Shown: piece by piece, positions 1 to 64,000 of the stretch
Layout of the letters: every line of letters begins with the position of its first letter
Numbering within the stretch: position 1 is the first letter of the stretch
Assembly: GCA_963787835.1 (NCBI GenBank)
Contig: CAWBEI010000002.1
Coordinates: 1,792,001-1,856,000, forward strand
DNA: 64,000 bases
DNA from: Ignavibacteriota bacterium
Lineage (GTDB): Bacteria > Bacteroidota > Ignavibacteria > Palsa-1295
Direction of reading: 5' to 3'
Notes under the pieces: generated by a model
Database searches by the model: none
The model's input: only the letters and a program-made list of their open reading frames with translations
What the model was told of the DNA's origin: nothing
Program-made: the position numbers and the translations under genes

Positions 1-1259
1 TCGGAGGGATTCTTTAGGATGCGACCCTGAGAATCCACCTCGAATTCGGCCGTTGCAAATAAATGCCCATCGGCCTCCGCCGTGATGGAATATTTTCCAG
101 GTTTGTTCACTCGGAGCGAATAATTGCCGTTTGAATCCGTAACGCTTTTCAGAAAAACCTGATTGTTCGAAAGATCGACGCCCGTTAACGATGCAACGAG
201 CGGTTTACCCGAAGCGGCATCCTTCACATGGCCGGATAAGCTGAACGGCGAGCCAGAAGTATCGGAAGAGAAGAGAGAACTGATCGGGATATCGACTGGC
301 TTCTGAGGTGGGGGCGGAGGAGACGGTACCTCTGGTGCGGGTGGAGGGGGCAAGGCATGAAATGGCAGCCGTAACCCAACCGTCAACGTAAGATACCACA
401 GCCGGGGGTCCGAGATAGCAGTGGTTTGGAGCCAATAAGAAGCAGTCGCTCTCGTGGAGGAATCGGCTTCATTGGTCAGCCAGCGTGTCAAGGGGATGCT
501 TAACAGTAGTTCTGCGTCCAGCATCATATTGGTAGCGCCGAGGCGGTAGACCGTCCCTCCGCCGACCTGTATGTCCGTGCGGTATCCAAAGAACCAGTTC
601 GCGAGATCCGTTTCTGGAGCCTGCTGGCTCGATACATTGGTGTATGAGTGATTGATGAGGTTTACATAGCTGCCGGATAGTTGCTGGCTTCCATTGAATC
701 CATTTTTTGTCAGTTGAGAAAGGCCGAAGCCTGCGGCAGCATAGTAATGATCGTTGAGGCGAACGTGTCCGAGCAACGCACCGTCAAGGCTGGAGAGCAG
801 GAGCGAGTATTGACTTGTTCCACCAGCGATAGCGGAAGAAACGTTAGGGTCCAGTTGGATCCCAGAATGAAACTCCTGCCGTGAAGAATAATTGGTCATG
901 AACCGGAACTTCGCCTCAATGTCCACAGACATGCCTAATGAAAAGCCCACTTTGGCGCCACCAACAAATCCGATTCCTGAGCCCAGGTTATTAAAGGGAA
1001 GATAGGTTGCGAGCTGCGGTGCATTATAAAGGGCGTCCGTGATCGAGACAATGCCCCACAAAAAATTGTGCGAGCCAATATAATCGCTGCCGGTCATGCC
1101 AAGATCAACCCCGACATAGCTGCGCCCGGTCGCTAGATTGATGTCCTTCGGACCGAATTGCATGGCCGTAGTATCGGTTTGGGCAAAAAGCGGAGTTTGC
1201 ACGAAAATACCGGTCGCAAACGCGAGCGATAATAGGATTCGATGAGCAATTTTTGTCAT
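1..1259 (-). CDS. Outer-membrane protein (signal peptide, beta-barrel-like region, Pro-rich linker, carboxypeptidase-regulatory-like domain), probably OmpA family; runs off the window edge
   Basis: Manual minus-strand translation from ATG 1259: MTKIAHRILLSLAFATGIFVQTPLFAQ...LTVGLRLPF-HALPPPPAPEVPSPPPPPQ...LSGHVKDAASGKPL...TDSNGNYSL. No stop before nt 1, so absent from the ORF track. The OmpA C-terminal domain is not visible. Confidence 0.7.
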   Translation of the reverse strand, partial: MTKIAHRILLSLAFATGIFVQTPLFAQTDTTAMQFGPKDINLATGRSYVGVDLGMTGSDYIGSHNFLWGIVSITDALYNAPQLATYLPFNNLGSGIGFVGGAKVGFSLGMSVDIEAKFRFMTNYSSRQEFHSGIQLDPNVSSAIAGGTSQYSLLLSSLDGALLGHVRLNDHYYAAAGFGLSQLTKNGFNGSQQLSGSYVNLINHSYTNVSSQQAPETDLANWFFGYRTDIQVGGGTVYRLGATNMMLDAELLLSIPLTRWLTNEADSSTRATASYWLQTTAISDPRLWYLTLTVGLRLPFHALPPPPAPEVPSPPPPPQKPVDIPISSLFSSDTSGSPFSLSGHVKDAASGKPLVASLTGVDLSNNQVFLKSVTDSNGNYSLRVNKPGKYSITAEADGHLFATAEFEVDSQGRILKNPS

Positions 1260-1360
1260 TTGGAGAACAAATGAGCTGGCAGCACTATACAATAGTTTAC
1301 GGAACCGAGCCTTCCTCTTCCGTGTAATGTGTGCCGCTCATGCCCGGTCATCGGGGAAAT

Positions 1361-1432
1361 GGCGCGTTCATCTAGCGGCTAGGATACCGCCCTCTCAAGG
1401 CGGGTACACGGGTTCGATTCCCGTACGCGCTA
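1361..1432 (+). tRNA. tRNA-Glu (anticodon CTC); CCA not encoded
   Basis: Acceptor GGCGCGT/ACGCGCT, anticodon arm CCGCC-CTCTCAA-GGCGG, T-loop GGTTCGATTCC. Confidence 0.95.
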
Positions 1433-1507
1433 CAAATATACGACATCATTTTCATTCCTCCTTGAGAAGATGGTTTGTCTATTGAGGTTTGCCCAAAGCG
1501 ATCCCAG

Positions 1508-3607
1508 TCAATATTCCACTGGCTTCCGCATCGAATCCACTCGCGGAATCGGTTGTGTTACAGAAAGAGAATCATGTTTTGTGGTATCGACGGGTAGCGG
1601 AGCGCCGGGATAGCTCGCATTGAAGTATTCTATTTTTGGCCGGAGCGCATCGTAGGCATATTTCATAAAAAGTCCCCAGATGGGCGCTGCGGCGCGTCCG
1701 CCCTGACCGTTCGAACTATTGAAAGTGATGCGCTTATCGTCGAAGCCAACCCATACGCCGGCAGTATATTCCGGCGTGTAACCGACAAACCAGGCATCGG
1801 CATAATTCTGGGTAGTTCCCGTTTTGCCGGCAGCAGGATAGCGGAAATAATTTAATACCCGAATTCCCGTTCCATGCTGAACTACATCTTCCAATGCTGA
1901 TGTGATTTCATGGCAGATCTTCGGATCGAGCACATTCTCTAACTCGGGTTTTCGCTCGTACAGAATTTTCCCATTCCGATCCTCCACGCGCATGATCGCG
2001 TAGGGCATTGCGCGAACGCCTTCATTTGCAAACACGGAATATGCGCTCGTGAGATCGATCGGACTCACTTCCGCAGTTCCCAACGCGATAGAGGGATAGG
2101 GCGGTATCGGTTGTCGAATGCCGAGTCGGGCTGCCATTTTCACGACATCTTGAACGGAAGTTAATTCCTGAATCGCATGCACCGCTGAAAGATTGAGCGA
2201 TTGCTCGATCGCATAGCGAATGCTGACCGTCCCGCCGGATGCTTCACCCGCGAAATTCTGCGGCGACCACGAGCCAAGATGGACCGGTTCGTTGGATACG
2301 CTGGATTCCGGCGTTGCGCCATGCTCGAACACGGAAGCATACACGATCGGCTTGAATGACGATCCCGGCTGACGTACGATCTGCGTTGCGTGATTCAGCC
2401 CATAGCGTACATCCTGATAATTCGATGCGCCGACCATTGCCACGATCTGTCCCGTCGATTGATCGATGCAGACAAGCCCCGCTTGCAATAATAGTTCTTC
2501 ATCCTTTACGCTATCGACAAAATCCTTATTTGCATAGAATTCACGCGCCACCTTTGCGCGCTCGACGTCCGACGAAGCGGAACGGTATTCCAGCGTATGA
2601 TGCACTGCTTTCATGAGCGCCGTATCGAGGATACCTTTGTGGCGTGCCCAGTTCCATCCTTTATTTACGTAGTTCTTTTGGTAGTCTGCAATGTGTTCGA
2701 GCACCGCGCGGTTCGCGGCGCGCTGCATGGTGGCATTCAGTGTGGTATAGACCACAAGTCCGTCACGGTAAATATCGTAGCCTTGCAGCTCCGGCATTTT
2801 CTGCAATTGTTGGCGCACCATTTCCGCAAAGTGCGGTGCAATACCCTGGTAGCCGAGATACTCTTTTACCTTTAAAGCATCTTTTTTAATCTTTGCTGCC
2901 TCTGCCTCGGTAATAAATCCCGCATTTACCGTATTATCAATGACTGTATTCCGCCGATTGATGGCGTTGTCGTAATCATCATCAGGATCGTAATTCTCCG
3001 GGCCTTTGAGAATGCCAACGAGATACGCGGACTGTGCTGGCGTCAGCTTATTAACATCCTCGCCGAAATATGCCTGACTTGCGGCCTCGATTCCATACGC
3101 ACCTCGCCCGAAATATGTGACGTTGAGATACATTTCCAATATCTCATTTTTCGTATGCGCGCGTTCGATCTGAACGGCTGTAATAGCTTCGCGTAATTTG
3201 CGAATGACGGTTTTATCCTGATTGAGATACAGATTCCGCGCAAGCTGCTGCGTAATGGTGCTCGCTCCTTCTTTGGCATGAAGGCTGAATAGGTCGGTAA
3301 CTATTGCGCGAAGATTGCCCCACAAGTCTAGTCCCCAGTGGTGATAGAACGTTCGGTCTTCCGTGGCAATAAGCGCCTTGATGAGGAACGGTGGGACGTT
3401 CCTCAGATGAATATTTGTCCGGTTCTTGATAAAGAACTGGTCGATCGGCTCGCCATCGGTAGAGATGATGCGTGTCGCAATTTCCGGATGCGGCGTAGCT
3501 AATTCCTCCGTGCTCGGCAGCCCGCGCGAAATATCCCACCACAGAAAGGCAAGAAATGCGACGAGAGCCGCAAGGGCAATGTAAAGATTACGACGACGTT
3601 TGGTCAT
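1508..3607 (-). CDS. Class A penicillin-binding protein (PBP1A family)
   Basis: N-terminal TM anchor; transglycosylase motifs EDRTFYHHWG, GASTITQQLARN, RKLRE; transpeptidase motifs SSFK, SLN, KTG. ATG overlaps the glyQS stop (TGATG). Confidence 0.93.
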   Translation of the reverse strand: MTKRRRNLYIALAALVAFLAFLWWDISRGLPSTEELATPHPEIATRIISTDGEPIDQFFIKNRTNIHLRNVPPFLIKALIATEDRTFYHHWGLDLWGNLRAIVTDLFSLHAKEGASTITQQLARNLYLNQDKTVIRKLREAITAVQIERAHTKNEILEMYLNVTYFGRGAYGIEAASQAYFGEDVNKLTPAQSAYLVGILKGPENYDPDDDYDNAINRRNTVIDNTVNAGFITEAEAAKIKKDALKVKEYLGYQGIAPHFAEMVRQQLQKMPELQGYDIYRDGLVVYTTLNATMQRAANRAVLEHIADYQKNYVNKGWNWARHKGILDTALMKAVHHTLEYRSASSDVERAKVAREFYANKDFVDSVKDEELLLQAGLVCIDQSTGQIVAMVGASNYQDVRYGLNHATQIVRQPGSSFKPIVYASVFEHGATPESSVSNEPVHLGSWSPQNFAGEASGGTVSIRYAIEQSLNLSAVHAIQELTSVQDVVKMAARLGIRQPIPPYPSIALGTAEVSPIDLTSAYSVFANEGVRAMPYAIMRVEDRNGKILYERKPELENVLDPKICHEITSALEDVVQHGTGIRVLNYFRYPAAGKTGTTQNYADAWFVGYTPEYTAGVWVGFDDKRITFNSSNGQGGRAAAPIWGLFMKYAYDALRPKIEYFNASYPGAPLPVDTTKHDSLSVTQPIPRVDSMRKPVEY

Positions 3608-5073
3608 CACACAGGCGACGAAAGCCTCTCTTGAATGTAACTCTTAACCGCACTCATTGCCACGCGCACCTGCTGCATTGAATCCCGTTCCCGGATGGTG
3701 ACGGTCTGATCGTTCAGCGTATCGGAATCAATAGTAACGCAGAATGGCGTACCGATCTCATCCATGCGGCGATAACGGCGCCCGACCGCGCCCGATTCAT
3801 CGTAGAATGACTTCATCGACTTACGCAGATCGCGCTCAAGCTCATTGGCAAGTTCCGGCATTCCATCTTTATTCACAAGTGGGAACACGGCAACTTTTAC
3901 CGGCGCAAGAAAGGGATGCAAACGCAGCACCACGCGTTGTTCGCCATTTACTTCTTCCTCTTCATAGCCATTGCAGAGAAAGGCCATGAAGCCACGCGAG
4001 GCTCCAGCGGCAGTTTCAACGACGAATGGCGTGTATTTCTCTTTCGTCTCCTCATCGTGAACTTGCAAGCTCTTCCCGGAAAACTCCTGGTGCCGCGTGA
4101 GATCGAAATTCGTGCGGTTATGAATGCCTTCGATCTCGCCGAAGCCGAACGGGAACTCGAACTCGATGTCGCCGGCAGCCTTTGCATAATGCGCGAGCTT
4201 TTCGTGCGGGCGGAAACGGAGTTTGCTCTCTGGCATTCCTAATGAGCGCCACCAGTTCCAGCGCGTTTCGCGCCAGGATTCGAAGAATGCATCGTCCGAG
4301 CCTGCTTTGCAGAAGAACTGCATTTCCATTTGCTCAAACTCACGAGTACGGAAGAGGAAATTCTTTGTATTGATCTCATTCCGGAAGGACTTCCCGATCT
4401 GGCAAATACCGAATGGAATTTTCTGCCGTGAGGACTGCATCACGTTCAGAAAATTTACGAAAATTCCTTGTGCGGTTTCGGGGCGGAGATAGACGACATT
4501 CGAATCGTCCTTTACTGGTCCAACATACGTCTCGAACATCAAATTAAAACTGCGTGGAACGGTAAACGTCTTTGTTCGTCCGCAATTGGGGCAGGGGATT
4601 AATTCTTGCTCGACCAGGCTTCCAAAGATGGAATCATCCTGCTCGATCGTGCCGGTGACGAGTTCTGCGAGCTGCTCTTTTGTAAAATCTCGCGTTTCGA
4701 GGGCGAGCGATTTCGTGATCGCTTTCAACTTTTTCTCCGACATTTCTGCAAAAAGATGATCCACGCGATACCGCGATTTGCACTCGCGGCAATCGACCAT
4801 CGGGTCGGAGAAATTCTGCACATGGCCGGATGCTTCCCACACTTTCGGGTGCATGAGGATCGATGCGTCAAGACCCTCGATGTCGCCGCGCTGGGTCATG
4901 GCGCGCCACCAGGCGTCCTTGAGATTGCGCAGCATCTCGACTCCGAGCGGACCGTAATCCCAGCAGCCGTTCAAGCCGCCATAAATTTCGGACGATTGAA
5001 AAATAAACCCCCGCCGCTTCGCTAGCGATACGATCTTCTCTAATAATTGCTGTGATGGTGTTGATTGAGCCAC
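3607..5073 (-). CDS. glyQS: Glycine--tRNA ligase, alpha2 type
   Basis: Motifs [30 protein letters not shown] and a C-terminal anticodon-binding domain ([15 protein letters not shown]). Confidence 0.97.
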
Positions 5074-5138
5074 TTTGTATAGTAACGAGTTATGAGTACC
5101 GAGTAACGAGTGGGGGCGGGAATGTCATTCCCCAATTA

Positions 5139-5179
5139 TCTGAACCTGGATGACGCGGATGGGAGCGGATGACGCGGAT
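5139..5179 (+). repeat. 41-bp repeat copy 1 (TCTGAACCTGGATGACGCGGATGGGAGCGGATGACGCGGAT)
   Basis: Identical to 6314-6354; inverted copy at 6863-6903. Confidence 0.95.
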
Positions 5180-5227
5180 GGCTCGGGAATGAACTGTCAT
5201 TTCGAGCTAAGCAAGCGCGGTTTCACA

Positions 5228-5375
5228 CATGTCATTCCGAGCGGAGCAATTCATCGCGGAGCGATGGTTTGCGTAGTCGAGGAATCTCTGTCAGTTGGCC
5301 GGAGATCTCTCTACTCCGCAATTCTCCCAGCATCGTCGGCGATGCGGGTCGAATTGCTCCGCTCGGGATGACATG
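5228..5375. repeat. GTCAT-type REP/MITE-like palindromic element
   Basis: Terminal inverted repeats CATGTCATTCCGAGCGGAGCAATTC / GAATTGCTCCGCTCGGGATGACATG with internal hairpins. Confidence 0.85.
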
Positions 5376-5445
5376 GAAAGATGACATAGGCAAAATGAAC
5401 GCCCTAAGTAACCTTTCTCCTATTTTGGGGTTTTTAATGATCGCT

Positions 5446-6309
5446 ATGCTTCGCTTCAAAGCATTTTCGATAATTCGATTCCTTGTTTTAGGAAGTGTAT
5501 TCCTTTTCTCTCCACTCCACGCGCAGGATTTACAGCAGTGGAAGCCGAACGTGGGGGATCGGTTTGAGTGCCTAATTAGCCACAATATTAATTGTGGAGA
5601 TTATGAGTGTACCGGAATAGATACCGTCCTATTTGAGATCACAGACACAGCATATGATGGTGATACCCAACATCCTGATGCAGTATTTGCGACAACGAGT
5701 GCCATCGGGCTACACCTCACATACTATGAGTGGGGACAAGGGTACGACTCAATTGGCCAGATAGGACATAATTATAATGTTAACACCCTTATTTCGTCGC
5801 CGAGTGCCCAAACGCTTGAAACATCATTTAATGGCGCAAGTGTCAATTATAATAGCTGGATGGAAATTCCATTTATTCGCGATACATCTATAGTATTTCA
5901 GGGTGTGAATTATCAAGGTTCTTTGTCGGCTGCGGGAATGTTTCTGCCTAAGTTGGGATGGTTCTTCTCCCTGACCGGGAACGAGTATGGAAATATTTGT
6001 TACCCCTGTTTAGAGGGAACTTGGACGATGGCGCTCATTGCGGCTTCGGGACCTTCGGGTGTTCAAGTAGATATCCCTTCGAATTCAATGGTATTTTCGG
6101 AGGGTTCCTTTTTGCAACTTGTAAACATTGAAGCCAATAAAATAATGTTAATGGATTTGGTTGGGCGAATCGTAAACGCATGGCAATTTCCATCATTCGG
6201 CCATCGCGATATTACTCTGAATGTTGCAGATGTGCAGAGCGGTGTGTATTTCCTGCAAATCTCCGCGCCGGGTGTGGAGGAGATGCGGAAAGTGGTGATC
6301 GTGCATTAG
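5446..6309 (+). CDS. Secreted protein with T9SS-type C-terminal sorting domain
   Basis: Signal peptide MLRFKAFSII...SPLHAQ; C-terminus DLVGRIV...LNVADVQSGVYFLQI...RKVVIVH. The upstream ORF extension runs through a repeat and is excluded. Confidence 0.8.
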   Translation: MLRFKAFSIIRFLVLGSVFLFSPLHAQDLQQWKPNVGDRFECLISHNINCGDYECTGIDTVLFEITDTAYDGDTQHPDAVFATTSAIGLHLTYYEWGQGYDSIGQIGHNYNVNTLISSPSAQTLETSFNGASVNYNSWMEIPFIRDTSIVFQGVNYQGSLSAAGMFLPKLGWFFSLTGNEYGNICYPCLEGTWTMALIAASGPSGVQVDIPSNSMVFSEGSFLQLVNIEANKIMLMDLVGRIVNAWQFPSFGHRDITLNVADVQSGVYFLQISAPGVEEMRKVVIVH

Positions 6310-6313
6310 GCTG

Positions 6314-6354
6314 TCTGAACCTGGATGACGCGGATGGGAGCGGATGACGCGGAT
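6314..6354 (+). repeat. 41-bp repeat copy 2
   Basis: Exact direct copy of 5139-5179, located 51 nt upstream of the GxxExxY gene. Confidence 0.95.
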
Positions 6355-6405
6355 AGTTGGTTGAAGGTTGAGCATTTATTTGATATTTAATTTTGATGTG
6401 ACTTA

Positions 6406-6810
6406 ATGGGCCATGACTTTGAGGACAAAGAACTTACGGAGGCAATAATCGGATGCGCCATGAGAGTGCATTCGAAATTGGGGTGTGGCTTTCAGGAAGT
6501 TATTTACCAGCGCGGCTTGGCTATCGAGCTTCGAAGACTCTCCATAAATTTCGAACGAGAATTTGAAATGCCTATTGATTACGACGACGAGAATATTGGC
6601 TCACGCCGCGTGGATTTCCTGATTGAGAATCGAATATCGGTCGAACTTAAAGCATTGGCAGAATTAGAAGACATCCATCTTGCTCAAGCCAAAAATTATC
6701 TTGAAGTATATAAATTGAGAGTAGGACTGCTCATCAACTTCGGCGGCAAACGATTAGAATTCAGACGATTAATAAATTCCAAAGCGCCACATAGACGAGA
6801 GCTGAAGTAA
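6406..6810 (+). CDS. GxxExxY protein (PD-(D/E)XK nuclease-like family)
   Basis: Motifs VHSKLGCGFQEVIY (GxxExxY), RRVDFLIE..VELKA, QAKNYL, GLLINFG. Confidence 0.95.
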   Translation: MGHDFEDKELTEAIIGCAMRVHSKLGCGFQEVIYQRGLAIELRRLSINFEREFEMPIDYDDENIGSRRVDFLIENRISVELKALAELEDIHLAQAKNYLEVYKLRVGLLINFGGKRLEFRRLINSKAPHRRELK

Positions 6811-6862
6811 TAGGCAAATACACAATTGTTTAAACGCAAAATCCATAAGATCCAACAAAACT

Positions 6863-6903
6863 ATCCGCGTCATTCGCTCCCATCCGCGTCATCCAGGTTC
6901 AGA
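6863..6903 (-). repeat. 41-bp repeat copy 3 (inverted, one mismatch)
   Basis: ATCCGCGTCATTCGCTCCCATCCGCGTCATCCAGGTTCAGA is the reverse complement of copies 1 and 2. Confidence 0.95.
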
Positions 6904-6905
6904 TA

Positions 6906-7499
6906 ATGAAACTCACTTACGCCGAAATCCAGCATCAGCGTCTTACCGAAGAAGCCGCAGCCGCAAGCACCAACCGCCTTCCCGTTATTGCGATCCTTGA
7001 AGATATTCGCAGTCTCTACAACGTCGGCTCCATCTTCCGGACTGCCGATGGCGCGCACCTTGAAGCGATCTATACCGTCGGCTACACTCCGCATCCGCCA
7101 CGCAAGGAGATCGATAAGACCGCGCTGGGCGCAACGCGGACGGTGCCGCATAAGCATTTTGAGACTATAGAGGAAGCTGTTGCGGCGGTGCGGTCGGGGA
7201 ACCACCCCCGCGCATCGTCGACGATGCTTGCCCCCTCCTATTCCGCTTCGCTGCATAGGAGGGGGAGCTTTAAAGTAGCATCCCTTGAGATCACTTCCAA
7301 CAGCCGATCCATTTTTGAGTTGAAGAAAGAGGATTTCCCACTTGCTCTCATTATTGGGAATGAAATTACTGGAGTGAGCGATGCCGCTATTGGGCTTTCG
7401 GATTTCACGCTGGAGATACCGATGCTGGGAGCAAAACACTCGCTGAATGTTGCGGTGGCCTTTGGTGTGGCGGCATTTGAATGCGTGAGGGTTTATTAA
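6906..7499 (+). CDS. TrmH/SpoU family RNA methyltransferase with an in-frame palindromic insert
   Basis: Motifs LEDIRSLYNVGSIFRTAD, IIGNEITGVS, IPMLGAKHSLNVAVA. Confidence 0.92.
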   Translation: MKLTYAEIQHQRLTEEAAAASTNRLPVIAILEDIRSLYNVGSIFRTADGAHLEAIYTVGYTPHPPRKEIDKTALGATRTVPHKHFETIEEAVAAVRSGNHPRASSTMLAPSYSASLHRRGSFKVASLEITSNSRSIFELKKEDFPLALIIGNEITGVSDAAIGLSDFTLEIPMLGAKHSLNVAVAFGVAAFECVRVY

Positions 7500-7587
7500 G
7501 TGAACCCTCACCCAGCCTCTCCCCCATGCTGGGAGAGGAGAAGAAAAAAATAGTTGATGTTTTTTTTCGTATTTTTGGAGGTCGTCA

Positions 7588-10152
7588 ATGCCTTATTTTT
7601 CTATGTTCATGAAAAAAGAATTCTTTTTGGTCGGACTTTTTCTTTTAATTTCCAGTATTTCCAGTATTGCCAGTGCGCAGTGGCCCGCTGAGGGTGGGCT
7701 TGGCGGTTCGCCTGGAAACGGGGGGATGATACGGCAGCCCATGCCCGATGCCCCGTTAGTCAAATCCATCCCTCCGTTCCTTAAAGGCAACCAAACGCTG
7801 GCGGAAACGTGGAGCTCTACCATTGCAGCGTTCGGCAATAACCCAGACGGGATGACTGTTAATTGCTTTGCCGAAGATAGTGACAATCTCTATGTCGGCG
7901 GAGATTTCCTCAAATTCGATACAGTCCATACACAATTTATCGCCGGCTATAATCGAAAAACAGGATTGTGGTACGCACTCGATGCGGGTCTCGATAATGA
8001 CGTCCTTGCAATGGTCATGCATAATGGGAAGCTGTATGTTGGCGGATCGTTCAACCATGCGGGCAGCGGAGATAGCGTAGTCAATTACATCGCCATGTGG
8101 GATGGAACGTCATGGCATTCCCTTGCCGGAGGAATGAATGCTCAGGTGAACGCACTGGCTTTTATTGGCGACACGCTTTATGCCGGAGGTGATTTTACAC
8201 AAGCGGGTGGGAATTCCACCTCCTTTCTTGCATTTTGGGATGGCGCCTCATGGAACGAAGCTTCGATGGGAACTTCGTACCCCGTTCAAGCACTCTGTGC
8301 CACTCATGACAGCCTTTTTGTGGGAGGGAGTTTTCGGTATGTCGGGTCAGAAAGGAATAATAATGGCATCGTGGCCAATGGAACTGCAATGGTAAGAAAT
8401 GGAATCTGGACCGCTTTTGGACCAGGCTATAATAATTCCACGCTTGCGTTTTTTAACGGCAAGCTATGGGCGGGAGGACAATACTTTGCACTGGCTGATA
8501 ATAGCCTTACTGTAAATGGGATTGCCTATTGGGATGGATCGAACTGGAATGCCGTCTCTTCCGATACGATGGTTGGAATTGGAGGAGGCCAGGTCAATCA
8601 ACTCACTGTCCTTGGAGATAGTCTTATAGCCCTCGGCGAATTTAGTATGATGGACGGCGTTCCTGCGATGAATGCAGCGGTCATGCACAATGGAGCATGG
8701 TCCGAGCTTGGTGGAGGAATATATGGCTTTTGCAACGCAGCTATTTCCTTTAACGGGAGTCTCTATGTTGGCGGAGAATTCACAAAAGCAGGAACGGTAA
8801 GCGCTATGGGAATAGCATCGTATGCCAATGGCAGTTGGACCCCTTCTATACCTGCAGATCTTTTTTACAATGAAGTCGGCTGGCAGTCCGCAGAAGTTCG
8901 GGCAATCGCAACGACCGCTCGCTATGTGTTTATCGGCGGGAACTTCGTTTCGATCGCTCATCAGCCATGCAATCATGTCGCAGCCTACGATAAACAACTC
9001 GGTCAGTGGATCCCGCTTGGAGCCGGAGTAGATGGCACTGTCCGATCCCTTGCTGTTTCGGGAAATACCCTGATCGTGGGAGGAGAATTCACGCAGGCTG
9101 GAACAATTCCCGCGCGTCATATTGCGGAGTGCAATATTACTTCAAAAATATGGTCCGCGATGGGTGCAGGCGCATACCGGAGCGTCAATGCCTTAACCGT
9201 CGATTCCAAAGGGATGATCTATACTCCGATTTTTAATCCTTCTGTCAATAATATCTATTACGATGATATTGGTGTATGGGATGGGACTGGCTGGTCGCAA
9301 TTTGGCAATGGACTAAACTCCGGTTTTATCGATGCGATCACATGGATACAGGACACCTTATATGCTGTAGGTTCTTTCTCCCGAACGGACGATGGAACGA
9401 TCGTAAACGGAGTTGCCCAACTTCAGAATGGAATATGGGGTTCACTGAATGGTGGCCTTAATGCTGAAGCATATACTCTTACCGCTTCTGACAATAATCT
9501 ATATGTTGGCGGGGAATTTACTGAAGCAGACGGACAAGTCGATTCCGCGTTAGCCCTGTGGAATAATCAGACTCAGGAATGGAATCCCATCGGCGCGGCA
9601 GGATTCGATGGCCCGGTTCTCGCACTTGCTTCAGATGGCAATGGAGGCGTCTATGCCGGCGGCGAATTCAGCGAAGTTGCTCAAGTGGGTCGCGGCAATC
9701 TCGTTCATTGGAATGGCTCGGCTTTCGGGACGGTCGCTTCGGGCGTAAATAATACCGTTGCATCATTAGCCACCGATGAGAGTGCCCTTTATCCAGGAGG
9801 CTGGTTTACGGAAGCAGGGAGCACTACAAACACCAGCCTTCACTTCGGTGCGCTCGATGGAGCGGGAGCGAGCGTAAGCATTTCGCCATCGCCGGATGTG
9901 GCTTCTTTTTCTATATATCCCAATCCGGCTACTGGATCTTCGACGATCTCGGTTGATCTGGTTAAGGCTGGCAATATTCATCTCGAAGTATTTAACGAGC
10001 TTGGCGATCGGGTGCTGCTTATTGCGAAGGGAGTGTATCAGGCCGGTCCGCAAGAGTTCACACTTGATGCCTCGAAGCTGATATCCGGCATCTATTTTCT
10101 GCGGCTGACGAATGATGGAGTCAGTAGTATGGAAAATTTTGTGGTGCAGTAG
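7588..10152 (+). CDS. Secreted beta-propeller repeat protein with T9SS-type C-terminal domain
   Basis: Signal peptide; many LYVGGxF...IAxWDGxxW repeats; C-terminus IYPNP...GIYFLRL. Confidence 0.85.
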   Translation: MPYFSMFMKKEFFLVGLFLLISSISSIASAQWPAEGGLGGSPGNGGMIRQPMPDAPLVKSIPPFLKGNQTLAETWSSTIAAFGNNPDGMTVNCFAEDSDNLYVGGDFLKFDTVHTQFIAGYNRKTGLWYALDAGLDNDVLAMVMHNGKLYVGGSFNHAGSGDSVVNYIAMWDGTSWHSLAGGMNAQVNALAFIGDTLYAGGDFTQAGGNSTSFLAFWDGASWNEASMGTSYPVQALCATHDSLFVGGSFRYVGSERNNNGIVANGTAMVRNGIWTAFGPGYNNSTLAFFNGKLWAGGQYFALADNSLTVNGIAYWDGSNWNAVSSDTMVGIGGGQVNQLTVLGDSLIALGEFSMMDGVPAMNAAVMHNGAWSELGGGIYGFCNAAISFNGSLYVGGEFTKAGTVSAMGIASYANGSWTPSIPADLFYNEVGWQSAEVRAIATTARYVFIGGNFVSIAHQPCNHVAAYDKQLGQWIPLGAGVDGTVRSLAVSGNTLIVGGEFTQAGTIPARHIAECNITSKIWSAMGAGAYRSVNALTVDSKGMIYTPIFNPSVNNIYYDDIGVWDGTGWSQFGNGLNSGFIDAITWIQDTLYAVGSFSRTDDGTIVNGVAQLQNGIWGSLNGGLNAEAYTLTASDNNLYVGGEFTEADGQVDSALALWNNQTQEWNPIGAAGFDGPVLALASDGNGGVYAGGEFSEVAQVGRGNLVHWNGSAFGTVASGVNNTVASLATDESALYPGGWFTEAGSTTNTSLHFGALDGAGASVSISPSPDVASFSIYPNPATGSSTISVDLVKAGNIHLEVFNELGDRVLLIAKGVYQAGPQEFTLDASKLISGIYFLRLTNDGVSSMENFVVQ

Positions 10153-10460
10153 TATCCGTTGAAATTATGAAGTATGAAATGGGATCACGATCCACAGGAT
10201 TTCAGGATCAGGGAAAAATAAATAGATTTTGTGGAACTGGTTGTAAGTTCATGAACAAACGAGGTGAGTTCATGAACTCCTGATGCAAAAAAAAATATTT
10301 TGGATCCAAAACAGGCGAAATTGGCTTGAAAATGAGGGTGTAGAAAGCTAACGAATGTAAATACGCTGTGTTCACGAATTTTATCGTCGAGCGAGAGGTA
10401 AGTTTATGCAATCTTAGCTGTTAGAATTCGGTTATTTAAAAAGCGAGCGTAAAAAGTTCG

Positions 10461-10468
10461 TATATTTG
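10461..10468 (+). promoter_or_regulatory. Bacteroidota-type -7 promoter box TATATTTG upstream of the NlpC/P60 gene
   Basis: Matches TAnnTTTG. The same motif precedes other genes at 6388, 7570 and 53078 (+) and near 34361, 48545 and 51795 (-). Confidence 0.55.
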
Positions 10469-10669
10469 CACAAAGATGTTCCAAAGCATCTTTCGATGAT
10501 TTTCGAAGCTCCTCATCAAAACGGCTCAATTTGAGCATTTTTTGAAGAATTTCGAAAGTCTTCATCAAGTAGTTACGGGGATTAACGTCCCATTCATTTA
10601 CAACTAATATGGCATCGGCGAGGATAGTATCGGCAACGATCGTATCCGCGACGATGCTCACAACACCGC

Positions 10670-11707
10670 ATGATCCAAAAGACCATACGGCGTTTCGGAC
10701 TAATCCTGCCGCTATTGGTATGTGCCATGTTCCTCATGGCCGCCACAACGTCAGCGTCCGCAGCCCGTACTCACAAGATCGGGCGGCATGGGAAACATGG
10801 GAAAATCGCGCAAAACGCTCACCGTCGTCATGGTAAGCACTTTGCGAGGCTCTCCCGCCATCACGTTCCTCAGCGCCCGCTCACACTTAAGGAAAAGGAC
10901 GATATCGTTCTGAAGATCCGGACACTCGCCAAGAGCACCGCCGGAACGGATGAATCGTTATCTGTCGCAGCTACTATTTCGAATCCGGCCGCGAAGCCAT
11001 CCTCTGCGGATGACAGCATCATTGCTGCAGAAGCGAAATCTCCCGACATTCAATCGCAGATCGCCGAGGCCGCAAAAGAAGAGCGCGCCGAGGATGACGT
11101 TGATGTGTCACTCGATAAATTCTTCAAGGCACGTCCGGATGCTTCAACCACTGCTTCAAGTCAGGCTCTGGCCGATGCGCTCGACCCGACTGCCGCTTTG
11201 GAGCGCCAGCAGGATTTCACGCTCATCGACGAGACCGATCCGAACCATGCTGCCCAACGCTCGGATGTCATGGCGGAGATCATCAACTGGATCGGCACCC
11301 GCTACGAATTTGGTGGCGAAGATCGCGGTGGAATCGATTGTTCCTCCTTCACACGTCAGGTATTCGGCAAGGCATTTGGCCTCGATCTTCCGCGCACCGC
11401 ATACATGCAATCCCAGATTGGCGATCCTGTAAAGAAGGATCAATTGCAATTTGGCGATCTCGTCTTTTTCAAGACGGCCCGTTATGCTCCGATCACCCAT
11501 GTCGGTATCTACATTGGCGAAGGCCTCTTTGCGAATGCTGCCTGTTCACGCGGCGTGACAGTCGCTTCGCTCGAAAGCACGTACTGGTCGAAACACTATG
11601 TAGCAGCCCGTCGGATTTTGTCGAATAGTTCAACGGCTTCTCTCGGCGCTTCGATGGATAAGAGCGTAGCTTCGCAGTCTCTGGCGGTTGAAGGAAGCTC
11701 GAACTAA
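10670..11707 (+). CDS. NlpC/P60 (C40) peptidoglycan endopeptidase
   Basis: Signal peptide, His/Arg-rich N-terminal region, WIGTRYEFGG..GIDCSSF, GDLVFF, THVGIYIG. Confidence 0.92.
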   Translation: MIQKTIRRFGLILPLLVCAMFLMAATTSASAARTHKIGRHGKHGKIAQNAHRRHGKHFARLSRHHVPQRPLTLKEKDDIVLKIRTLAKSTAGTDESLSVAATISNPAAKPSSADDSIIAAEAKSPDIQSQIAEAAKEERAEDDVDVSLDKFFKARPDASTTASSQALADALDPTAALERQQDFTLIDETDPNHAAQRSDVMAEIINWIGTRYEFGGEDRGGIDCSSFTRQVFGKAFGLDLPRTAYMQSQIGDPVKKDQLQFGDLVFFKTARYAPITHVGIYIGEGLFANAACSRGVTVASLESTYWSKHYVAARRILSNSSTASLGASMDKSVASQSLAVEGSSN

Positions 11708-11730
11708 GTAAGCATTATAATTTTTGATAG

Positions 11731-11762
11731 GGCCCCAGTCATTTCAATGGCCGGGGCTTTTT
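11731..11762 (+). terminator. Intrinsic terminator
   Basis: Hairpin GGCCCCAGTCAT-TTCA-ATGGCCGGGGCT followed by a T run after the NlpC stop. Confidence 0.65.
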
Positions 11763-11834
11763 GTATTTCCGGATCGAACCGAAATGATGCAATAAAGAGG
11801 ACGATTATGAACCGTGCGGCGTTACCTGACTTCT

Positions 11835-12314
11835 ATGTCCGAGCGCAAAGAAGTCGAGCGAAAACCGAGATCGCAGTCAATCAAGCCTATTGCCGAAAAC
11901 CGGCGTGCTCGGCACGATTATCTCATTCTTGAAGATATCGAGGTTGGCGTATCGCTGGTGGGTACGGAGGTCAAATCCCTGCGCCTTGGAAATATTCAGC
12001 TCTCGGATGGATATGCTCATATCGCTGGCGGAGAGTTGTGGCTGGACAACGTTCATATCGGCCCATACTCACATGGCAATCAATTTAATTTGGGAGAGAA
12101 GCGCCGCAGAAAACTTCTTGCGCACCGCCGAGAGATCAACCGGCTTATCGTAAAACTTCGTGATGCCGGATTAACGCTGGTACCGTTGAAATTGTACTTC
12201 AAAGGCGGAAAAGTAAAGTTACTGATCGGGTTAGCGAAAGGAAAGAAAGCTTATGATAAACGCCAGACGATCAAAGAACGAGATGCAAAACGCGAAATTC
12301 GTGAAAAGGACTGA
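11835..12314 (+). CDS. smpB: SsrA-binding protein SmpB
   Basis: Motifs NRRARHDY, GTEVKSLR, RKLLAHRREI, GKKAYDKR. Confidence 0.97.
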   Translation: MSERKEVERKPRSQSIKPIAENRRARHDYLILEDIEVGVSLVGTEVKSLRLGNIQLSDGYAHIAGGELWLDNVHIGPYSHGNQFNLGEKRRRKLLAHRREINRLIVKLRDAGLTLVPLKLYFKGGKVKLLIGLAKGKKAYDKRQTIKERDAKREIREKD

Positions 12315-12358
12315 TCCGAAGGGACTTTCGATACCAATTACCCGTTATTTGTAGATCT

Positions 12359-13573
12359 ATGACATTTCCACCACTCAATGAACAGATGGATGCCATTCGC
12401 CGTGGCGCCGTCGATCTTATTAACGAGGAAGAACTTGCGAAAAAGATCGAACGCGCCACCGCGAAGTCCAAGCCTCTCATTGTAAAATTAGGAGCCGATC
12501 CCTCTACTGCCGATCTGCACATCGGACATGGTGTGGTGCTTCGAAAGCTTCGGACGTTTCAGGATCTGGGACATCAGGCTACGCTAATCATCGGTGATTT
12601 TACTGCAATGATAGGCGATCCATCGGGCCGGCAGAAAACAAGGCCGTTGCTTTCGAAGGAAGAGGCAGAAAGGAATGGACAAACATACATGGAGCAGGTG
12701 ATCCTCATCCTCGATCGTGAGAGGCTAAAAGTTCTCCATAACTCGATGTGGCTCAATCCGATGACGTTTGCCGATGTCATCAAACTTGCCGCAAGCTATA
12801 CGGTTAGCCAAATGCTCGAGCGCAACGATTTCCATGAGCGGTTCAATGCCGAGCAGCCTATTTCACTTCATGAGTTTCTCTATCCGCTTGCGCAGGGAAT
12901 GGATTCGGTCTCCATCGAGGCGGATCTCGAACTTGGCGGAACGGATCAGAAATTCAATCTTCTTGTTGGCCGCGAATTGCAGCGCCATTATGCTTTGGAG
13001 CCACAATGCATCCTGACTATGCCTCTGTTAGAAGGCACCGATGGTGAACGGAAGATGTCGAAAAGTTACGGGAACTCGATTAACTTCACCGATTCACCCG
13101 ATGAGATGTTCGGCAAGACGATGTCCATCCCGGATTCGATGATCTACCGTTACTACGAACTTGCGACCAGCGTAACGAACTTGTCTGCAATAATGGACGT
13201 GATCGAGGAAGGATCCGTCAATCCGCGCGATCTGAAAGTAAGCCTGGGGCAAGAGATCGTACGTGGTTTCTATGGTGACGATGCGGCACGCGAAGCATAC
13301 GAACGCTTCACGACGATGTTCGTGAAAAAGGAAGTGCCGGATGATATTGAAGAATATGTGGCACAGACAATTGGCCCGATCTCGCTTGTAGATTTTATCG
13401 TGGAGCGAAAACTTGCCGCAAGTAAAGGCGAGGCGCGAAGGCTGATCGACGGCGGGGGTGTTTCCATCGATGGCGAGAAGATCGCGGATAGCAAAGCAAC
13501 GTTCATTCCAAATTCTGATGGAACTGTTCTTAAAGTGGGAAAACGGAAATACTTGAAAGTAATTTCAGGATGA
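12359..13573 (+). CDS. tyrS: Tyrosine--tRNA ligase
   Basis: HIGH and KMSKS motifs, GGTDQKFN, C-terminal S4 domain. Confidence 0.97.
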   Translation: MTFPPLNEQMDAIRRGAVDLINEEELAKKIERATAKSKPLIVKLGADPSTADLHIGHGVVLRKLRTFQDLGHQATLIIGDFTAMIGDPSGRQKTRPLLSKEEAERNGQTYMEQVILILDRERLKVLHNSMWLNPMTFADVIKLAASYTVSQMLERNDFHERFNAEQPISLHEFLYPLAQGMDSVSIEADLELGGTDQKFNLLVGRELQRHYALEPQCILTMPLLEGTDGERKMSKSYGNSINFTDSPDEMFGKTMSIPDSMIYRYYELATSVTNLSAIMDVIEEGSVNPRDLKVSLGQEIVRGFYGDDAAREAYERFTTMFVKKEVPDDIEEYVAQTIGPISLVDFIVERKLAASKGEARRLIDGGGVSIDGEKIADSKATFIPNSDGTVLKVGKRKYLKVISG

Positions 13574-13580
13574 ACTGACC

Positions 13581-16500
13581 TTAGCTCTCTTCCCCTATAT
13601 CTGCGCGTGCTGGCAGATCTATGAAGAATGTGGTACCATGTCCGGGAGTGCTTTCTACTCGAATCGTGCCGGACATATCGGTGATCGTCTTTTTTACAAT
13701 AGCAAGACCAAGCCCCATCCCACTTGTTTTGGTGGAGAAATTGGGATCGAATACTCGCTTCAGTGTTTCTTCGGACATACCGTACCCCGTATCGCGCACC
13801 CCTATGTTGACCATCCCCTGATCGGCATGTGCACGAATGACGATCACGCCCCACCCCTCTATCGCCTGAATTGCATTGCGAAGAAGGTTCACAAATGCGC
13901 GGCGGAGTTCCTCTTCATCCGAATGCACGCGCGGTAAGTCCTTTGGGACATCAATAATAAATCGAATGCGGCTCCGTTCGGCATCGAAAAGAGCCACAGC
14001 GCTATCCGCGACCTTACGAATATCGACTGCACCCCATCGGCGGCGTGGCATAGCGCCGAAATGTGAGAACTCGGTTGCGATGCGGGTGAGTACGTCGATC
14101 TGCTCGCGCATGGTGCGAATAACGCGCCGGAAGATTGTATTGAAATTTGGGTCTTTCGCCTCGTGCGCGTGCTCCAAATGCTGGACCGAGAGCTTCATCG
14201 GCGTGAGCGGGTTCTTGATCTCGTGTGCAACCTGACGTGCCATTTCCTTCCAGGCAAGTTCGCGCTCCGTCTGTGCTACTATTTCGCGGCTTCGCTCCAG
14301 CTCATGGGTCATCGTATTAAAGGCTTCCATGAGATCGCCGATCTCGTCTTCCCGCGTTACGGGAACCCGTGTAGTAAGTTTACCCTGTGCCACGCGCTGC
14401 GTCGCTCGAATTAATTCCATGATCGGGGATGCAACTCGGGCCGCAAAGAGTGCGCCGATCCCAAGCAGTACGAGCCCCAGTGCTGCAAAGGTTCCATAAA
14501 TAAAACTTGTGGTTCTGGCTATCTCTGCTTCGACGCGCGGCTGTTCATCCATCAGAGCCAATACCGCCAAAACGTGAGATCCATCCCTGCTCGCGACGGA
14601 TTGGTACCCGACATCGTACAATTGCAGACCGATCTCAACAGAGCTTGTAAAGAACGATCGCTTTCCATAAATGACCTCTCGCACTGCTGTCGAGTTGAGT
14701 GTCGGTGAGAGTAGGGAAGACTCATAGAGTTCCGGTCTGCTGCTTGCCTTCAAGTGGCCATTAGCATCATAAAGGCTGAAATCACGGCCGATCACATCCG
14801 AGAGATAATTTACTTCTGATGACAGATCCCTTGCTACTAGCGAAGGGCTGGCTTGCTCGATCGATTTTGTCATGCGCTCCTTAATCACGGCGGCATCGCG
14901 AGCAAGCCGGTCCTGTCCCTCGACCTGGGCCCGCTCGGCAAGAAGGTTACGTGTCACGTTCGTTACCACGACCAGTGGCACGAGCGCGATCACCAACACG
15001 ATCAAAAAGATACGGTCACGAAAATGCAGGGTGAATCGCATCCGACGCAACGCAATCTGACGAACTATCAAAAGACTGACCACAATGAGCACTCCATACA
15101 GAAGGCCGATCGCGTTAAGGCGCAGGGCAAATTCCAGCGTTCGTGGAAATGCCGGCTCCGGAATGCTTACCGCAACGATCGCGGGTTGCACGGTGAGAGG
15201 CGTTGTGGTGCTAGGGTAATATAGCGTCCGGTAGCGCACCCCATTCACGATTGAATTAGCCCAAAGGCTTCCAGCGTGGGGCAATTGCTGTTGAATAGCG
15301 TTTGGAACGGTGGCGGGCACGTCGCGCGCCGGGCTATTGGTAACGCGTAAGATATTTGGGCGGTATTGTGCGATGATGAATTCATCGTTAGTTCCGTTGT
15401 CCCCAGCCGCTAAAGTGGTTCCCGGAAGGATCGAGATCCGTGCTCGGGTGTTCGCAAACGCTGGAAGTTCGCTCCAAAGTGCGACGGTCACGAAGAGCGA
15501 CCCTCCGGCGACGGTGGAAGTCGGCTCGCCAGACCGAACAAGCTTGGAAACGGACGTCGTATCCGTCAATCGGGTCCCACCGACTATGGCCGGCGCTCCG
15601 GATAACGTGAACGATGGAAGGATACGAATATCGGTATTGGATGTGTCCGCTGCAGGGGGATGACCATCTGAACTATTTCCGCGAGCGATCGGATGGCGCA
15701 ATGCCATCAATTCTGAATCGAGCGTAGGGCGAACGAGGTTCATCTCATTGAATGCTCCCTCGGTAGCGAAATGAGATTCCAGAGCGCCCGATGCGTCATA
15801 CAGGTCGATGCTTGCGTTCCACCAAGGATGATCTCTCATTCCTTGGAACCAAATAAGGAATGCTTTTTCACGAAATGCTGCAGTATCGTGACCGCTTGCT
15901 TCCCAATCGGACAGGTTTTTGCTAGCATTCTCTAATAGGTGTTCTGCTGCTTGTCGTAACTGGGGCGAATCCACCTCTGCATTCTCGCGGACGATGCGAT
16001 GCGCTGTGAGCTCATCGGCCAAGAACTGTTTGTCAGCGACCAAAGGGCTCATGATCATTGCGCTGACGGCAAGAATAAAGAGGATCGCACGGCTGGAGCG
16101 AGGTAATTTGTATAGGAACGAAGGGCCTTCTTCGGTTTGATCCAGCAAAACACTGTCGATCACAATAATGGAGACGCTCACTAAAAATGTGAGTGTCGCG
16201 AGCAAGGAACGAATGAGCAGGCTGGTATCCGTTAACGCAAAGGAATTGAATAACGCTACGGAAGCCGTAAGTAAGATCATAGAGACGCAGGATCCGATCA
16301 CGATACGGCGTCTTGGCGAGAGATGGCTTGATGTCAGATGGATCGTTGCTCGAAGGCCGAACGTCAGGATCAGGACAGAGACAAATAGATAAGCAACGCC
16401 AATTCCAAGAAATGAAAGCAGCATCATTAGACCTCCCGGTGAGGGAAGGACCTGATCGACATTCATGTATCGCAGTGTGCCATCTCGGACGATCGCTTCA

Positions 16501-17894
16501 ACGGAGATGCTTAAGCCATCAAGCAGGAATTGCCAGATCATCACAGAAGTGATCGCAAGGATCAATAGGATTGCAGGATGTTCCTTCCGCTCTCGTTCAA
16601 GAGTACGTTCGCGAGACTCATCCTGAACGAGACGTTCGCGTGGCATCCAAATGATCCAGAGCATGATCGCTGAGGCAGTGGCGAAAACACTCGTGATGAA
16701 AAGCTCGAGCGGATTTGTTGCAATACCAAATCCCCAATTCGAAGTGAAATCAGTCGGATTCTGATACGGATCGGCCACCAGCATTCCAAATGATCCGATC
16801 TCTGCGATGAGAGCCCGTGTAACGAAGATCGATCCCAATGCCATCACCGAGTACACCAATCTTGCCTGAATGGGCTTCAGATACTGAGGAACCTCTGCAA
16901 TAGAAGTGAGGAACCAAATAAGCGCCGAAAGGATCGTGAGCGTGAAGGAGAAGATCCAGAGATCGTGCAAGATCTGGTCTTCCAAAGAAGCTTCGGCTTG
17001 CGGCTTGCGATCGATAGAAAGCGATCCAATGAAGCTGGTTGGATCTGCGGGATCGGCCAGCAGATCTTGCCTGACCCATCGGTTGTCTGAATGAACTGTC
17101 CCTGCTCTTCCACCAAATTTGAGCGTTACTCCACGCTTCGCGCTTGTGGAAAGATCGTCCAAAAAATTACTTGGTGGAGCGTTTCCGATCGGTTCTTTGG
17201 TGGCAAGCTGTTGTTTGGTGGCTATAAATGCTTGTATCCTCCCATCTTCGGAAACGAGCTTTCGAATCGAGAGAAGGTAGGAATAGATCGGGCCATTTTG
17301 TAATATTAATGCCTGATCGCGATTTGGCAACAGCATGGTTCCGGTCAGCACTGTATCGATCCCAAAGGTGGCTGCGGAAGGAGAATTCCATGCCAAAAGT
17401 TTGCCTTCACCAGAATAGATGGCATATCCCCTGTTAGCGATCTGACGGCCGAGAGAAGTAGTAAAGTTGACCGTGCTATCCGGCAATCGAGAGGCAAATT
17501 CGAGCTTGCGTTCGTTCAGCAAAGAGAAAAGCGTTCCAGTGCTCCTGTTTGCGAGCGAAGCGTCGATCTCGGGATCATGGGCCATACGTTCTCGGGCTGT
17601 ATCCAACGCTGCGGCAATGGCTTTCAGCCGGTCCTCGGCTCGAATCGCAACTTCTGAGACACTCCACGATCTCTCACTTAGATCGAATCCCAACAGATGA
17701 ACGAGCCAATCCGAACCTCCCGCTACCGCTGATAGCAGTAGAAGTGCAAGCATGAATTTGCGAAATCTTCGAGGCGGGTGTGGGAGCCAACAAGCCCTGG
17801 CATTGACAATAGACCTCCATACGCCGCTCACTGCGCTGGAAAGCAGTGCAATGGAGCGTTTGAAGGACTGCGCTATTTTCTGTGCCAGACTCAT
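13581..17894 (-). CDS. Large multi-TM sensor histidine kinase (NtrY-like: HAMP, HisKA, HATPase)
   Basis: Motifs EMARQVAHEIKNPLTP, NLLRNAIQA, DTGYG, FSTKTSGMGLGL; many TM segments. Confidence 0.92.
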   Translation of the reverse strand: MSLAQKIAQSFKRSIALLSSAVSGVWRSIVNARACWLPHPPRRFRKFMLALLLLSAVAGGSDWLVHLLGFDLSERSWSVSEVAIRAEDRLKAIAAALDTARERMAHDPEIDASLANRSTGTLFSLLNERKLEFASRLPDSTVNFTTSLGRQIANRGYAIYSGEGKLLAWNSPSAATFGIDTVLTGTMLLPNRDQALILQNGPIYSYLLSIRKLVSEDGRIQAFIATKQQLATKEPIGNAPPSNFLDDLSTSAKRGVTLKFGGRAGTVHSDNRWVRQDLLADPADPTSFIGSLSIDRKPQAEASLEDQILHDLWIFSFTLTILSALIWFLTSIAEVPQYLKPIQARLVYSVMALGSIFVTRALIAEIGSFGMLVADPYQNPTDFTSNWGFGIATNPLELFITSVFATASAIMLWIIWMPRERLVQDESRERTLERERKEHPAILLILAITSVMIWQFLLDGLSISVEAIVRDGTLRYMNVDQVLPSPGGLMMLLSFLGIGVAYLFVSVLILTFGLRATIHLTSSHLSPRRRIVIGSCVSMILLTASVALFNSFALTDTSLLIRSLLATLTFLVSVSIIVIDSVLLDQTEEGPSFLYKLPRSSRAILFILAVSAMIMSPLVADKQFLADELTAHRIVRENAEVDSPQLRQAAEHLLENASKNLSDWEASGHDTAAFREKAFLIWFQGMRDHPWWNASIDLYDASGALESHFATEGAFNEMNLVRPTLDSELMALRHPIARGNSSDGHPPAADTSNTDIRILPSFTLSGAPAIVGGTRLTDTTSVSKLVRSGEPTSTVAGGSLFVTVALWSELPAFANTRARISILPGTTLAAGDNGTNDEFIIAQYRPNILRVTNSPARDVPATVPNAIQQQLPHAGSLWANSIVNGVRYRTLYYPSTTTPLTVQPAIVAVSIPEPAFPRTLEFALRLNAIGLLYGVLIVVSLLIVRQIALRRMRFTLHFRDRIFLIVLVIALVPLVVVTNVTRNLLAERAQVEGQDRLARDAAVIKERMTKSIEQASPSLVARDLSSEVNYLSDVIGRDFSLYDANGHLKASSRPELYESSLLSPTLNSTAVREVIYGKRSFFTSSVEIGLQLYDVGYQSVASRDGSHVLAVLALMDEQPRVEAEIARTTSFIYGTFAALGLVLLGIGALFAARVASPIMELIRATQRVAQGKLTTRVPVTREDEIGDLMEAFNTMTHELERSREIVAQTERELAWKEMARQVAHEIKNPLTPMKLSVQHLEHAHEAKDPNFNTIFRRVIRTMREQIDVLTRIATEFSHFGAMPRRRWGAVDIRKVADSAVALFDAERSRIRFIIDVPKDLPRVHSDEEELRRAFVNLLRNAIQAIEGWGVIVIRAHADQGMVNIGVRDTGYGMSEETLKRVFDPNFSTKTSGMGLGLAIVKKTITDMSGTIRVESTPGHGTTFFIDLPARADIGEES

Positions 17895-17972
17895 TGCTTA
17901 TATGAATACTGTCCGGGGACGCTCCGTTCCATGTGAAAATTGGGCTACAACAGAATGTTCTATTCCTGAGCG

Positions 17973-18620
17973 TTAGCGGGGGGTAGCCGCCATAATTATA
18001 TTCACTGCGAACAGGGTCGGGAATAGATCGATTAGCCATCGTGGCATCGAATAGCCAGAATAGGTTTCGTTGACGATCTTGTAGCCAGCTTGCTGCATAA
18101 GTTCTCGAGCCGATCTGAGCGTAAAAAATCGGATGTGCGTACGATCGAGAATTCCGGAATCGGCGTAATCAAAATTGCCGCGAAGCAATCCAAGTCGAAT
18201 ACGAAGATTTGCTATGTTGGGGAGGCTAACGATAATCTGTCCATTGGGTGCGAGCAAAACGCGTGCTTCCTTAAGGATGCGTAAGGGATCATGGGTATGC
18301 TCGATTACATCACCAAATAAAACAACATCAAAGTCAGGTTTAAATACCTGCACGAGCGCGTTTGTCCATCCGGGTTCTTCCAGGTCGGTAATTGCAACCG
18401 CATTTAAACGCTGCTCTGCTACTTGGAGCGCATCTTCATCACTATCAATTCCAATAACAGTACACTGTTTTCGTTTGTGCAAGGCTGCACCGAGTATTCC
18501 GGTGTGGCATCCGACATCGAGTACGCGCGCATCATCTGGAATCATTTTAAATTGCAGCGCATGAGTGCTGACGGGATCGTCAAGTCGAAGATCGAAATCG
18601 TATGCGTGCTTTTCCTTCAT
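17973..18620 (-). CDS. Class I SAM-dependent methyltransferase
   Basis: Motifs VLDVGCHTG, FDVVLFGDVIEH, GILDRTHIRFFT. Confidence 0.88.
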   Translation of the reverse strand: MKEKHAYDFDLRLDDPVSTHALQFKMIPDDARVLDVGCHTGILGAALHKRKQCTVIGIDSDEDALQVAEQRLNAVAITDLEEPGWTNALVQVFKPDFDVVLFGDVIEHTHDPLRILKEARVLLAPNGQIIVSLPNIANLRIRLGLLRGNFDYADSGILDRTHIRFFTLRSARELMQQAGYKIVNETYSGYSMPRWLIDLFPTLFAVNIIMAATPR

Positions 18621-18623
18621 GCG

Positions 18624-19286
18624 CTACGCAGCCTCCAGACCTGCCAAATTCAAGATCCAATCGTTGATATGAGCGATCGCATTTAAGGACATTTTATGAG
18701 GGCCTTTGTATTCGTAGAATTCTGATGGAATTCCTATCGATTCGAGAAAGGTCTGCGTGCGCCGAGATGTTTCCTGAGAAAGCACTTCATCATTTGAACC
18801 ATGAGAGAGGATAACGCGCACATTGGTATTCCACTGTTTCCATCGCCGGATCGGACTTGGAAGAAATCCCGACATGGGGACAATTCCCGTCACGTTGAGC
18901 TCTCCACGCAATCCAAGAATCAGGGACATTGCCGCACCTTGACTAAATCCCCAAATAAACAACGGGGATTTTTGCGCATGTAGCCGTTCGATGTGGCGTT
19001 GAATGTTCTTGGTCAATATTTTTTCGGATTCACCAAATCGGTCCGCATCATCGATCTCCTCGTCACCGGCATTTGCATTGGGCTGGAACCACTCGAATCC
19101 GCCGATCGCTGAAGGATAAGGGGCTGTGAAAGCAATGACGTGAAATCTTTGGTCCAGCAAACCCTGAATGGAAAAGATGGTTTTAGCTTCCGCTCCGCGC
19201 CCGTGCAGCAAAACAAGGAGCGGCGGATTTTCCACGGCAGGTTCGCGAGGTAAGCGCTCAAGATAGGGAAGCGATGGTTCTGTCAC
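18624..19286 (-). CDS. Phospholipase/carboxylesterase (alpha/beta hydrolase)
   Basis: Motifs LLHGRG, GFSQGA, HGSNDEV and a C-terminal His. Confidence 0.9.
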   Translation of the reverse strand: MTEPSLPYLERLPREPAVENPPLLVLLHGRGAEAKTIFSIQGLLDQRFHVIAFTAPYPSAIGGFEWFQPNANAGDEEIDDADRFGESEKILTKNIQRHIERLHAQKSPLFIWGFSQGAAMSLILGLRGELNVTGIVPMSGFLPSPIRRWKQWNTNVRVILSHGSNDEVLSQETSRRTQTFLESIGIPSEFYEYKGPHKMSLNAIAHINDWILNLAGLEAA

Positions 19287-19392
19287 GAAAAATGCAAAAT
19301 ATTAGGCGGAACTACGCCCGTTCAGAAATACGTTCGTGCGCGGCTAACAATAATCGATCATCTTTCATCTTTCATAATTCATCTTTCCTCCT

Positions 19393-19466
19393 GGCGGGGT
19401 AGCTCAGTCGGTTAGAGCGTCGGAATCATAATCCGCAGGTCGTGGGTTCGAATCCCTCCCCCGCTA
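19393..19466 (+). tRNA. tRNA with CAT anticodon, probably elongator tRNA-Met
   Basis: Acceptor GGCGGGG/CCCCGCT, D-arm AGCTCAGTCGGTTAGAGC, anticodon loop ATCATAA, T-loop GGTTCGAATCC. Lacks initiator features. Confidence 0.92.
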
Positions 19467-19480
19467 CGTCATATCATTAG

Positions 19481-19515
19481 AGAGCGCCGAATCCATTCAG
19501 GATTCGGCGCTCTTT
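19481..19515. terminator. Intrinsic terminator between the tRNA and the convergent S41 peptidase gene
   Basis: AGAGCGCCGAATCC-ATTCA-GGATTCGGCGCTCT followed by Ts. Confidence 0.75.
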
Positions 19516-19530
19516 ACTTTCAAGAATTTC

Positions 19531-22500
19531 CTACTGCTTTTTCATCAACACTTCCACGGCCTTTTCTAATTGAAGGTCCCGGCCTTGCGCAACGGATTCC
19601 GGATCGTTGTTGACGGTATAATCCGGCTCGAGTTGCTGACCTTCAAGGTATTTCCCGTTCATATCCAACATGCCGACCTGAGGAATGCCAAAATAGAGGG
19701 AATTATCCTGTAGTGTTTCCCACCACACGGCAGTCGCCGTACCTGGCACAGGCATTCCGACGATCTTCCCGATCCCCAATGCTCGATAAGTATAGGGGAA
19801 GAAGGAAGCGTCGCTATAATTGCTTTCGCTTACAAGCACGACCGATGGTTTTGCCCATTTCTGCTGTGGCTCACTTCCCAGATCCTGGTGACGAGGAAAG
19901 AATTTAACGTATTCCTTTCCGCTTAAGAGCGTGGCGAGTTCATCGTGAAGCCAGCCGCCGCCATTGAAGCGCGTATCCACAATGAGGGCATCTTTGTCAT
20001 ATTCGCGTCCAAGGATCTCCGAATATGCATGACGGTAGCCCTCATCTCCCATGCTTCGGACATGAACGTAGCCGATCCTCCCATGTGATAAACTATCGAC
20101 TTCCAATCGCCGTGATTTGATCCATCGCTCATACAGCAGTTCATTTTCTTCTTCTCGGGAAATTGGTTTCACCGTCTCTTCCCATGTGGAATCCTTTTGG
20201 GGATTGTAAAGCGAAAGGAGTGTTGGCTTGTCTGCTTTTCGATTGAGAAAAAGATTGAAATCGACCGCCGGAGTAATTTCATGATCGTCGATTTTGAGTA
20301 TGACTGTGCCATTGGTTATCTTCGACGATGCGATATCAAGCGGCCCTTTTTCGATTATTTCTTGTATCCTGACTCCTTTCCCCGAATAATTCTGATCGAA
20401 GAATGCTCCGAGCGACGCCGTTGCATTTTGTTCGGGATTCGGTGGACGGTATCCCGAGCCGGTATGTGAGGCGTTCAACTCGCCTAGCATCTCGCTCAAC
20501 ATCTCGGCGAAGTCATAATTGTTGTTGATATAGGGAAGAAAACGCTCGTAATTAGCTTTATAATAATTCCAATCGACTCCGTTCAAATTTTCGACGTAGA
20601 ATTTCTTCAGGACCTGCCGCCAGACGTGCTCGAACAGATAGGCTCGCTCGGCGGGCCTGTTAAGTTCCATTCCGGCACGGTAGCCGATGTGTTTTTCTGC
20701 GCCAGAACTGGTATCGACACGGGCAATATTTCCATTGTTAAGCACATAAAGATTTTTACCGGATTCATCCTGGATGAGGCTGCCTCCGGGGGCTTCAAAT
20801 TTCGTCAGGATCTTGGTCTGGTCGTCGCGCAAGATGTGAACCCACAGGGCTGAACCCTTCGCATAGCTCGTTAGATAATAAAGTCGCTCGCCATCACGGG
20901 AGAGGACGGCATCTGACATGCGAGAAGAATTGATCGTGAGCCGTGCTGTCCGGTCCTCGATGTTTTTCAGATCGATGGTGATCGGCGGGATCGGTTTTTT
21001 AACGAAAGTGGAATCTTTCGATCTATTCTTTTTATCTTCTTTGTTTTCAGCAGTATCCTTTTCCTCATGTTTCGAAAGATCGTACTCCTCCCGTGTCATG
21101 CGAAAGCGGTCATACGCGGCCTGCGTGAAGAACATGCCAAATACATCGCTTTCGACGCCGTTGTTGGAATGGCTGCGGAGACCTTGCCGGTCGCTAAACC
21201 AATACACCATGCTGCCATCGGCGGACCACATAGGCTGGTTATCGTCATATCCACTATTGGTCAGATCGACAATGGGGCCTTTGCCTTGAGCATCGATAAG
21301 GCCCACCGCCGGGGACCATCTTGCGTGGTCTATGAAATTGACCAAGAACCATTTACCATCCGGCGACCACTGGTACCATTGATCGCCATCGGTATAGGAA
21401 TAGTTATGTGTGGAATCCATGATCGTCCGGATCGCGTTGGTCTTTAAATTGATGACCTTCAGATTCGTGCGCTCTTCGAGATAGGCAACTTCATTGCCGT
21501 CCGGAGAATAATGCGGTTGGAATGTTTCTCGATCCGTCGCGATAACAGCCTCCTCCTTCAGCGTAGTTGATGCATAAAAATAGGGTTCCTCTTTATGCTC
21601 GATCGTTGTTTGGTAGATCTTCCAGCTATTGCCGCGCTCGCTGGCATAGAGCAGAGATCTCCCATCGGGACTAAAACTAATACTCCGTTCTTGCTCGGGC
21701 GTATTGGTGATGCGCTTGGTCACGTCGTAATCCACAGAGGCCACGAAAATATCGCCACGCACGACGAACGCAAATTCTTTTCCATTGGGCGAAACTGCAA
21801 ATTCAGTCGCTCCGGAAGTGAGCGTAGCAAAATTTGTGCTATTCGCCTTTTCGGTTGGTACAATTTCGATGGATACTTTTACGGGTGAGTCACTGCCAGC
21901 CGGTAGCAGGTAGATCTCTCCGTTCAGGCCAAAGCACAGGGTTCCTGTATGCGCGATCGAGAGAAATCGAACAGGATTCTTATCGTATGCCGTGATCTGG
22001 GAAATTTGCTCTGGATGTGCAATAGGCAATTTCCAGATATTGAAAGATCCGCTTTTTTCGCTGAGATAGTATGCCTCTGATTCATCCGGCGACCAAACAG
22101 GGTTGCGATCCTCCCCGACAAACGATGTAAGTTTGGTATGGTGTTTCGTTGTTCTGTCATAAAGCCAAATGTCTCGGGCAATAGAAGCCATTTCATGTTT
22201 ACGCCATTCGTTCTCATATCCTTTTCGGTCTTCATACAAGATACGGTTCCCGCTCTTATCCATTTGTGCGTGAAGTGCCGGTGTGGTCAGTAATTGCCGA
22301 GGCACTCCTCCATTGATCGAAACCGCGTAGAGCTCTGGAAGTACTCCGACGGGAAATTGAACATTGTGTGCATCGTCCATCCGAACGGCGGAGAACAGGA
22401 CCGAATCTCCTTTGGGTGTGAATCCGGTTGGCACTTCGCCAGCAGTATGCACGGTGAGCTGTTTCGAGATCCCGCCGGTGGATGGAACCAGAAATACATC

Positions 22501-22782
22501 GAAATTACCATTGCGATCGCTGGCATACGCGATCCATTTGCCATCCGGTGACCAGACCGGATTGAAATCGTACGCAATATGCGTGACAATGGCTGTCGCG
22601 CGCCCGCCTGTGCTGGGCACGGTGTAAATATCACCTTGGTATTCGAAAGCAATGGTAGTCCCATCCGGGGAGACAGCAGGATAGCGCATCCACAACGGAT
22701 GATCGCTCACATCGGCAGATTGCGCAAAAGTAGGCAAAGATGAAAGTAATAAAGAGAAAACAACGAAGTAAAAACGGCGCAT
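19531..22782 (-). CDS. Tricorn-like S41 family peptidase
   Basis: Signal peptide, PD40/WSPDG propeller repeats, GELNASH, PDZ region, DTRFNGGGW, SNYSDA. Confidence 0.93.
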   Translation of the reverse strand: MRRFYFVVFSLLLSSLPTFAQSADVSDHPLWMRYPAVSPDGTTIAFEYQGDIYTVPSTGGRATAIVTHIAYDFNPVWSPDGKWIAYASDRNGNFDVFLVPSTGGISKQLTVHTAGEVPTGFTPKGDSVLFSAVRMDDAHNVQFPVGVLPELYAVSINGGVPRQLLTTPALHAQMDKSGNRILYEDRKGYENEWRKHEMASIARDIWLYDRTTKHHTKLTSFVGEDRNPVWSPDESEAYYLSEKSGSFNIWKLPIAHPEQISQITAYDKNPVRFLSIAHTGTLCFGLNGEIYLLPAGSDSPVKVSIEIVPTEKANSTNFATLTSGATEFAVSPNGKEFAFVVRGDIFVASVDYDVTKRITNTPEQERSISFSPDGRSLLYASERGNSWKIYQTTIEHKEEPYFYASTTLKEEAVIATDRETFQPHYSPDGNEVAYLEERTNLKVINLKTNAIRTIMDSTHNYSYTDGDQWYQWSPDGKWFLVNFIDHARWSPAVGLIDAQGKGPIVDLTNSGYDDNQPMWSADGSMVYWFSDRQGLRSHSNNGVESDVFGMFFTQAAYDRFRMTREEYDLSKHEEKDTAENKEDKKNRSKDSTFVKKPIPPITIDLKNIEDRTARLTINSSRMSDAVLSRDGERLYYLTSYAKGSALWVHILRDDQTKILTKFEAPGGSLIQDESGKNLYVLNNGNIARVDTSSGAEKHIGYRAGMELNRPAERAYLFEHVWRQVLKKFYVENLNGVDWNYYKANYERFLPYINNNYDFAEMLSEMLGELNASHTGSGYRPPNPEQNATASLGAFFDQNYSGKGVRIQEIIEKGPLDIASSKITNGTVILKIDDHEITPAVDFNLFLNRKADKPTLLSLYNPQKDSTWEETVKPISREEENELLYERWIKSRRLEVDSLSHGRIGYVHVRSMGDEGYRHAYSEILGREYDKDALIVDTRFNGGGWLHDELATLLSGKEYVKFFPRHQDLGSEPQQKWAKPSVVLVSESNYSDASFFPYTYRALGIGKIVGMPVPGTATAVWWETLQDNSLYFGIPQVGMLDMNGKYLEGQQLEPDYTVNNDPESVAQGRDLQLEKAVEVLMKKQ

Positions 22783-22955
22783 TCGAATAGTGTTATAAAT
22801 GAAACGACTCTTGCAATGCCAGGGATTAAGGAATTAGGCACTGTTAACGAGAGAATCCTCATAGGAGTTACCGGAAATGCGGATTTTTTAGGTCTGGAGG
22901 AAAGACACCTGACTTGCGAATCTAATGTAAAGTCACATGGTTATGCGATAGTTCT

Positions 22956-23924
22956 ATGGTCAAAATCGGGAATCTAACGCTTGGAGAGCATCTGCTCCTG
23001 CTCGCGCCAATGGAGGACGTGACGGATGTCTCATTCCGGCTCCTTATGCGCCAGCTTGGGGCTAGCGCCGTATATACCGAGTTCATTTCGAGTGAGGCGC
23101 TGATTCGGGAAGTGGCAAAATCGGTGAAAAAGCTTACCACTTCGCCATTAGAGCGGCCCGTCGCTATTCAGATCTATGGCGGCGATCCAGATGTAATGCG
23201 CGAGGCTGCGATCATTTCCGAGGAGGCTGCGCCGGACTTTATCGACATTAATTGTGGCTGTTGGGTCAAGAATGTCGCAGGGAAAGGTGCCGGAGCGGGT
23301 CTTCTCAAGGATCCACAACGGATGGATCGAATGGTTCGGGCAGTAGTCGATGCGGTAAAGCTTCCTGTTACTGTGAAAACCCGGCTTGGCTGGGATCAGG
23401 ATTCCATCAACATTCTCAACATCGCGCCAATGCTCGAACAAGCTGGCGCCCAAGCGCTTACGATTCATTGCCGCACCAGGGCCCAAGGGCACAACGGCGA
23501 AGCGGACTGGTCCTGGATTCCAAAGATCAAGCAGGTTGTCTCCATTCCCGTATTTCTTAATGGTGATGTGAAGGCGCCAGAAGATGCCGAGCGGGCGTTC
23601 CGTGAAACCGGCTGCGATGGAGTAATGATCGCTCGTGGGGCGATCACGAATCCATTTATTTTTCAGCAGATACATCAGCTTCGGGAGACGGGCACCTATT
23701 CGCAGCCAACGATCGCGGAGCGTGTTGAACTGTGCGTTCGGCACTTGCGTCACTCCTGTGAAGTGCGTGGAGAGCAGCGGGGTGTTTTTGCATTCCGTAA
23801 GCATTATGCCGGTTACCTTCGAGAAGTACATGGCGGCTCGAAAGTGCGCTCGGAACTTATGCAAATAACAGAACTCGAACGCTGTGTCGATAGGCTCCAG
23901 CAGTTTAGCTCCGCAATGGTGTAA
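22956..23924 (+). CDS. dusB: tRNA-dihydrouridine synthase B
   Basis: Motifs LAPMEDVTD, IDINCGC, GAGAGLL, TVKTRLGW, NGDV, GVMIARGA. Confidence 0.92.
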   Translation: MVKIGNLTLGEHLLLLAPMEDVTDVSFRLLMRQLGASAVYTEFISSEALIREVAKSVKKLTTSPLERPVAIQIYGGDPDVMREAAIISEEAAPDFIDINCGCWVKNVAGKGAGAGLLKDPQRMDRMVRAVVDAVKLPVTVKTRLGWDQDSINILNIAPMLEQAGAQALTIHCRTRAQGHNGEADWSWIPKIKQVVSIPVFLNGDVKAPEDAERAFRETGCDGVMIARGAITNPFIFQQIHQLRETGTYSQPTIAERVELCVRHLRHSCEVRGEQRGVFAFRKHYAGYLREVHGGSKVRSELMQITELERCVDRLQQFSSAMV

Positions 23925-23932
23925 ACTGGTTT

Positions 23933-25087
23933 TTAATTCGGCTCCAACGTCTGGGAACGGGCTGAAACACGCTTCAGACGCCCAAGCGCGAGTTCTTTCC
24001 ACTCCACAAAAGTCCCATCCAGTATTTTTGTTCTTGCCTCACGAACAAGTTCCTCGTAAAACGCGATATTATGTAATGTGGCCAACGTTAGCCCTAAAAT
24101 TTCGTTGGAATTAAAAAGATGGGCAAGATACGCCTTCGAAAAATTTTGTGAAGCGTAGGAATTGGTCTCAGGGTCGATCGGGCTGTGGTCGTTCTTCCAT
24201 TTCGAATTTCGCATGTTGATCTTGCCATCTCGCGTGAAGAGTTGTCCATTGCGGGCGTTGCGGGTCGGTAATACGCAATCGAACATATCGACGCCGCGCG
24301 AGATGGATTCCAGCAGGTCCGCTGGGGTTCCCACGCCCATCAGATAACGAGGTTTTTCTCTTGGCAGCAGATCCGTCGTCCAGTTCGTTACTTCGTACAT
24401 TACTTCATTCGGTTCCCCCACGGCGAGTCCGCCTATCGCGTAACCCTCTGCATTCATTGCAATAAGTTCTCTTGCGCAGGACTCACGAAGATCGCGGTGT
24501 GTGCCTCCCTGAACGATCAGAAATAGTGATTGCTCGTACCCATGCTGAGTATCCGTCTCAACAAATCGATCCATCGAGCGCCCGGCCCACGCGATCGTTC
24601 TCTGAACGGCTCGCTCGACAACCACTCGTTCGGCATCCGAAGGCGGGCATTCGTCGAGTACCATCATGATGTCCGGCCCGATGGCTCGCTCGATGTCAAT
24701 TACTTTTTCCGCCGTGAAATAATGGGCCGAGCCGTCGAGATGGCTTTTAAAATGTACCCCTTCGTCCGTTGTTTTGCGAAGGTCAGCAAGCGAATAGACC
24801 TGGTAACCACCGGAATCGGTCAGTACACTTCCGTGCCAGTTCGCAAAGCGGTGAACACCCCCAGCTTGTGCAATTATTTCCGTTCCTGGCCGCAAATAGA
24901 GGTGATAGGCATTTGCCAAGACCATCCGAGCGCCCGTTTCCCAAACATCCCTTTGTGTGAGAGCCTTGACCGTTGCATTCGTTCCGACAGGCATGAACGT
25001 TGGTGTTTCTATCGTGCCATGAGCCGTTCGAATGACCCCGGCACGGGCTTTCGATCGGGTGTCAGTCTTTTGGAGTGTGAATTCCAC
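23933..25087 (-). CDS. tgt: Queuine tRNA-ribosyltransferase
   Basis: Motifs TPTFMPVGT, TDSGGYQV, GGLAVGE, PRYLMGVG, DMFDCVLPTRNARNG. Confidence 0.97.
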   Translation of the reverse strand: MEFTLQKTDTRSKARAGVIRTAHGTIETPTFMPVGTNATVKALTQRDVWETGARMVLANAYHLYLRPGTEIIAQAGGVHRFANWHGSVLTDSGGYQVYSLADLRKTTDEGVHFKSHLDGSAHYFTAEKVIDIERAIGPDIMMVLDECPPSDAERVVVERAVQRTIAWAGRSMDRFVETDTQHGYEQSLFLIVQGGTHRDLRESCARELIAMNAEGYAIGGLAVGEPNEVMYEVTNWTTDLLPREKPRYLMGVGTPADLLESISRGVDMFDCVLPTRNARNGQLFTRDGKINMRNSKWKNDHSPIDPETNSYASQNFSKAYLAHLFNSNEILGLTLATLHNIAFYEELVREARTKILDGTFVEWKELALGRLKRVSARSQTLEPN

Positions 25088-25095
25088 AGATAGTA

Positions 25096-25734
25096 TTATG
25101 CTGATTCGAGGCGAATTTCCCGATTCGCGATGGCGCGTTCGCGTTCGTCGTTCGTAGCGATAAAGACAATGGCCCCTCGGTCGGCAGCTTCTTTGGTTCG
25201 CTCTAACATCATGGATGTTCCGGCTTCATCCAAATTCGAAGTTGGTTCGTCCAGCAATAGTGCGGCAGGGGAGCACGCGAATGCCATTGCTGACCGGACG
25301 CGCTGTTTCATGCCGGAACTATATGCTCGCATTCTTCTGTCGCTGCCAGCGATCTTGGGATCGAGGCCAAACCTTTCCAGAAGTTCCAACGCGGCCTCGG
25401 AGCGAAGGGGGATACCTTTCATCGAGGCGACGAATTCAACATGTTCTACTGCCGTCAGCTCATCATAGAGTTCCATATAGGGAGCAGAAAAGCCAAGCCG
25501 AACCCGGATCCCATCATTATCGAGCTTTGTGCTGCCGTTCTGCCATACCTGCGACCCTTTCGTTGGAGAAAGCACATTCGCGATTATCTTTAACAGTGTA
25601 CTTTTTCCCGCTCCATTGGAACCCGTAATCGCAATGATTTCTGAGGACCTGGCTTCGAACGATACCTTCCTAAATACCGGGCGCTGCGAAAACCGCTTCT
25701 CGATGCCATTCGCAATAATGGTCAGGGACTCCAT
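25096..25734 (-). CDS. ABC transporter ATP-binding protein (CcmA-like)
   Basis: Walker A GSNGAGKST, signature YSSGMKQR, Walker B LLLDEP. Confidence 0.88.
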   Translation of the reverse strand: MESLTIIANGIEKRFSQRPVFRKVSFEARSSEIIAITGSNGAGKSTLLKIIANVLSPTKGSQVWQNGSTKLDNDGIRVRLGFSAPYMELYDELTAVEHVEFVASMKGIPLRSEAALELLERFGLDPKIAGSDRRMRAYSSGMKQRVRSAMAFACSPAALLLDEPTSNLDEAGTSMMLERTKEAADRGAIVFIATNDERERAIANREIRLESA

Positions 25735-25738
25735 GCGA

Positions 25739-26248
25739 TCACCGGTCATTGGATCGAGCACTTTCTTCGCGGATTTTTAAACGGTGTGCGCGGCGAGCTT
25801 CTGCTTCTTCGTACCGTAGTTTCTCTTCCGGCGTCTCTGGGTGAAGCTCTGGAACTTTCGCAGCGTGTCCGAATTCATCGAGCGCAACAAATGTGAGATA
25901 GGCCGAACTCACATGGCGAATATCGCCAGTGCGGAAATCTTCAACATCCGCATGTACTCCTACTTCCATCGACGTGTGAAATGCCCTGTTCACACTGGCC
26001 CTCAACCGCACGACCTGGCCTAGCTTAACCGGCAGTAGAAAGCTCATTTCATCGACACTGGCCGTGACCGATATACGGTTCGAGTGCCGCTGGGCACTGA
26101 GCGCGGCAGCAATATCTACCCAGTGCATCAGGCGCCCGCCGAGCAGGTTCCCAAGCTGATTGGTATCGTTCGGCAATACCAGCTCCGTAAGTTCCACTGA
26201 GGAGGAGGATGGCGTTTTGGGCGGACGTGGCGAATGCTGTTCTTGCAT
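25739..26248 (-). CDS. Hotdog-fold acyl-CoA thioesterase (YciA-like)
   Basis: Motifs PNDTNQLGNLLGG..WVD, TSMEVGV, AYLTFVALD. Confidence 0.92.
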   Translation of the reverse strand: MQEQHSPRPPKTPSSSSVELTELVLPNDTNQLGNLLGGRLMHWVDIAAALSAQRHSNRISVTASVDEMSFLLPVKLGQVVRLRASVNRAFHTSMEVGVHADVEDFRTGDIRHVSSAYLTFVALDEFGHAAKVPELHPETPEEKLRYEEAEARRAHRLKIREESARSNDR

Positions 26249-26252
26249 AGGA

Positions 26253-27128
26253 TCAATTTTGCGCTAACTTGTTATGCAGCGTTAATGCGCGCGTTCGTTC
26301 ATCGGCTGTGGCTAATTGCAAATATTTCGTGTCAAAGGCGTCGAGGCACTTACGGGCATCGTCCAGCTTATTGGTTCCGGCATCGATCTCGGCAAGCCGA
26401 AGTTCCGATTCCGGTGCCGGCGGGGTATCGTAATAATTGTCAAGAACGCGCTGATAATAAACAGCAGAGGCTTTAAAATACTCGAGTTTATCATACAACT
26501 GAGCCGATAGAAAATACTTCTGCGCGAGCCGCTTCCTAAGTTCCAGGATCCTCGCCTGGGCGCTATCGACGAGCGACGAACCTGCGAGGCTCATCTCCGC
26601 TTTGGATGCTCGATTGTCAAGTGTACTGGTCGAAGCGCCGCCGGGTGTGCTGGTTGCCCAGGCACTCGACCCGGTTGGAAAGTCGTGCAGAAAATTCTGA
26701 AATTCTGTCAAGGCAAGCACCGTGTACGTCTGGTCCAGTTCAGCCCGAGGGGAAATTTGGAAATAACTTTCGCCCACCATGTATTGTGCTTTGGCCGCGA
26801 AGGGTGAACTCGCATAGTTCCTTCTCACCGCCCGAAAATCGGCCGCTGAGGTGGCGTACTTCTCTTGATTAAATCCCGACATGGCCTCCAGATACGTGGC
26901 TTCAGCCGCGATATTCGAAGCCGGAGCCTGAAGCCGCACTTGCTCGAATAGCCGGCTCGCTTCGATATAATCTTCCTTGGCATAGGCAGCTTTAGCCTCG
27001 GCGAATTGCTGCTCCACTGCCTCTTTGGGTGGAGTTTTGGTCAATTGATCGCTGTCCGAGCCGCAGCCCAGGGCTATCAACGTTAGCGAGGAGAGCGCGG
27101 CAAGGAGAAAGGGTAGTCGGCGTGTCAC
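26253..27128 (-). CDS. bamD: Outer-membrane assembly lipoprotein BamD
   Basis: Lipobox IALGC, TPR repeats, SPRAELDQTYT, LAQKYFLSAQLY...YYDT. GTG start chosen at the signal peptide. Confidence 0.85.
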   Translation of the reverse strand: MTRRLPFLLAALSSLTLIALGCGSDSDQLTKTPPKEAVEQQFAEAKAAYAKEDYIEASRLFEQVRLQAPASNIAAEATYLEAMSGFNQEKYATSAADFRAVRRNYASSPFAAKAQYMVGESYFQISPRAELDQTYTVLALTEFQNFLHDFPTGSSAWATSTPGGASTSTLDNRASKAEMSLAGSSLVDSAQARILELRKRLAQKYFLSAQLYDKLEYFKASAVYYQRVLDNYYDTPPAPESELRLAEIDAGTNKLDDARKCLDAFDTKYLQLATADERTRALTLHNKLAQN

Positions 27129-27590
27129 CAATAAAGGAGGGGTTTTCAATGGTAAAATTTGAATGTGTCTCTTAACTACCAGTACGTAGAAAGAGTGCGA
27201 TAGGATGCGCGTGCCCTCCATTTCTTTCCATTTCAAATTTACAGTGGATCGCCACATTTCCGCTTGCTCTTATTGTTCTACCAGAAATAGGTGCCATTTC
27301 TTTTTCTTGCAGAGTTCCCGACCACCCTCGTTTCCGAGCTTATTTCGCCATTTGTTGAAAAAATTTTCCACAAATTGCTTTCATGGAGAACTCGTTCATA
27401 GTGAAACCTACAGTTTGTTGTCAATGAACGACACCAGCCCCCCATTCTTAATTCTCAATTTTTAATTGAAAATTGATATAGGTGCCCATAGTCTCACTTC
27501 CAATATACGGTGGGATTTTCCGGAAGTCAAGTGATTCCAGAAAATAATTGATTTTTTCCAAATTGTCTTTGGAAGCAGTGTGCACGGAAG

Positions 27591-27745
27591 AGCTGCTTCC
27601 GTGACCCAGTTCGGGAAGCAGCCAAGCATGAGCGATCATACGTGCTCCTGGCACACAACACATGGAAGTTCAGGTTTCCACTTCGACGAGCGCACCTCTT
27701 GCGGTTGAGCACGGATGCGGGGCACACCAACCACGCAGCCGGTAG
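27591..27745. ncRNA. Candidate structured RNA (6S-like rod), strand uncertain
   Basis: GC-rich intergenic block with nested complementarity: GCTGC..GTG/CAC..GCAGC, CGTGCTC/GAGCACG, TGGAA/TTCCA. No family match verified. Confidence 0.3.
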
Positions 27746-27757
27746 CAAAAAACGCGA

Positions 27758-28732
27758 TTACGATATCTTCACAACAAGGCGCTGACCATTTGGAACATCC
27801 AGGTTCCAAAGCTCTGCAATGTCCTCTAATTTAACGGTGATCGTTTCAACGTGGAGCTTGCCTTCGGATGCTAACTGGAACATTTCAGGAAGTATTTCGC
27901 GAAAAAGCTGGCGAACCTGCTGCTTCGACCATGCGCCAAGCCCCGACCCACTCAATTGGAGATCAACGCTTCGCAGATTTGCGGCCGATAATTGGATCAG
28001 ATCGACCGTCATGCTTCCAATGGACACATAGCGTATCTTGTTAGTAAAGGAACCATCGCCTTTCAGACAGGCGAGGATCATTTCTGCGGTGTGACCCCAT
28101 AGATAATCAATGATGACATCGATAGGTGTGCGAGAATGAATTGTGGAAATCCGTGCTCTAAATTGATCGTCATCCTGAACGACGGAAACAACCTCATCTG
28201 CCCCGAGCGACAATAAGTCTTGAAGCGATTGCGGATTTCTGCCGGTTGCGATCACTCGTTTTGCGCCATAGTGTTTGGCAATTTGTACGGCGCACCGACC
28301 AGTAAAGCCGGTAGCGCCATTGATGAGCACTACATCGCCGGGCTGAATATCCGCTTTGAAACGCAAGCCCATCGCCGAACCCATAACAGCATTCGGAAGA
28401 GCCGCCGCAGTTGCATCGTCCAGAGCGTCGGGAACCGCAACGATGCGATCTTGCTCGATGGTCGCGAGTTCTGCCATCATACCGCTCGCGCCGATCGCAT
28501 AGACTCGAGTTCCGTCAGGAAGCAAGCAAACGCCATCGCCGCCGATCACCTTGGCCTGCGACGTAGCCGCACCGCTGGAATAATGAGTCCCGGCGGCGCG
28601 ACCCCTATCTAAGCGTTTAATTGCAACCGTCTTCACATGCACCAATACTTCGTCGCTATTTTGAACGGTTGGTTCCGGGAAATCAACGTACTGGGGCAAT
28701 TCACCCTTCTGATAGATAACGGCTGCTTTCAT
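27758..28732 (-). CDS. MDR-family quinone oxidoreductase / zinc-binding dehydrogenase
   Basis: MKAAVI start, GroES-like domain, Rossmann motif VLINGATGFTG. Confidence 0.88.
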   Translation of the reverse strand: MKAAVIYQKGELPQYVDFPEPTVQNSDEVLVHVKTVAIKRLDRGRAAGTHYSSGAATSQAKVIGGDGVCLLPDGTRVYAIGASGMMAELATIEQDRIVAVPDALDDATAAALPNAVMGSAMGLRFKADIQPGDVVLINGATGFTGRCAVQIAKHYGAKRVIATGRNPQSLQDLLSLGADEVVSVVQDDDQFRARISTIHSRTPIDVIIDYLWGHTAEMILACLKGDGSFTNKIRYVSIGSMTVDLIQLSAANLRSVDLQLSGSGLGAWSKQQVRQLFREILPEMFQLASEGKLHVETITVKLEDIAELWNLDVPNGQRLVVKIS

Positions 28733-28785
28733 TCGATGCTAAAACGTATAACGGACTCCTAAGTGCCGGATGCACGACGTACCCA

Positions 28786-29060
28786 ATAGCCCAGGGTGAA
28801 GCAAAGCAGAACCCTGGGTGACGATTCATCTTTCTCCCCTCCCGCACCAGCGGGAGGGGCCGGGGGAGGGTGTGTCGTTTATTCAAACGTCACATTACAC
28901 CGCGACTCCCTCCCCTAACCCCTCCCGCAAGCGGGAGGGGAATAATTCATCGCCCTTTCAGGGCTTGGGAGCCTAAGACGCGACGCTATCCCACCCGCCG
29001 CGGCGGGCGCTCGCAAGCTCGCTACACCCTGGGCTGCGAGTACTCCGTCGCTCCGCGACT
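28786..29060. repeat. Cluster of nested REP-like palindromes
   Basis: Outer AGCCCAGGGTG/CACCCTGGGCT; an inner inverted pair of CCCCTCCCGC-N-GCGGGAGGGG hairpins; GCCCTTTCAGGGC. Confidence 0.75.
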
Positions 29061-29241
29061 AAACTTGCCCTATCTCATCTTTCATCTTTTCCCCGTCCCC
29101 GCCAGCCGCGAAATTCGAAATTTTGCTATAGCTCCATTGGGGTGACGTAGTTTGTGCTGCGCGGAAAAAACCCCAGTTTATGGTATTAATTTTTGACCTG
29201 TTTTCCAAGAAACACAGAAATCGGTTCGCGTAATTCTGTTT

Positions 29242-31443
29242 ATGAAAATTCTTGCCTTCCTCACAATATATACCTTTGCAACCGCCGAATGTAGTGCACA
29301 GACTGATTCGTTGGAGTCTTTTTCGATCTGTGGCTCGGTGATTTCATCTGGTGACAGCACTCCAATTGCAGGCTGTCGAGTTAAGCTTGCTGAATTGAAA
29401 GCAGGCCCACTAACTGATACGAATGGGAAGTTTTGTTTACACGTTCTCAAAGGCGGCTCACATACACTAATTATCACGGCCTATGGACATACCTCATTGC
29501 ATCAAACAATCTCCTTGTGGAATCGTGATACTTTTATTACCTTCTTACTCACTCAACGTCCGATTTCAGCAGATACGATTGAAGTTCAAGCATCAAGAGT
29601 AGAAACGGAACCTAGCATGAAGCAATCAGCTAAGGTTCATCCGAGCTTGGTGACTATTTCAGATTCAAATTTTAACACTCCATTCTCAATCTATGAAGAT
29701 CCATCAAGAATAGCACAGACCTTTGCAGGTGTCTCCAGCAGTAGCGCAATCAATAATGAAATCGTTGTACGTGGTGGTTCGCCAAATGAGGTTCTATGGA
29801 AACTTGACGGAATGGATATCCCGAACCCAAATCATTTTGCTCGAGCCGGGACGGCAGGAGGGGTTTTGAGTGCAATTAATCCGACTATGCTCTCAAACGG
29901 CGATTTTTACTCCGGTGCATTTCCTGCTGAATTCGGTTCGCGTCTGTCAGCAGTGTACGATCTGCATACTCGGGATGGAAATCTCGAACAGTGGAAATGG
30001 AGCGCACAAGTTAGTTTTATAGGGTTGGAAGGTTCCGTTGAAGGGCCAATTGGAACAAGCGGAAGCTCGCTACTTATGGGCGTTCGGTACTCCACCCTTC
30101 AAATGCTTCAGAATACTGGCGCTTTGAACCTTAGCTCTATTCCCAGCTTCGACGATCTCAATACAAAAATGCACTTTATCCTCAGCCCCTTGGATACGTT
30201 AAACATGACAGCCCTTTGGGGTTCATCAACAGTTGATCTTGCTCAAAGAACAGATCAGGTAAGTAGCGGTTCTGGGGTCGATGCTATCGGACTTCGGTGG
30301 TTGCATTCGTTTTTACCAAGCACCTCCATGGAGGTCGCAGTTAGTAAAGTAGATAATTCATACAGGGATGATTTCGATACTTTAGCGTCGAACCAAAAAG
30401 AAGGATATGTTGGCGCGCGAATAGGTCTCTCTTACCGGTCTGATTCTACCACGGCTCTAAATTTTGGGTTGGAAGGGAGACGAGAGCAACTACCTACCAT
30501 TGCGGGAACTGGAACGGATTCATCCCTGATATCGCCAGCAACAAATTACTACTCCACTTTTGGTGAATGGATATGGACACCAGTGAAGTGGATCTCTTTG
30601 AACTCTGGGGTCTATTCTCAATATCTGGCCATAAGTAATCAAAGTTCCATCGAACCACGAGAGTCTTTGACGTTCCATCTTGGCAGTGATCACAGCCTCT
30701 GGCTTGCGTATGGACTTCATCGCCAGCCGGAATTACTCCAATTTGTTCAGGCTGATCATTTCGTTGCCGGATATAGCTACAACCCCGATCCCACGCTTTT
30801 ATTTAAGATCGAGGGATATCAGAAATATTATTCCCACGCTCCGATAGACGCTCAATCGGATGCCTTCTCACTACTTAACAGCGGCGTTGGAACAGACGAT
30901 AACTATAGCACCTATGTCTATGCAGGGAAGGGTAAAGTTACCGGGGCTGAAATGACGTGGTCAGCTCGAAATGATGCGTCTTACGCTTTGATCACAGCGT
31001 CCTACGTCCATCAGCAGTATTTAGCGTCGGATGGCATTTGGCGTGACGGAGCTTTCGATAGCAGGTTCATTTTCAATGTGGTCTCCGGAGAGACCGTTCA
31101 TTTCCGAGGCACGACAACATTAACACTCACGGAAAAATTAGTTGTTGTGGGCGGAAATCCTTATACACCAATTGACCTCGCAGCGTCTGCAAGTGCAGGA
31201 ACTACCATTCTCGATTCATCACAAACACTCGGTGCCAGGAATCCTCCTTACATCCGTTTGGATGTTGGTGTCGATGTCGGACTAAAGTGGAACAGCATGT
31301 CGATCGATATATATTTAAATGTTCTTAATGCGCTCGGAATCAATAATATTCTTGACCGCTACTATGATACTTATTTCAAGGACGTGGATTATGATTACGA
31401 TCTACCGTTCGTACCGATTCTTGGAATTCGTGTAACCGATTAA
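29242..31443 (+). CDS. TonB-dependent receptor-like protein with N-terminal carboxypeptidase-like domain
   Basis: Signal peptide, TDTNGKF, plug motif IVVRGGSPNEVLWKLDGMDIPNPNHF, GAFPAEFG, C-terminal PILGIR. Confidence 0.88.
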   Translation: MKILAFLTIYTFATAECSAQTDSLESFSICGSVISSGDSTPIAGCRVKLAELKAGPLTDTNGKFCLHVLKGGSHTLIITAYGHTSLHQTISLWNRDTFITFLLTQRPISADTIEVQASRVETEPSMKQSAKVHPSLVTISDSNFNTPFSIYEDPSRIAQTFAGVSSSSAINNEIVVRGGSPNEVLWKLDGMDIPNPNHFARAGTAGGVLSAINPTMLSNGDFYSGAFPAEFGSRLSAVYDLHTRDGNLEQWKWSAQVSFIGLEGSVEGPIGTSGSSLLMGVRYSTLQMLQNTGALNLSSIPSFDDLNTKMHFILSPLDTLNMTALWGSSTVDLAQRTDQVSSGSGVDAIGLRWLHSFLPSTSMEVAVSKVDNSYRDDFDTLASNQKEGYVGARIGLSYRSDSTTALNFGLEGRREQLPTIAGTGTDSSLISPATNYYSTFGEWIWTPVKWISLNSGVYSQYLAISNQSSIEPRESLTFHLGSDHSLWLAYGLHRQPELLQFVQADHFVAGYSYNPDPTLLFKIEGYQKYYSHAPIDAQSDAFSLLNSGVGTDDNYSTYVYAGKGKVTGAEMTWSARNDASYALITASYVHQQYLASDGIWRDGAFDSRFIFNVVSGETVHFRGTTTLTLTEKLVVVGGNPYTPIDLAASASAGTTILDSSQTLGARNPPYIRLDVGVDVGLKWNSMSIDIYLNVLNALGINNILDRYYDTYFKDVDYDYDLPFVPILGIRVTD

Positions 31444-31615
31444 GCTGCTGGCGTACCCACGAATCGTAAGGTTACGAACGAACGGACGTGCTCAGCGGGT
31501 CCCCATACTTATTGTATTTATAATAATAATTTTCTTCTGATCTACCCATATCCACAACAGCCCTGCGTTTTAAGGTAGATCGTCCCAGCGTCAGATTCAG
31601 GAACGTAAGTGAAGC

Positions 31616-33277
31616 CTACCCCTCCAACATCTCCCCCACAATTTTCACCGGTGGAGATCCCCAGCTTAGCAGGCGGTTGTGGAAATCGGAGAGAGAGAAG
31701 CGGCCATCAGTTTCGCGCTGCAAGCGGGAGCGTAGTTCCCTTATCTGGAACTTACCGAGCGTATAGAATAAATAGCCGGGATCGAACACCCCGCGCTCGG
31801 CTTCACGTTTGGCGGCATGGGGCCGCAGCAGCGCTTTTTCTTCGAACAAATGCTGCGCCTCGGAGAGCGTCATCGTGCCGGAGTGCAGCCCTATCGCCGA
31901 AAGATACCGTGCCACGCGTATCAGCGCTTCCTGAATGTAGGCCAGCCGAATGCGTGCGTCGCCGGAACCCCAGCCTTGTTCGAGCATCATTTCTTCGGTG
32001 TAATGCGCCCATCCCTCAATAAAGGCATACGATGCAAAAGTTTTCCCGATCTTGCTCAGCGCTTTTTGAATGTGAAGGAAATGCACGTAATGTCCCGGAT
32101 ACGCCTCATGGATCGAAATAATTTCAAGCACCGAGCGGTTCAATCCATGCAAAAATTCCTTGCGTTTTGCTTCATCCCAACTTGCTTCCGGCAGTGTCAC
32201 ATAATAAAATGCTTCTGTCGCGACCTTTTCGAATGCGCCGGGGCTATCCATCGCTGCGAAAGCCCATCGCATGTGCGCCGGCGTTTCGCGAACGGTGCAG
32301 CGAACTTCGGATGGGATCGCAACAATATCATTCTGAATAATGAATGAGCGGATGCGTTCGAGCATCGTCGTCGTCTGCGCGATAATGCTCTGCTCGCTAA
32401 AGTGATCGCTCTCGATGTACGTATGGAACACTTCACGCGGAGTAAGCTTGGAATCGAGTTCCTCGCTGGCGCGGTAGAGTTCGAGCGTCAGGTGCTCCAG
32501 TTCCCGGCGCCCCTTGTCGAGCAGGGTTTCGAGCGAATCGGTGACGAGTTCCGCAGACTGTACGAAGCGTTCGAACAGATTCGCGCCAAGCCGGAAGTAA
32601 TCGTACAGCGCCGTTGGCAGCACGACCGTTCGCACCGCTTCAAGGAAGCTCGAAACCGCCATTCTTGCGCTTGGGATAGCATCGTGCAGATCCTGCATGA
32701 GAGCGGCATCTTCGATCTTGCCTTCGTACTTACTGGGCAATCCGTCGAGGTATTGAAGAATGCCTTCGAGCGATTCGATACTCGTCTCGACGATGGTGCG
32801 GTCGAGCTTGGTGGCAAGGTTTTGCCTGGCCACAGCCAGAATGCGAGGATAGGCGCGCAAGCGCGCGAGCACCGAACGCATGCGTGCCGTCAGCGGAGCA
32901 AACTCGCGGTCGATAAGATGCGATAGTTCCAACTGTCCGTTGTAGGACATCGGGTTCCATTCATACTCTTTTAACTCGGTGAGCCGAAAGATCTCATCGC
33001 GCAGCTTCCATTCGATCATCCGGCACTCATAACGTGTCAGATCGTCGGCAGCGACATGCGCGGCCGAGGAGCCGGAAAAATCCCGATCGAGAATGATAAG
33101 GGCGCACCGCAATTCATGCAGATATTCTTCGCGCCTTGGGGCGCTGTAATCTTCGACGAGCGCATCGTACTCGTGCAAACCGAGTACCGATGCAGTTGTC
33201 GGATAATATCCGAGATAGATAGAAAGCACATATTCCCGGAATTCACCAAAATCGAAATACTTGCGAGGGGCAATCAT
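31616..33277 (-). CDS. DUF885 family protein (zincin-like)
   Basis: Motifs HEAYPGHYVH, FIEGWAHYTE, YLFYTLGK, FHNRLL. Confidence 0.9.
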   Translation of the reverse strand: MIAPRKYFDFGEFREYVLSIYLGYYPTTASVLGLHEYDALVEDYSAPRREEYLHELRCALIILDRDFSGSSAAHVAADDLTRYECRMIEWKLRDEIFRLTELKEYEWNPMSYNGQLELSHLIDREFAPLTARMRSVLARLRAYPRILAVARQNLATKLDRTIVETSIESLEGILQYLDGLPSKYEGKIEDAALMQDLHDAIPSARMAVSSFLEAVRTVVLPTALYDYFRLGANLFERFVQSAELVTDSLETLLDKGRRELEHLTLELYRASEELDSKLTPREVFHTYIESDHFSEQSIIAQTTTMLERIRSFIIQNDIVAIPSEVRCTVRETPAHMRWAFAAMDSPGAFEKVATEAFYYVTLPEASWDEAKRKEFLHGLNRSVLEIISIHEAYPGHYVHFLHIQKALSKIGKTFASYAFIEGWAHYTEEMMLEQGWGSGDARIRLAYIQEALIRVARYLSAIGLHSGTMTLSEAQHLFEEKALLRPHAAKREAERGVFDPGYLFYTLGKFQIRELRSRLQRETDGRFSLSDFHNRLLSWGSPPVKIVGEMLEG

Positions 33278-33300
33278 AAAAATTCCTATTCGAATTATTG

Positions 33301-34284
33301 TTAACCAAGTTTTACTTCGGACGAATCGCCGACATTGATCTGGCGCACACTGCCCTGAACTCTGGCATTGTTCCCGACAATGCTGCCGGTGAGTATAATA
33401 TTCTCCACCAACGCTCCATCTCCGATGATGCTGTCGTGAATGATCGCATTCCGCACACGGGTTCCCGCGCCGATCGTGGCATAGGGGCCAAGAATGGCAT
33501 TTTCAACATCTGCTGTTTCGGATATAAATACGGGTTCCTGTACAACGGTATGCGGAAGCGCGCGGCTTTGGGATCTTTTATCGAGTAACGCGCGGTTGGT
33601 ACTGAGCAATGTTTCCGGTTTGCCGCAATCGTACCAGCCCTTGAGCGGGAATGTCGCAAACTTCTCGCCGCGCTCGATCATCATTTGCAGCGCGTCCGTC
33701 AGTTGGTACTCATTCTTGGTGCGCGTATCGGACGCAATAAGTTCTTCCAAGCATGTTCGCAGCAGCGGGGGATTCCGGAAATAGTAAAGCCCCGCGATCA
33801 TCCAATTGCTCTTTGGATGTTCCGGCTTCTCGACGAGCCGCGTTGCAATTCCGCCTTCGGATTCTACTACGCCAAACCGGCGCGGGTCATCCACGTAGAA
33901 CACGCCGAGCGCGCTGGTATTTCCTTGAAAAACAGATTTGAGATCAACATCGAAGATCGTATCACCAAGCACGATGAAGAGCGGGGAGCCATCGGAGGGA
34001 ATATCCTCTCGTGCCATCCAGATGGCGTGGCCGAGGCCAAGTAATTCCGTTTGTTCGACAAAGTTGACAGGAAGAGTGGGATAACGCTGTCGCGTGAACT
34101 CCCGCACAGCATCGCCTAAGTATCCGACAATGATGGTCGCGCTGGTGACGCCATCGGCAATAATTTGATCGAGTATGTGCGCAAGAATAGGCTTTCCAGC
34201 CACATTCAGGAGCACTTTCGGAAGGCTGAATGTATGCGGCCTAAGCCGCGTGCCAAAACCTGCTACCGGGATAATTGCATGCAT
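33301..34284 (-). CDS. Sugar-phosphate nucleotidyltransferase (long-form glucose-1-phosphate thymidylyltransferase-like)
   Basis: Motifs PVAGFGTRLRPHT..PK, VEKP, EYQLTDAL, WYDCG and C-terminal left-handed beta-helix repeats. Confidence 0.9.
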   Translation of the reverse strand: MHAIIPVAGFGTRLRPHTFSLPKVLLNVAGKPILAHILDQIIADGVTSATIIVGYLGDAVREFTRQRYPTLPVNFVEQTELLGLGHAIWMAREDIPSDGSPLFIVLGDTIFDVDLKSVFQGNTSALGVFYVDDPRRFGVVESEGGIATRLVEKPEHPKSNWMIAGLYYFRNPPLLRTCLEELIASDTRTKNEYQLTDALQMMIERGEKFATFPLKGWYDCGKPETLLSTNRALLDKRSQSRALPHTVVQEPVFISETADVENAILGPYATIGAGTRVRNAIIHDSIIGDGALVENIILTGSIVGNNARVQGSVRQINVGDSSEVKLG

Positions 34285-34422
34285 GGAAGTATGCCAACGT
34301 AACGCATGGAAGTAAGGCAACCTAACGGGGCAATCCAAAGAATTATCCCTTATTCATCTGCAAAAATACAAAATCTCTTATACGGTGGGCGTCAACTGCG
34401 CAAATGATGTGTTATTTGAGAT

Positions 34423-35469
34423 ATGCGAAAAACATTGTTCGGTTCATCGCTTCTGTTAGTGGCGATCGCGGTAGTTTCTATCTTGCAGGCTGGCTGTAGC
34501 TCATCGAGCACAACGACGCTATCGCAAGAAGTATCGAATGTCGAATGGCTGCCAGATGAATCCGGAATGGTCGCATTTATCGATCAGATCACCGAAGATG
34601 CGTATGGCAATCAGACGGAGGGCCAAAATCTTTATCAGGTTAATAGCAGCGGCTCGATCGGGAATGCGCTGAACTCCTCGGCAATATCCCCGGATCTGAA
34701 TTACTGGAGTGCGCCGGTCATTTATGTTTCTTCGGATGGCAAAACTGCGATCACGGGATTTGGAGCAGATATTTATTCGATCCCGACCGGAGGGGGGAAT
34801 GTAAACGATATTATTCAATCCACCGCGCTCTTTGGCATTTCCTCGGACGGCAAATATGCGATAACAAGCCCAACTCCCGCTAATGTCGCCGCCATCCTTT
34901 GGCCCTTTATGTTTTCATCGTCCAACATCACGGCCCAAACGCATCGGACGATACCCGGCATATTCAGCAATCGTGCATTGTGGCTCAATAACGATGAGTA
35001 CGCGCTATCCATCGTTGACTCAACGGATGCCCTGGGGCTTCACGAACATGTAACGATCTATAATGCGCAGGGGGATTCGGTGATGGCCATTCCGAATGGG
35101 GATGTTTCATTTTCCGCAAGTGCATTTTCACCCGGCGCGAACGAGATCTTCGTCCGTACGAACGCCTTTGGGATCGATGGGATCAATCTGACCACCGGGG
35201 TTCGTACCCAGATCATCAATACCGACAGCGTCGAGAGCATGGATGCGTCGAGCGATGGAACCCTTGTCGTTTATACTTCGAAGGAGGCTTCCCAAACCTA
35301 CGGGACGATGTATGCCGTAAACGCTTCAAACGGACATATTAAACCTATGAACGTTACAGGTATTATCCTGCCGCGTATCTCTCCCAAAGGCGATCGCGTC
35401 GCGTGCATCAATCAGATCGATGGACAGAACTCGAACATCAATGTGTTCACCGTGACCACTCCGCCATAA
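34423..35469 (+). CDS. Lipoprotein with TolB-like beta-propeller
   Basis: Lipobox LQAGC plus Ser/Thr linker; WLPD, SSDGK, FSPG, ISPKG repeats. Confidence 0.7.
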   Translation: MRKTLFGSSLLLVAIAVVSILQAGCSSSSTTTLSQEVSNVEWLPDESGMVAFIDQITEDAYGNQTEGQNLYQVNSSGSIGNALNSSAISPDLNYWSAPVIYVSSDGKTAITGFGADIYSIPTGGGNVNDIIQSTALFGISSDGKYAITSPTPANVAAILWPFMFSSSNITAQTHRTIPGIFSNRALWLNNDEYALSIVDSTDALGLHEHVTIYNAQGDSVMAIPNGDVSFSASAFSPGANEIFVRTNAFGIDGINLTTGVRTQIINTDSVESMDASSDGTLVVYTSKEASQTYGTMYAVNASNGHIKPMNVTGIILPRISPKGDRVACINQIDGQNSNINVFTVTTPP

Positions 35470-35583
35470 AAGGGAGCCGCCTATTTCACTAAATCTCTGA
35501 AACGATCAGTTCTTTTCGGCAGCAGCACTCGAGCACCCGCCGTGCTGTGAACAGCTCGGGTTAGAACAACCGGCCTTGCTTGA

Positions 35584-35766
35584 TTAGGCTTTTGTTGCAG
35601 TAGCTGCAGTGCAATGTCCGGAACATTTACCCGCACAATGACCGGAGCAAAGGGCAGTTTTCTTGCCCTTGTGCGATTTCGTCGTCGTTTTGGTGCCGTC
35701 GGTGGCATTGGCTGCTGTGGCGCTAAGGAAAAGCCCAATTGTGAGAAGGAGTGCAAACTTGCGCAT
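35584..35766 (-). CDS. Small secreted Cys/His-rich protein (60 aa)
   Basis: Clear signal peptide (MRKFALLL...AANA) followed by a Lys/Thr-rich linker and CSGHCAGKCSGHC. Confidence 0.7.
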   Translation of the reverse strand: MRKFALLLTIGLFLSATAANATDGTKTTTKSHKGKKTALCSGHCAGKCSGHCTAATATKA

Positions 35767-35854
35767 GATCGTCAGAAATTACTTAATTAAAGGATAATGA
35801 ACTATATTCGAACGCCGGGGCTTGAAAAAGGTTCATATTGAACATCTAAGAACA

Positions 35855-36760
35855 ATGAAATTAGCAATGATCGGTTTAGGCCGCATGGGTGCGAATATGG
35901 CCGAACGGCTTATTCGTGGTGGGCATGAAGTTATAGGATACGACCCCAACGAGAATGCCCGAAAGAGCGCCGAACAGACGGGAGTAACCTCCATTTCGTC
36001 CATTGAGTCCATTGCGGATGCATTACCGAAGCCCAAAATTCTCTGGATGATGGTTCCGGCAGGCAAAATTATTGAGGATACCATTGCAACGCTGACCCCG
36101 CTGCTGAAAACTGGCGATATCCTGATCGATGGCGGGAATTCTAATTACAAAGACACCATGCGCCGTGCGGAATCCTTGAAAAAGAACGGCATTGCATATA
36201 TCGATTCCGGAACAAGCGGCGGGATCTGGGGGCTTGCCGAAGGGTACTCAATGATGATCGGCGGAGATGAAACTGCAGTGGAATCGCTTCGGCCTATTTT
36301 CGAAACACTTGCACCGGCAAAAGATAAAGGATGGGGTAGGGTCGGGCCGTGCGGTGCGGGGCATTTTGTGAAAATGGTTCACAACGGCATCGAGTACGGC
36401 CTGATGCAGGCGTATGCCGAGGGATTCTCTATTCTAAAGCATAAAAAAGATTTCGATCTGGATACCCATCACGTGGCCGAGATCTGGCGATACGGAAGCG
36501 TCGTGCGTTCGTGGCTGCTCGACCTGGCTTCCGATGCGCTCGAAAAAAATCCCAATCTCGATGGTATTGCACCCATTGTTGCCGATACCGGCGAAGGCCG
36601 CTGGACGGTATTCGAGGCCATCGATCTCGATGTGCCTGCTCCGGTCATCACCCTTTCGCTTATGGAGCGCATTCGCTCGCGCGAAGTAGAATCCTTCGGA
36701 GACAAGCTCCTATCTGCTATGCGCAATGAGTTCGGCGGTCATGCCATCACGAAGGAATGA
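35855..36760 (+). CDS. gnd: Decarboxylating 6-phosphogluconate dehydrogenase (short form)
   Basis: Motifs GLGRMG, IDGGNS, GTSGG, GHFVKMVHNGIEYG, MRNEFGGH. Confidence 0.95.
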   Translation: MKLAMIGLGRMGANMAERLIRGGHEVIGYDPNENARKSAEQTGVTSISSIESIADALPKPKILWMMVPAGKIIEDTIATLTPLLKTGDILIDGGNSNYKDTMRRAESLKKNGIAYIDSGTSGGIWGLAEGYSMMIGGDETAVESLRPIFETLAPAKDKGWGRVGPCGAGHFVKMVHNGIEYGLMQAYAEGFSILKHKKDFDLDTHHVAEIWRYGSVVRSWLLDLASDALEKNPNLDGIAPIVADTGEGRWTVFEAIDLDVPAPVITLSLMERIRSREVESFGDKLLSAMRNEFGGHAITKE

Positions 36761-36763
36761 GGA

Positions 36764-36855
36764 GTGTCCCGAAGGGACACAAGGAAATAGCCAGGGACGT
36801 GAGTCCCCGGTGAGCGAAGACATATTTTTATAAAGCCCCGAAGGGGGCGAAAGGA
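36764..36855. repeat. REP-like hairpin cluster between gnd and zwf
   Basis: Hairpins GTGTCCC-GAA-GGGACAC, GGGAC-GTGA-GTCCC and GCCCC-GAAG-GGGGC. Confidence 0.6.
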
Positions 36856-36883
36856 AAAATCTTTAAGAAATAGATTTTGAATC

Positions 36884-38317
36884 ATGCCAATTAAACTCGA
36901 TCCGTGCCTTGCCTGTATTTTTGGTGGAACCGGCGATCTCGCACACCGAAAGATACTTCCCGCCGTCTTTGAAATGTCGCAGGCCGGACAATTGCCGAAG
37001 GAAACCATCATTCTCGCCATCGGACGTAATAAGAACAAGACCGATGCCTCGTTTCGCAAGGAGATCACCCTTTCGATCCAAAAAGCGCTCGGTAAGGATT
37101 TCGACGAGATCGAGGAATGGTGTGGTGCACGGATCTTCTATCATGGCATCTCGAAAGGATCGCGCGATGAATTCACTAAGCTTCGTTCACGGATCGCAAG
37201 CCTGGAACGAAAACATAAACTAACCGGAAATCGGATATTTCACCTTGCCATTCCGCCGCAGTTCTTTGCGCCGACGATCAAATCATTAGGCGTTTCCGGA
37301 TTGAATGAATCCAACGGTTGGACGCGTCTGGTCATTGAAAAGCCGTTCGGACGAGATCTTAAGACCGCTGTGGCTTTGAACGATATTATTTATACGTATT
37401 TCACCGAAGATCAGGTCTATCGCATCGACCACTATCTCGGCAAAGAGACGGTCCAGAATTTACTCGCATTCCGGTTTGGGAATTCTATTTTCGAGTCCAT
37501 CTGGAATCGGGAAAAGATCGAGAAGGTCGAGATCGTCGTCGCCGAAGAGCTTGGCATCGAGTCGCGCGCGGATTATTACGAAAAAAGCGGGGCCTTGCGC
37601 GATATGGTGCAAAACCATCTCACGCAGCTTCTGACACTTGCGGCAATGGAAATTCCGCTGGCCTTTAAAGCGGAAGATCTGCGTTTCGAAAAAGTAAAAG
37701 TGCTGCGTTCGATCGCGCCTATTAGGGCCGAAGATGTGGTCTTAGGACAATACACCGAAGGGGAACTTGCTGGCAATGGCGTGCTCGGATACCGGCAAGA
37801 AGATGGCGTCCGGAGCGATTCGAAAACGCCAACCTTCGTCGCGCTCAAAATAAGGATCGAAAATTGGCGGTGGCACGATGTCCCGTTCTATCTCACGACC
37901 GGCAAGCGGCTGAAGGAACGAAAATCGGAGATCATCGTCACGTTTCGGTGCCCGCCTGTTTCGTTGTTCAAATCTTCCGATGGCGAAGATGGTCATCCGA
38001 ACGTGCTCGTCATCTCGATCCAGCCTAACGAGGGGTTCCGCATTTCTTTCCAGGTCAAAAAACCGGGACAGGAGATGGCAGTCCAATCCGAATGGATGCA
38101 CTTCTCGTATGATGAAGCTTTCGGCCCGATGCCGGATGCGTATTACACGCTGCTTCGTGACGTAATGCTCGGCGATCAATCCCTCTTCGTTTCCGCCGAC
38201 GAAACGCTCGCATCCTGGAAACTATATACGCCTGTGCTGAACGCGCACCGCTCCTTACATAACTACCCCGCCGGTTCCTGGGGACCGAAAGAAGCGGAGA
38301 CATTGATGAAAGGTTAG
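36884..38317 (+). CDS. zwf: Glucose-6-phosphate dehydrogenase
   Basis: Motifs GGTGDLA, EKPFG, RIDHYLGKE, RDMVQNH. Confidence 0.97.
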   Translation: MPIKLDPCLACIFGGTGDLAHRKILPAVFEMSQAGQLPKETIILAIGRNKNKTDASFRKEITLSIQKALGKDFDEIEEWCGARIFYHGISKGSRDEFTKLRSRIASLERKHKLTGNRIFHLAIPPQFFAPTIKSLGVSGLNESNGWTRLVIEKPFGRDLKTAVALNDIIYTYFTEDQVYRIDHYLGKETVQNLLAFRFGNSIFESIWNREKIEKVEIVVAEELGIESRADYYEKSGALRDMVQNHLTQLLTLAAMEIPLAFKAEDLRFEKVKVLRSIAPIRAEDVVLGQYTEGELAGNGVLGYRQEDGVRSDSKTPTFVALKIRIENWRWHDVPFYLTTGKRLKERKSEIIVTFRCPPVSLFKSSDGEDGHPNVLVISIQPNEGFRISFQVKKPGQEMAVQSEWMHFSYDEAFGPMPDAYYTLLRDVMLGDQSLFVSADETLASWKLYTPVLNAHRSLHNYPAGSWGPKEAETLMKG

Positions 38318-38604
38318 ACCCGATCACGCCAATAGCCCGGTTTGCGTGATTGATGTGCAAGAGCGTTAATTACTATTTCGCCCGGTAGCACTTCATAAAG
38401 GATTGAAAATGGAAAGTTATGTAAGAATTTGACGCGCAATTTACCAGCGTGAATAGGGAATAAGTGGGGCGAATTCGCAATTGGAATCAAAGCCTCATCG
38501 AGTTCTTCAGTGAATCTAATTGCTGCCATCGGACTTTCTTCAATGTAGTAATCGAGTGCCTCGGTCAAGTCGGTTTCGGCTGCCGAGAGCCAACGAATTT
38601 TCAT
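38314..38604 (-). CDS. RelE/ParE family toxin
   Basis: MKIRWLSAAETDL...FPFSILY...HQSRKPGYW; 4-nt overlap with the antitoxin gene. Confidence 0.9.
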   Translation of the reverse strand: MKIRWLSAAETDLTEALDYYIEESPMAAIRFTEELDEALIPIANSPHLFPIHAGKLRVKFLHNFPFSILYEVLPGEIVINALAHQSRKPGYWRDRV

Positions 38605-38840
38605 CCTCGTTTGCTGGCTTGCTGAATTCTTTTCCGAGCGTTAGCCATGACTACATCTGAATCGGTCGCTTGCATCTCGCCGCGGTGGTAAGCTTCCATC
38701 CTCCGCTCGCCTTCTTCGACCCACAGTTTCATATTCTCGTCCTTCGAGAGATGTTCGGTGATCTCCTCGGCGAGCAAAGCCTGCTCGTGAGGGTCAAGTT
38801 CGAATACTTCCTCGCGCAGTTGTTCACGGTGTCTGTCCAT
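38601..38840 (-). CDS. Addiction-module antitoxin (TIGR02574-like)
   Basis: Motif LxxxEQALLAE...WVEEGERRMEAYHRG; lies directly upstream of the ParE-type toxin. Confidence 0.85.
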   Translation of the reverse strand: MDRHREQLREEVFELDPHEQALLAEEITEHLSKDENMKLWVEEGERRMEAYHRGEMQATDSDVVMANARKRIQQASKRG

Positions 38841-39029
38841 AGAAATACCAACTTCTTCTCGTCACCATAAAGTGCCCGCCATTCGGCTGCACTGATCTTG
38901 TTATGATTTTAAAAACAGGCATATTACGGAATAGTTACGCGCACGATTTGGTACTACCTCATATTTTCCGAACCCCGCGCCTCATTTTGCCGTTTGGCAC
39001 TTGCTCACTAACAAATACCTATCCATTCG

Positions 39030-40058
39030 ATGAAAAAGCAAGAATTATTTTCCAAAACGGTCGAGCATATCGACATAAAAAAGATGAATGCCGTGCCGAT
39101 GGTCGAAGCCATGGGGCACATGGCCTTTCAGGCTCGCAATCTTAACCGCGCCGCACAAATTTTCAATATGATGATCGAAGAGAAAGGCTGTTCGGTCATT
39201 ATGTGCCTTGCCGGTTCGCTGATTAGTGCGGGCTTGAAGCAGGTTATTATCGATCTCATCGAAAACCGCATGATCGATGCCATTGTCTCGACGGGCGCGA
39301 ACATCGTCGATCAGGATTTCTTCGAGGCGCTTGGTTTCCGGCATTACCAGGGATCGCAATATCTCGATGATAACACCTTGCGCGATCTCTCCATCGACCG
39401 CATTTACGATACGCTTATCGATGAGGATGAGCTCCGCGTCTGCGATCACACGATCGGCGAAATTGCCGATTCGCTCGAACATCGCCCGTATTCATCACGC
39501 GAATTCATCTGGGAGATGGGAAAATTTTTAGAGGAGCGCCATCCCGAAGCGAATTCCATCGTGCTCACGGCGTTCCGGAACGATGTTCCGATCTTCGTTC
39601 CCGCCTTCAGCGATTGCAGCGCCGGCTTCGGACTCGTCATGCACCAGACCGCGCATCCGGACGAGCACGTTTCGCTCGACTCCGCAAAAGATTTCCTCGA
39701 ACTCACCCGCTTGAAGCTTGTGAGTAAAGAAACGGGCTTGCTCATGATCGGTGGGGGAGTGCCGAAGAATTTCGCGCAGGATATCGTCGTCGCCGCAGAA
39801 TTGCTCGGTGAAGATGCGCCGATGCACAAATACGCCATTCAAATTACTGTTGCCGATGAGCGTGATGGAGCGTTGTCCGGCTCGACACTTCGCGAAGCCT
39901 CGTCATGGGGGAAGGTTTCTACGTCTTATGAACAGATGGTCTATTGCGAAGCAACCGTTGCATTGCCCTTGCTTGCAAGTTATGCCTACCACAAAGGCGC
40001 TTGGAAATCGCGCGAAGCCCGTAAGCTGGCGCTGAATTTTGAGAATGTAATGGCTTAA
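39030..40058 (+). CDS. Deoxyhypusine synthase-like protein (probable homospermidine synthase)
   Basis: Motifs VSTGAN, DRIYD, IGGGVPKNF, DGALSGS..EASSWGK. Confidence 0.9.
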   Translation: MKKQELFSKTVEHIDIKKMNAVPMVEAMGHMAFQARNLNRAAQIFNMMIEEKGCSVIMCLAGSLISAGLKQVIIDLIENRMIDAIVSTGANIVDQDFFEALGFRHYQGSQYLDDNTLRDLSIDRIYDTLIDEDELRVCDHTIGEIADSLEHRPYSSREFIWEMGKFLEERHPEANSIVLTAFRNDVPIFVPAFSDCSAGFGLVMHQTAHPDEHVSLDSAKDFLELTRLKLVSKETGLLMIGGGVPKNFAQDIVVAAELLGEDAPMHKYAIQITVADERDGALSGSTLREASSWGKVSTSYEQMVYCEATVALPLLASYAYHKGAWKSREARKLALNFENVMA

Positions 40059-40082
40059 TGTTAAGCGTCTCACATTTTAAGA

Positions 40083-40211
40083 TGTCATTGCGAGGAGAAC
40101 ATTCGAAGCGGAGCGGAGAATGTTCGACGAAGCAATCTCAATCTCGAAGTGAAGAGATTGCTTCGTCGAAGACGAAAGGCTGTCGCCTTTCATCTTCTCC
40201 TCGCAATGACA
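40083..40211. repeat. GTCAT-type REP/MITE-like palindromic element
   Basis: Outer IR TGTCATTGCGAGGAGAA/TTCTCCTCGCAATGACA; inner IR TTCGACGAAGCAATCTC/GAGATTGCTTCGTCGAA. Confidence 0.88.
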
Positions 40212-40221
40212 GGAACACACA

Positions 40222-41184
40222 ATGATCATTCTCACGGGCGGAGCCGGATTCATTGGTAGCGTATTGTTGCGTAAGCTCAATGAGGCTGGGCATAAGGATG
40301 TGCTCGTGGTCGATACCGCAGCAATGGAACATTCCCCTAATTTGCGCGGGAAACAGTACCGGTATGTTGAGCGGGATGCGTTATTCGATTTCCTAAAAAC
40401 AGTAAAGCCCTCGGACGTTGAAGCCGTACTTCATATAGGAGCGATCACATCCACGACCGAAACCGATAAGGCGCTGCTCGACAAATATAATTTCAATTAT
40501 AGCAAACAGCTTGGGGAGTGGGCATTCGAGCATGGTATCCGATTTATCTACGCTTCCAGCGCCGCAACGTATGGCGACGGAACCCTCGGTTTTTCGGATG
40601 CTAATGAGATGACTCCGAAGCTCAAGCCGCTCAATCTCTATGGTGAATCGAAACGCGAGTTCGATGCGTGGCTGATCCAGAACGGGTATGATACTCGTGC
40701 CTGTGGATTCAAATTCTTCAACGTCTTCGGTCCGAATGAATATCATAAGGACGCAATGGCAAGCCTTGTGTTCAAAGCCTACCATCAGATCTTGGAAACA
40801 GGAGTGATATGTCTGTTCAAATCCGCCGATCCGCGCTATAAGGACGGCGAATTCAAGCGGGATTTTATTTATGTGATGGATGCCGTCGATGTGCTGATGT
40901 GGTCGCTCGAACATCCCGAAGCGAATGGCATTTTTAATCTTGGCACCGGTCATGCGCGCTCGTGGAATGACCTTGCAGCTTCGATGTTTAGTGCCATGAG
41001 CGTCCAGCAAAACATTGTGTATATCGATATGCCTGAAAATATTCGGCCGGCATATCAATATTTCACAGAAGCAGATATGTCGAAGTTACGTAATGCCGGA
41101 TATACAAAGCCATTTGAAGCACTTGAAGATTCTGTACGCGATTACGCTCGGAATTATCTCATGAAGCCAAATCCCTATTATTGA
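40222..41184 (+). CDS. hldD: ADP-L-glycero-D-manno-heptose 6-epimerase
   Basis: Motifs TGGAGFIGS, YASSAATYG, YGESK, FFNVFGPNEYHK..MAS, YQYFTEAD. Confidence 0.95.
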   Translation: MIILTGGAGFIGSVLLRKLNEAGHKDVLVVDTAAMEHSPNLRGKQYRYVERDALFDFLKTVKPSDVEAVLHIGAITSTTETDKALLDKYNFNYSKQLGEWAFEHGIRFIYASSAATYGDGTLGFSDANEMTPKLKPLNLYGESKREFDAWLIQNGYDTRACGFKFFNVFGPNEYHKDAMASLVFKAYHQILETGVICLFKSADPRYKDGEFKRDFIYVMDAVDVLMWSLEHPEANGIFNLGTGHARSWNDLAASMFSAMSVQQNIVYIDMPENIRPAYQYFTEADMSKLRNAGYTKPFEALEDSVRDYARNYLMKPNPYY

Positions 41185-41917
41185 CCGGAGAACTATTACC
41201 AATGGAGATCAAAGTATTTTCGAATATCGAAGAGTTGAGCGCCACCGTCGCGAGCGCGATCTCTATCTTAGCACGCCAGGCCATTGCCGAACGTGGCCGA
41301 TTCACCATTGCGCTCTCTGGCGGTAAAACACCACGTGCGCTCTATGAAATAGTAGCCAAAGAGTATTCCATTACCATCGATTGGTCGCGGGTGCATCTAT
41401 TCTGGAGCGATGAGCGGAATGTTCCTCACAGCGATCAGGAAAGCAATTTTCGCATGGCGAAAGAAGCACTGCTCGACCCCATCGATATTCCATTGGAGAA
41501 CGTGCATGCGGTTCCCATTCTCATGAATGATACGGCCGAAGCGGTTGCTGCCCGTTATGCGGCTGTTCTACAAGAGAGTTTTGGCCAGCAAATTCCGGAA
41601 TTCGATCTTATTCTTCTTGGCATCGGCAAGGATGGCCACACTGCATCGCTGTTCCCAGGCATGACGGAGGATGCCATGACCAAAGGGTTTGTGATCGCGA
41701 CCCAATCGCCGATCCCGCCTATCGAGCGCGTTTCCATGACGTTGTTTGTCATCAATAATGCTCGGAATGTTTATTTTCTGGTATCCGGTGAAGAGAAAAA
41801 ACAAATATTGAAATCGGTGCTTGCTGACGAAGGGAATGCCGAGACGAAGTATCCGGCTGCCGCGTCCATCCACGCGGCGAGCTCGTGTGGTTTGTCGATG
41901 AAGCAGCAATGAGTTAG
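41181..41917 (+). CDS. pgl: 6-phosphogluconolactonase (apparent frameshift near 41862)
   Basis: Motifs ALSGGKTP, FWSDER, LLGIGKDGHTASLFP. The expected tail RVHPRGELVWFVDEAA continues in another frame to TAG 41917. Confidence 0.9.
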
Positions 41918-41949
41918 AGTGTACGCCGGGTTTTAACCCGGTGTACACT
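41918..41949. repeat. Short palindrome (REP-like or terminator)
   Basis: AGTGTACGCCGGG-TTTTAA-CCCGGTGTACACT. Confidence 0.55.
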
Positions 41950-42014
41950 TATTGTTCAATGAATTAATCTTCAAACTTGCACTTCTTCCTCTCGATCGTG
42001 GTTGATAAACAACC

Positions 42015-45000
42015 ATGTCCGAATTCATTCATCTCCACAACCACACTTACTATTCGCTCTTAGACGGTGCGTGCAGCATCACGGGCTTGGTCGAGGCTGC
42101 AAAGACGAACGGGATGCGATCCGTTGCGCTGACGGATCATGGTGTGCTCTTCGGCGCGTTCGAGTTTTACAAGACAGCGAAGGCCAATGGCGTCAAGCCC
42201 ATCATCGGGTGTGAAGTGTATTTTGTGAACGATGGTCTTGCAACAGATCGCGAGAGGTTTCAGGATGCCGAAGGCAAGAACAAGGCATACAATCATCTCA
42301 TCTTGCTCGCAAAGAATGAGACAGGCTATCAGAATCTGATGAAGCTTGTTACGCTCGGGCATACCGAGGGTTTTTACTACAAACCTCGCATTGATTTTGA
42401 CATGCTGCAAGAGCATCACGAGGGGCTTATCGCAACAACGGCGTGTGCAGGTGGCATTATAAGCCCGCATTTCATCTCCGGCGATTATGAAAAGGCAAAG
42501 CGCATCGCAACAAAGTTCAAGAATCTGTTCGAGGATGATTTTTATATCGAAATACAGGATCACGGACTTGCTCCGGAAGTGAAAGTGCGTGAAGCCGCGC
42601 CGAGACTTGCGCGGGAACTCGGCATAAAGCTTGTTGCTACGAATGATTGCCACTACATCGAACAGCGACATGCCGTCGCGCATAACGTTCTGCTGCATAT
42701 TCGTGATGCCGGTGGAAAAGATACGCCGGATGTCAACAAACTCAAGTACGGCACCGACCAAAATTATTTCCGCAGTGCGAAGGAGATGCTCAAGCTCTTC
42801 GCCCAATGGCCGGAAGCTATCGAAACGACGCTGGAGATCGAAGAGAAATGCAATGTCTCGTTCTCGAAAGATCTGAAAATGCCTGCATTTCCCATTCCAG
42901 CAGATTCCGGGGCGACGACCCTTGAAGAATATCTCGACCACCTGACGAAAACGGGCCTCGACCGCAGATTCAGCGGCACAATGACCCGCGAGATCGAAGA
43001 GCGTACCGCTTTTGAGCTTGGCGTCATCAACAAGATGGGCTATGCAGGGTATTTCCTCATCGTGCAGGATTTCATTGCCGCCGCAAGGAAGATGGGTGTC
43101 AGTGTTGGCCCAGGACGAGGTTCTGCGGCGGGTTCGCTTGTGGCATACGCGCTTGGCATTACGAATGTCGATCCGATCAAGTATAATCTGCTCTTCGAGC
43201 GCTTCCTGAATCCTGAACGCGTTTCGATGCCCGATATAGACATCGATTTCTCCGACGATAAACGCGAGAAGGTCATCGAGTATGTTCGTGATAAATATGG
43301 CCGGAATTCCGTTGCGCAGATCATTACATTCTCCACGCTTTCGGCTCGTGCGGTTCTAAAGGATGTGGGGCGCGTGCTTGGTGTTCCGCTTGCCACGATC
43401 AACGAGCTGACGAAGAACATTCCCGTCATCATGGGCCGCGTAACGCCGCTTGCAGAGGCTATTGAATTGCCGGAAGTGAAGGCGATCCTGGCGAAGGGCG
43501 ATCCACTGGTTGCTAAGCTTCATCGAGCATTCATTGATCCTGGAAGGCTTCGCACGTTCGGCTTCGAAACATGCGGCGGGCGTGGTGATCGCTCCGAGCG
43601 ATATTTCGAATTACGTTCCGCTCTACAAAACACCATCGCTGGACGACGCTGTTACGCAGTTCAACATGAAGGATGTCGAGGAGGCCGGCCTTCTCAAGAT
43701 GGACTTCCTCGGTCTGCGCACACTTTCCATCATCGACAGCACACTCGCGCTTATCGAGCAAAACCATGGCATCAAGATCGACATCGATCAGATCCCGCTC
43801 GACGATCCCGATGATCCAACAGTGAAGAAGACGTTCGAGCTATTTGGCAGAGGCGATACTATCGGCGTGTTCCAGTTCGATTCGCCGCCCATGCAGAACT
43901 ACATGCGCGCGCTGAAACCCGAGAACATGGAGGATCTTTCTTCCATGAATGCGCTCTACCGTCCCGGCCCAATGGAATTTATTCCTGAGTTCATCGAGCG
44001 CAAACATGGGCGGAAAAAAGTAGAATATCTGCATCCGAAGCTGGAGCCGATCTTAGCAGAAACGTATGGCGTCGTTGTGGTGCAGGAGCAGGTAATGCGT
44101 ATTGCGCGCGATCTCGCGGGATTCTCGCTGGCAAAAGCGGATGAAATGCGCCGCGCGATGGGCAAGAAGGATCTTCACAAGATGGAGGCAATGAAAGAAG
44201 CCTTCATACAAGGGTGCGTTGCGAATGGAATTTCAGACAAGGTCTCGAAAGAATTATTCGATCGGCTTGCGAAATTCGCATCCTATGGATTCAATAAGTC
44301 GCATAGCCTTGCGTATTCGCTTATTAGTTACCAAACGGCGTGGCTGAAAGCGAACTATACGTCAGAGTTCCTCGCGGCGAACATGACGCACGAGATGAAC
44401 GACGCCGATTACGTCGTTCAGCTTATCGACGAGGCAAAGAAATATAATATCCGCACCCTTCCGCCGGATGTGAACCTGAGTTACTCTTATTTTACTGCTA
44501 CGCAGGAAGGCATTCGCTTCTGCCTTGCGGGAATTAAGAGCGTCGGCGAAAAAGCGGTTGATGAGATCGTCCGGGAGCGAGCGAAGAACGGACGGTTCAC
44601 TTCGCTCTTTGATTTTACTTCCCGGCTCGATACACGTTTGGTGAACAAACGCGCCATCGAAGCAATGGTCGAAGCCGGTGCGTTCGATTCCTGTAACGAT
44701 GATAAGCGCGTTACGCCGCGTACCGCTCCGATCTGTTCGAAAATATCGAGCGCGCATTACAGTATGGGCAGAAAGTCCGCGACGAAGCAAAAAGCCCCCA
44801 GGATTCCCTGTTTGGTGGCAGTGACACGAATCAGGTTCCTGCTCCGCCGCCCATCACGGATGCCGTCCATCGCTGGACAGAACTGGAAATGCTCTCCCAT
44901 GAGAAAAAGGCCGTCGGCTATTACATCAGCGGACACCCCCTCGAACCATACCGCATCGACGTAATGAGCTTTGTTACCCATAAAGCGATCGAGATCAACA

Positions 45001-45521
45001 ATACCAAACAAAATGACGTCGTGCTCGTCGGCGGAGTGATCGTCGGGCTGACACGCAAGCTCGACCGGAACGGGAATGCGTTTGCCATCGTAAAATTAGA
45101 AGATTTTACGGGTAAGATCGAGTGCGTATTCTGGAGCGAGGCATTTCGGCAATACCAGCAATTCGTGGTCGATGAAAAACCGCTGTTTCTGCGAGGAAAA
45201 GTGCGTAGGAATGGCCCGGATGAAGCGCCGACGGTGATTGTCGAGGAAGCTTATGAGATCCCTGCAATGCGTAAACGCATGACGCGAGGTGTGCTGGTGC
45301 GCCTCTTCGAAGGCGAGGATGCCAGGCCGACCGTCGAGCAGGTCGAAAAGCTGTGTACGCGGTTTCACGGTACGTGTACCACATTTATATCTGTTGAAAC
45401 AGCGGCTGGTGTTAGCCGTAAATATAGACTGCCGGAAAAATATAAAGTTGAACCGGGCGATGATCTGGTTCGCGAGTTCGGCAAAGTGTTTGGAATGAAC
45501 AGGCTTTTATTTACGAGATAG
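42015..45521 (+). CDS. dnaE: DNA polymerase III alpha subunit (two apparent frameshifts, ~43520 and ~44720)
   Basis: PHP domain HLHNHTYYSLLDG, GPGRGSAAGS, MPDIDIDF, KMDFLGL, YGFNKSH and an OB fold, spread over three consecutive frames. Confidence 0.95.
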
Positions 45522-45529
45522 GTGATATT

Positions 45530-45868
45530 ATGACTACAACTATGACGGGACCCCTCCACCTGACGGACGCAACGTTCGATAAGGATGTTTTAAAGAATGA
45601 TAAACCGGTGCTCGTCGATTTTACTGCGACCTGGTGCGGCCCCTGCCGCATGATCGCCCCGATCATCGAAGAGCTTGCCTCGGAATACGATGGCAAAGCG
45701 ACGATCGGCAAGTTAGATGTCGATGAGAATCCGGAGACTTCCATGAATTTCGGTATTCGCTCCGTTCCGACGCTCCTTATTTTCAAGGGAGGTCAGGTCG
45801 TCGATCAAATTATCGGCGCAACGGGTAAGGAAAAGATTCTTGCCAAGCTTCGGCCGCACATGGCATGA
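45530..45868 (+). CDS. trxA: Thioredoxin
   Basis: WCGPC active site. Confidence 0.97.
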   Translation: MTTTMTGPLHLTDATFDKDVLKNDKPVLVDFTATWCGPCRMIAPIIEELASEYDGKATIGKLDVDENPETSMNFGIRSVPTLLIFKGGQVVDQIIGATGKEKILAKLRPHMA

Positions 45869-45892
45869 TCCGAACCTGGATTACGCGGATAG
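45869..45892 (+). repeat. Partial solo copy of the GxxExxY-flanking repeat
   Basis: TCCGAACCTGGATTACGCGGATAG versus TCTGAACCTGGATGACGCGGAT. Confidence 0.7.
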
Positions 45893-45897
45893 AAATT

Positions 45898-45932
45898 AAA
45901 GAGGGCGTTTGCAATTGCAAACGCCCTCTTTT
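45898..45932 (+). terminator. Intrinsic terminator after trxA
   Basis: AAAGAGGGCGTTTGC-AATT-GCAAACGCCCTCTTTT. Confidence 0.8.
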
Positions 45933-45952
45933 GTTATACACTTTTCGAGAAC

Positions 45953-46097
45953 TGTCATCCTGAGCGGAGTTCGTTTCGACGAAGGAGAAACGAACGGAGT
46001 CGAAGGATCTTTGTCATGCAAGAGATCCTTCGACTTCGCAAAACTCCGCCGCATCGTCGCCGATGCTTCGCTCCGTTTTGCTACGCTCAGGATGACA
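45953..46097. repeat. GTCAT-type REP/MITE-like palindromic element
   Basis: Outer IR TGTCATCCTGAGCG/CGCTCAGGATGACA; inner IR GTCGAAGGATCT/AGATCCTTCGAC. Confidence 0.88.
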
Positions 46098-46123
46098 TGC
46101 ATTCCTGAGCATAGCAATCGTCG

Positions 46124-48441
46124 TCAATGTGTCACTACCAACTTCTTCGTCAGCGTAGCGCCACTGGCTACCACTCGGAGGTAGTACGTTCCCGGCGGGA
46201 GTTGGCTGACGTCAAGCGTGTAATCATGATCGCCAGCCGGGATGGTGCCATTCATCACAGTCATGCTGGTGCGCCCGAGGACATCGAGGAGCGTCATCTG
46301 CACCCGGTCGAACGTGCCGGTCGTAAGAACGATCTGCGCTTCCTGATTCATCGGGTTCGGGACGACGGAGACATCCAGAGATTGCGGTACGCTCGATGGC
46401 GAAACACCAGCAGTCGAGCAGGATATGGTTTGCGTTTTCGGACAGGTTGACCCGTTCGAATATGTCGATACCTGTACGCTGGAAGATTTCGATCCACCGG
46501 TATTATATTCAACATAGAATCTCTGGGATAGTCCTGGCGTGAGAGAGCCGGTAAATACTACGCTGCTTCCTCCGGGCAGAATGCTTTGCGCCCACAAGGT
46601 CGGGGGAATGGCCGATGCGATAGTCCAGCCGCCTGATGGAGTAACAACCACGCTGTCGATCTCGGCGCCGCCTTGCCGTAAGTTCAGGACAACGATCGTA
46701 TCCGAGCAAAATGAAGTATCTACGATATGACGAATAGAATCACACACCAACGGCGGACTGCAACCGGGTACGTTAAGTGTATAGGCCGTTTGCACCTCGT
46801 TGTGATTTTGCGGAGTCGATCGGGGTCCATGAAAGCGTCCAGGACGCATTGATCTGGGCGGGATCGATGCAGAAATGGATCGTATCGTAGCTGCCGGTTC
46901 TTAGGTAACCGCTGGCTCCGGAAAGATTCGTGAAACGCAGGGTGTTATTTCCAGGTGCGGAGGGCGACCACCCGTCGCTCGCGGAGTAACACGATGCCCC
47001 GGGCAGGGAATGTTCCTGAGGTCAGAGGCATCTGTAAGGAGATCGCGTTAATGCTCGACGTTGGATGGGTATGCGCGTTCTTTACGCGTAGCGTGTAAGA
47101 ACAATCCGAACCGACGTCGATCCACGATGAGTCAGGCTGGGTACTGCTGCAGGAAATGGTATCGGTGCCGCTCGATAAAAATGTAGAGGCCGTTGTACCC
47201 GTAGAATCCGTCCATTTAACGAATACATTTTCACCGGGATTTGGGTCAGAGATCGAAGCTCCCAGCGTCCATATCGTCCCACCTTGTTGGGCATACTGCG
47301 GATCGGTCATATATCTGGGGACCTCAAAGAAATGAAGGGTGTCCGTTCCCACGCCGCTGTACTGCCATGTTCCTGTAATGGCCTGTGGTGGCAGCGTAGC
47401 TGAAGCCCATGTTACACCGGGATTGGTAATGATAAAATTCCAGCTCGTGACCGTCGATACGCTGTCGCCAGCATCGCCGCTGTGATAATTCTTTGCATTC
47501 ATCCCAAAACCGCACTCGCCAGTGTTGACGAAAGTCAAACTGTCAGCATTGGTGCCGTCAGAACAGGCTTGTGGGGTAACAGGAAGATTCCGTGTCGTAT
47601 CTCGGTCGATAGTGGCACCGCAGCTATAGGCGGTCCACACGAATGAGAATGAATCGACATTGGGATTTGCGCGAATAGTGACGAGAAACCCGCTAAGATT
47701 GCCTTTATATGGTATTTGGTACGAACTTCCGCAGGGTGTACTGAAATAAGCAGCGGATTGTGTTACCGAATCGACCCCCCATCCCGTTGGCGGCTGAATT
47801 TCTGAAGGCAGCATAGAGCCAGCGGTTGAGCCAACCAATTCGAATTTCATATTCGTAATCGTTTGTTGGACCCCGTTATTATTGAACACATTTAAATTAA
47901 ACCGTGGGCTGCATCCAAGCGTAGAGACGGTACCACCAACGGAATCGAACGAGCAGTTACCTTGAAATAGTGTGGGAATGACCACAAAGGTCATCTGATT
48001 CACAACCATCCCACCGGCAAGCGTCGTAAGATGAATAGTTAAAGGATGATCGAATCGATCGTAGGGAAATGGAGTTCCTCCCAAGCCACCTAATAGAAAG
48101 TAGAAGCCGGTGTCATTGATCCCCGGTGCAATACCTCCTCCGTTTAGAGGTGCAAATATAAGACTGTCGTTGAGACTGTCGGTAGTATTATCCCAGCCGT
48201 CTTTCTCAGCCGCGCAACACTCAGAGGCGCCTGCAAATCCAACGCTATCTGACGGATCGATCCAAAGTATAATTTCATTAACGAATTCATTATGCCAATT
48301 TAGATACCCAAAATCCCAGCCCGGATCGCTGTAGCAATCCGGAGAGATGAACAGCGTATCGGATTTCTGCGCGCTGGCCATTCGGGGCGCAATGAGGGAG
48401 AGGGTCAGAAGAAGGAGTGGGATGATCCGTGCAGGCTTCAT
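46124..48441 (-). CDS. Large secreted Cys-containing beta-rich protein with T9SS-type C-terminal domain (apparent frameshifts ~47003 and ~46810)
   Basis: Signal peptide MKPARIIPLLLL...ASAQ; a plausible intermediate frame links the two listed ORFs; C-terminus VPNP..DVLGR..LPPGTYYLRV..KKLVVTH. Confidence 0.75.
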
Positions 48442-48662
48442 GGTAGTTAAGCAATAAGGATAAAACGCATCAATGGAAACAATGCAATGGAGATGCTCAT
48501 TATTAAACAATCCGTCGAGATAGGAATTGTTACACCTCCATTCGCAAAAATAAGAGATTCTTACGAGACGATTAACGAATCTACAATAATCTAACTATGA
48601 TCGGCCCGTTTCCGCTCCCGATGCTTAAGGGCGGTGACTGGTCACCGTGACCATGGCAGTTT

Positions 48663-50403
48663 CTACTTCTTCTGCCACCAACGAAGATCTATGATGGGGA
48701 AGGGTCGGTCTGTGCCCCTAACTTCCTGTAGAAAATTAGAATCAGCTTCTTGAAGAACCTTGGCTGCATCGAAGTTCTCGACAATATTCAGCAACCGCTC
48801 AAGAATTTCAGCATGTTCGGCAAAGCGCATTTTGGAATACTCTATCGCGCCTTGAGTGGATATCACGAACGGCCAGTCGCTGGATTCCAGCAACAATAGT
48901 TCGCGGGCTGCTTGCTTCATAATTTGGGATAGTGCCGGAATATCTCCCCAAATTCTGGAATGAAGGATTTTCAGGAACCGGTCTTCGAGCGGGTAGATGA
49001 CATCCCACATCCAGGCCACTTCGTGGTTCGTCCAGACGAAATGATGTCCGCCTTCGCCCCAGGATCCTTCCGGCAGAGAAATAGTGACCCGTGGGGCGGA
49101 GTAGGTGTCCAGGGCTTCGGCACAGTCTATAAGCTTGATCTCATCTTCTGAAGACATCAGCCGCATGACTTTTTCTATAAATCGGGGTCCTTCGTACCAC
49201 CAATGTCCGAATAGTTCCGTGTCGAACGGTGCGGCGAGAATGCCGGGAGCGTTATGCTTGCCGGCATGATCTGCGAGTTCGGTTCGAACGGCGAACAAAA
49301 TCCTTTGCATCGAGATCCAACTGCCGTTCTGTTTCCTCCGGCAGATAGGGAAGTTTATCGGCAAGGTCGGCGCGGACTCCGGTAACTTTCCAATAGCGCA
49401 GACCGGAATTATGATGCTTCTTATGAAAATCGAGGTACATCCCGGCACCGGGATACCCCATATCTGCTGCCCATACGCGCGAGGCGCTCTGCGGGTCTCG
49501 TGAGAATACGGCAGGGGAGCGTGTTGCTGTATTGGTGGCAGCTCTCGAAGAATCTACCCAATAAATATCTGTGAGGGAACGGTTCGGATCGTTCTGGAGC
49601 AGCGGCTCACCATCGGCGCCGGTCTCAGCGAGATACTGCTGATGAATGCGTTCTCCTAAGGGCTGGTAGGCCGGGATCGTTATTCCGCCGCGCGTTAGCG
49701 ATCCATCGACCACAAAATATTCCAGTCCTGCTTCAGCGACTAATTCTTCGACACCCGCGCGCATTTCGCTCGAATGCCTGTACGCTTCCGGCCCTACCGG
49801 TGGCGACCAGTTGTATCGCGGGCGGTAGCCACACTCCGGCAGCCAGATCCCGCGCGGACGCTTACCGAAATGCTGCTCATGCGTCTCGATGGCGCAGTTG
49901 ATCTGCCCGCGAATACTATCGTCGCGAAGCAAAAGCGGAAAATACCCATGCGTTGCGCCGCAGGTCATGGCGTCGAGCACGCCGCTGTCCGATAACCGCC
50001 GGAACCCGGAAACGATGTTGCATTGATATTTTTCAACGAACAGCTTTTTCGTGGTTGAGTAAAATTCCCTCCAGTATTCTGCAAGCGGCTGCAGATGCTG
50101 TTCGCCTTGTTTTGCGAAATAAAGGTAATCTTGTTCCGCGGCCTCGATCTTTTCATGGCAATACTCGATGAACACGGTCGCAAAATCCGGATCGGCTAAT
50201 TGTTCGAGATCGATGGGCGAAAAATCCATCGAGATTTTAGGTGACAGACCCTCGGCCTGAAGACGTTCGAGAACACCTAAGATCGGGATGTAGCACTCCG
50301 CCGCAGCTTCCGAAAGCCAATCGGAGCCGTGCGGCCATTTCCCGTGATGCAGCACATAGGGAAGATGGGTGTGAAGGATAAATGTGAACGATCCGAGAAC
50401 CAC
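48663..50403 (-). CDS. GH57 family 1,4-alpha-glucan branching enzyme (DUF1957), apparent frameshift ~49293
   Basis: Motifs LHTHLPYV, ATHGYFPL, GIWLPECGY, then PFDTELFGHWWYEG and ARELLLLESSDWPF in the next frame. Confidence 0.92.
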
Positions 50404-50412
50404 GGTTTACTT

Positions 50413-50649
50413 GATTTTGAGGATTAAGGCAGGATGGATTGGAGGGATAACAATGAATGAAGGTGAAGTATCAAATATGAAAACGTTATCGCACGATTTT
50501 TATTTGTCATTCCCGCAAAAGTGGGAATCCAGGTTTGGATTGTCGCGAAGTTTGGCTCTGGATTCCCGCTTTCGCGGGAATGACACTGCAACTCAGACAA
50601 CTAATCCTCGTAGTAATCTTAAAATCCATCCTGCTTAATCCGCAAAATC
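50413..50649. repeat. MITE-like element with ~27-bp terminal inverted repeats enclosing a GTCAT-type palindrome (50505-50585)
   Basis: Outer GATTTTGAGGATTAAGGCAGGATGGATT / AATCCATCCTGCTTAATCCGCAAAATC; inner TGTCATTCCCGC..GGGAATCCAG / CTGGATTCCC..GCGGGAATGACA. Confidence 0.8.
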
Positions 50650-50658
50650 CAGTAAATC

Positions 50659-51045
50659 GTGGTCAAGAAAACACCAGAAGAATGGCAGAGGGAGTTAACT
50701 CCTGAACAATATCGCGTAATGCGCGAAAAGGGTACCGAGCGTCCGTATAGCGGCGAGTATGAATCGTTCTGGGAGGACGGTATCTATAAATGCGGAGCCT
50801 GCGGCGCACCGCTCTTCGAGAGCGAAACGAAATTCGATGCCGGCTGCGGCTGGCCCAGTTTTTACGCGCCGAAAGCCAACGCCCAAATCGAGGAGCATAA
50901 AGATCGCTCGCTTGGCATGACACGCACCGAAGTGACCTGCGCCAATTGTGGTGCGCACTTAGGTCATGTTTTCAACGATGGTCCCGCGCCGACCGGTCTG
51001 CGCTATTGCATTAACTCCGTTTCGCTCGATTTTGAGAAGAAGTAA
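50659..51045 (+). CDS. msrB: Peptide-methionine (R)-S-oxide reductase
   Basis: Motifs GTERPYS, Cxx[22 protein letters not shown]. Confidence 0.97.
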
Positions 51046-51052
51046 GAGAAGC

Positions 51053-51772
51053 CTACTTTAAGACATACCGAATTACGAAACTGTGATCGGAATTTCCCAT
51101 CATCTTAGTGATGGGTTCGCGGGCGCCGGGGGTACGTTGTTCGACCACTTCACCCAGCGATGGTGCGAAAGAGACAGTGCCATTGCCAAATGTGCTGGTG
51201 TCAGAAATAATTTTTCCAGCTAAGTTATATGACAGAATTGAACTCCCGCTCGAATTAATGTTTTGTTCCGAAAACTGCTTGCCCTCGATAGTGATTGAGC
51301 CTTGTCCGGCACCCGTATATTTTTCGGTGAATTGTAAGCTCTGACCTTGGAATGATGTATCAATACCAAAGGTGGTTGGTTGCTGGGAAGCAAATGGGAA
51401 GGTGATCCAGCCGTTCGATAAGCTAAGTCCACCCACATTAGAAGCGGCGTAAGAGCTTACATCGCCATCGGATTCATAATGGATGTACCCGGTATCGGTT
51501 ACAGATCCATCCGCACTGTCGATGAGTTCTATAACATTCGTTTTGCCAAATATTGAGAGCCCGGTCTGGAAAAATGTTTCAACAGAGGTATCCGTAGAGA
51601 CAATGGCACCCGTTGAATCGATCGATACATCTACCGTGACAAAATAGGAGCCTGGATTGGGGACTACGACCGTTTCAGATGACCCTGGCGATGTCGAAGA
51701 TGATTTACAGCCCGCAAATGCTATGATAGCTACCAGAAAAAGGGAAAAATAAGATATAACGCGCATATTCAT
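51053..51772 (-). CDS. Hypothetical lipoprotein
   Basis: Lipobox FAGC followed by a Ser-rich linker; beta-rich body. Confidence 0.75.
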   Translation of the reverse strand: MNMRVISYFSLFLVAIIAFAGCKSSSTSPGSSETVVVPNPGSYFVTVDVSIDSTGAIVSTDTSVETFFQTGLSIFGKTNVIELIDSADGSVTDTGYIHYESDGDVSSYAASNVGGLSLSNGWITFPFASQQPTTFGIDTSFQGQSLQFTEKYTGAGQGSITIEGKQFSEQNINSSGSSILSYNLAGKIISDTSTFGNGTVSFAPSLGEVVEQRTPGAREPITKMMGNSDHSFVIRYVLK

Positions 51773-51845
51773 ATTGAGAATGATTTAATGAGCCACAAAG
51801 ATACGATAATTTGGATGGGTGGGCCAATAAATGTGACTCCTCCCA

Positions 51846-51900
51846 GACCGGACTTCACTATTGCATCAATTCCGTTTCGCCTGATTTTGAGAAGGAGTAG
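51846..51900 (+). repeat. Diverged duplicate of the msrB 3' end
   Basis: 46/55 identity to 50991-51045 by manual alignment; reads TGLHYCINSVSPDFEKE*. Confidence 0.9.
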
Positions 51901-52434
51901 CTACGCCGCAAATTGCAATTGATAGAACGAGCCGCTCGTGACGGTCACGCTGTCGGAAGGGCTGTGAGCTTTGTGCCCAACGAATTGAAACTGGCCGCTG
52001 ATGAGAAATTTCGTTGTATCGTAAGAAGTAATAGTTACGAAGCCGGAATAAATTCGATTAAGTGTCGGAATCGTAAGGTAAGATCTTGAGGTATCCGGTG
52101 TTCCGGACGAGGAGTACATCGCGAAATTACCAGTCGTCTTGCCTAAAGAATCTGTGCCAACGGATCCAAACCTAAGGGTTGGGAGCATAATTGTGATCTC
52201 TGAAGAATCCGCCGCAATGCCGATTATGGTAACGATGCTATCAGCGCGGCGTATTGCATACGCGCTGGCATAAATTCCATTCATAGCGGATGACCACGAT
52301 GCTCCATCAACAGTTGCGAGCATCGTGTGTGGTGTCTGTGTCGAGCTGGGTGCGGTGCTCGTCGAGGAACTACAGCTGGCAAAGAATGCTGTGATGAAAA
52401 ACAGAGCAATGTTTCGAAGAGTGTTGTTTGACAT
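51901..52434 (-). CDS. Hypothetical lipoprotein (DUF6252-like)
   Basis: Lipobox FASC; MLATVDGASW...GFVTITSYD..ISGQFQF..VTVTSGSF. Confidence 0.72.
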   Translation of the reverse strand: MSNNTLRNIALFFITAFFASCSSSTSTAPSSTQTPHTMLATVDGASWSSAMNGIYASAYAIRRADSIVTIIGIAADSSEITIMLPTLRFGSVGTDSLGKTTGNFAMYSSSGTPDTSRSYLTIPTLNRIYSGFVTITSYDTTKFLISGQFQFVGHKAHSPSDSVTVTSGSFYQLQFAA

Positions 52435-52525
52435 GCTTTTCTGAGTAAGTTAAAAATGATGCTTCGTGGTTGGATGGGAATACAGATAGGCCTTCCATCA
52501 AGCAAATAATTCCAGATCCTCGAAT

Positions 52526-53071
52526 TTATTCATCGGCTGTTATCAGCGCCAACACATCATCGTTTGGCAGTGCAAGCTTGCCATGCAGGAACGATAGCTC
52601 GATCAGGAATGCGAATCCCTCGACGGTTCCGCCCAGTCTATTTATCAGCCGTTTCGCGGCAGAAGCTGTGCCGCCGGTCGCCAGCAGATCATCTACAATA
52701 ATAACGCGGTTGCCGGGTACGATGGCATCGGTATGGATCTCCATCGAATTTTTTCCATATTCCAGATTGTATTCTTCGTGGATGGTCTGGTAGGGAAGTT
52801 TTCCGAGTTTGCGTACCGGCACGAAGGGTAATTCCATTTCCAGGGCAAGCGGCATTCCGAAGACAAATCCACGAGATTCGATACCCACAATCGCGTCCGG
52901 CCGCTTGGGGATCGAGTATTCGATAAATCGGTCGATGATCTGGCGCATTGCTTCGGGACTGGAGAGCACGGGTGTGATGTCCTTGAACACGATTCCGTGG
53001 CGCGGGAAATCGGGAACATCGCGAATGAGCTGGGCGGCAAGAAGTCTGTCTTTTGTGGTTGATTCTTCCAT
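52526..53071 (-). CDS. apt: Adenine phosphoribosyltransferase
   Basis: Motifs PDFPRHGIVFKDITP, ESRGF, RKLGKLP, VDDLLATGGT. Confidence 0.97.
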   Translation of the reverse strand: MEESTTKDRLLAAQLIRDVPDFPRHGIVFKDITPVLSSPEAMRQIIDRFIEYSIPKRPDAIVGIESRGFVFGMPLALEMELPFVPVRKLGKLPYQTIHEEYNLEYGKNSMEIHTDAIVPGNRVIIVDDLLATGGTASAAKRLINRLGGTVEGFAFLIELSFLHGKLALPNDDVLALITADE

Positions 53072-53123
53072 TGTTTGTAATTTTGTAGTACGAAAATACG
53101 ACTTTATAATTCGACTTTAGAAT

Positions 53124-53846
53124 ATGGAACAGAAAAGACTGAAGCTTTTAGGCAGTGAAGAGATCGCTCACGACACGTATGCATTTCATCTCGAACGGCC
53201 GCATGGTTTTGAATATGAATCCGGGCAAACGATCGATCTCTATCTAATCGATCCACCGGAAATGGACGATGAAGGCCCGGTGCGTACTTTTTCTTTGGTC
53301 AGCGCTCCGCATGATCCGGAGCTGATGGTAGCTACACGCATGCGAGACACCGCATTCAAGCGTGCGTTGAAGAACGCCGAACCGGGCATGGAGTTCGCGT
53401 GGGATGGTCCCTATGGTTCGTTCATTCTGCATAAGAGTGCCACAAAGCCTGCCATCATGATGGCGGGTGGGATCGGTATTACACCCTTCATCAGCATGGT
53501 AAAAACGGCAATGCATCAGCGACTTCACCATCAGATCTATGTATTCCATTCCAATCACACGCCGGAAGATGCTCCGTTTCTTGATGAACTGACTGCCATC
53601 TCGCATTCCACGCCGAACGTCTTATACATTCCAACTATGACAGACATGAATACATCATTGCATCAATGGGATGGTGAGAAAGGCTTTGTCAATCGGGATT
53701 TATTAGAGCGTCATGTCGGCGATCTTTCCACGCCGATCTACTACATTGCTGGTCCAGCAGGTTTCGTCAATGGGATGCGTAAGATGCTCGTCGAGGCCAC
53801 GGTGGATGAGGACAATATTCGCTTCGAGGAATTTCCGGGATATTGA
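53124..53846 (+). CDS. Ferredoxin-NADP reductase-like FAD oxidoreductase
   Basis: Motifs RTFSLVS, GPYGSF, AGGIGITPF, YYIAGP, C-terminal EEFPGY. Confidence 0.9.
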   Translation: MEQKRLKLLGSEEIAHDTYAFHLERPHGFEYESGQTIDLYLIDPPEMDDEGPVRTFSLVSAPHDPELMVATRMRDTAFKRALKNAEPGMEFAWDGPYGSFILHKSATKPAIMMAGGIGITPFISMVKTAMHQRLHHQIYVFHSNHTPEDAPFLDELTAISHSTPNVLYIPTMTDMNTSLHQWDGEKGFVNRDLLERHVGDLSTPIYYIAGPAGFVNGMRKMLVEATVDEDNIRFEEFPGY

Positions 53847-53935
53847 GGTTTTCTGTTTACTCTGAATTATCTTGCTTGAATATCGTTATTAACACATATC
53901 CAATCTCCTCGGCTGTCCAACAGAAATAATCCTAT

Positions 53936-54630
53936 ATGTCCTTCAGCAACATTCAATCAAAAAACATCAGAGATCTCGTCATCGTCCGCGACAAAAGCGT
54001 TGATTCCCGGTACAAAAACGGCGAAAAGACCGCCATTACCGATTTTATCGAGGACTACATGAATGGCCGGGTGGACATCACCTGTGATTTTCAGGACCTG
54101 ATCCGCAACCGGACGCTTTTCTTCAAATATGCTTTCGTAAATCATCACCTGAAATTTCTTTTCTCGCGATTTATTCCAGAAGTGACCATTCACTCGGCGA
54201 AACAGGATGAGCGGGTCATTCGCAGTCATTACGATCGTGGTAACGATTTCTTCGGTGGATTTTTGGGCGAGCGTATGATCTATACCTCCGCCTTTTTTAA
54301 GACCGGATTGGAAGATCTCGAAACGGCACAGGACCAAAAACTCGATCTCGTGTGCCAGAAGCTTCAGCTTAAACCGGGCGAGAAACTGCTCGACATCGGC
54401 TGCGGATGGGGTACGCTTGCAGCGCACTCTGCAAAATATTACGGCACCGATTCGACCGGTATCACTATCGCGCAAAAAGGCGCGGACTACGCGAACGACC
54501 AGATCAAGCGATGGGGCGTCGCCGATCATGCGCGCGTGTTGCGCATGGATTATCGTTCCATCCCTGCCGCGAAGTACGATAAGATATCCTGCCTTGAAAT
54601 GGCCGAGCACGTCGGTGTGAAATACTTCCA
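53936..54630 (+). CDS. Cfa-family SAM methyltransferase (sphingolipid C9-methyltransferase-like), truncated at the junction
   Basis: Motifs HYDRGNDFF..FLGERMIYTS, LDIGCGWG, CLEMAEHVG. Homology stops at KYFQ, where GC content jumps. Confidence 0.85.
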
Positions 54631-54640
54631 GAGGCCGCGC
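54625..54640. other. Abrupt compositional junction (medium-GC to very high-GC DNA)
   Basis: Codon style and GC change within about 10 nt, mid-gene; no att site, integrase or IS end is visible. Confidence 0.9.
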
Positions 54641-54759
54641 GGCCAGTCGTCGATCGCGCGACGCGGCGAGTCGCGGTGGCGTCGACGCGGAGCCGCATCG
54701 CCGGCCGGCGAGCGCCAAGGCTCGCTTCATGGCCCGGAATCTACTAGCTTCGGCGCGGC

Positions 54760-56232
54760 ATGAGCGTGGGCAACAGCGAGGAGATCCTTCACGCCGACGG
54801 GCGCGTCGAGCTGCGCGATCCGGAGGCGCTGCGCGCGTCGTCGCTGTTCAACGAGGACCTCGCGCCGGTCGCGGTCGCGCGCCGCACGTGGTCGACGTGG
54901 GACTACGCCGCGCTGTGGATCTCGATGGCGCACTGCATCCCGACCTACAAGATGGCGTCGGGGCTGATCGCGAGCGGCATGGCGTGGTGGCAAGCGCTGC
55001 TCACCATCTTGCTCGGCAACTTGATCGTGCTCGCGCCGATCCTGCTCAACTCGCATCCCGGCACGAAGTACGGCATCCCGTTCCCGGTGTTCGCGCGAGC
55101 CGCGTACGGCACCGCCGGCTCGAACCTGCCGGCGCTGATGCGCGCGGTCGTCGCGTGCGGCTGGTTCGGCATCAACACGTGGATCGGCGGCCAGGCGCTG
55201 CACACGTTCTTCGTGTCGATCTATCCGCCGTGGCAGAACCTGATCGGCGACCTCGACGGCTTCCCGGGCACGCAGTGGATCGCGTTCCTGCTGTTCTGGG
55301 GGCTCAACATCCTGATCATCTTCCGCGGCATGGACGTGCTCCGCCGCGTCGAGCGCTTCGCGGCGCCGTTCGTGCTCGTGATGACCGCGGTGCTCGTGTA
55401 CTGGGCGATCGATCGCGCGGATGGGCTGGGGCCGATCATGTCGCAGACCGGGTTCACCGGCGAAGGGAGCTTCTGGGCGGTGTTCATCCCGTCGCTGACC
55501 GCGACGATCGGCTTCTGGTCGACGCTGTCGCTCAACATGCCGGACTTCACGCGCTTCGGCCGCTCGCAGAAGGAGCAAGCGGTCGGGCAGGTGATCGCGC
55601 TGCCGACGACGATGACCGGCTTCGCGGCGATGGGCATCGTGATCACGTCCGCGACCGTCATCATCTTTCACAAACCGATCGCGGATCCGATCGAGCTCGC
55701 GTCGCATTTTTCGGATCGCCTGATCGTCGGCATCGCGATGTTCACGGTCGTGATCGCGACGCTCGCGGTCAACATCGCGGCCAACGTCGTCTCGCCCGCG
55801 AACGACTTCGCGAACGCGTTTCCGCGCGTGATCGACTTCAAGCGCGGCGGCCTCATCACGGGCCTCGTCGGCATCGCGATGATGCCGTGGGAGCTGCTCA
55901 AGGACGAGCACAGCTACATCCTCGGCTGGCTGGTCGGCTACTCCGGCTCGCTCGGCGCGGTCGCGGGCGTGCTGATCGTCGACTACTGGCTCATCCGCAA
56001 GACCAAGCTCGACCTCGCGGCGCTGTACTCGCGCGACGGGGTCTATCGCTACGACGGCGGCTGGAACCTGGCCGCGGTCGTCGCGACGTTGCTCGGCGCC
56101 GGGGCGGCGCTCGCCGGCGCGTTCGTGCCGCCGCTGCACTTCTTGTATGACTGGTCGTGGTTCGTCGGCTTCTTCCTGGCCGGCGGTATGTACTGGGCGC
56201 TGATGCAGTCGCAGCGCCTACATTCTCGCTGA
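54760..56232 (+). CDS. NCS1 family nucleobase:cation symporter (uracil/allantoin/hydantoin permease)
   Basis: Motifs NEDLAP, GTKYGIPFPV..RAAYG, GWFGINTW, LNMPDFTRF, NIAANVVSPANDF; about 12 TM segments. Confidence 0.95.
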   Translation: MSVGNSEEILHADGRVELRDPEALRASSLFNEDLAPVAVARRTWSTWDYAALWISMAHCIPTYKMASGLIASGMAWWQALLTILLGNLIVLAPILLNSHPGTKYGIPFPVFARAAYGTAGSNLPALMRAVVACGWFGINTWIGGQALHTFFVSIYPPWQNLIGDLDGFPGTQWIAFLLFWGLNILIIFRGMDVLRRVERFAAPFVLVMTAVLVYWAIDRADGLGPIMSQTGFTGEGSFWAVFIPSLTATIGFWSTLSLNMPDFTRFGRSQKEQAVGQVIALPTTMTGFAAMGIVITSATVIIFHKPIADPIELASHFSDRLIVGIAMFTVVIATLAVNIAANVVSPANDFANAFPRVIDFKRGGLITGLVGIAMMPWELLKDEHSYILGWLVGYSGSLGAVAGVLIVDYWLIRKTKLDLAALYSRDGVYRYDGGWNLAAVVATLLGAGAALAGAFVPPLHFLYDWSWFVGFFLAGGMYWALMQSQRLHSR

Positions 56233-56338
56233 GGACGGGAGTCCCAAGCGGCTGGACCTGTGGGCTGCGTGCCACGATCCGATCGTCGGGAATCTGCACC
56301 CGCGACGAAGGATCAAGGTGATCGTGAGGCCAGAGCGA

Positions 56339-56352
56339 GGCACGATGAGTGC
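56339..56352 (+). promoter_or_regulatory. Sigma54-like -24/-12 promoter, kinase 1
   Basis: GGCACGATGAGTGC (GG-N10-GC), 15 nt before ATG 56368. Confidence 0.7.
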
Positions 56353-56367
56353 ACTACGCAAATGTCG

Positions 56368-57377
56368 ATGACCGAATCTCAACCCGGCGATCGCATGGCG
56401 CCGGGCGTTCGCGTCGGGGACTACATCATCCAGTCCGAGCTGCGTGTCGAGGACACGGGGGTGGTCTACGAGGCGACGCACGTGGTGCTGCCGCGCCGGG
56501 TCGCGCTCAAGATCATGCATCGCGATCCGTGGCTGCGCGAGATGGCGGTGCAGATCGTGCGCGAGGCGTGCGTGCTCGAGGGACTCGACCATCCCGGCAT
56601 CCCGCGCGTGTTCGAGTGCGGCTTGCTCTCGGATCGCAGCCCGTGGATCGCGATGGAGCGCATGGACGGGGTGACCGTCGCCGAGGCGGTCGGCGGCAAC
56701 AGCATGCTGAGCGTGCCCGAGGTCATCTACCTGTTGCGCGACGCCGCCGAGATCCTCGCGAGCGCGCACAAGGCCGGCGTCATCCATCGCATGGTCACCG
56801 CCACGAACCTCGTGCGCACCGCCGGGCGAAAGTTTCCCTATTCGCTGCGCAACTGGTCGGACGCGTACAACCTCGAGGTCGAGCTCGACGGCGTGGTGCC
56901 CGCGGGCCTGGTCGACGAGCGCGACGACGTTCACGCGCTCGGCGCGATCGCGTTTCGCGCGCTGACCGGCGAGCTCGCGGGCGCCGGCGAATCGTCCGCA
57001 GGCATGCGCCCGATGGCGCCGACCGAGCTGACCGAGCTGATCGATCAGATGATCGGACCGAGCGCGAGCAGCGACCGACCGCAGCCGACGTCTGGGAGCG
57101 CGCGACGCAGATCGCGCAGGCGATCGAGCTGATCCCGGCGCTCACGCAGATCGACAAGCCGCGGTGGACGCCCGCGTACGGCCTGTCGCCGGATCGCATG
57201 CCGTCGAAGACGCAGCCGCCGTCGATGTCGTCGACGATGACGGTGAGCGGCGCGACCGCGGCGCCAGCTGCGCCGGCCCCGGTCGTCGCGGCGGCTGTCG
57301 CGCCTGCGCCGGAGGCCGAGCCCGCGGTGCCGCGCACGTTGTCCGAGCTCGAAGTGCGCTTCAAGTCGCGCTCGTAG
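56368..57377 (+). CDS. Ser/Thr protein kinase-like protein 1 (pseudokinase); apparent frameshift ~57060
   Basis: RRVALK, REA..L..LDHPGIPRV. HRD replaced by HRM and DFG by NWS. The tail QRPTAADV..KPRWTP continues in another frame. Confidence 0.8.
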
Positions 57378-57486
57378 GGTCTGGCGACCAGGCAGGGTCG
57401 GCTGTCCCGATCCGCGGCCGGGTCTGCGTGCCTCGGCCTCGCGACTATGTCTGCGCCACTGCTCGCGCGATCCGCGTCGCGCGCGA

Positions 57487-57500
57487 GGCATGGCGAGTGC
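57487..57500 (+). promoter_or_regulatory. Sigma54-like -24/-12 promoter, kinase 2
   Basis: GGCATGGCGAGTGC (GG-N10-GC), 15 nt before ATG 57516. Confidence 0.65.
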
Positions 57501-57515
57501 ACTTGCCGGTGATCG

Positions 57516-58507
57516 ATGCGAATCGCGATCGGCAGCCGCCTCGGCAACTATCGCGTCGCGCGCGAGCTCGGCGCGACCGCGACCGGCATGTTGTACGCCG
57601 CCGAGCACGTCGTGTTGCCGCGTCGCGCGCTGATCGAATCGCGCACGCCGCGCTCCCCGGCAGCTCGGTGCCGATGTTGCGCGAGGCGTGCATCCTCGAG
57701 GCGCTGCGCCACGCCGGCCTGCCGGCGGTCTACGAGTCCGGCCTCCTCGCCGACGATCGGCCGTGGTTCGCGTTCGAGGACGTCTGCGGCGAGCGGCTGT
57801 CCGAGGCGCTCGCGCGCGGGCCGCTGCGTCCGATCGAGGTCGCGCGGCTGATCCGCGACGTCGCGCGCGTGCTCGAGCACGCGCATCGCCGCGGCGTCGT
57901 GCATGGCGCGCTGCGTCCCGAGCGCATCGTGCTGACCGGCGCCGGCCGCGGCTTCGCGGTGTGCATCACGGAGTGGGGCAGCGCGCGCACGTACGACGCC
58001 GCGCCGGCAATCCCGCACCTGCCGACGCCGGGCTCGCGCGCGTACCTCGCCCCCGAAGCGCAGCGCGGTGACGCGATCGACGATCGCGCCGATATCTACG
58101 CGCTGGGCCTGCTCGCGTGCCAGGCGCTGACCGGCTCGTTGCCGGCCGCGACGTTGCCGCTGACCGTGCGCGAGCGCTGTCCGCGCGCGCCGCGCGAGCT
58201 CGCGATCGTGATCGACCAGATGCTCGCGCACGATCGCTTCGATCGGCCGAGCAGCGCCGAGGTGCTCGGCGACATCGCGTGGGTCACCGAGGGCGCCGAG
58301 GCGCTGCAGGATCTGCCCGCCGTCGCCGAGGTCGAGCTCGTCGATATCGACGACGCGGTCGACGCCGATGCCGAGGCCGACGCGATCGCCGCCGCCGCCG
58401 AGCCGCCGCTGCGCATCCGCAAGCCGCGCTGGACCCCGAACGGCATGGCGACGTTCGCGATCAGCGAGCTCGAGCGCGAGCAGCAGCGCGCGCGCGGCCG
58501 CAGCTGA
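57516..58507 (+). CDS. Ser/Thr protein kinase-like protein 2 (pseudokinase); apparent frameshift ~57636
   Basis: GSRLGNYRVARELG..HVVLPRRAL, then LREACILEALRH, HGALRPERI, EWG, YLAPE, DIYALG, KPRWTP. Confidence 0.8.
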
Positions 58508-58591
58508 CGCTCGGGTGCGTCGACCCTCCTCGCGCGAGCCCGGGCCTGTGCACCCTAGCCTCAACTGCGCGACTCGCCTCGATCCGCGCGG

Positions 58592-58605
58592 GGCACGCAG
58601 CGTGC
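58592..58605 (+). promoter_or_regulatory. Sigma54-like -24/-12 promoter, kinase 3
   Basis: GGCACGCAGCGTGC (GG-N10-GC), 15 nt before ATG 58621. Confidence 0.7.
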
Positions 58606-58620
58606 ACTAGCGACCGTGCG

Positions 58621-59403
58621 ATGAGCCACCACGGACGGGGAGCGGTGATCGGCGACTACACGATCGAGGCCGAGGTCTCGCAGTCGCGGACGGCGTGGAC
58701 CTACGAAGCGACGCACGCGCGGCTCGGCCGGCGCGTCGCGCTGAAGATGATGCCGCCGCTGCAGGCGTTTCGCGGCGCGAAGCAGCAGTTCCTGCGCGAG
58801 GCCGACGTGCTCGATCGCCTGCGCCATCCCGGCATCGCGCGCGTGTACGACTGCGGCGCACTGCCCGACGGCCGCGCGTGGTTCGCGCTCGACCGCGCGA
58901 CCGGCCCGTCGCTCGCCGAGGTCATCGCGAGCGGCGCGCGCGTCGATCCGCTGCGCGTGATCCTCGAGCTCGCGTCGATCATCGAGCACGCGCATCGTCA
59001 GGGCCTCGCGCACCGCAACCTGCGCGCCGACGCGATCGTGTGCGGCACCGATCCGCGCGGCCCGGCGCTGCGCATCGACGACTGGTCGCAGTCGCGCGAG
59101 CTCCTGACCGCGCCGTCGGATGCGACCGCGGATGTCCACGCGCTCGGCGTCATCGCGTTCCAGTGCCTGTCGGGCGTGATGGCGTTCGGTGCCGCGCCGC
59201 CCGCGCTGAACGGCGTGTCGGCCGCGGACCGGTTTCCGCGCGCATCGCGCCTGCTCACCGCGATCATCGATCGCATGCTGGTGAACGACGTCCGCGCGCG
59301 GCCGTCGATCGGCGAGGTCCGCGAGGCCGCGCTCGCGCTGGTCGCGGCCCAGGTGCGCGCACCGGCCGCGGGCAGCGACACGCGCTCCGCGATCGGGCGA
59401 TGA
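58621..59403 (+). CDS. Ser/Thr protein kinase-like protein 3 (pseudokinase)
   Basis: IGDYTI..RRVALK..FLREA..LRHPGIARVYDCG; HRNLRADAI, DWS, DVHALG, RP. Confidence 0.82.
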   Translation: MSHHGRGAVIGDYTIEAEVSQSRTAWTYEATHARLGRRVALKMMPPLQAFRGAKQQFLREADVLDRLRHPGIARVYDCGALPDGRAWFALDRATGPSLAEVIASGARVDPLRVILELASIIEHAHRQGLAHRNLRADAIVCGTDPRGPALRIDDWSQSRELLTAPSDATADVHALGVIAFQCLSGVMAFGAAPPALNGVSAADRFPRASRLLTAIIDRMLVNDVRARPSIGEVREAALALVAAQVRAPAAGSDTRSAIGR

Positions 59404-59410
59404 TCGGCGG

Positions 59411-60067
59411 ATGCTCCGCATCACCATCGCGATCGTCGCGTGCGCCGCGTGCGCCGCGTGCGCCAAGGACAACCTGCCCGTGCAGATCGGCTCGGCCGCG
59501 GGCAGCGCGGTCGGCGCGGTCTCGGCCGCCGACCCCGGCCCGGCGTCGCTGACGACGCTGCCGCTGGTCGATCTCGTCGGCTATCTGACCGGCAATTACC
59601 ACACGAGCAGCAACAACCCCGCGATGTACCTCGATCGCGATCGCAAGCTGTTCGTCATGATGGGCAAGCACGGCAAGGCGGAGCTGCCGAGCGCGGATCC
59701 GCTGGCCGCGACCGCCGCGTTCGAGACGTTCCTGCTGGCGCACGGCTACGCGGTGAACCACAAGGCGGTGACGGACGACACGCACCCGAGGGTGATGGTC
59801 GGGAGCCAGGAGATGGTCGTGATGACGACCGACGAGCTGTTCCCCGAGATGCCGGCCGAGCTCAAGGCGCACTTCTCGCCGGCGCAGTACGAGAAGCTCT
59901 ACAAGACCGCGACGAACCAGGGCATGGACATCGTCGCGACCCGCGCGCCGGTGATCTGGGCGTACACGCACTCGCTGGTCGTGGTCGGCCCGGGCGCGAA
60001 GAGCCAGGAGTTCTCCGTCGACCGCGCCGATGCCGCGTTCGCCGCGTTCCGCGCGCTCGCGAAGTAG
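59411..60067 (+). CDS. Hypothetical lipoprotein
   Basis: Signal peptide with Cys-rich lipobox (ACAACAAC); GC3-biased codons. Confidence 0.7.
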   Translation: MLRITIAIVACAACAACAKDNLPVQIGSAAGSAVGAVSAADPGPASLTTLPLVDLVGYLTGNYHTSSNNPAMYLDRDRKLFVMMGKHGKAELPSADPLAATAAFETFLLAHGYAVNHKAVTDDTHPRVMVGSQEMVVMTTDELFPEMPAELKAHFSPAQYEKLYKTATNQGMDIVATRAPVIWAYTHSLVVVGPGAKSQEFSVDRADAAFAAFRALAK

Positions 60068-60068
60068 C

Positions 60069-60437
60069 TCAGCGGCCCATGCGGCGCTTGAGCTCGGCGA
60101 GCTCGTCGTCGATGCGCGTCGCCTTCACTTCGCGTTCGCGCGCGACCTCGGCGGCGGACTTCTCCGGCTTCGGCTTGACCGGCGCGGCGGGCGTGGCTGC
60201 TTTGACCGGCGCGGCCGCGGCGGGTGCGTCCTTCAGGTCGAACGTGTCGCCGCAGCGCGAGCAGCGAAATGCGCGCTCGGTGTCGCTGACGACATCGACC
60301 CAGAACACGCCGTAGCTCTCCGTGATCTCGACCTCGTCGAAGGTCGCGTGATGTCCGCATTCCGGACACTCGGCGGCGAACGACTGGCCGCCGCGCACGA
60401 TCTTCGTCTTCGCGTTCGACGTGAACAGGAGCCGCAT
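60069..60437 (-). CDS. Zinc-ribbon domain protein
   Basis: CPECG...CSRCG, Ala/Pro linker, C-terminal IDDELAELKRRMG helix. Confidence 0.75.
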   Translation of the reverse strand: MRLLFTSNAKTKIVRGGQSFAAECPECGHHATFDEVEITESYGVFWVDVVSDTERAFRCSRCGDTFDLKDAPAAAAPVKAATPAAPVKPKPEKSAAEVAREREVKATRIDDELAELKRRMGR

Positions 60438-60467
60438 CGCCGCGAGCCTAGCAGAGCGCGCGCGCGG

Positions 60468-60899
60468 TCACTCGTATTTCCACGTGGTCCAGGTCGCGCG
60501 ATGCCGTTCGAGCTCGTCGAGCGGGACGGCGCGCCCGAAGCGGATGCTCTCGTTGCCGCGGTTGAACCACAGCCCGCGTTTACTCGGACGTAACAAGATC
60601 TTCTTGAGCCGGATGGTCGCGCTTCCCGCGTCCCACCGCCGTCCGGACAGCCCGGCGATCAACTTGGCGACCTGCGCGTCGAGCGGGCCGTTCGCGAGCT
60701 TGGCAATCACGCGCTCCGGCGGGATCTTGGTCGCGCCGACGGTGACGAACCCGGCGACGCCCCACGCAACCTCGCCCGCGAGGTTCTTGCTGCGCTCGGT
60801 CGGGATGAACGCGACGTACTGCGGCGTCGCGACCGCCACGCCGCGGCCGGCGTTCAGGCCCTGGACCCACCATCCCGACTCGATCAGCGCGCCCTGCAT
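60468..60899 (-). CDS. Hypothetical protein
   Basis: 143-aa ORF with GC3-biased codons and normal composition, co-oriented with its neighbours. Confidence 0.6.
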   Translation of the reverse strand: MQGALIESGWWVQGLNAGRGVAVATPQYVAFIPTERSKNLAGEVAWGVAGFVTVGATKIPPERVIAKLANGPLDAQVAKLIAGLSGRRWDAGSATIRLKKILLRPSKRGLWFNRGNESIRFGRAVPLDELERHRATWTTWKYE

Positions 60900-60959
60900 G
60901 CAGGCCGTGTAGCAAGATTGCGGACGCCGTGCACGCGCCGCGCGCGAATACGATCCGAC

Positions 60960-61268
60960 CTAGTGCGTCGCGCTGCCGGTGCCGCTGCCGCCGCCGCCGC
61001 CGCTTCCGCCGCCGTGGCGCCCGCTACCGCGCGCCGGCCGGCACACCAGCGCGGCGCCGCTGCCGGTGTTATCGCGCGGCACCTCGCACGTGCCCTTGAG
61101 CGTGCGGTCGCCTCGCCCCGTGAACGTGCACGCGTCGCCTTGCTTGGACTTGGCGCACGCATCGAACGCGGCTTGCGGAGGTGTCCACTTCGGCTTGTCT
61201 GCGAGCGCCAGACCAGCCCCGGAGCCGAGCAACGAGATCGCGACGAGCGAGCGAACCGAGAACGTCAT
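60960..61268 (-). CDS. Small secreted 4-Cys protein with Gly-rich tail
   Basis: Signal peptide ending ALA-D; PPQAAFDAC..GDACTF..GTC..LVCRP. Confidence 0.72.
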   Translation of the reverse strand: MTFSVRSLVAISLLGSGAGLALADKPKWTPPQAAFDACAKSKQGDACTFTGRGDRTLKGTCEVPRDNTGSGAALVCRPARGSGRHGGGSGGGGGSGTGSATH

Positions 61269-61342
61269 GCGCACAGCCTGACGGACGCGCAGCCAGAACA
61301 TGTTGCGCAGATGTTGCCGCGTATTTCAGCGCGGCGTCTCGC

Positions 61343-62845
61343 TCAGCGGTTCGTCGGGAATCCGAGATCGACGCCGCGGTGCCTGGGCTCGGGCCAGCGC
61401 GACGTCACCGCCTTGGTGCGCGTGTAGAACTGCACGCCGTCGCGGCCGTAGATGTGGAGGTCGCCGAACAGCGACGCCTTCCAGCCGCCGAACGAGAAGT
61501 ACGCCATCGGCACCGGAATCGGCACGTTGATGCCGACCATGCCGACCTCGACCTCGTGCTGGAACTTGCGCGCCGCGCCGCCGTCGTTCGTGAAGATCGC
61601 GACGCCGTTCGCGTACGGGTTCTTGTTGATCAGCGCGATCGCGTCGTCGTAGCTCGCGACGCGCGTGACGCCGAGCACCGGGCCGAAGATCTCGTCCTTG
61701 TAGATCGACATCGCCGGCGTGACGTGATCGAACAGGCTCGGGCCGAGGAAGAATCCGCCCGCGCCGCGGCCGCCGACCTTGAGCGTGCGGCCATCGCTGA
61801 CGAGCGTCGCGCCCTCGGCGACGCCGGCATCGACGTAGCCCGCGATGCGATCGCGTGCTTGCTTCGTGATGATCGGGCCCATCTCGCTGGTCGCGTCGCT
61901 GCCGTCGCCGACGCGCAGCTTCGCGATGCGCTCGCGCATGAGCGGGATCAGGCGATCCGCGGCGCTGCCGACCGCGACGACCACCGAGATCGCCATGCAG
62001 CGCTCGCCGGCCGAGCCAAAGCCCGCCGACACCGCCGCGTCCGCCGCGAGCTCCATGTCCGCGTCGGGCAGCACGATCATGTGGTTCTTGGCGCCGCCGA
62101 GCGCCTGCACGCGCTTGCCGTGCTTGGTGCCGGTCTCGTAGATGTACTGCGCGATCGGCGTCGAGCCGACGAACGACACCGCGGCCACCTTCGGGTGCTC
62201 GAGCAAGCGGTCGACCGCGACCTTGTCGCCGTGCACGACGTTGAGCACGCCCGCGGGCAAGCCGGCGTCCGCGAGCAGCTGCGCGCAGAACATCGAGCAC
62301 GATGGATCGCGCTCGCTCGGCTTGAGCACGAACGTGTTGCCGCACGCGATCGCGAGCGGGTACATCCACATCGGGACCATCGCGGGGAAGTTGAACGGCG
62401 TGATGCCGGCGACGACGCCGAGCGGCTGGCGGAGCGAATAGGTATCGACCTCGGTCGACACGTTCTCGCTGTGCTCGCCCTTCTGCAGATCGGCGATGCC
62501 GCACGCGAACTCGATGACCTCGAGGCCGCGCTGCACCTCGCCCATCGCGTCGGCGGTGACCTTGCCGTGCTCGCTCGTGAGCAGCGCGGCGATCTCGTTC
62601 GCGTGCTTGTGGACGAGCTCGCGGAATCCGAACATGACCTTGGTGCGCTTCGCGATCGACGCGCTGCGCCAGGTCAGCGACGCGCGCACGGCCGACTCGA
62701 CCGCCTCGTCGACCACCGCCGGGGTCGCCATCGCGACCTTCGCCTGGACCTCGCCGGTCGCGGGGTTGAACACGTCGCCGCTGCGCTCCGCGGTGCGCTC
62801 GTATGCCTTGCCGTCGATCCAGTGCGAGATCGTCTTCGTCGCCAT
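61343..62845 (-). CDS. mmsA: CoA-acylating (methyl)malonate-semialdehyde dehydrogenase
   Basis: Motifs ITPFNFPAMVP, LKPSERDP, SFVGST, GGAKNH, GERCMA, EIFGPV. Confidence 0.95.
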   Translation of the reverse strand: MATKTISHWIDGKAYERTAERSGDVFNPATGEVQAKVAMATPAVVDEAVESAVRASLTWRSASIAKRTKVMFGFRELVHKHANEIAALLTSEHGKVTADAMGEVQRGLEVIEFACGIADLQKGEHSENVSTEVDTYSLRQPLGVVAGITPFNFPAMVPMWMYPLAIACGNTFVLKPSERDPSCSMFCAQLLADAGLPAGVLNVVHGDKVAVDRLLEHPKVAAVSFVGSTPIAQYIYETGTKHGKRVQALGGAKNHMIVLPDADMELAADAAVSAGFGSAGERCMAISVVVAVGSAADRLIPLMRERIAKLRVGDGSDATSEMGPIITKQARDRIAGYVDAGVAEGATLVSDGRTLKVGGRGAGGFFLGPSLFDHVTPAMSIYKDEIFGPVLGVTRVASYDDAIALINKNPYANGVAIFTNDGGAARKFQHEVEVGMVGINVPIPVPMAYFSFGGWKASLFGDLHIYGRDGVQFYTRTKAVTSRWPEPRHRGVDLGFPTNR

Positions 62846-62946
62846 GCGCGTTGCCGTACCACGCGGCCGGCGCGAGCGAAAACGTTTTCCGAGGCGTTGG
62901 TGAATCGTGGTTGATGGCCCGGCGGAGCCGGTGGTAAGCCACCTCC

Positions 62947-64000
62947 GTGTCCGACCTCACCATCACCGTCAACGGCATGAAGTTCGAGAACCCGTTCGTG
63001 CTGGGCTCCGGCCCGCCCGGCACCAACGGCAAGGTCATCGCGCGCAGCTACGACCTCGGTTGGGGCGGCATGGTGTGCAAGACGTTCTCGCTCGACGCGA
63101 GCAAGGTCATCAACACCGCGCCACGCTACGCGAAGCTGCGCGGCCGCACGAGCGAAGAGGTCATCGGCTTCCAGAACATCGAGCTGATCAGCGATCGGCC
63201 GTACGCGGACTGGCTCGACGATCTCCGCCAGCTCAAGAAGAACTATCCGACGAAGATCCTGATCGCGTCGATCATGGAGGAGTACACGAAGGCCAGCTGG
63301 CAGAAGATCGTGCGCGAGGTCCAGGAGACCGGCGTCGACGGCTTCGAGCTCAACCTCAGCTGCCCGCACGGCCTGCCCGAGCGCAAGATGGGATGGCGAT
63401 GGGCGAGAACCCCGACATCGTCGAAGAGGTCTGCGGCTGGGTCAAGGCGGTCAGCAAGCTGCCGGTGTGGGCGAAGATGACGCCGAACGTCGGCAACCCG
63501 ACGGTGCCGGCCGCGGCCGCGCTGCGCGGCGGCGCCGATGGCATCGCGATGATCAACACGATCCTCAGCGTCAGCGGCATCGACCTGAAGACGCTGCGAC
63601 CGATGCCGACCGTCGAGGGCCACAGCGTGCCCGGCGGCTACAGCGGGCAGGCCGTGCGGCCGATCGCGCTGCGCCAGGTCATGGAGGTCGCGCGCGCGAA
63701 CCCCGGCGTCGCGATCAGCGGCATCGGCGGCATCGAGACCGGCTACGACGCCGCGCAGTTCTTCTTGCTCGGCGCGTCGACGGTGCAGGTGTGCACCGGC
63801 GCGATGCTCCGCGGCTACGAGATCATCAGCGAGCTCAAGGAAGAGCTGTCGAAGTTCATGACCGACCACAAGTTCGGCAACGTGCGCGACTTCATCGGCA
63901 AGTCGCTGCCGTACTTCACCACGCACCACGATCTCGTCGATCGCCAGAAGGCGTCGCGCGACGCGAAGGAAGCCGCGCGCGGCGACAAGAAGACCGCGAC
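62947..64000 (+). CDS. preA: Dihydropyrimidine dehydrogenase FMN subunit (PreA / plant PYD1-like); apparent frameshift ~63393; runs off the window edge
   Basis: NPFVLGSGPP, NIELISDR, ELNLSCPHG, then AKMTPN, GGYSGQAVRPIAL, SGIGGI, VQVCT in the next frame. Confidence 0.92.

Follow-up and report, generated by a model that had tools for sequence, protein, structure and literature searches.

The window analysed here, a stretch of 64,000 nucleotides, carries a trio of genes encoding Hanks-type pseudokinases that belong to a Kofleriaceae family with 69 genome loci and three subtypes (A, B and C), and each gene lies behind a sigma54-like box and an upstream palindrome. In the sequence tree the family is the sister of K1, an active single-domain Hanks kinase of Kofleriaceae (support 87), and its members are likely catalytically dead copies of that kinase. 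Our preferred explanation, to which we give about an even chance, is that these proteins would be non-catalytic, sigma54-induced modulators of K1-type signalling, that is, natural dead copies of K1 which act by binding and are made from near-leaderless mRNAs.

The gene trio and its source

The owner of the trio is an uncultured soil myxobacterium, and the trio region is foreign to the remaining assembly: a 72-kb myxobacterial piece of 70% GC has been mis-joined to a genome of 50% GC. The foreign region is marked by the step from about 50% to about 70% GC at the joint (Table 1), where in a profile search the CMAS match breaks off at residue 232, and a contig from run X2 tracks the window up to 54631 and then diverges from it. 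Left in a public assembly, such a piece would mislead the taxonomy of the trio genes. Judged against intact relatives, the frames of genes 1 and 2 shift within the trio. Both shifts are likely assembly errors, that of gene 1 because contigs from two runs have an extra A behind 57055; near-identical contigs do not settle the break in gene 2. The HRM/NWS and HRN/DWS stretches are also present in such contigs from an independent run, where they differ by 2 and 6 letters, respectively; sequencing error or decay as the cause of the motif changes was rejected on the strength of these contigs, the conservation in relatives and the dN/dS values.

Table 1. Features of the trio and its surroundings (positions in the window).
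Feature	Position	Strand	Remarks
Chimeric joint	54631..54635	.	50% GC ends inside CMAS-like methyltransferase gene; 70% GC myxobacterial piece starts
NCS1 nucleobase permease	54760..56232	+	Usual upstream neighbour of array; TIGR00800 above cut-off
Palindrome RGGWC-N4-GWCCY	56232..56245	+	Exact; candidate enhancer, gene 1
Sigma54-like -24/-12 box, gene 1	56339..56353	+	GG-N10-GC; 15 nt from GC to ATG (56368)
Gene 1, type A pseudokinase	56368..57377	+	Lys and alphaC Glu present; HRM, NWS; activation segment deleted; frameshift 57055-57060
KPRWTP tail motif, gene 1	57156..57173	+	Read in post-break frame; conserved in family
Two palindromes	57377..57408	+	57377-57390 one mismatch, 57395-57408 exact; candidate enhancer, gene 2
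Sigma54-like box, gene 2	57487..57501	+	GG-N10-GC; 15 nt from GC to ATG (57516)
Gene 2, type B pseudokinase	57516..58507	+	HGALRPER, EWG; YLAPE present; frame change 57647-57665
KPRWTP tail motif, gene 2	58421..58438	+	Read from sequence; conserved in family
Palindrome	58513..58526	+	One mismatch; candidate enhancer, gene 3
Sigma54-like box, gene 3	58592..58606	+	GG-N10-GC; 15 nt from GC to ATG (58621)
Gene 3, type C pseudokinase	58621..59403	+	Lys present; HRN, DWS; activation segment deleted; no RWTP tail
CoA-acylating (methyl)malonate-semialdehyde dehydrogenase (MMSDH)	61343..62845	-	Pyrimidine-catabolism cluster around array; TIGR01722 above cut-off

All three window proteins pass the Pfam Pkinase cut-off, which places them in the Hanks-type kinase fold, and all lack the HRD Asp, which makes them pseudokinases by sequence, defined as the loss of at least one of the beta3 Lys, the HRD Asp and the DFG Asp. 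The first-pass annotation had described three kinase-fold genes with HRM, HGA and HRN in one motif and NWS, EWG and DWS in the other, two of them without an activation segment; the motifs were read as described, and the two genes are 1 and 3. Gene 2 has Glu at both Asp positions. Genes 1 and 3, like the intact relatives of gene 2, have the beta3 Lys and the alphaC Glu. The conserved Trp was considered as a pseudokinase innovation and rejected as such, since K1 and K2 carry DWG and the Trp descends from an active kinase with that motif.

Family, descent and surfaces shared with K1

The family is present in dozens of related species, and its matches are labelled Kofleriaceae/Haliangiales or unclassified; a search of the ESM Atlas for it returned generic kinase clusters only. 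Members are about 250–370 amino acids long and single-domain in their loci, longer forms lying outside the search. That they form a conserved, catalytically dead family, as originally proposed, holds at the sequence level: the motif losses are conserved, and the beta3 Lys and the HRD Asp occur together in none of 126 genome-derived members. Among database homologues, HRD[LVI]K is found in 0/119 of type A and 0/119 of type B, and the full motifs in 116/120 of K1. The Lys is present in 48/51 type A and 40/41 type B proteins, and the alphaC Glu in all 92 of both types (41/41 in type B). The genes are under purifying selection, with dN/dS between 0.03 and 0.46 (0.03–0.41 in 41 disjoint close pairs of the family; 0.17, 0.39 and 0.46 in the window genes). 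In the tree the pseudokinases are one clade (SH-aLRT 99); the sister placement of K1 comes from a rapid tree search that included few outgroups.

What K1 and the family have in common is concentrated in a few surfaces. Forty positions are at least 90% identical across K1, A and B; the N-lobe and hinge contribute 20 of these and RWTP four. The N-lobe back face (the PknB Leu33 position) is common to K1 and the family, and the K1 substrate face is not retained: the Gly loop, the catalytic Asp, Lys and Asn (D141/K143/N146), the P+1 loop and the alphaG residues are found in K1 only. A Leu is aligned to PknB Leu33 in 119/126 members, a position which is also Leu in four of six unrelated active kinases. 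Two AlphaFold2 models are confident kinase folds (pLDDT 87.7 and 88.0), and their best Foldseek match is PknB (E 2e-19). According to a recent report, kinase-dead PknB stimulates wild-type PknB, and L33D abolishes the stimulation (10.64898/2026.10.08.757607). In our preferred explanation the dead copies would similarly pair back to back with K1-family kinases through the Leu33-position surface and set their activity. Of the 26 genomes with pseudokinases, 20 also have K1, which is found alone in one of 61; this co-occurrence may reflect shared descent. K1 was not found in the other six, one of them with long contigs, and its gene is unlinked to the array.

The second shared element is the tail. 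[RK]W[TS]P is present in 105/119 type A, 118/119 type B and 119/120 K1 proteins; the tail is missing in many type C proteins, window gene 3 among them. The tail is disordered in both models, as its low pLDDT of 49–60 indicates, and docking onto its own kinase domain is seen in neither. The T+3 residue is hydrophobic in K1 and B and mostly Gln or His in A, where it fits the preference of FHA domains poorly. On the modulator explanation, an active kinase would phosphorylate the RWTP Thr, and the dead copies would then compete with the K1 tail for the partner that reads both, which is probably an FHA domain. It is also conceivable, if unlikely, that the members are MviN-like adaptors, in which the fold is a stable carrier and the phosphorylated tail recruits or sequesters an FHA protein, with no K1 pairing; were that protein an FHA-bearing sigma54 activator, for example, a feedback loop on the trio's own promoters would arise. 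The near-invariance and disorder of the tail argue for this, as do the genomes without K1, the 29 of 93 strong enhancer-binding-protein matches in one relative that share a frame with an FHA-like domain, and a remnant gene, composed of the C-lobe and a KWTP tail only, which has the same palindrome and box, so that the N-lobe is not always needed. The phosphorylated MviN tail itself recruits FhaA (PMC12599244). However, such adaptors leave unexplained the 20 near-invariant N-lobe and hinge residues common with K1, and window gene 3 is tailless yet under selection.

The nearly complete retention of Lys and alphaC Glu also raises the question of nucleotide binding. Type B, and perhaps A, might bind ATP and serve either as a switch controlled by nucleotide or as an atypical enzyme with a rebuilt loop (HxGLRPDR, DWS), and in type B the DFG-position Asp (36/41), the APE motif (39/41), a full activation segment and the Asp-Arg pair conserved in the catalytic loop agree with this. 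We judge it improbable, as the Gly loop is degenerate, the catalytic Asp and Asn are gone, window gene 2 has the two Glu substitutions, type A is without the activation segment and type C is mostly without the Lys.

Still more doubtful is a role of the array in regulating the reductive pyrimidine-catabolism cluster around it. An NCS1 gene adjoins the type A gene at 44 of 50 loci and MMSDH is found at 31 of 50; many type A genes with no box begin a few bases past the NCS1 stop, and in the window a preA at 62947 (PreA is the best match, below cut-off and in a partial frame) belongs to the same cluster. On the other hand, inheritance may account for this gene order, the palindrome regulon contains exported proteins rather than catabolic enzymes, and other members lie at unrelated loci, which we take to be metH/cysteine synthase-like and peptidase/tsaE-like surroundings.

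Promoters and the upstream palindrome

The spacing GG-N10-GC is the signature of the -24/-12 elements of sigma54 promoters, whose consensus is TGGCAC-N4-TTGC and whose transcripts would begin about 12 nt past the GC. The boxes of the window take the form GGCAYG-N4-GTGCA, and, as had been claimed, the distance between the GC and the ATG is exactly 15 nt in all three genes, with CG directly before the ATG. Gene 1 has an additional in-frame ATG 9 nt past the GC of its box. The pattern GGCAYGNNNNGTGCA, which was derived from the same three sites that it counts, occurs three times in the window, where 0.05 occurrences would be expected, and none of 100 shuffles reaches three. A sigma70 scan gave no sites. 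In the family, a box with an in-frame start precedes 69 of 130 genes and none was found for the other 61; the proposed conservation of box and spacing thus applies to about half of the genes, and the distance is 13–16 nt rather than a fixed 15.

The near-leaderless layout, at first thought special to the trio, is genome-wide in Kofleriaceae: in one relative, 125 of 212 perfect sigma54 boxes stand 13–16 nt before an ATG. For that reason a kinase-specific promoter layout was also rejected. The trio does have no Shine-Dalgarno sequence, as noted in the first-pass annotation, but this is the general habit of the genome; no Shine-Dalgarno peak was seen in that relative, and similar words precede 5/69 boxed family genes compared with 8/69 in the background. 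In 57 of the 69, a pyrimidine-purine step coincides with the start or immediately precedes it. An mRNA counts as leaderless if no more than 5 nt lie between its 5' end and the start codon and it has no Shine-Dalgarno sequence. It is very improbable that the box (GGCAC-N5-TGCA) is an operator or another sigma factor's site: family boxes do depart from the sigma54 consensus, with mostly A/G before GG and C/G at -15, but the GG-N10-GC spacing is strict, with no peak at spacings one base off, the distance to start codons is constant at the 125 sites, one relative has 93 activators, and rpoN is present in 5/5 relatives (the source genome being known across 72 kb).

Upstream of all three window boxes, roughly phased, lies the palindrome RGGWC-N4-GWCCY. 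With at most one mismatch, it precedes 48/69 family boxes, 9/60 genes without a box and 169 of 3000 random windows (5.6%); the combination of palindrome and box occurs 33 times in the 61 family genomes against two for the control. When the tree is taken into account, the association is a trend (5.3 vs 0.8 pairs, median p 0.125). The boxes of K1 and K2 have no palindrome. An RNA hairpin is disfavoured, as the two W positions are unpaired in 13 of 26 exact sites and no terminator-like site is found there. The palindrome is likely an enhancer, predicted from sequence to be common to the trio and to exported proteins. Co-regulation of the trio, as first suggested, thereby gains a new argument, although the same palindrome marks exported proteins as well. 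In the modulator explanation, an activator bound to this palindrome would drive sigma54 transcription starting at or 1–4 nt before the start codon, and sigma54 and one common enhancer-binding protein would turn on each gene independently; the 93 enhancer-binding-protein matches of one relative are in keeping with this. In the search for that activator, none of 30 activator loci, out of 104 in one relative, had the exact palindrome; activator genes were present in 4 of 105 screened loci, and no common family was established among them.

In one soil RNA run, contigs of an 88–93% relative span all three genes, one of them starting at 58624 and another crossing the gene 2 promoter. Because of the latter, and because the library may hold DNA, nothing is concluded on expression.

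Known systems and wider meaning

With PknB of Mycobacterium tuberculosis the family shares the Hanks fold, with Leu and Glu at the Leu33 and Asp76 positions. PknB, however, is active and membrane-bound and its dead subunit is a laboratory mutant, whereas the family consists of soluble, natural dead paralogues in arrays, for which pairing is predicted. The MviN kinase-homology domain, like the ActPs3 pseudokinases, combines a dead fold, an activation-loop deletion, a conserved back-to-back surface and a tail proposed as a phospho-docking site (PMC12599244), all with counterparts in the family; but ActPs3 is actinobacterial, membrane-linked and without the beta3 Lys, whereas types A and B are soluble and stand-alone, with Lys, alphaC Glu and the RWTP tail. 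The accessible part of the bSTK Atlas lists seven bacterial pseudokinase families (ActPs1-3, GLW, CP1, DYD and DLHK), all with a substituted VAIK Lys and none described there as myxobacterial (10.1101/2025.01.12.632604). They resemble the trio family in that their Pkinase domains carry substitutions in the catalytic triad. As far as they are described there, the trio family differs in mostly keeping the Lys and losing the HRD Asp, and in having no GLW, DYD or DLHK motif or fused domain: ActPs1/2/3, GLW and DLHK lack the Lys throughout, CP1 is fused to a COG3899 ATPase domain, and DYD is membrane-associated with a DYD motif and no alphaC Glu, where our family has xW(S/G). In Myxococcus xanthus, 11 of 99 Hanks proteins are without a catalytic residue, seven of them developmentally regulated (PMC6791715); these too are myxobacterial, but in the text available they are listed rather than characterised. 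Enhancer-dependent sigma54 promoters such as those of katB and ahpC in M. xanthus, at which PexR acts, likewise join a -24/-12 box to palindromic, often paired, upstream sites (PMC12754779). They differ from the trio, whose start codons 13–16 nt past the GC predict leaders of 0–4 nt; in the part of that paper available, a leaderless mRNA is proposed for a sigmaA promoter only (PMC12754779).

No description of the trio system was found in the openly licensed literature. To our knowledge, bacterial pseudokinases are almost untested, and here the active sister is named, a candidate interface is mapped and one tail Thr is conserved, which makes kinase-pseudokinase allostery directly testable with purified proteins. 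A broader and more tentative proposal is that in Kofleriaceae the sigma54 regulon is very large and its mRNAs are mostly leaderless, and that one activator induces arrays of dead kinases which would serve as allosteric K1 partners and phospho-tail decoys, with feedback on FHA-bearing activators. If true, this would be a kinase-pseudokinase-enhancer circuit of a sort not known from bacteria. The distance from box to ATG could serve as an inexpensive means of locating starts and promoters in uncultured Kofleriaceae genomes, and the layout of those 125 boxes would make leaderless transcription the sigma54 rule in a common soil lineage.

Origin of the array and its gene family

GC content is 47–54% per 2 kb up to about position 54630 and about 70% across the last 72 kb of the source contig (C2), and that of the remaining genome is near 50%. 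A CMAS-like methyltransferase gene is broken at the GC step, and a contig from an independent run tracks the window to 54631 and then diverges. From there to the end of C2 (72 kb) runs a myxobacterial segment of 70% GC, mis-joined inside the CMAS-like gene to a genome of 50% GC. The GC step, the broken gene and the departing contig therefore assign the pseudokinases to a myxobacterium and not to the assembly's main organism. Another contig, C6, may contain a second mis-join, since GC in its last bin reaches 61%.

The first-pass annotation missed both this join and the frame changes in the window. Its description of the three genes holds: each has the catalytic motif substitutions and a sigma54-like box (GG-N10-GC) upstream, with 15 nt from the GC to an ATG preceded by CG. 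Each product scores above the Pfam Pkinase cut-off. Relative to intact relatives, the frame shifts in genes 1 and 2. The break in gene 1 is likely an assembly error, because contigs from two runs carry one extra A; that in gene 2, which no near-identical contig spans, is probably an error of the same kind. The preA gene also looks frame-broken, which fits indel errors in the 70% GC piece.

Coordinates of features in the window and at loci of relatives
Feature	Sequence	Position	Strand
CMAS-like methyltransferase gene	window	53936	
NCS1 nucleobase permease gene	window	54760..56232	+
Gene 1 (type A)	window	56368..57377	+
Extra A, gene 1	window	behind 57055	
Gene 2 (type B)	window	57516..58507	+
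Gene 3 (type C)	window	58621..59403	+
preA	window	62947-63998	
Frame switch, preA	window	near 63480	
C-lobe remnant	L127	882-1487	-
Small acidic ORF	L058	6689-7006	
Small acidic ORF	L062	near 7900	

A search with gene 1 returned 165 homologues, the named ones labelled Kofleriaceae or Deltaproteobacteria; the 69 genome loci are labelled Kofleriaceae (38), other Myxococcota (26) or other/none (five), with one to four genes per array. Of 61 genomes from the order, 26 have a pseudokinase match, including the unpublished G207 (25 of 60 without it). The alignment comprises 126 rows from 130 genes with an N-terminus, leaving out short fragments and entering window gene 2 as a C-terminal piece. No aligned member of the 126 combines Lys with the catalytic Asp. 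Type A (n=51) has the Lys in 48, the alphaC Glu in 51 and the catalytic Asp in none, and its activation segment is shortened to 15–28 residues. Type B (n=41) has Lys in 40, Glu in 41 and APE in 39, with the motifs HxGLRPDR and DWS. Type C (n=34) is mixed: Lys is mostly gone, and an Asp stands at the HRD column in eight members, none of which has the Lys. By codon counting, dN/dS is 0.03–0.41 across 41 disjoint close pairs; compared with the nearest relative, the window genes give 0.17, 0.39 and 0.46. AlphaFold2 models of one type A and one type B relative give confident kinase folds with low-confidence tails, and PknB is the best match of the latter. At six loci (L005, L009, L023, L030, L032, L068), a stand-alone receiver-domain gene sits behind gene A within the array.

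Predicted promoters and a candidate enhancer

The box, proposed as a family feature, is present with an in-frame start 11–19 nt after the GC in 69 of 130 genes (13–16 nt in 67; ATG in 42, GTG in 27) and absent from the other 61; many of these abut the NCS1 stop or carry a TANNNT-like word ahead of the start codon. The predicted near-leaderless layout is not confined to the pseudokinases, occurring genome-wide in relatives. In one relative's genome, G001, perfect boxes number 212, against 366 for a reversed control; an ATG follows 125 of the 212 at 13–16 nt and 13 at 21–24 nt, and the control gives 8. Sampling 800 kb gave 19 boxes, 16 of them followed by a plausible start at 13–18 nt; in the same G001 sample, TANNNT peaks 6–8 nt upstream of ATG and no Shine-Dalgarno peak is seen before it. 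In a second relative, G002, 30 of 36 TGCA-type sites were fetched, and all 30 open coding-like frames of many kinds, including a HypC with a Met-Cys start. Of 151 genomes from the phylum, 14 have at least 20 such sites, and rpoN was found in five of five relatives. A pyrimidine-purine step falls at the start codon in 25 of the 30 G002 sites, and there or one base earlier in 57 of the 69 family genes. Predicted start sites are placed from the sigma54 -12 numbering; the leader would accordingly measure 1–4 nt, or zero if initiation takes the step that falls on the start codon itself. Behind sigma54-like boxes at L075, L078, L082, L088 and L219 lie short peptides with double-glycine-like leaders, possible RiPP/bacteriocin precursors.

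G001 has 93 strong sigma54-activator matches, 29 of which share a frame with an FHA-like domain (paired by place and frame length); FHA-bearing sigma54 activators are reportedly known, from the title of one paper. The 93 exceed the 53 activators given for M. xanthus in the available text (PMC4320627).

A palindrome, RGGWC-N4-GWCCY, emerged as a candidate enhancer from words upstream of boxes and precedes all three window genes. It is exact before 26 of 69 family boxes (48 with at most one mismatch), 2 of 60 family genes without a box (9) and 32 of 3000 random windows (169), an enrichment that is partly circular, the motif having been derived from these same regions. Among 30 other G002 boxes, one has an exact copy, and that one belongs to a pseudokinase. 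In an independent test on five genomes, palindrome plus box occurs eight times versus zero in the control (four training genes, one further pseudokinase, one C-lobe remnant, two unrelated genes); in 61 family genomes it occurs 33 times versus two. Of thirty loci read, five are pseudokinases (two already in training), six encode AgmX/PglI-tail-like proteins and three vWA proteins like CglB (mostly sub-threshold by NCBIfam cut-offs), six encode Ig-like lipoproteins, and the others encode mainly exported proteins. The AgmX/PglI-tail-like, CglB-like and lipoprotein genes (L203-L230) hint at a surface or gliding regulon, and some of them have 26–45 nt leaders. Palindrome distances cluster at 43, 53, 62, 73 and 83 bp, with a 10-bp phasing resultant of 0.53 (0.33 on distinct values). 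Across the tree, the association of box and palindrome is a trend, not proof (5.3 versus 0.8 independent pairs, median p 0.125). At L058 and L062 the array is followed by a small acidic ORF that matches no known family and has a palindrome and box of its own.

The active sister kinase and a possible role

K1, an active single-domain Hanks kinase of Kofleriaceae, has the motifs GxGGMG, HRDLKPDN and DWG and the RWTP tail of the pseudokinases. It forms a divergent pair with a second intact kinase, K2, at each of the 13 loci of this kind that were retrieved; the same searches gave two copies of a third, K3. The pseudokinases form a single clade (SH-aLRT 99), to which K1 attaches at 87 in a 97-row quick tree. 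No palindrome lies upstream of K1/K2 boxes. At L105-L117, K1 and K2 mostly have their own near-leaderless boxes (that of K1 often GGCAAG), and stress-type genes (BON, DUF1328, holin-X-like, trehalose) surround them, often together with a receiver-type activator and a hybrid histidine kinase.

Comparison of 120 K1, 119 type A and 119 type B sequences gives 40 positions at least 90% common, 20 of them in the N-lobe and hinge (including H36, L39, P40, R41, E70, D88, R90 and W92); the other shared positions are RWTP and residues of the C-lobe core. K1 alone has the Gly loop, D141/K143/N146, alphaG and the P+1 loop. In the alignment, a Leu common to all three occupies the position of PknB Leu33, and a Glu that never varies in type A falls at PknB Asp76, an interface residue. 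In the accessible text on PknB, Leu33 lies at the centre of the back-to-back dimer, and kinase-dead PknB stimulates the wild type, an effect abolished by L33D (10.64898/2026.10.08.757607). A strict K1 partnership is disfavoured, because 6 of 26 pseudokinase-bearing genomes yielded no K1, the palindrome and box also precede a 202-aa remnant without a Pfam match that has only the kinase C-lobe and a KWTP tail, and window gene 3 lacks the RWTP tail.

In the most likely reading, held with middling confidence and drawn from sequence comparison, a single activator at the palindrome would switch on every gene through a separate sigma54 promoter; the pseudokinases, without the catalytic and substrate faces of K1 but retaining its back face and tail, would tune K1-type signalling through predicted pairing and competition through the phospho-tail. 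An MviN-like adaptor acting only through the tail, whose RWTP motif is present in 105 of 119 type A, 118 of 119 type B and 119 of 120 K1 sequences, is unlikely. That type B, with its Lys and Glu kept, binds ATP or is atypical is distinctly improbable, and slightly more so is control of the surrounding pyrimidine cluster by the array, despite NCS1 adjoining it in 44 of 50 type A loci. A box that is a non-sigma54 site deserves very little credence.

Seven bacterial pseudokinase families, every one with a VAIK-Lys substitution, are listed in the available parts of two sources; none listed there is myxobacterial, unlike the present family, and the Atlas supplements may classify some members (PMC12599244; 10.1101/2025.01.12.632604). 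Within the text available, 11 pseudokinases are listed for M. xanthus (PMC6791715), a leaderless mRNA is proposed for a sigmaA promoter only (PMC12754779), and leaderless mRNAs and sigma54 promoters are both reported with no link drawn between them (PMC3616915). In the open-licence literature covered, neither this pseudokinase family nor a leaderless sigma54 promoter in a myxobacterium is described. Compared with the first-pass picture, the promoter is more general than thought, and the enhancer and partner are more specific. The array is genuine and, though its kinds are known (the bacterial pseudokinase and the sigma54 regulon), it represents a variant of them that is undescribed in that literature.
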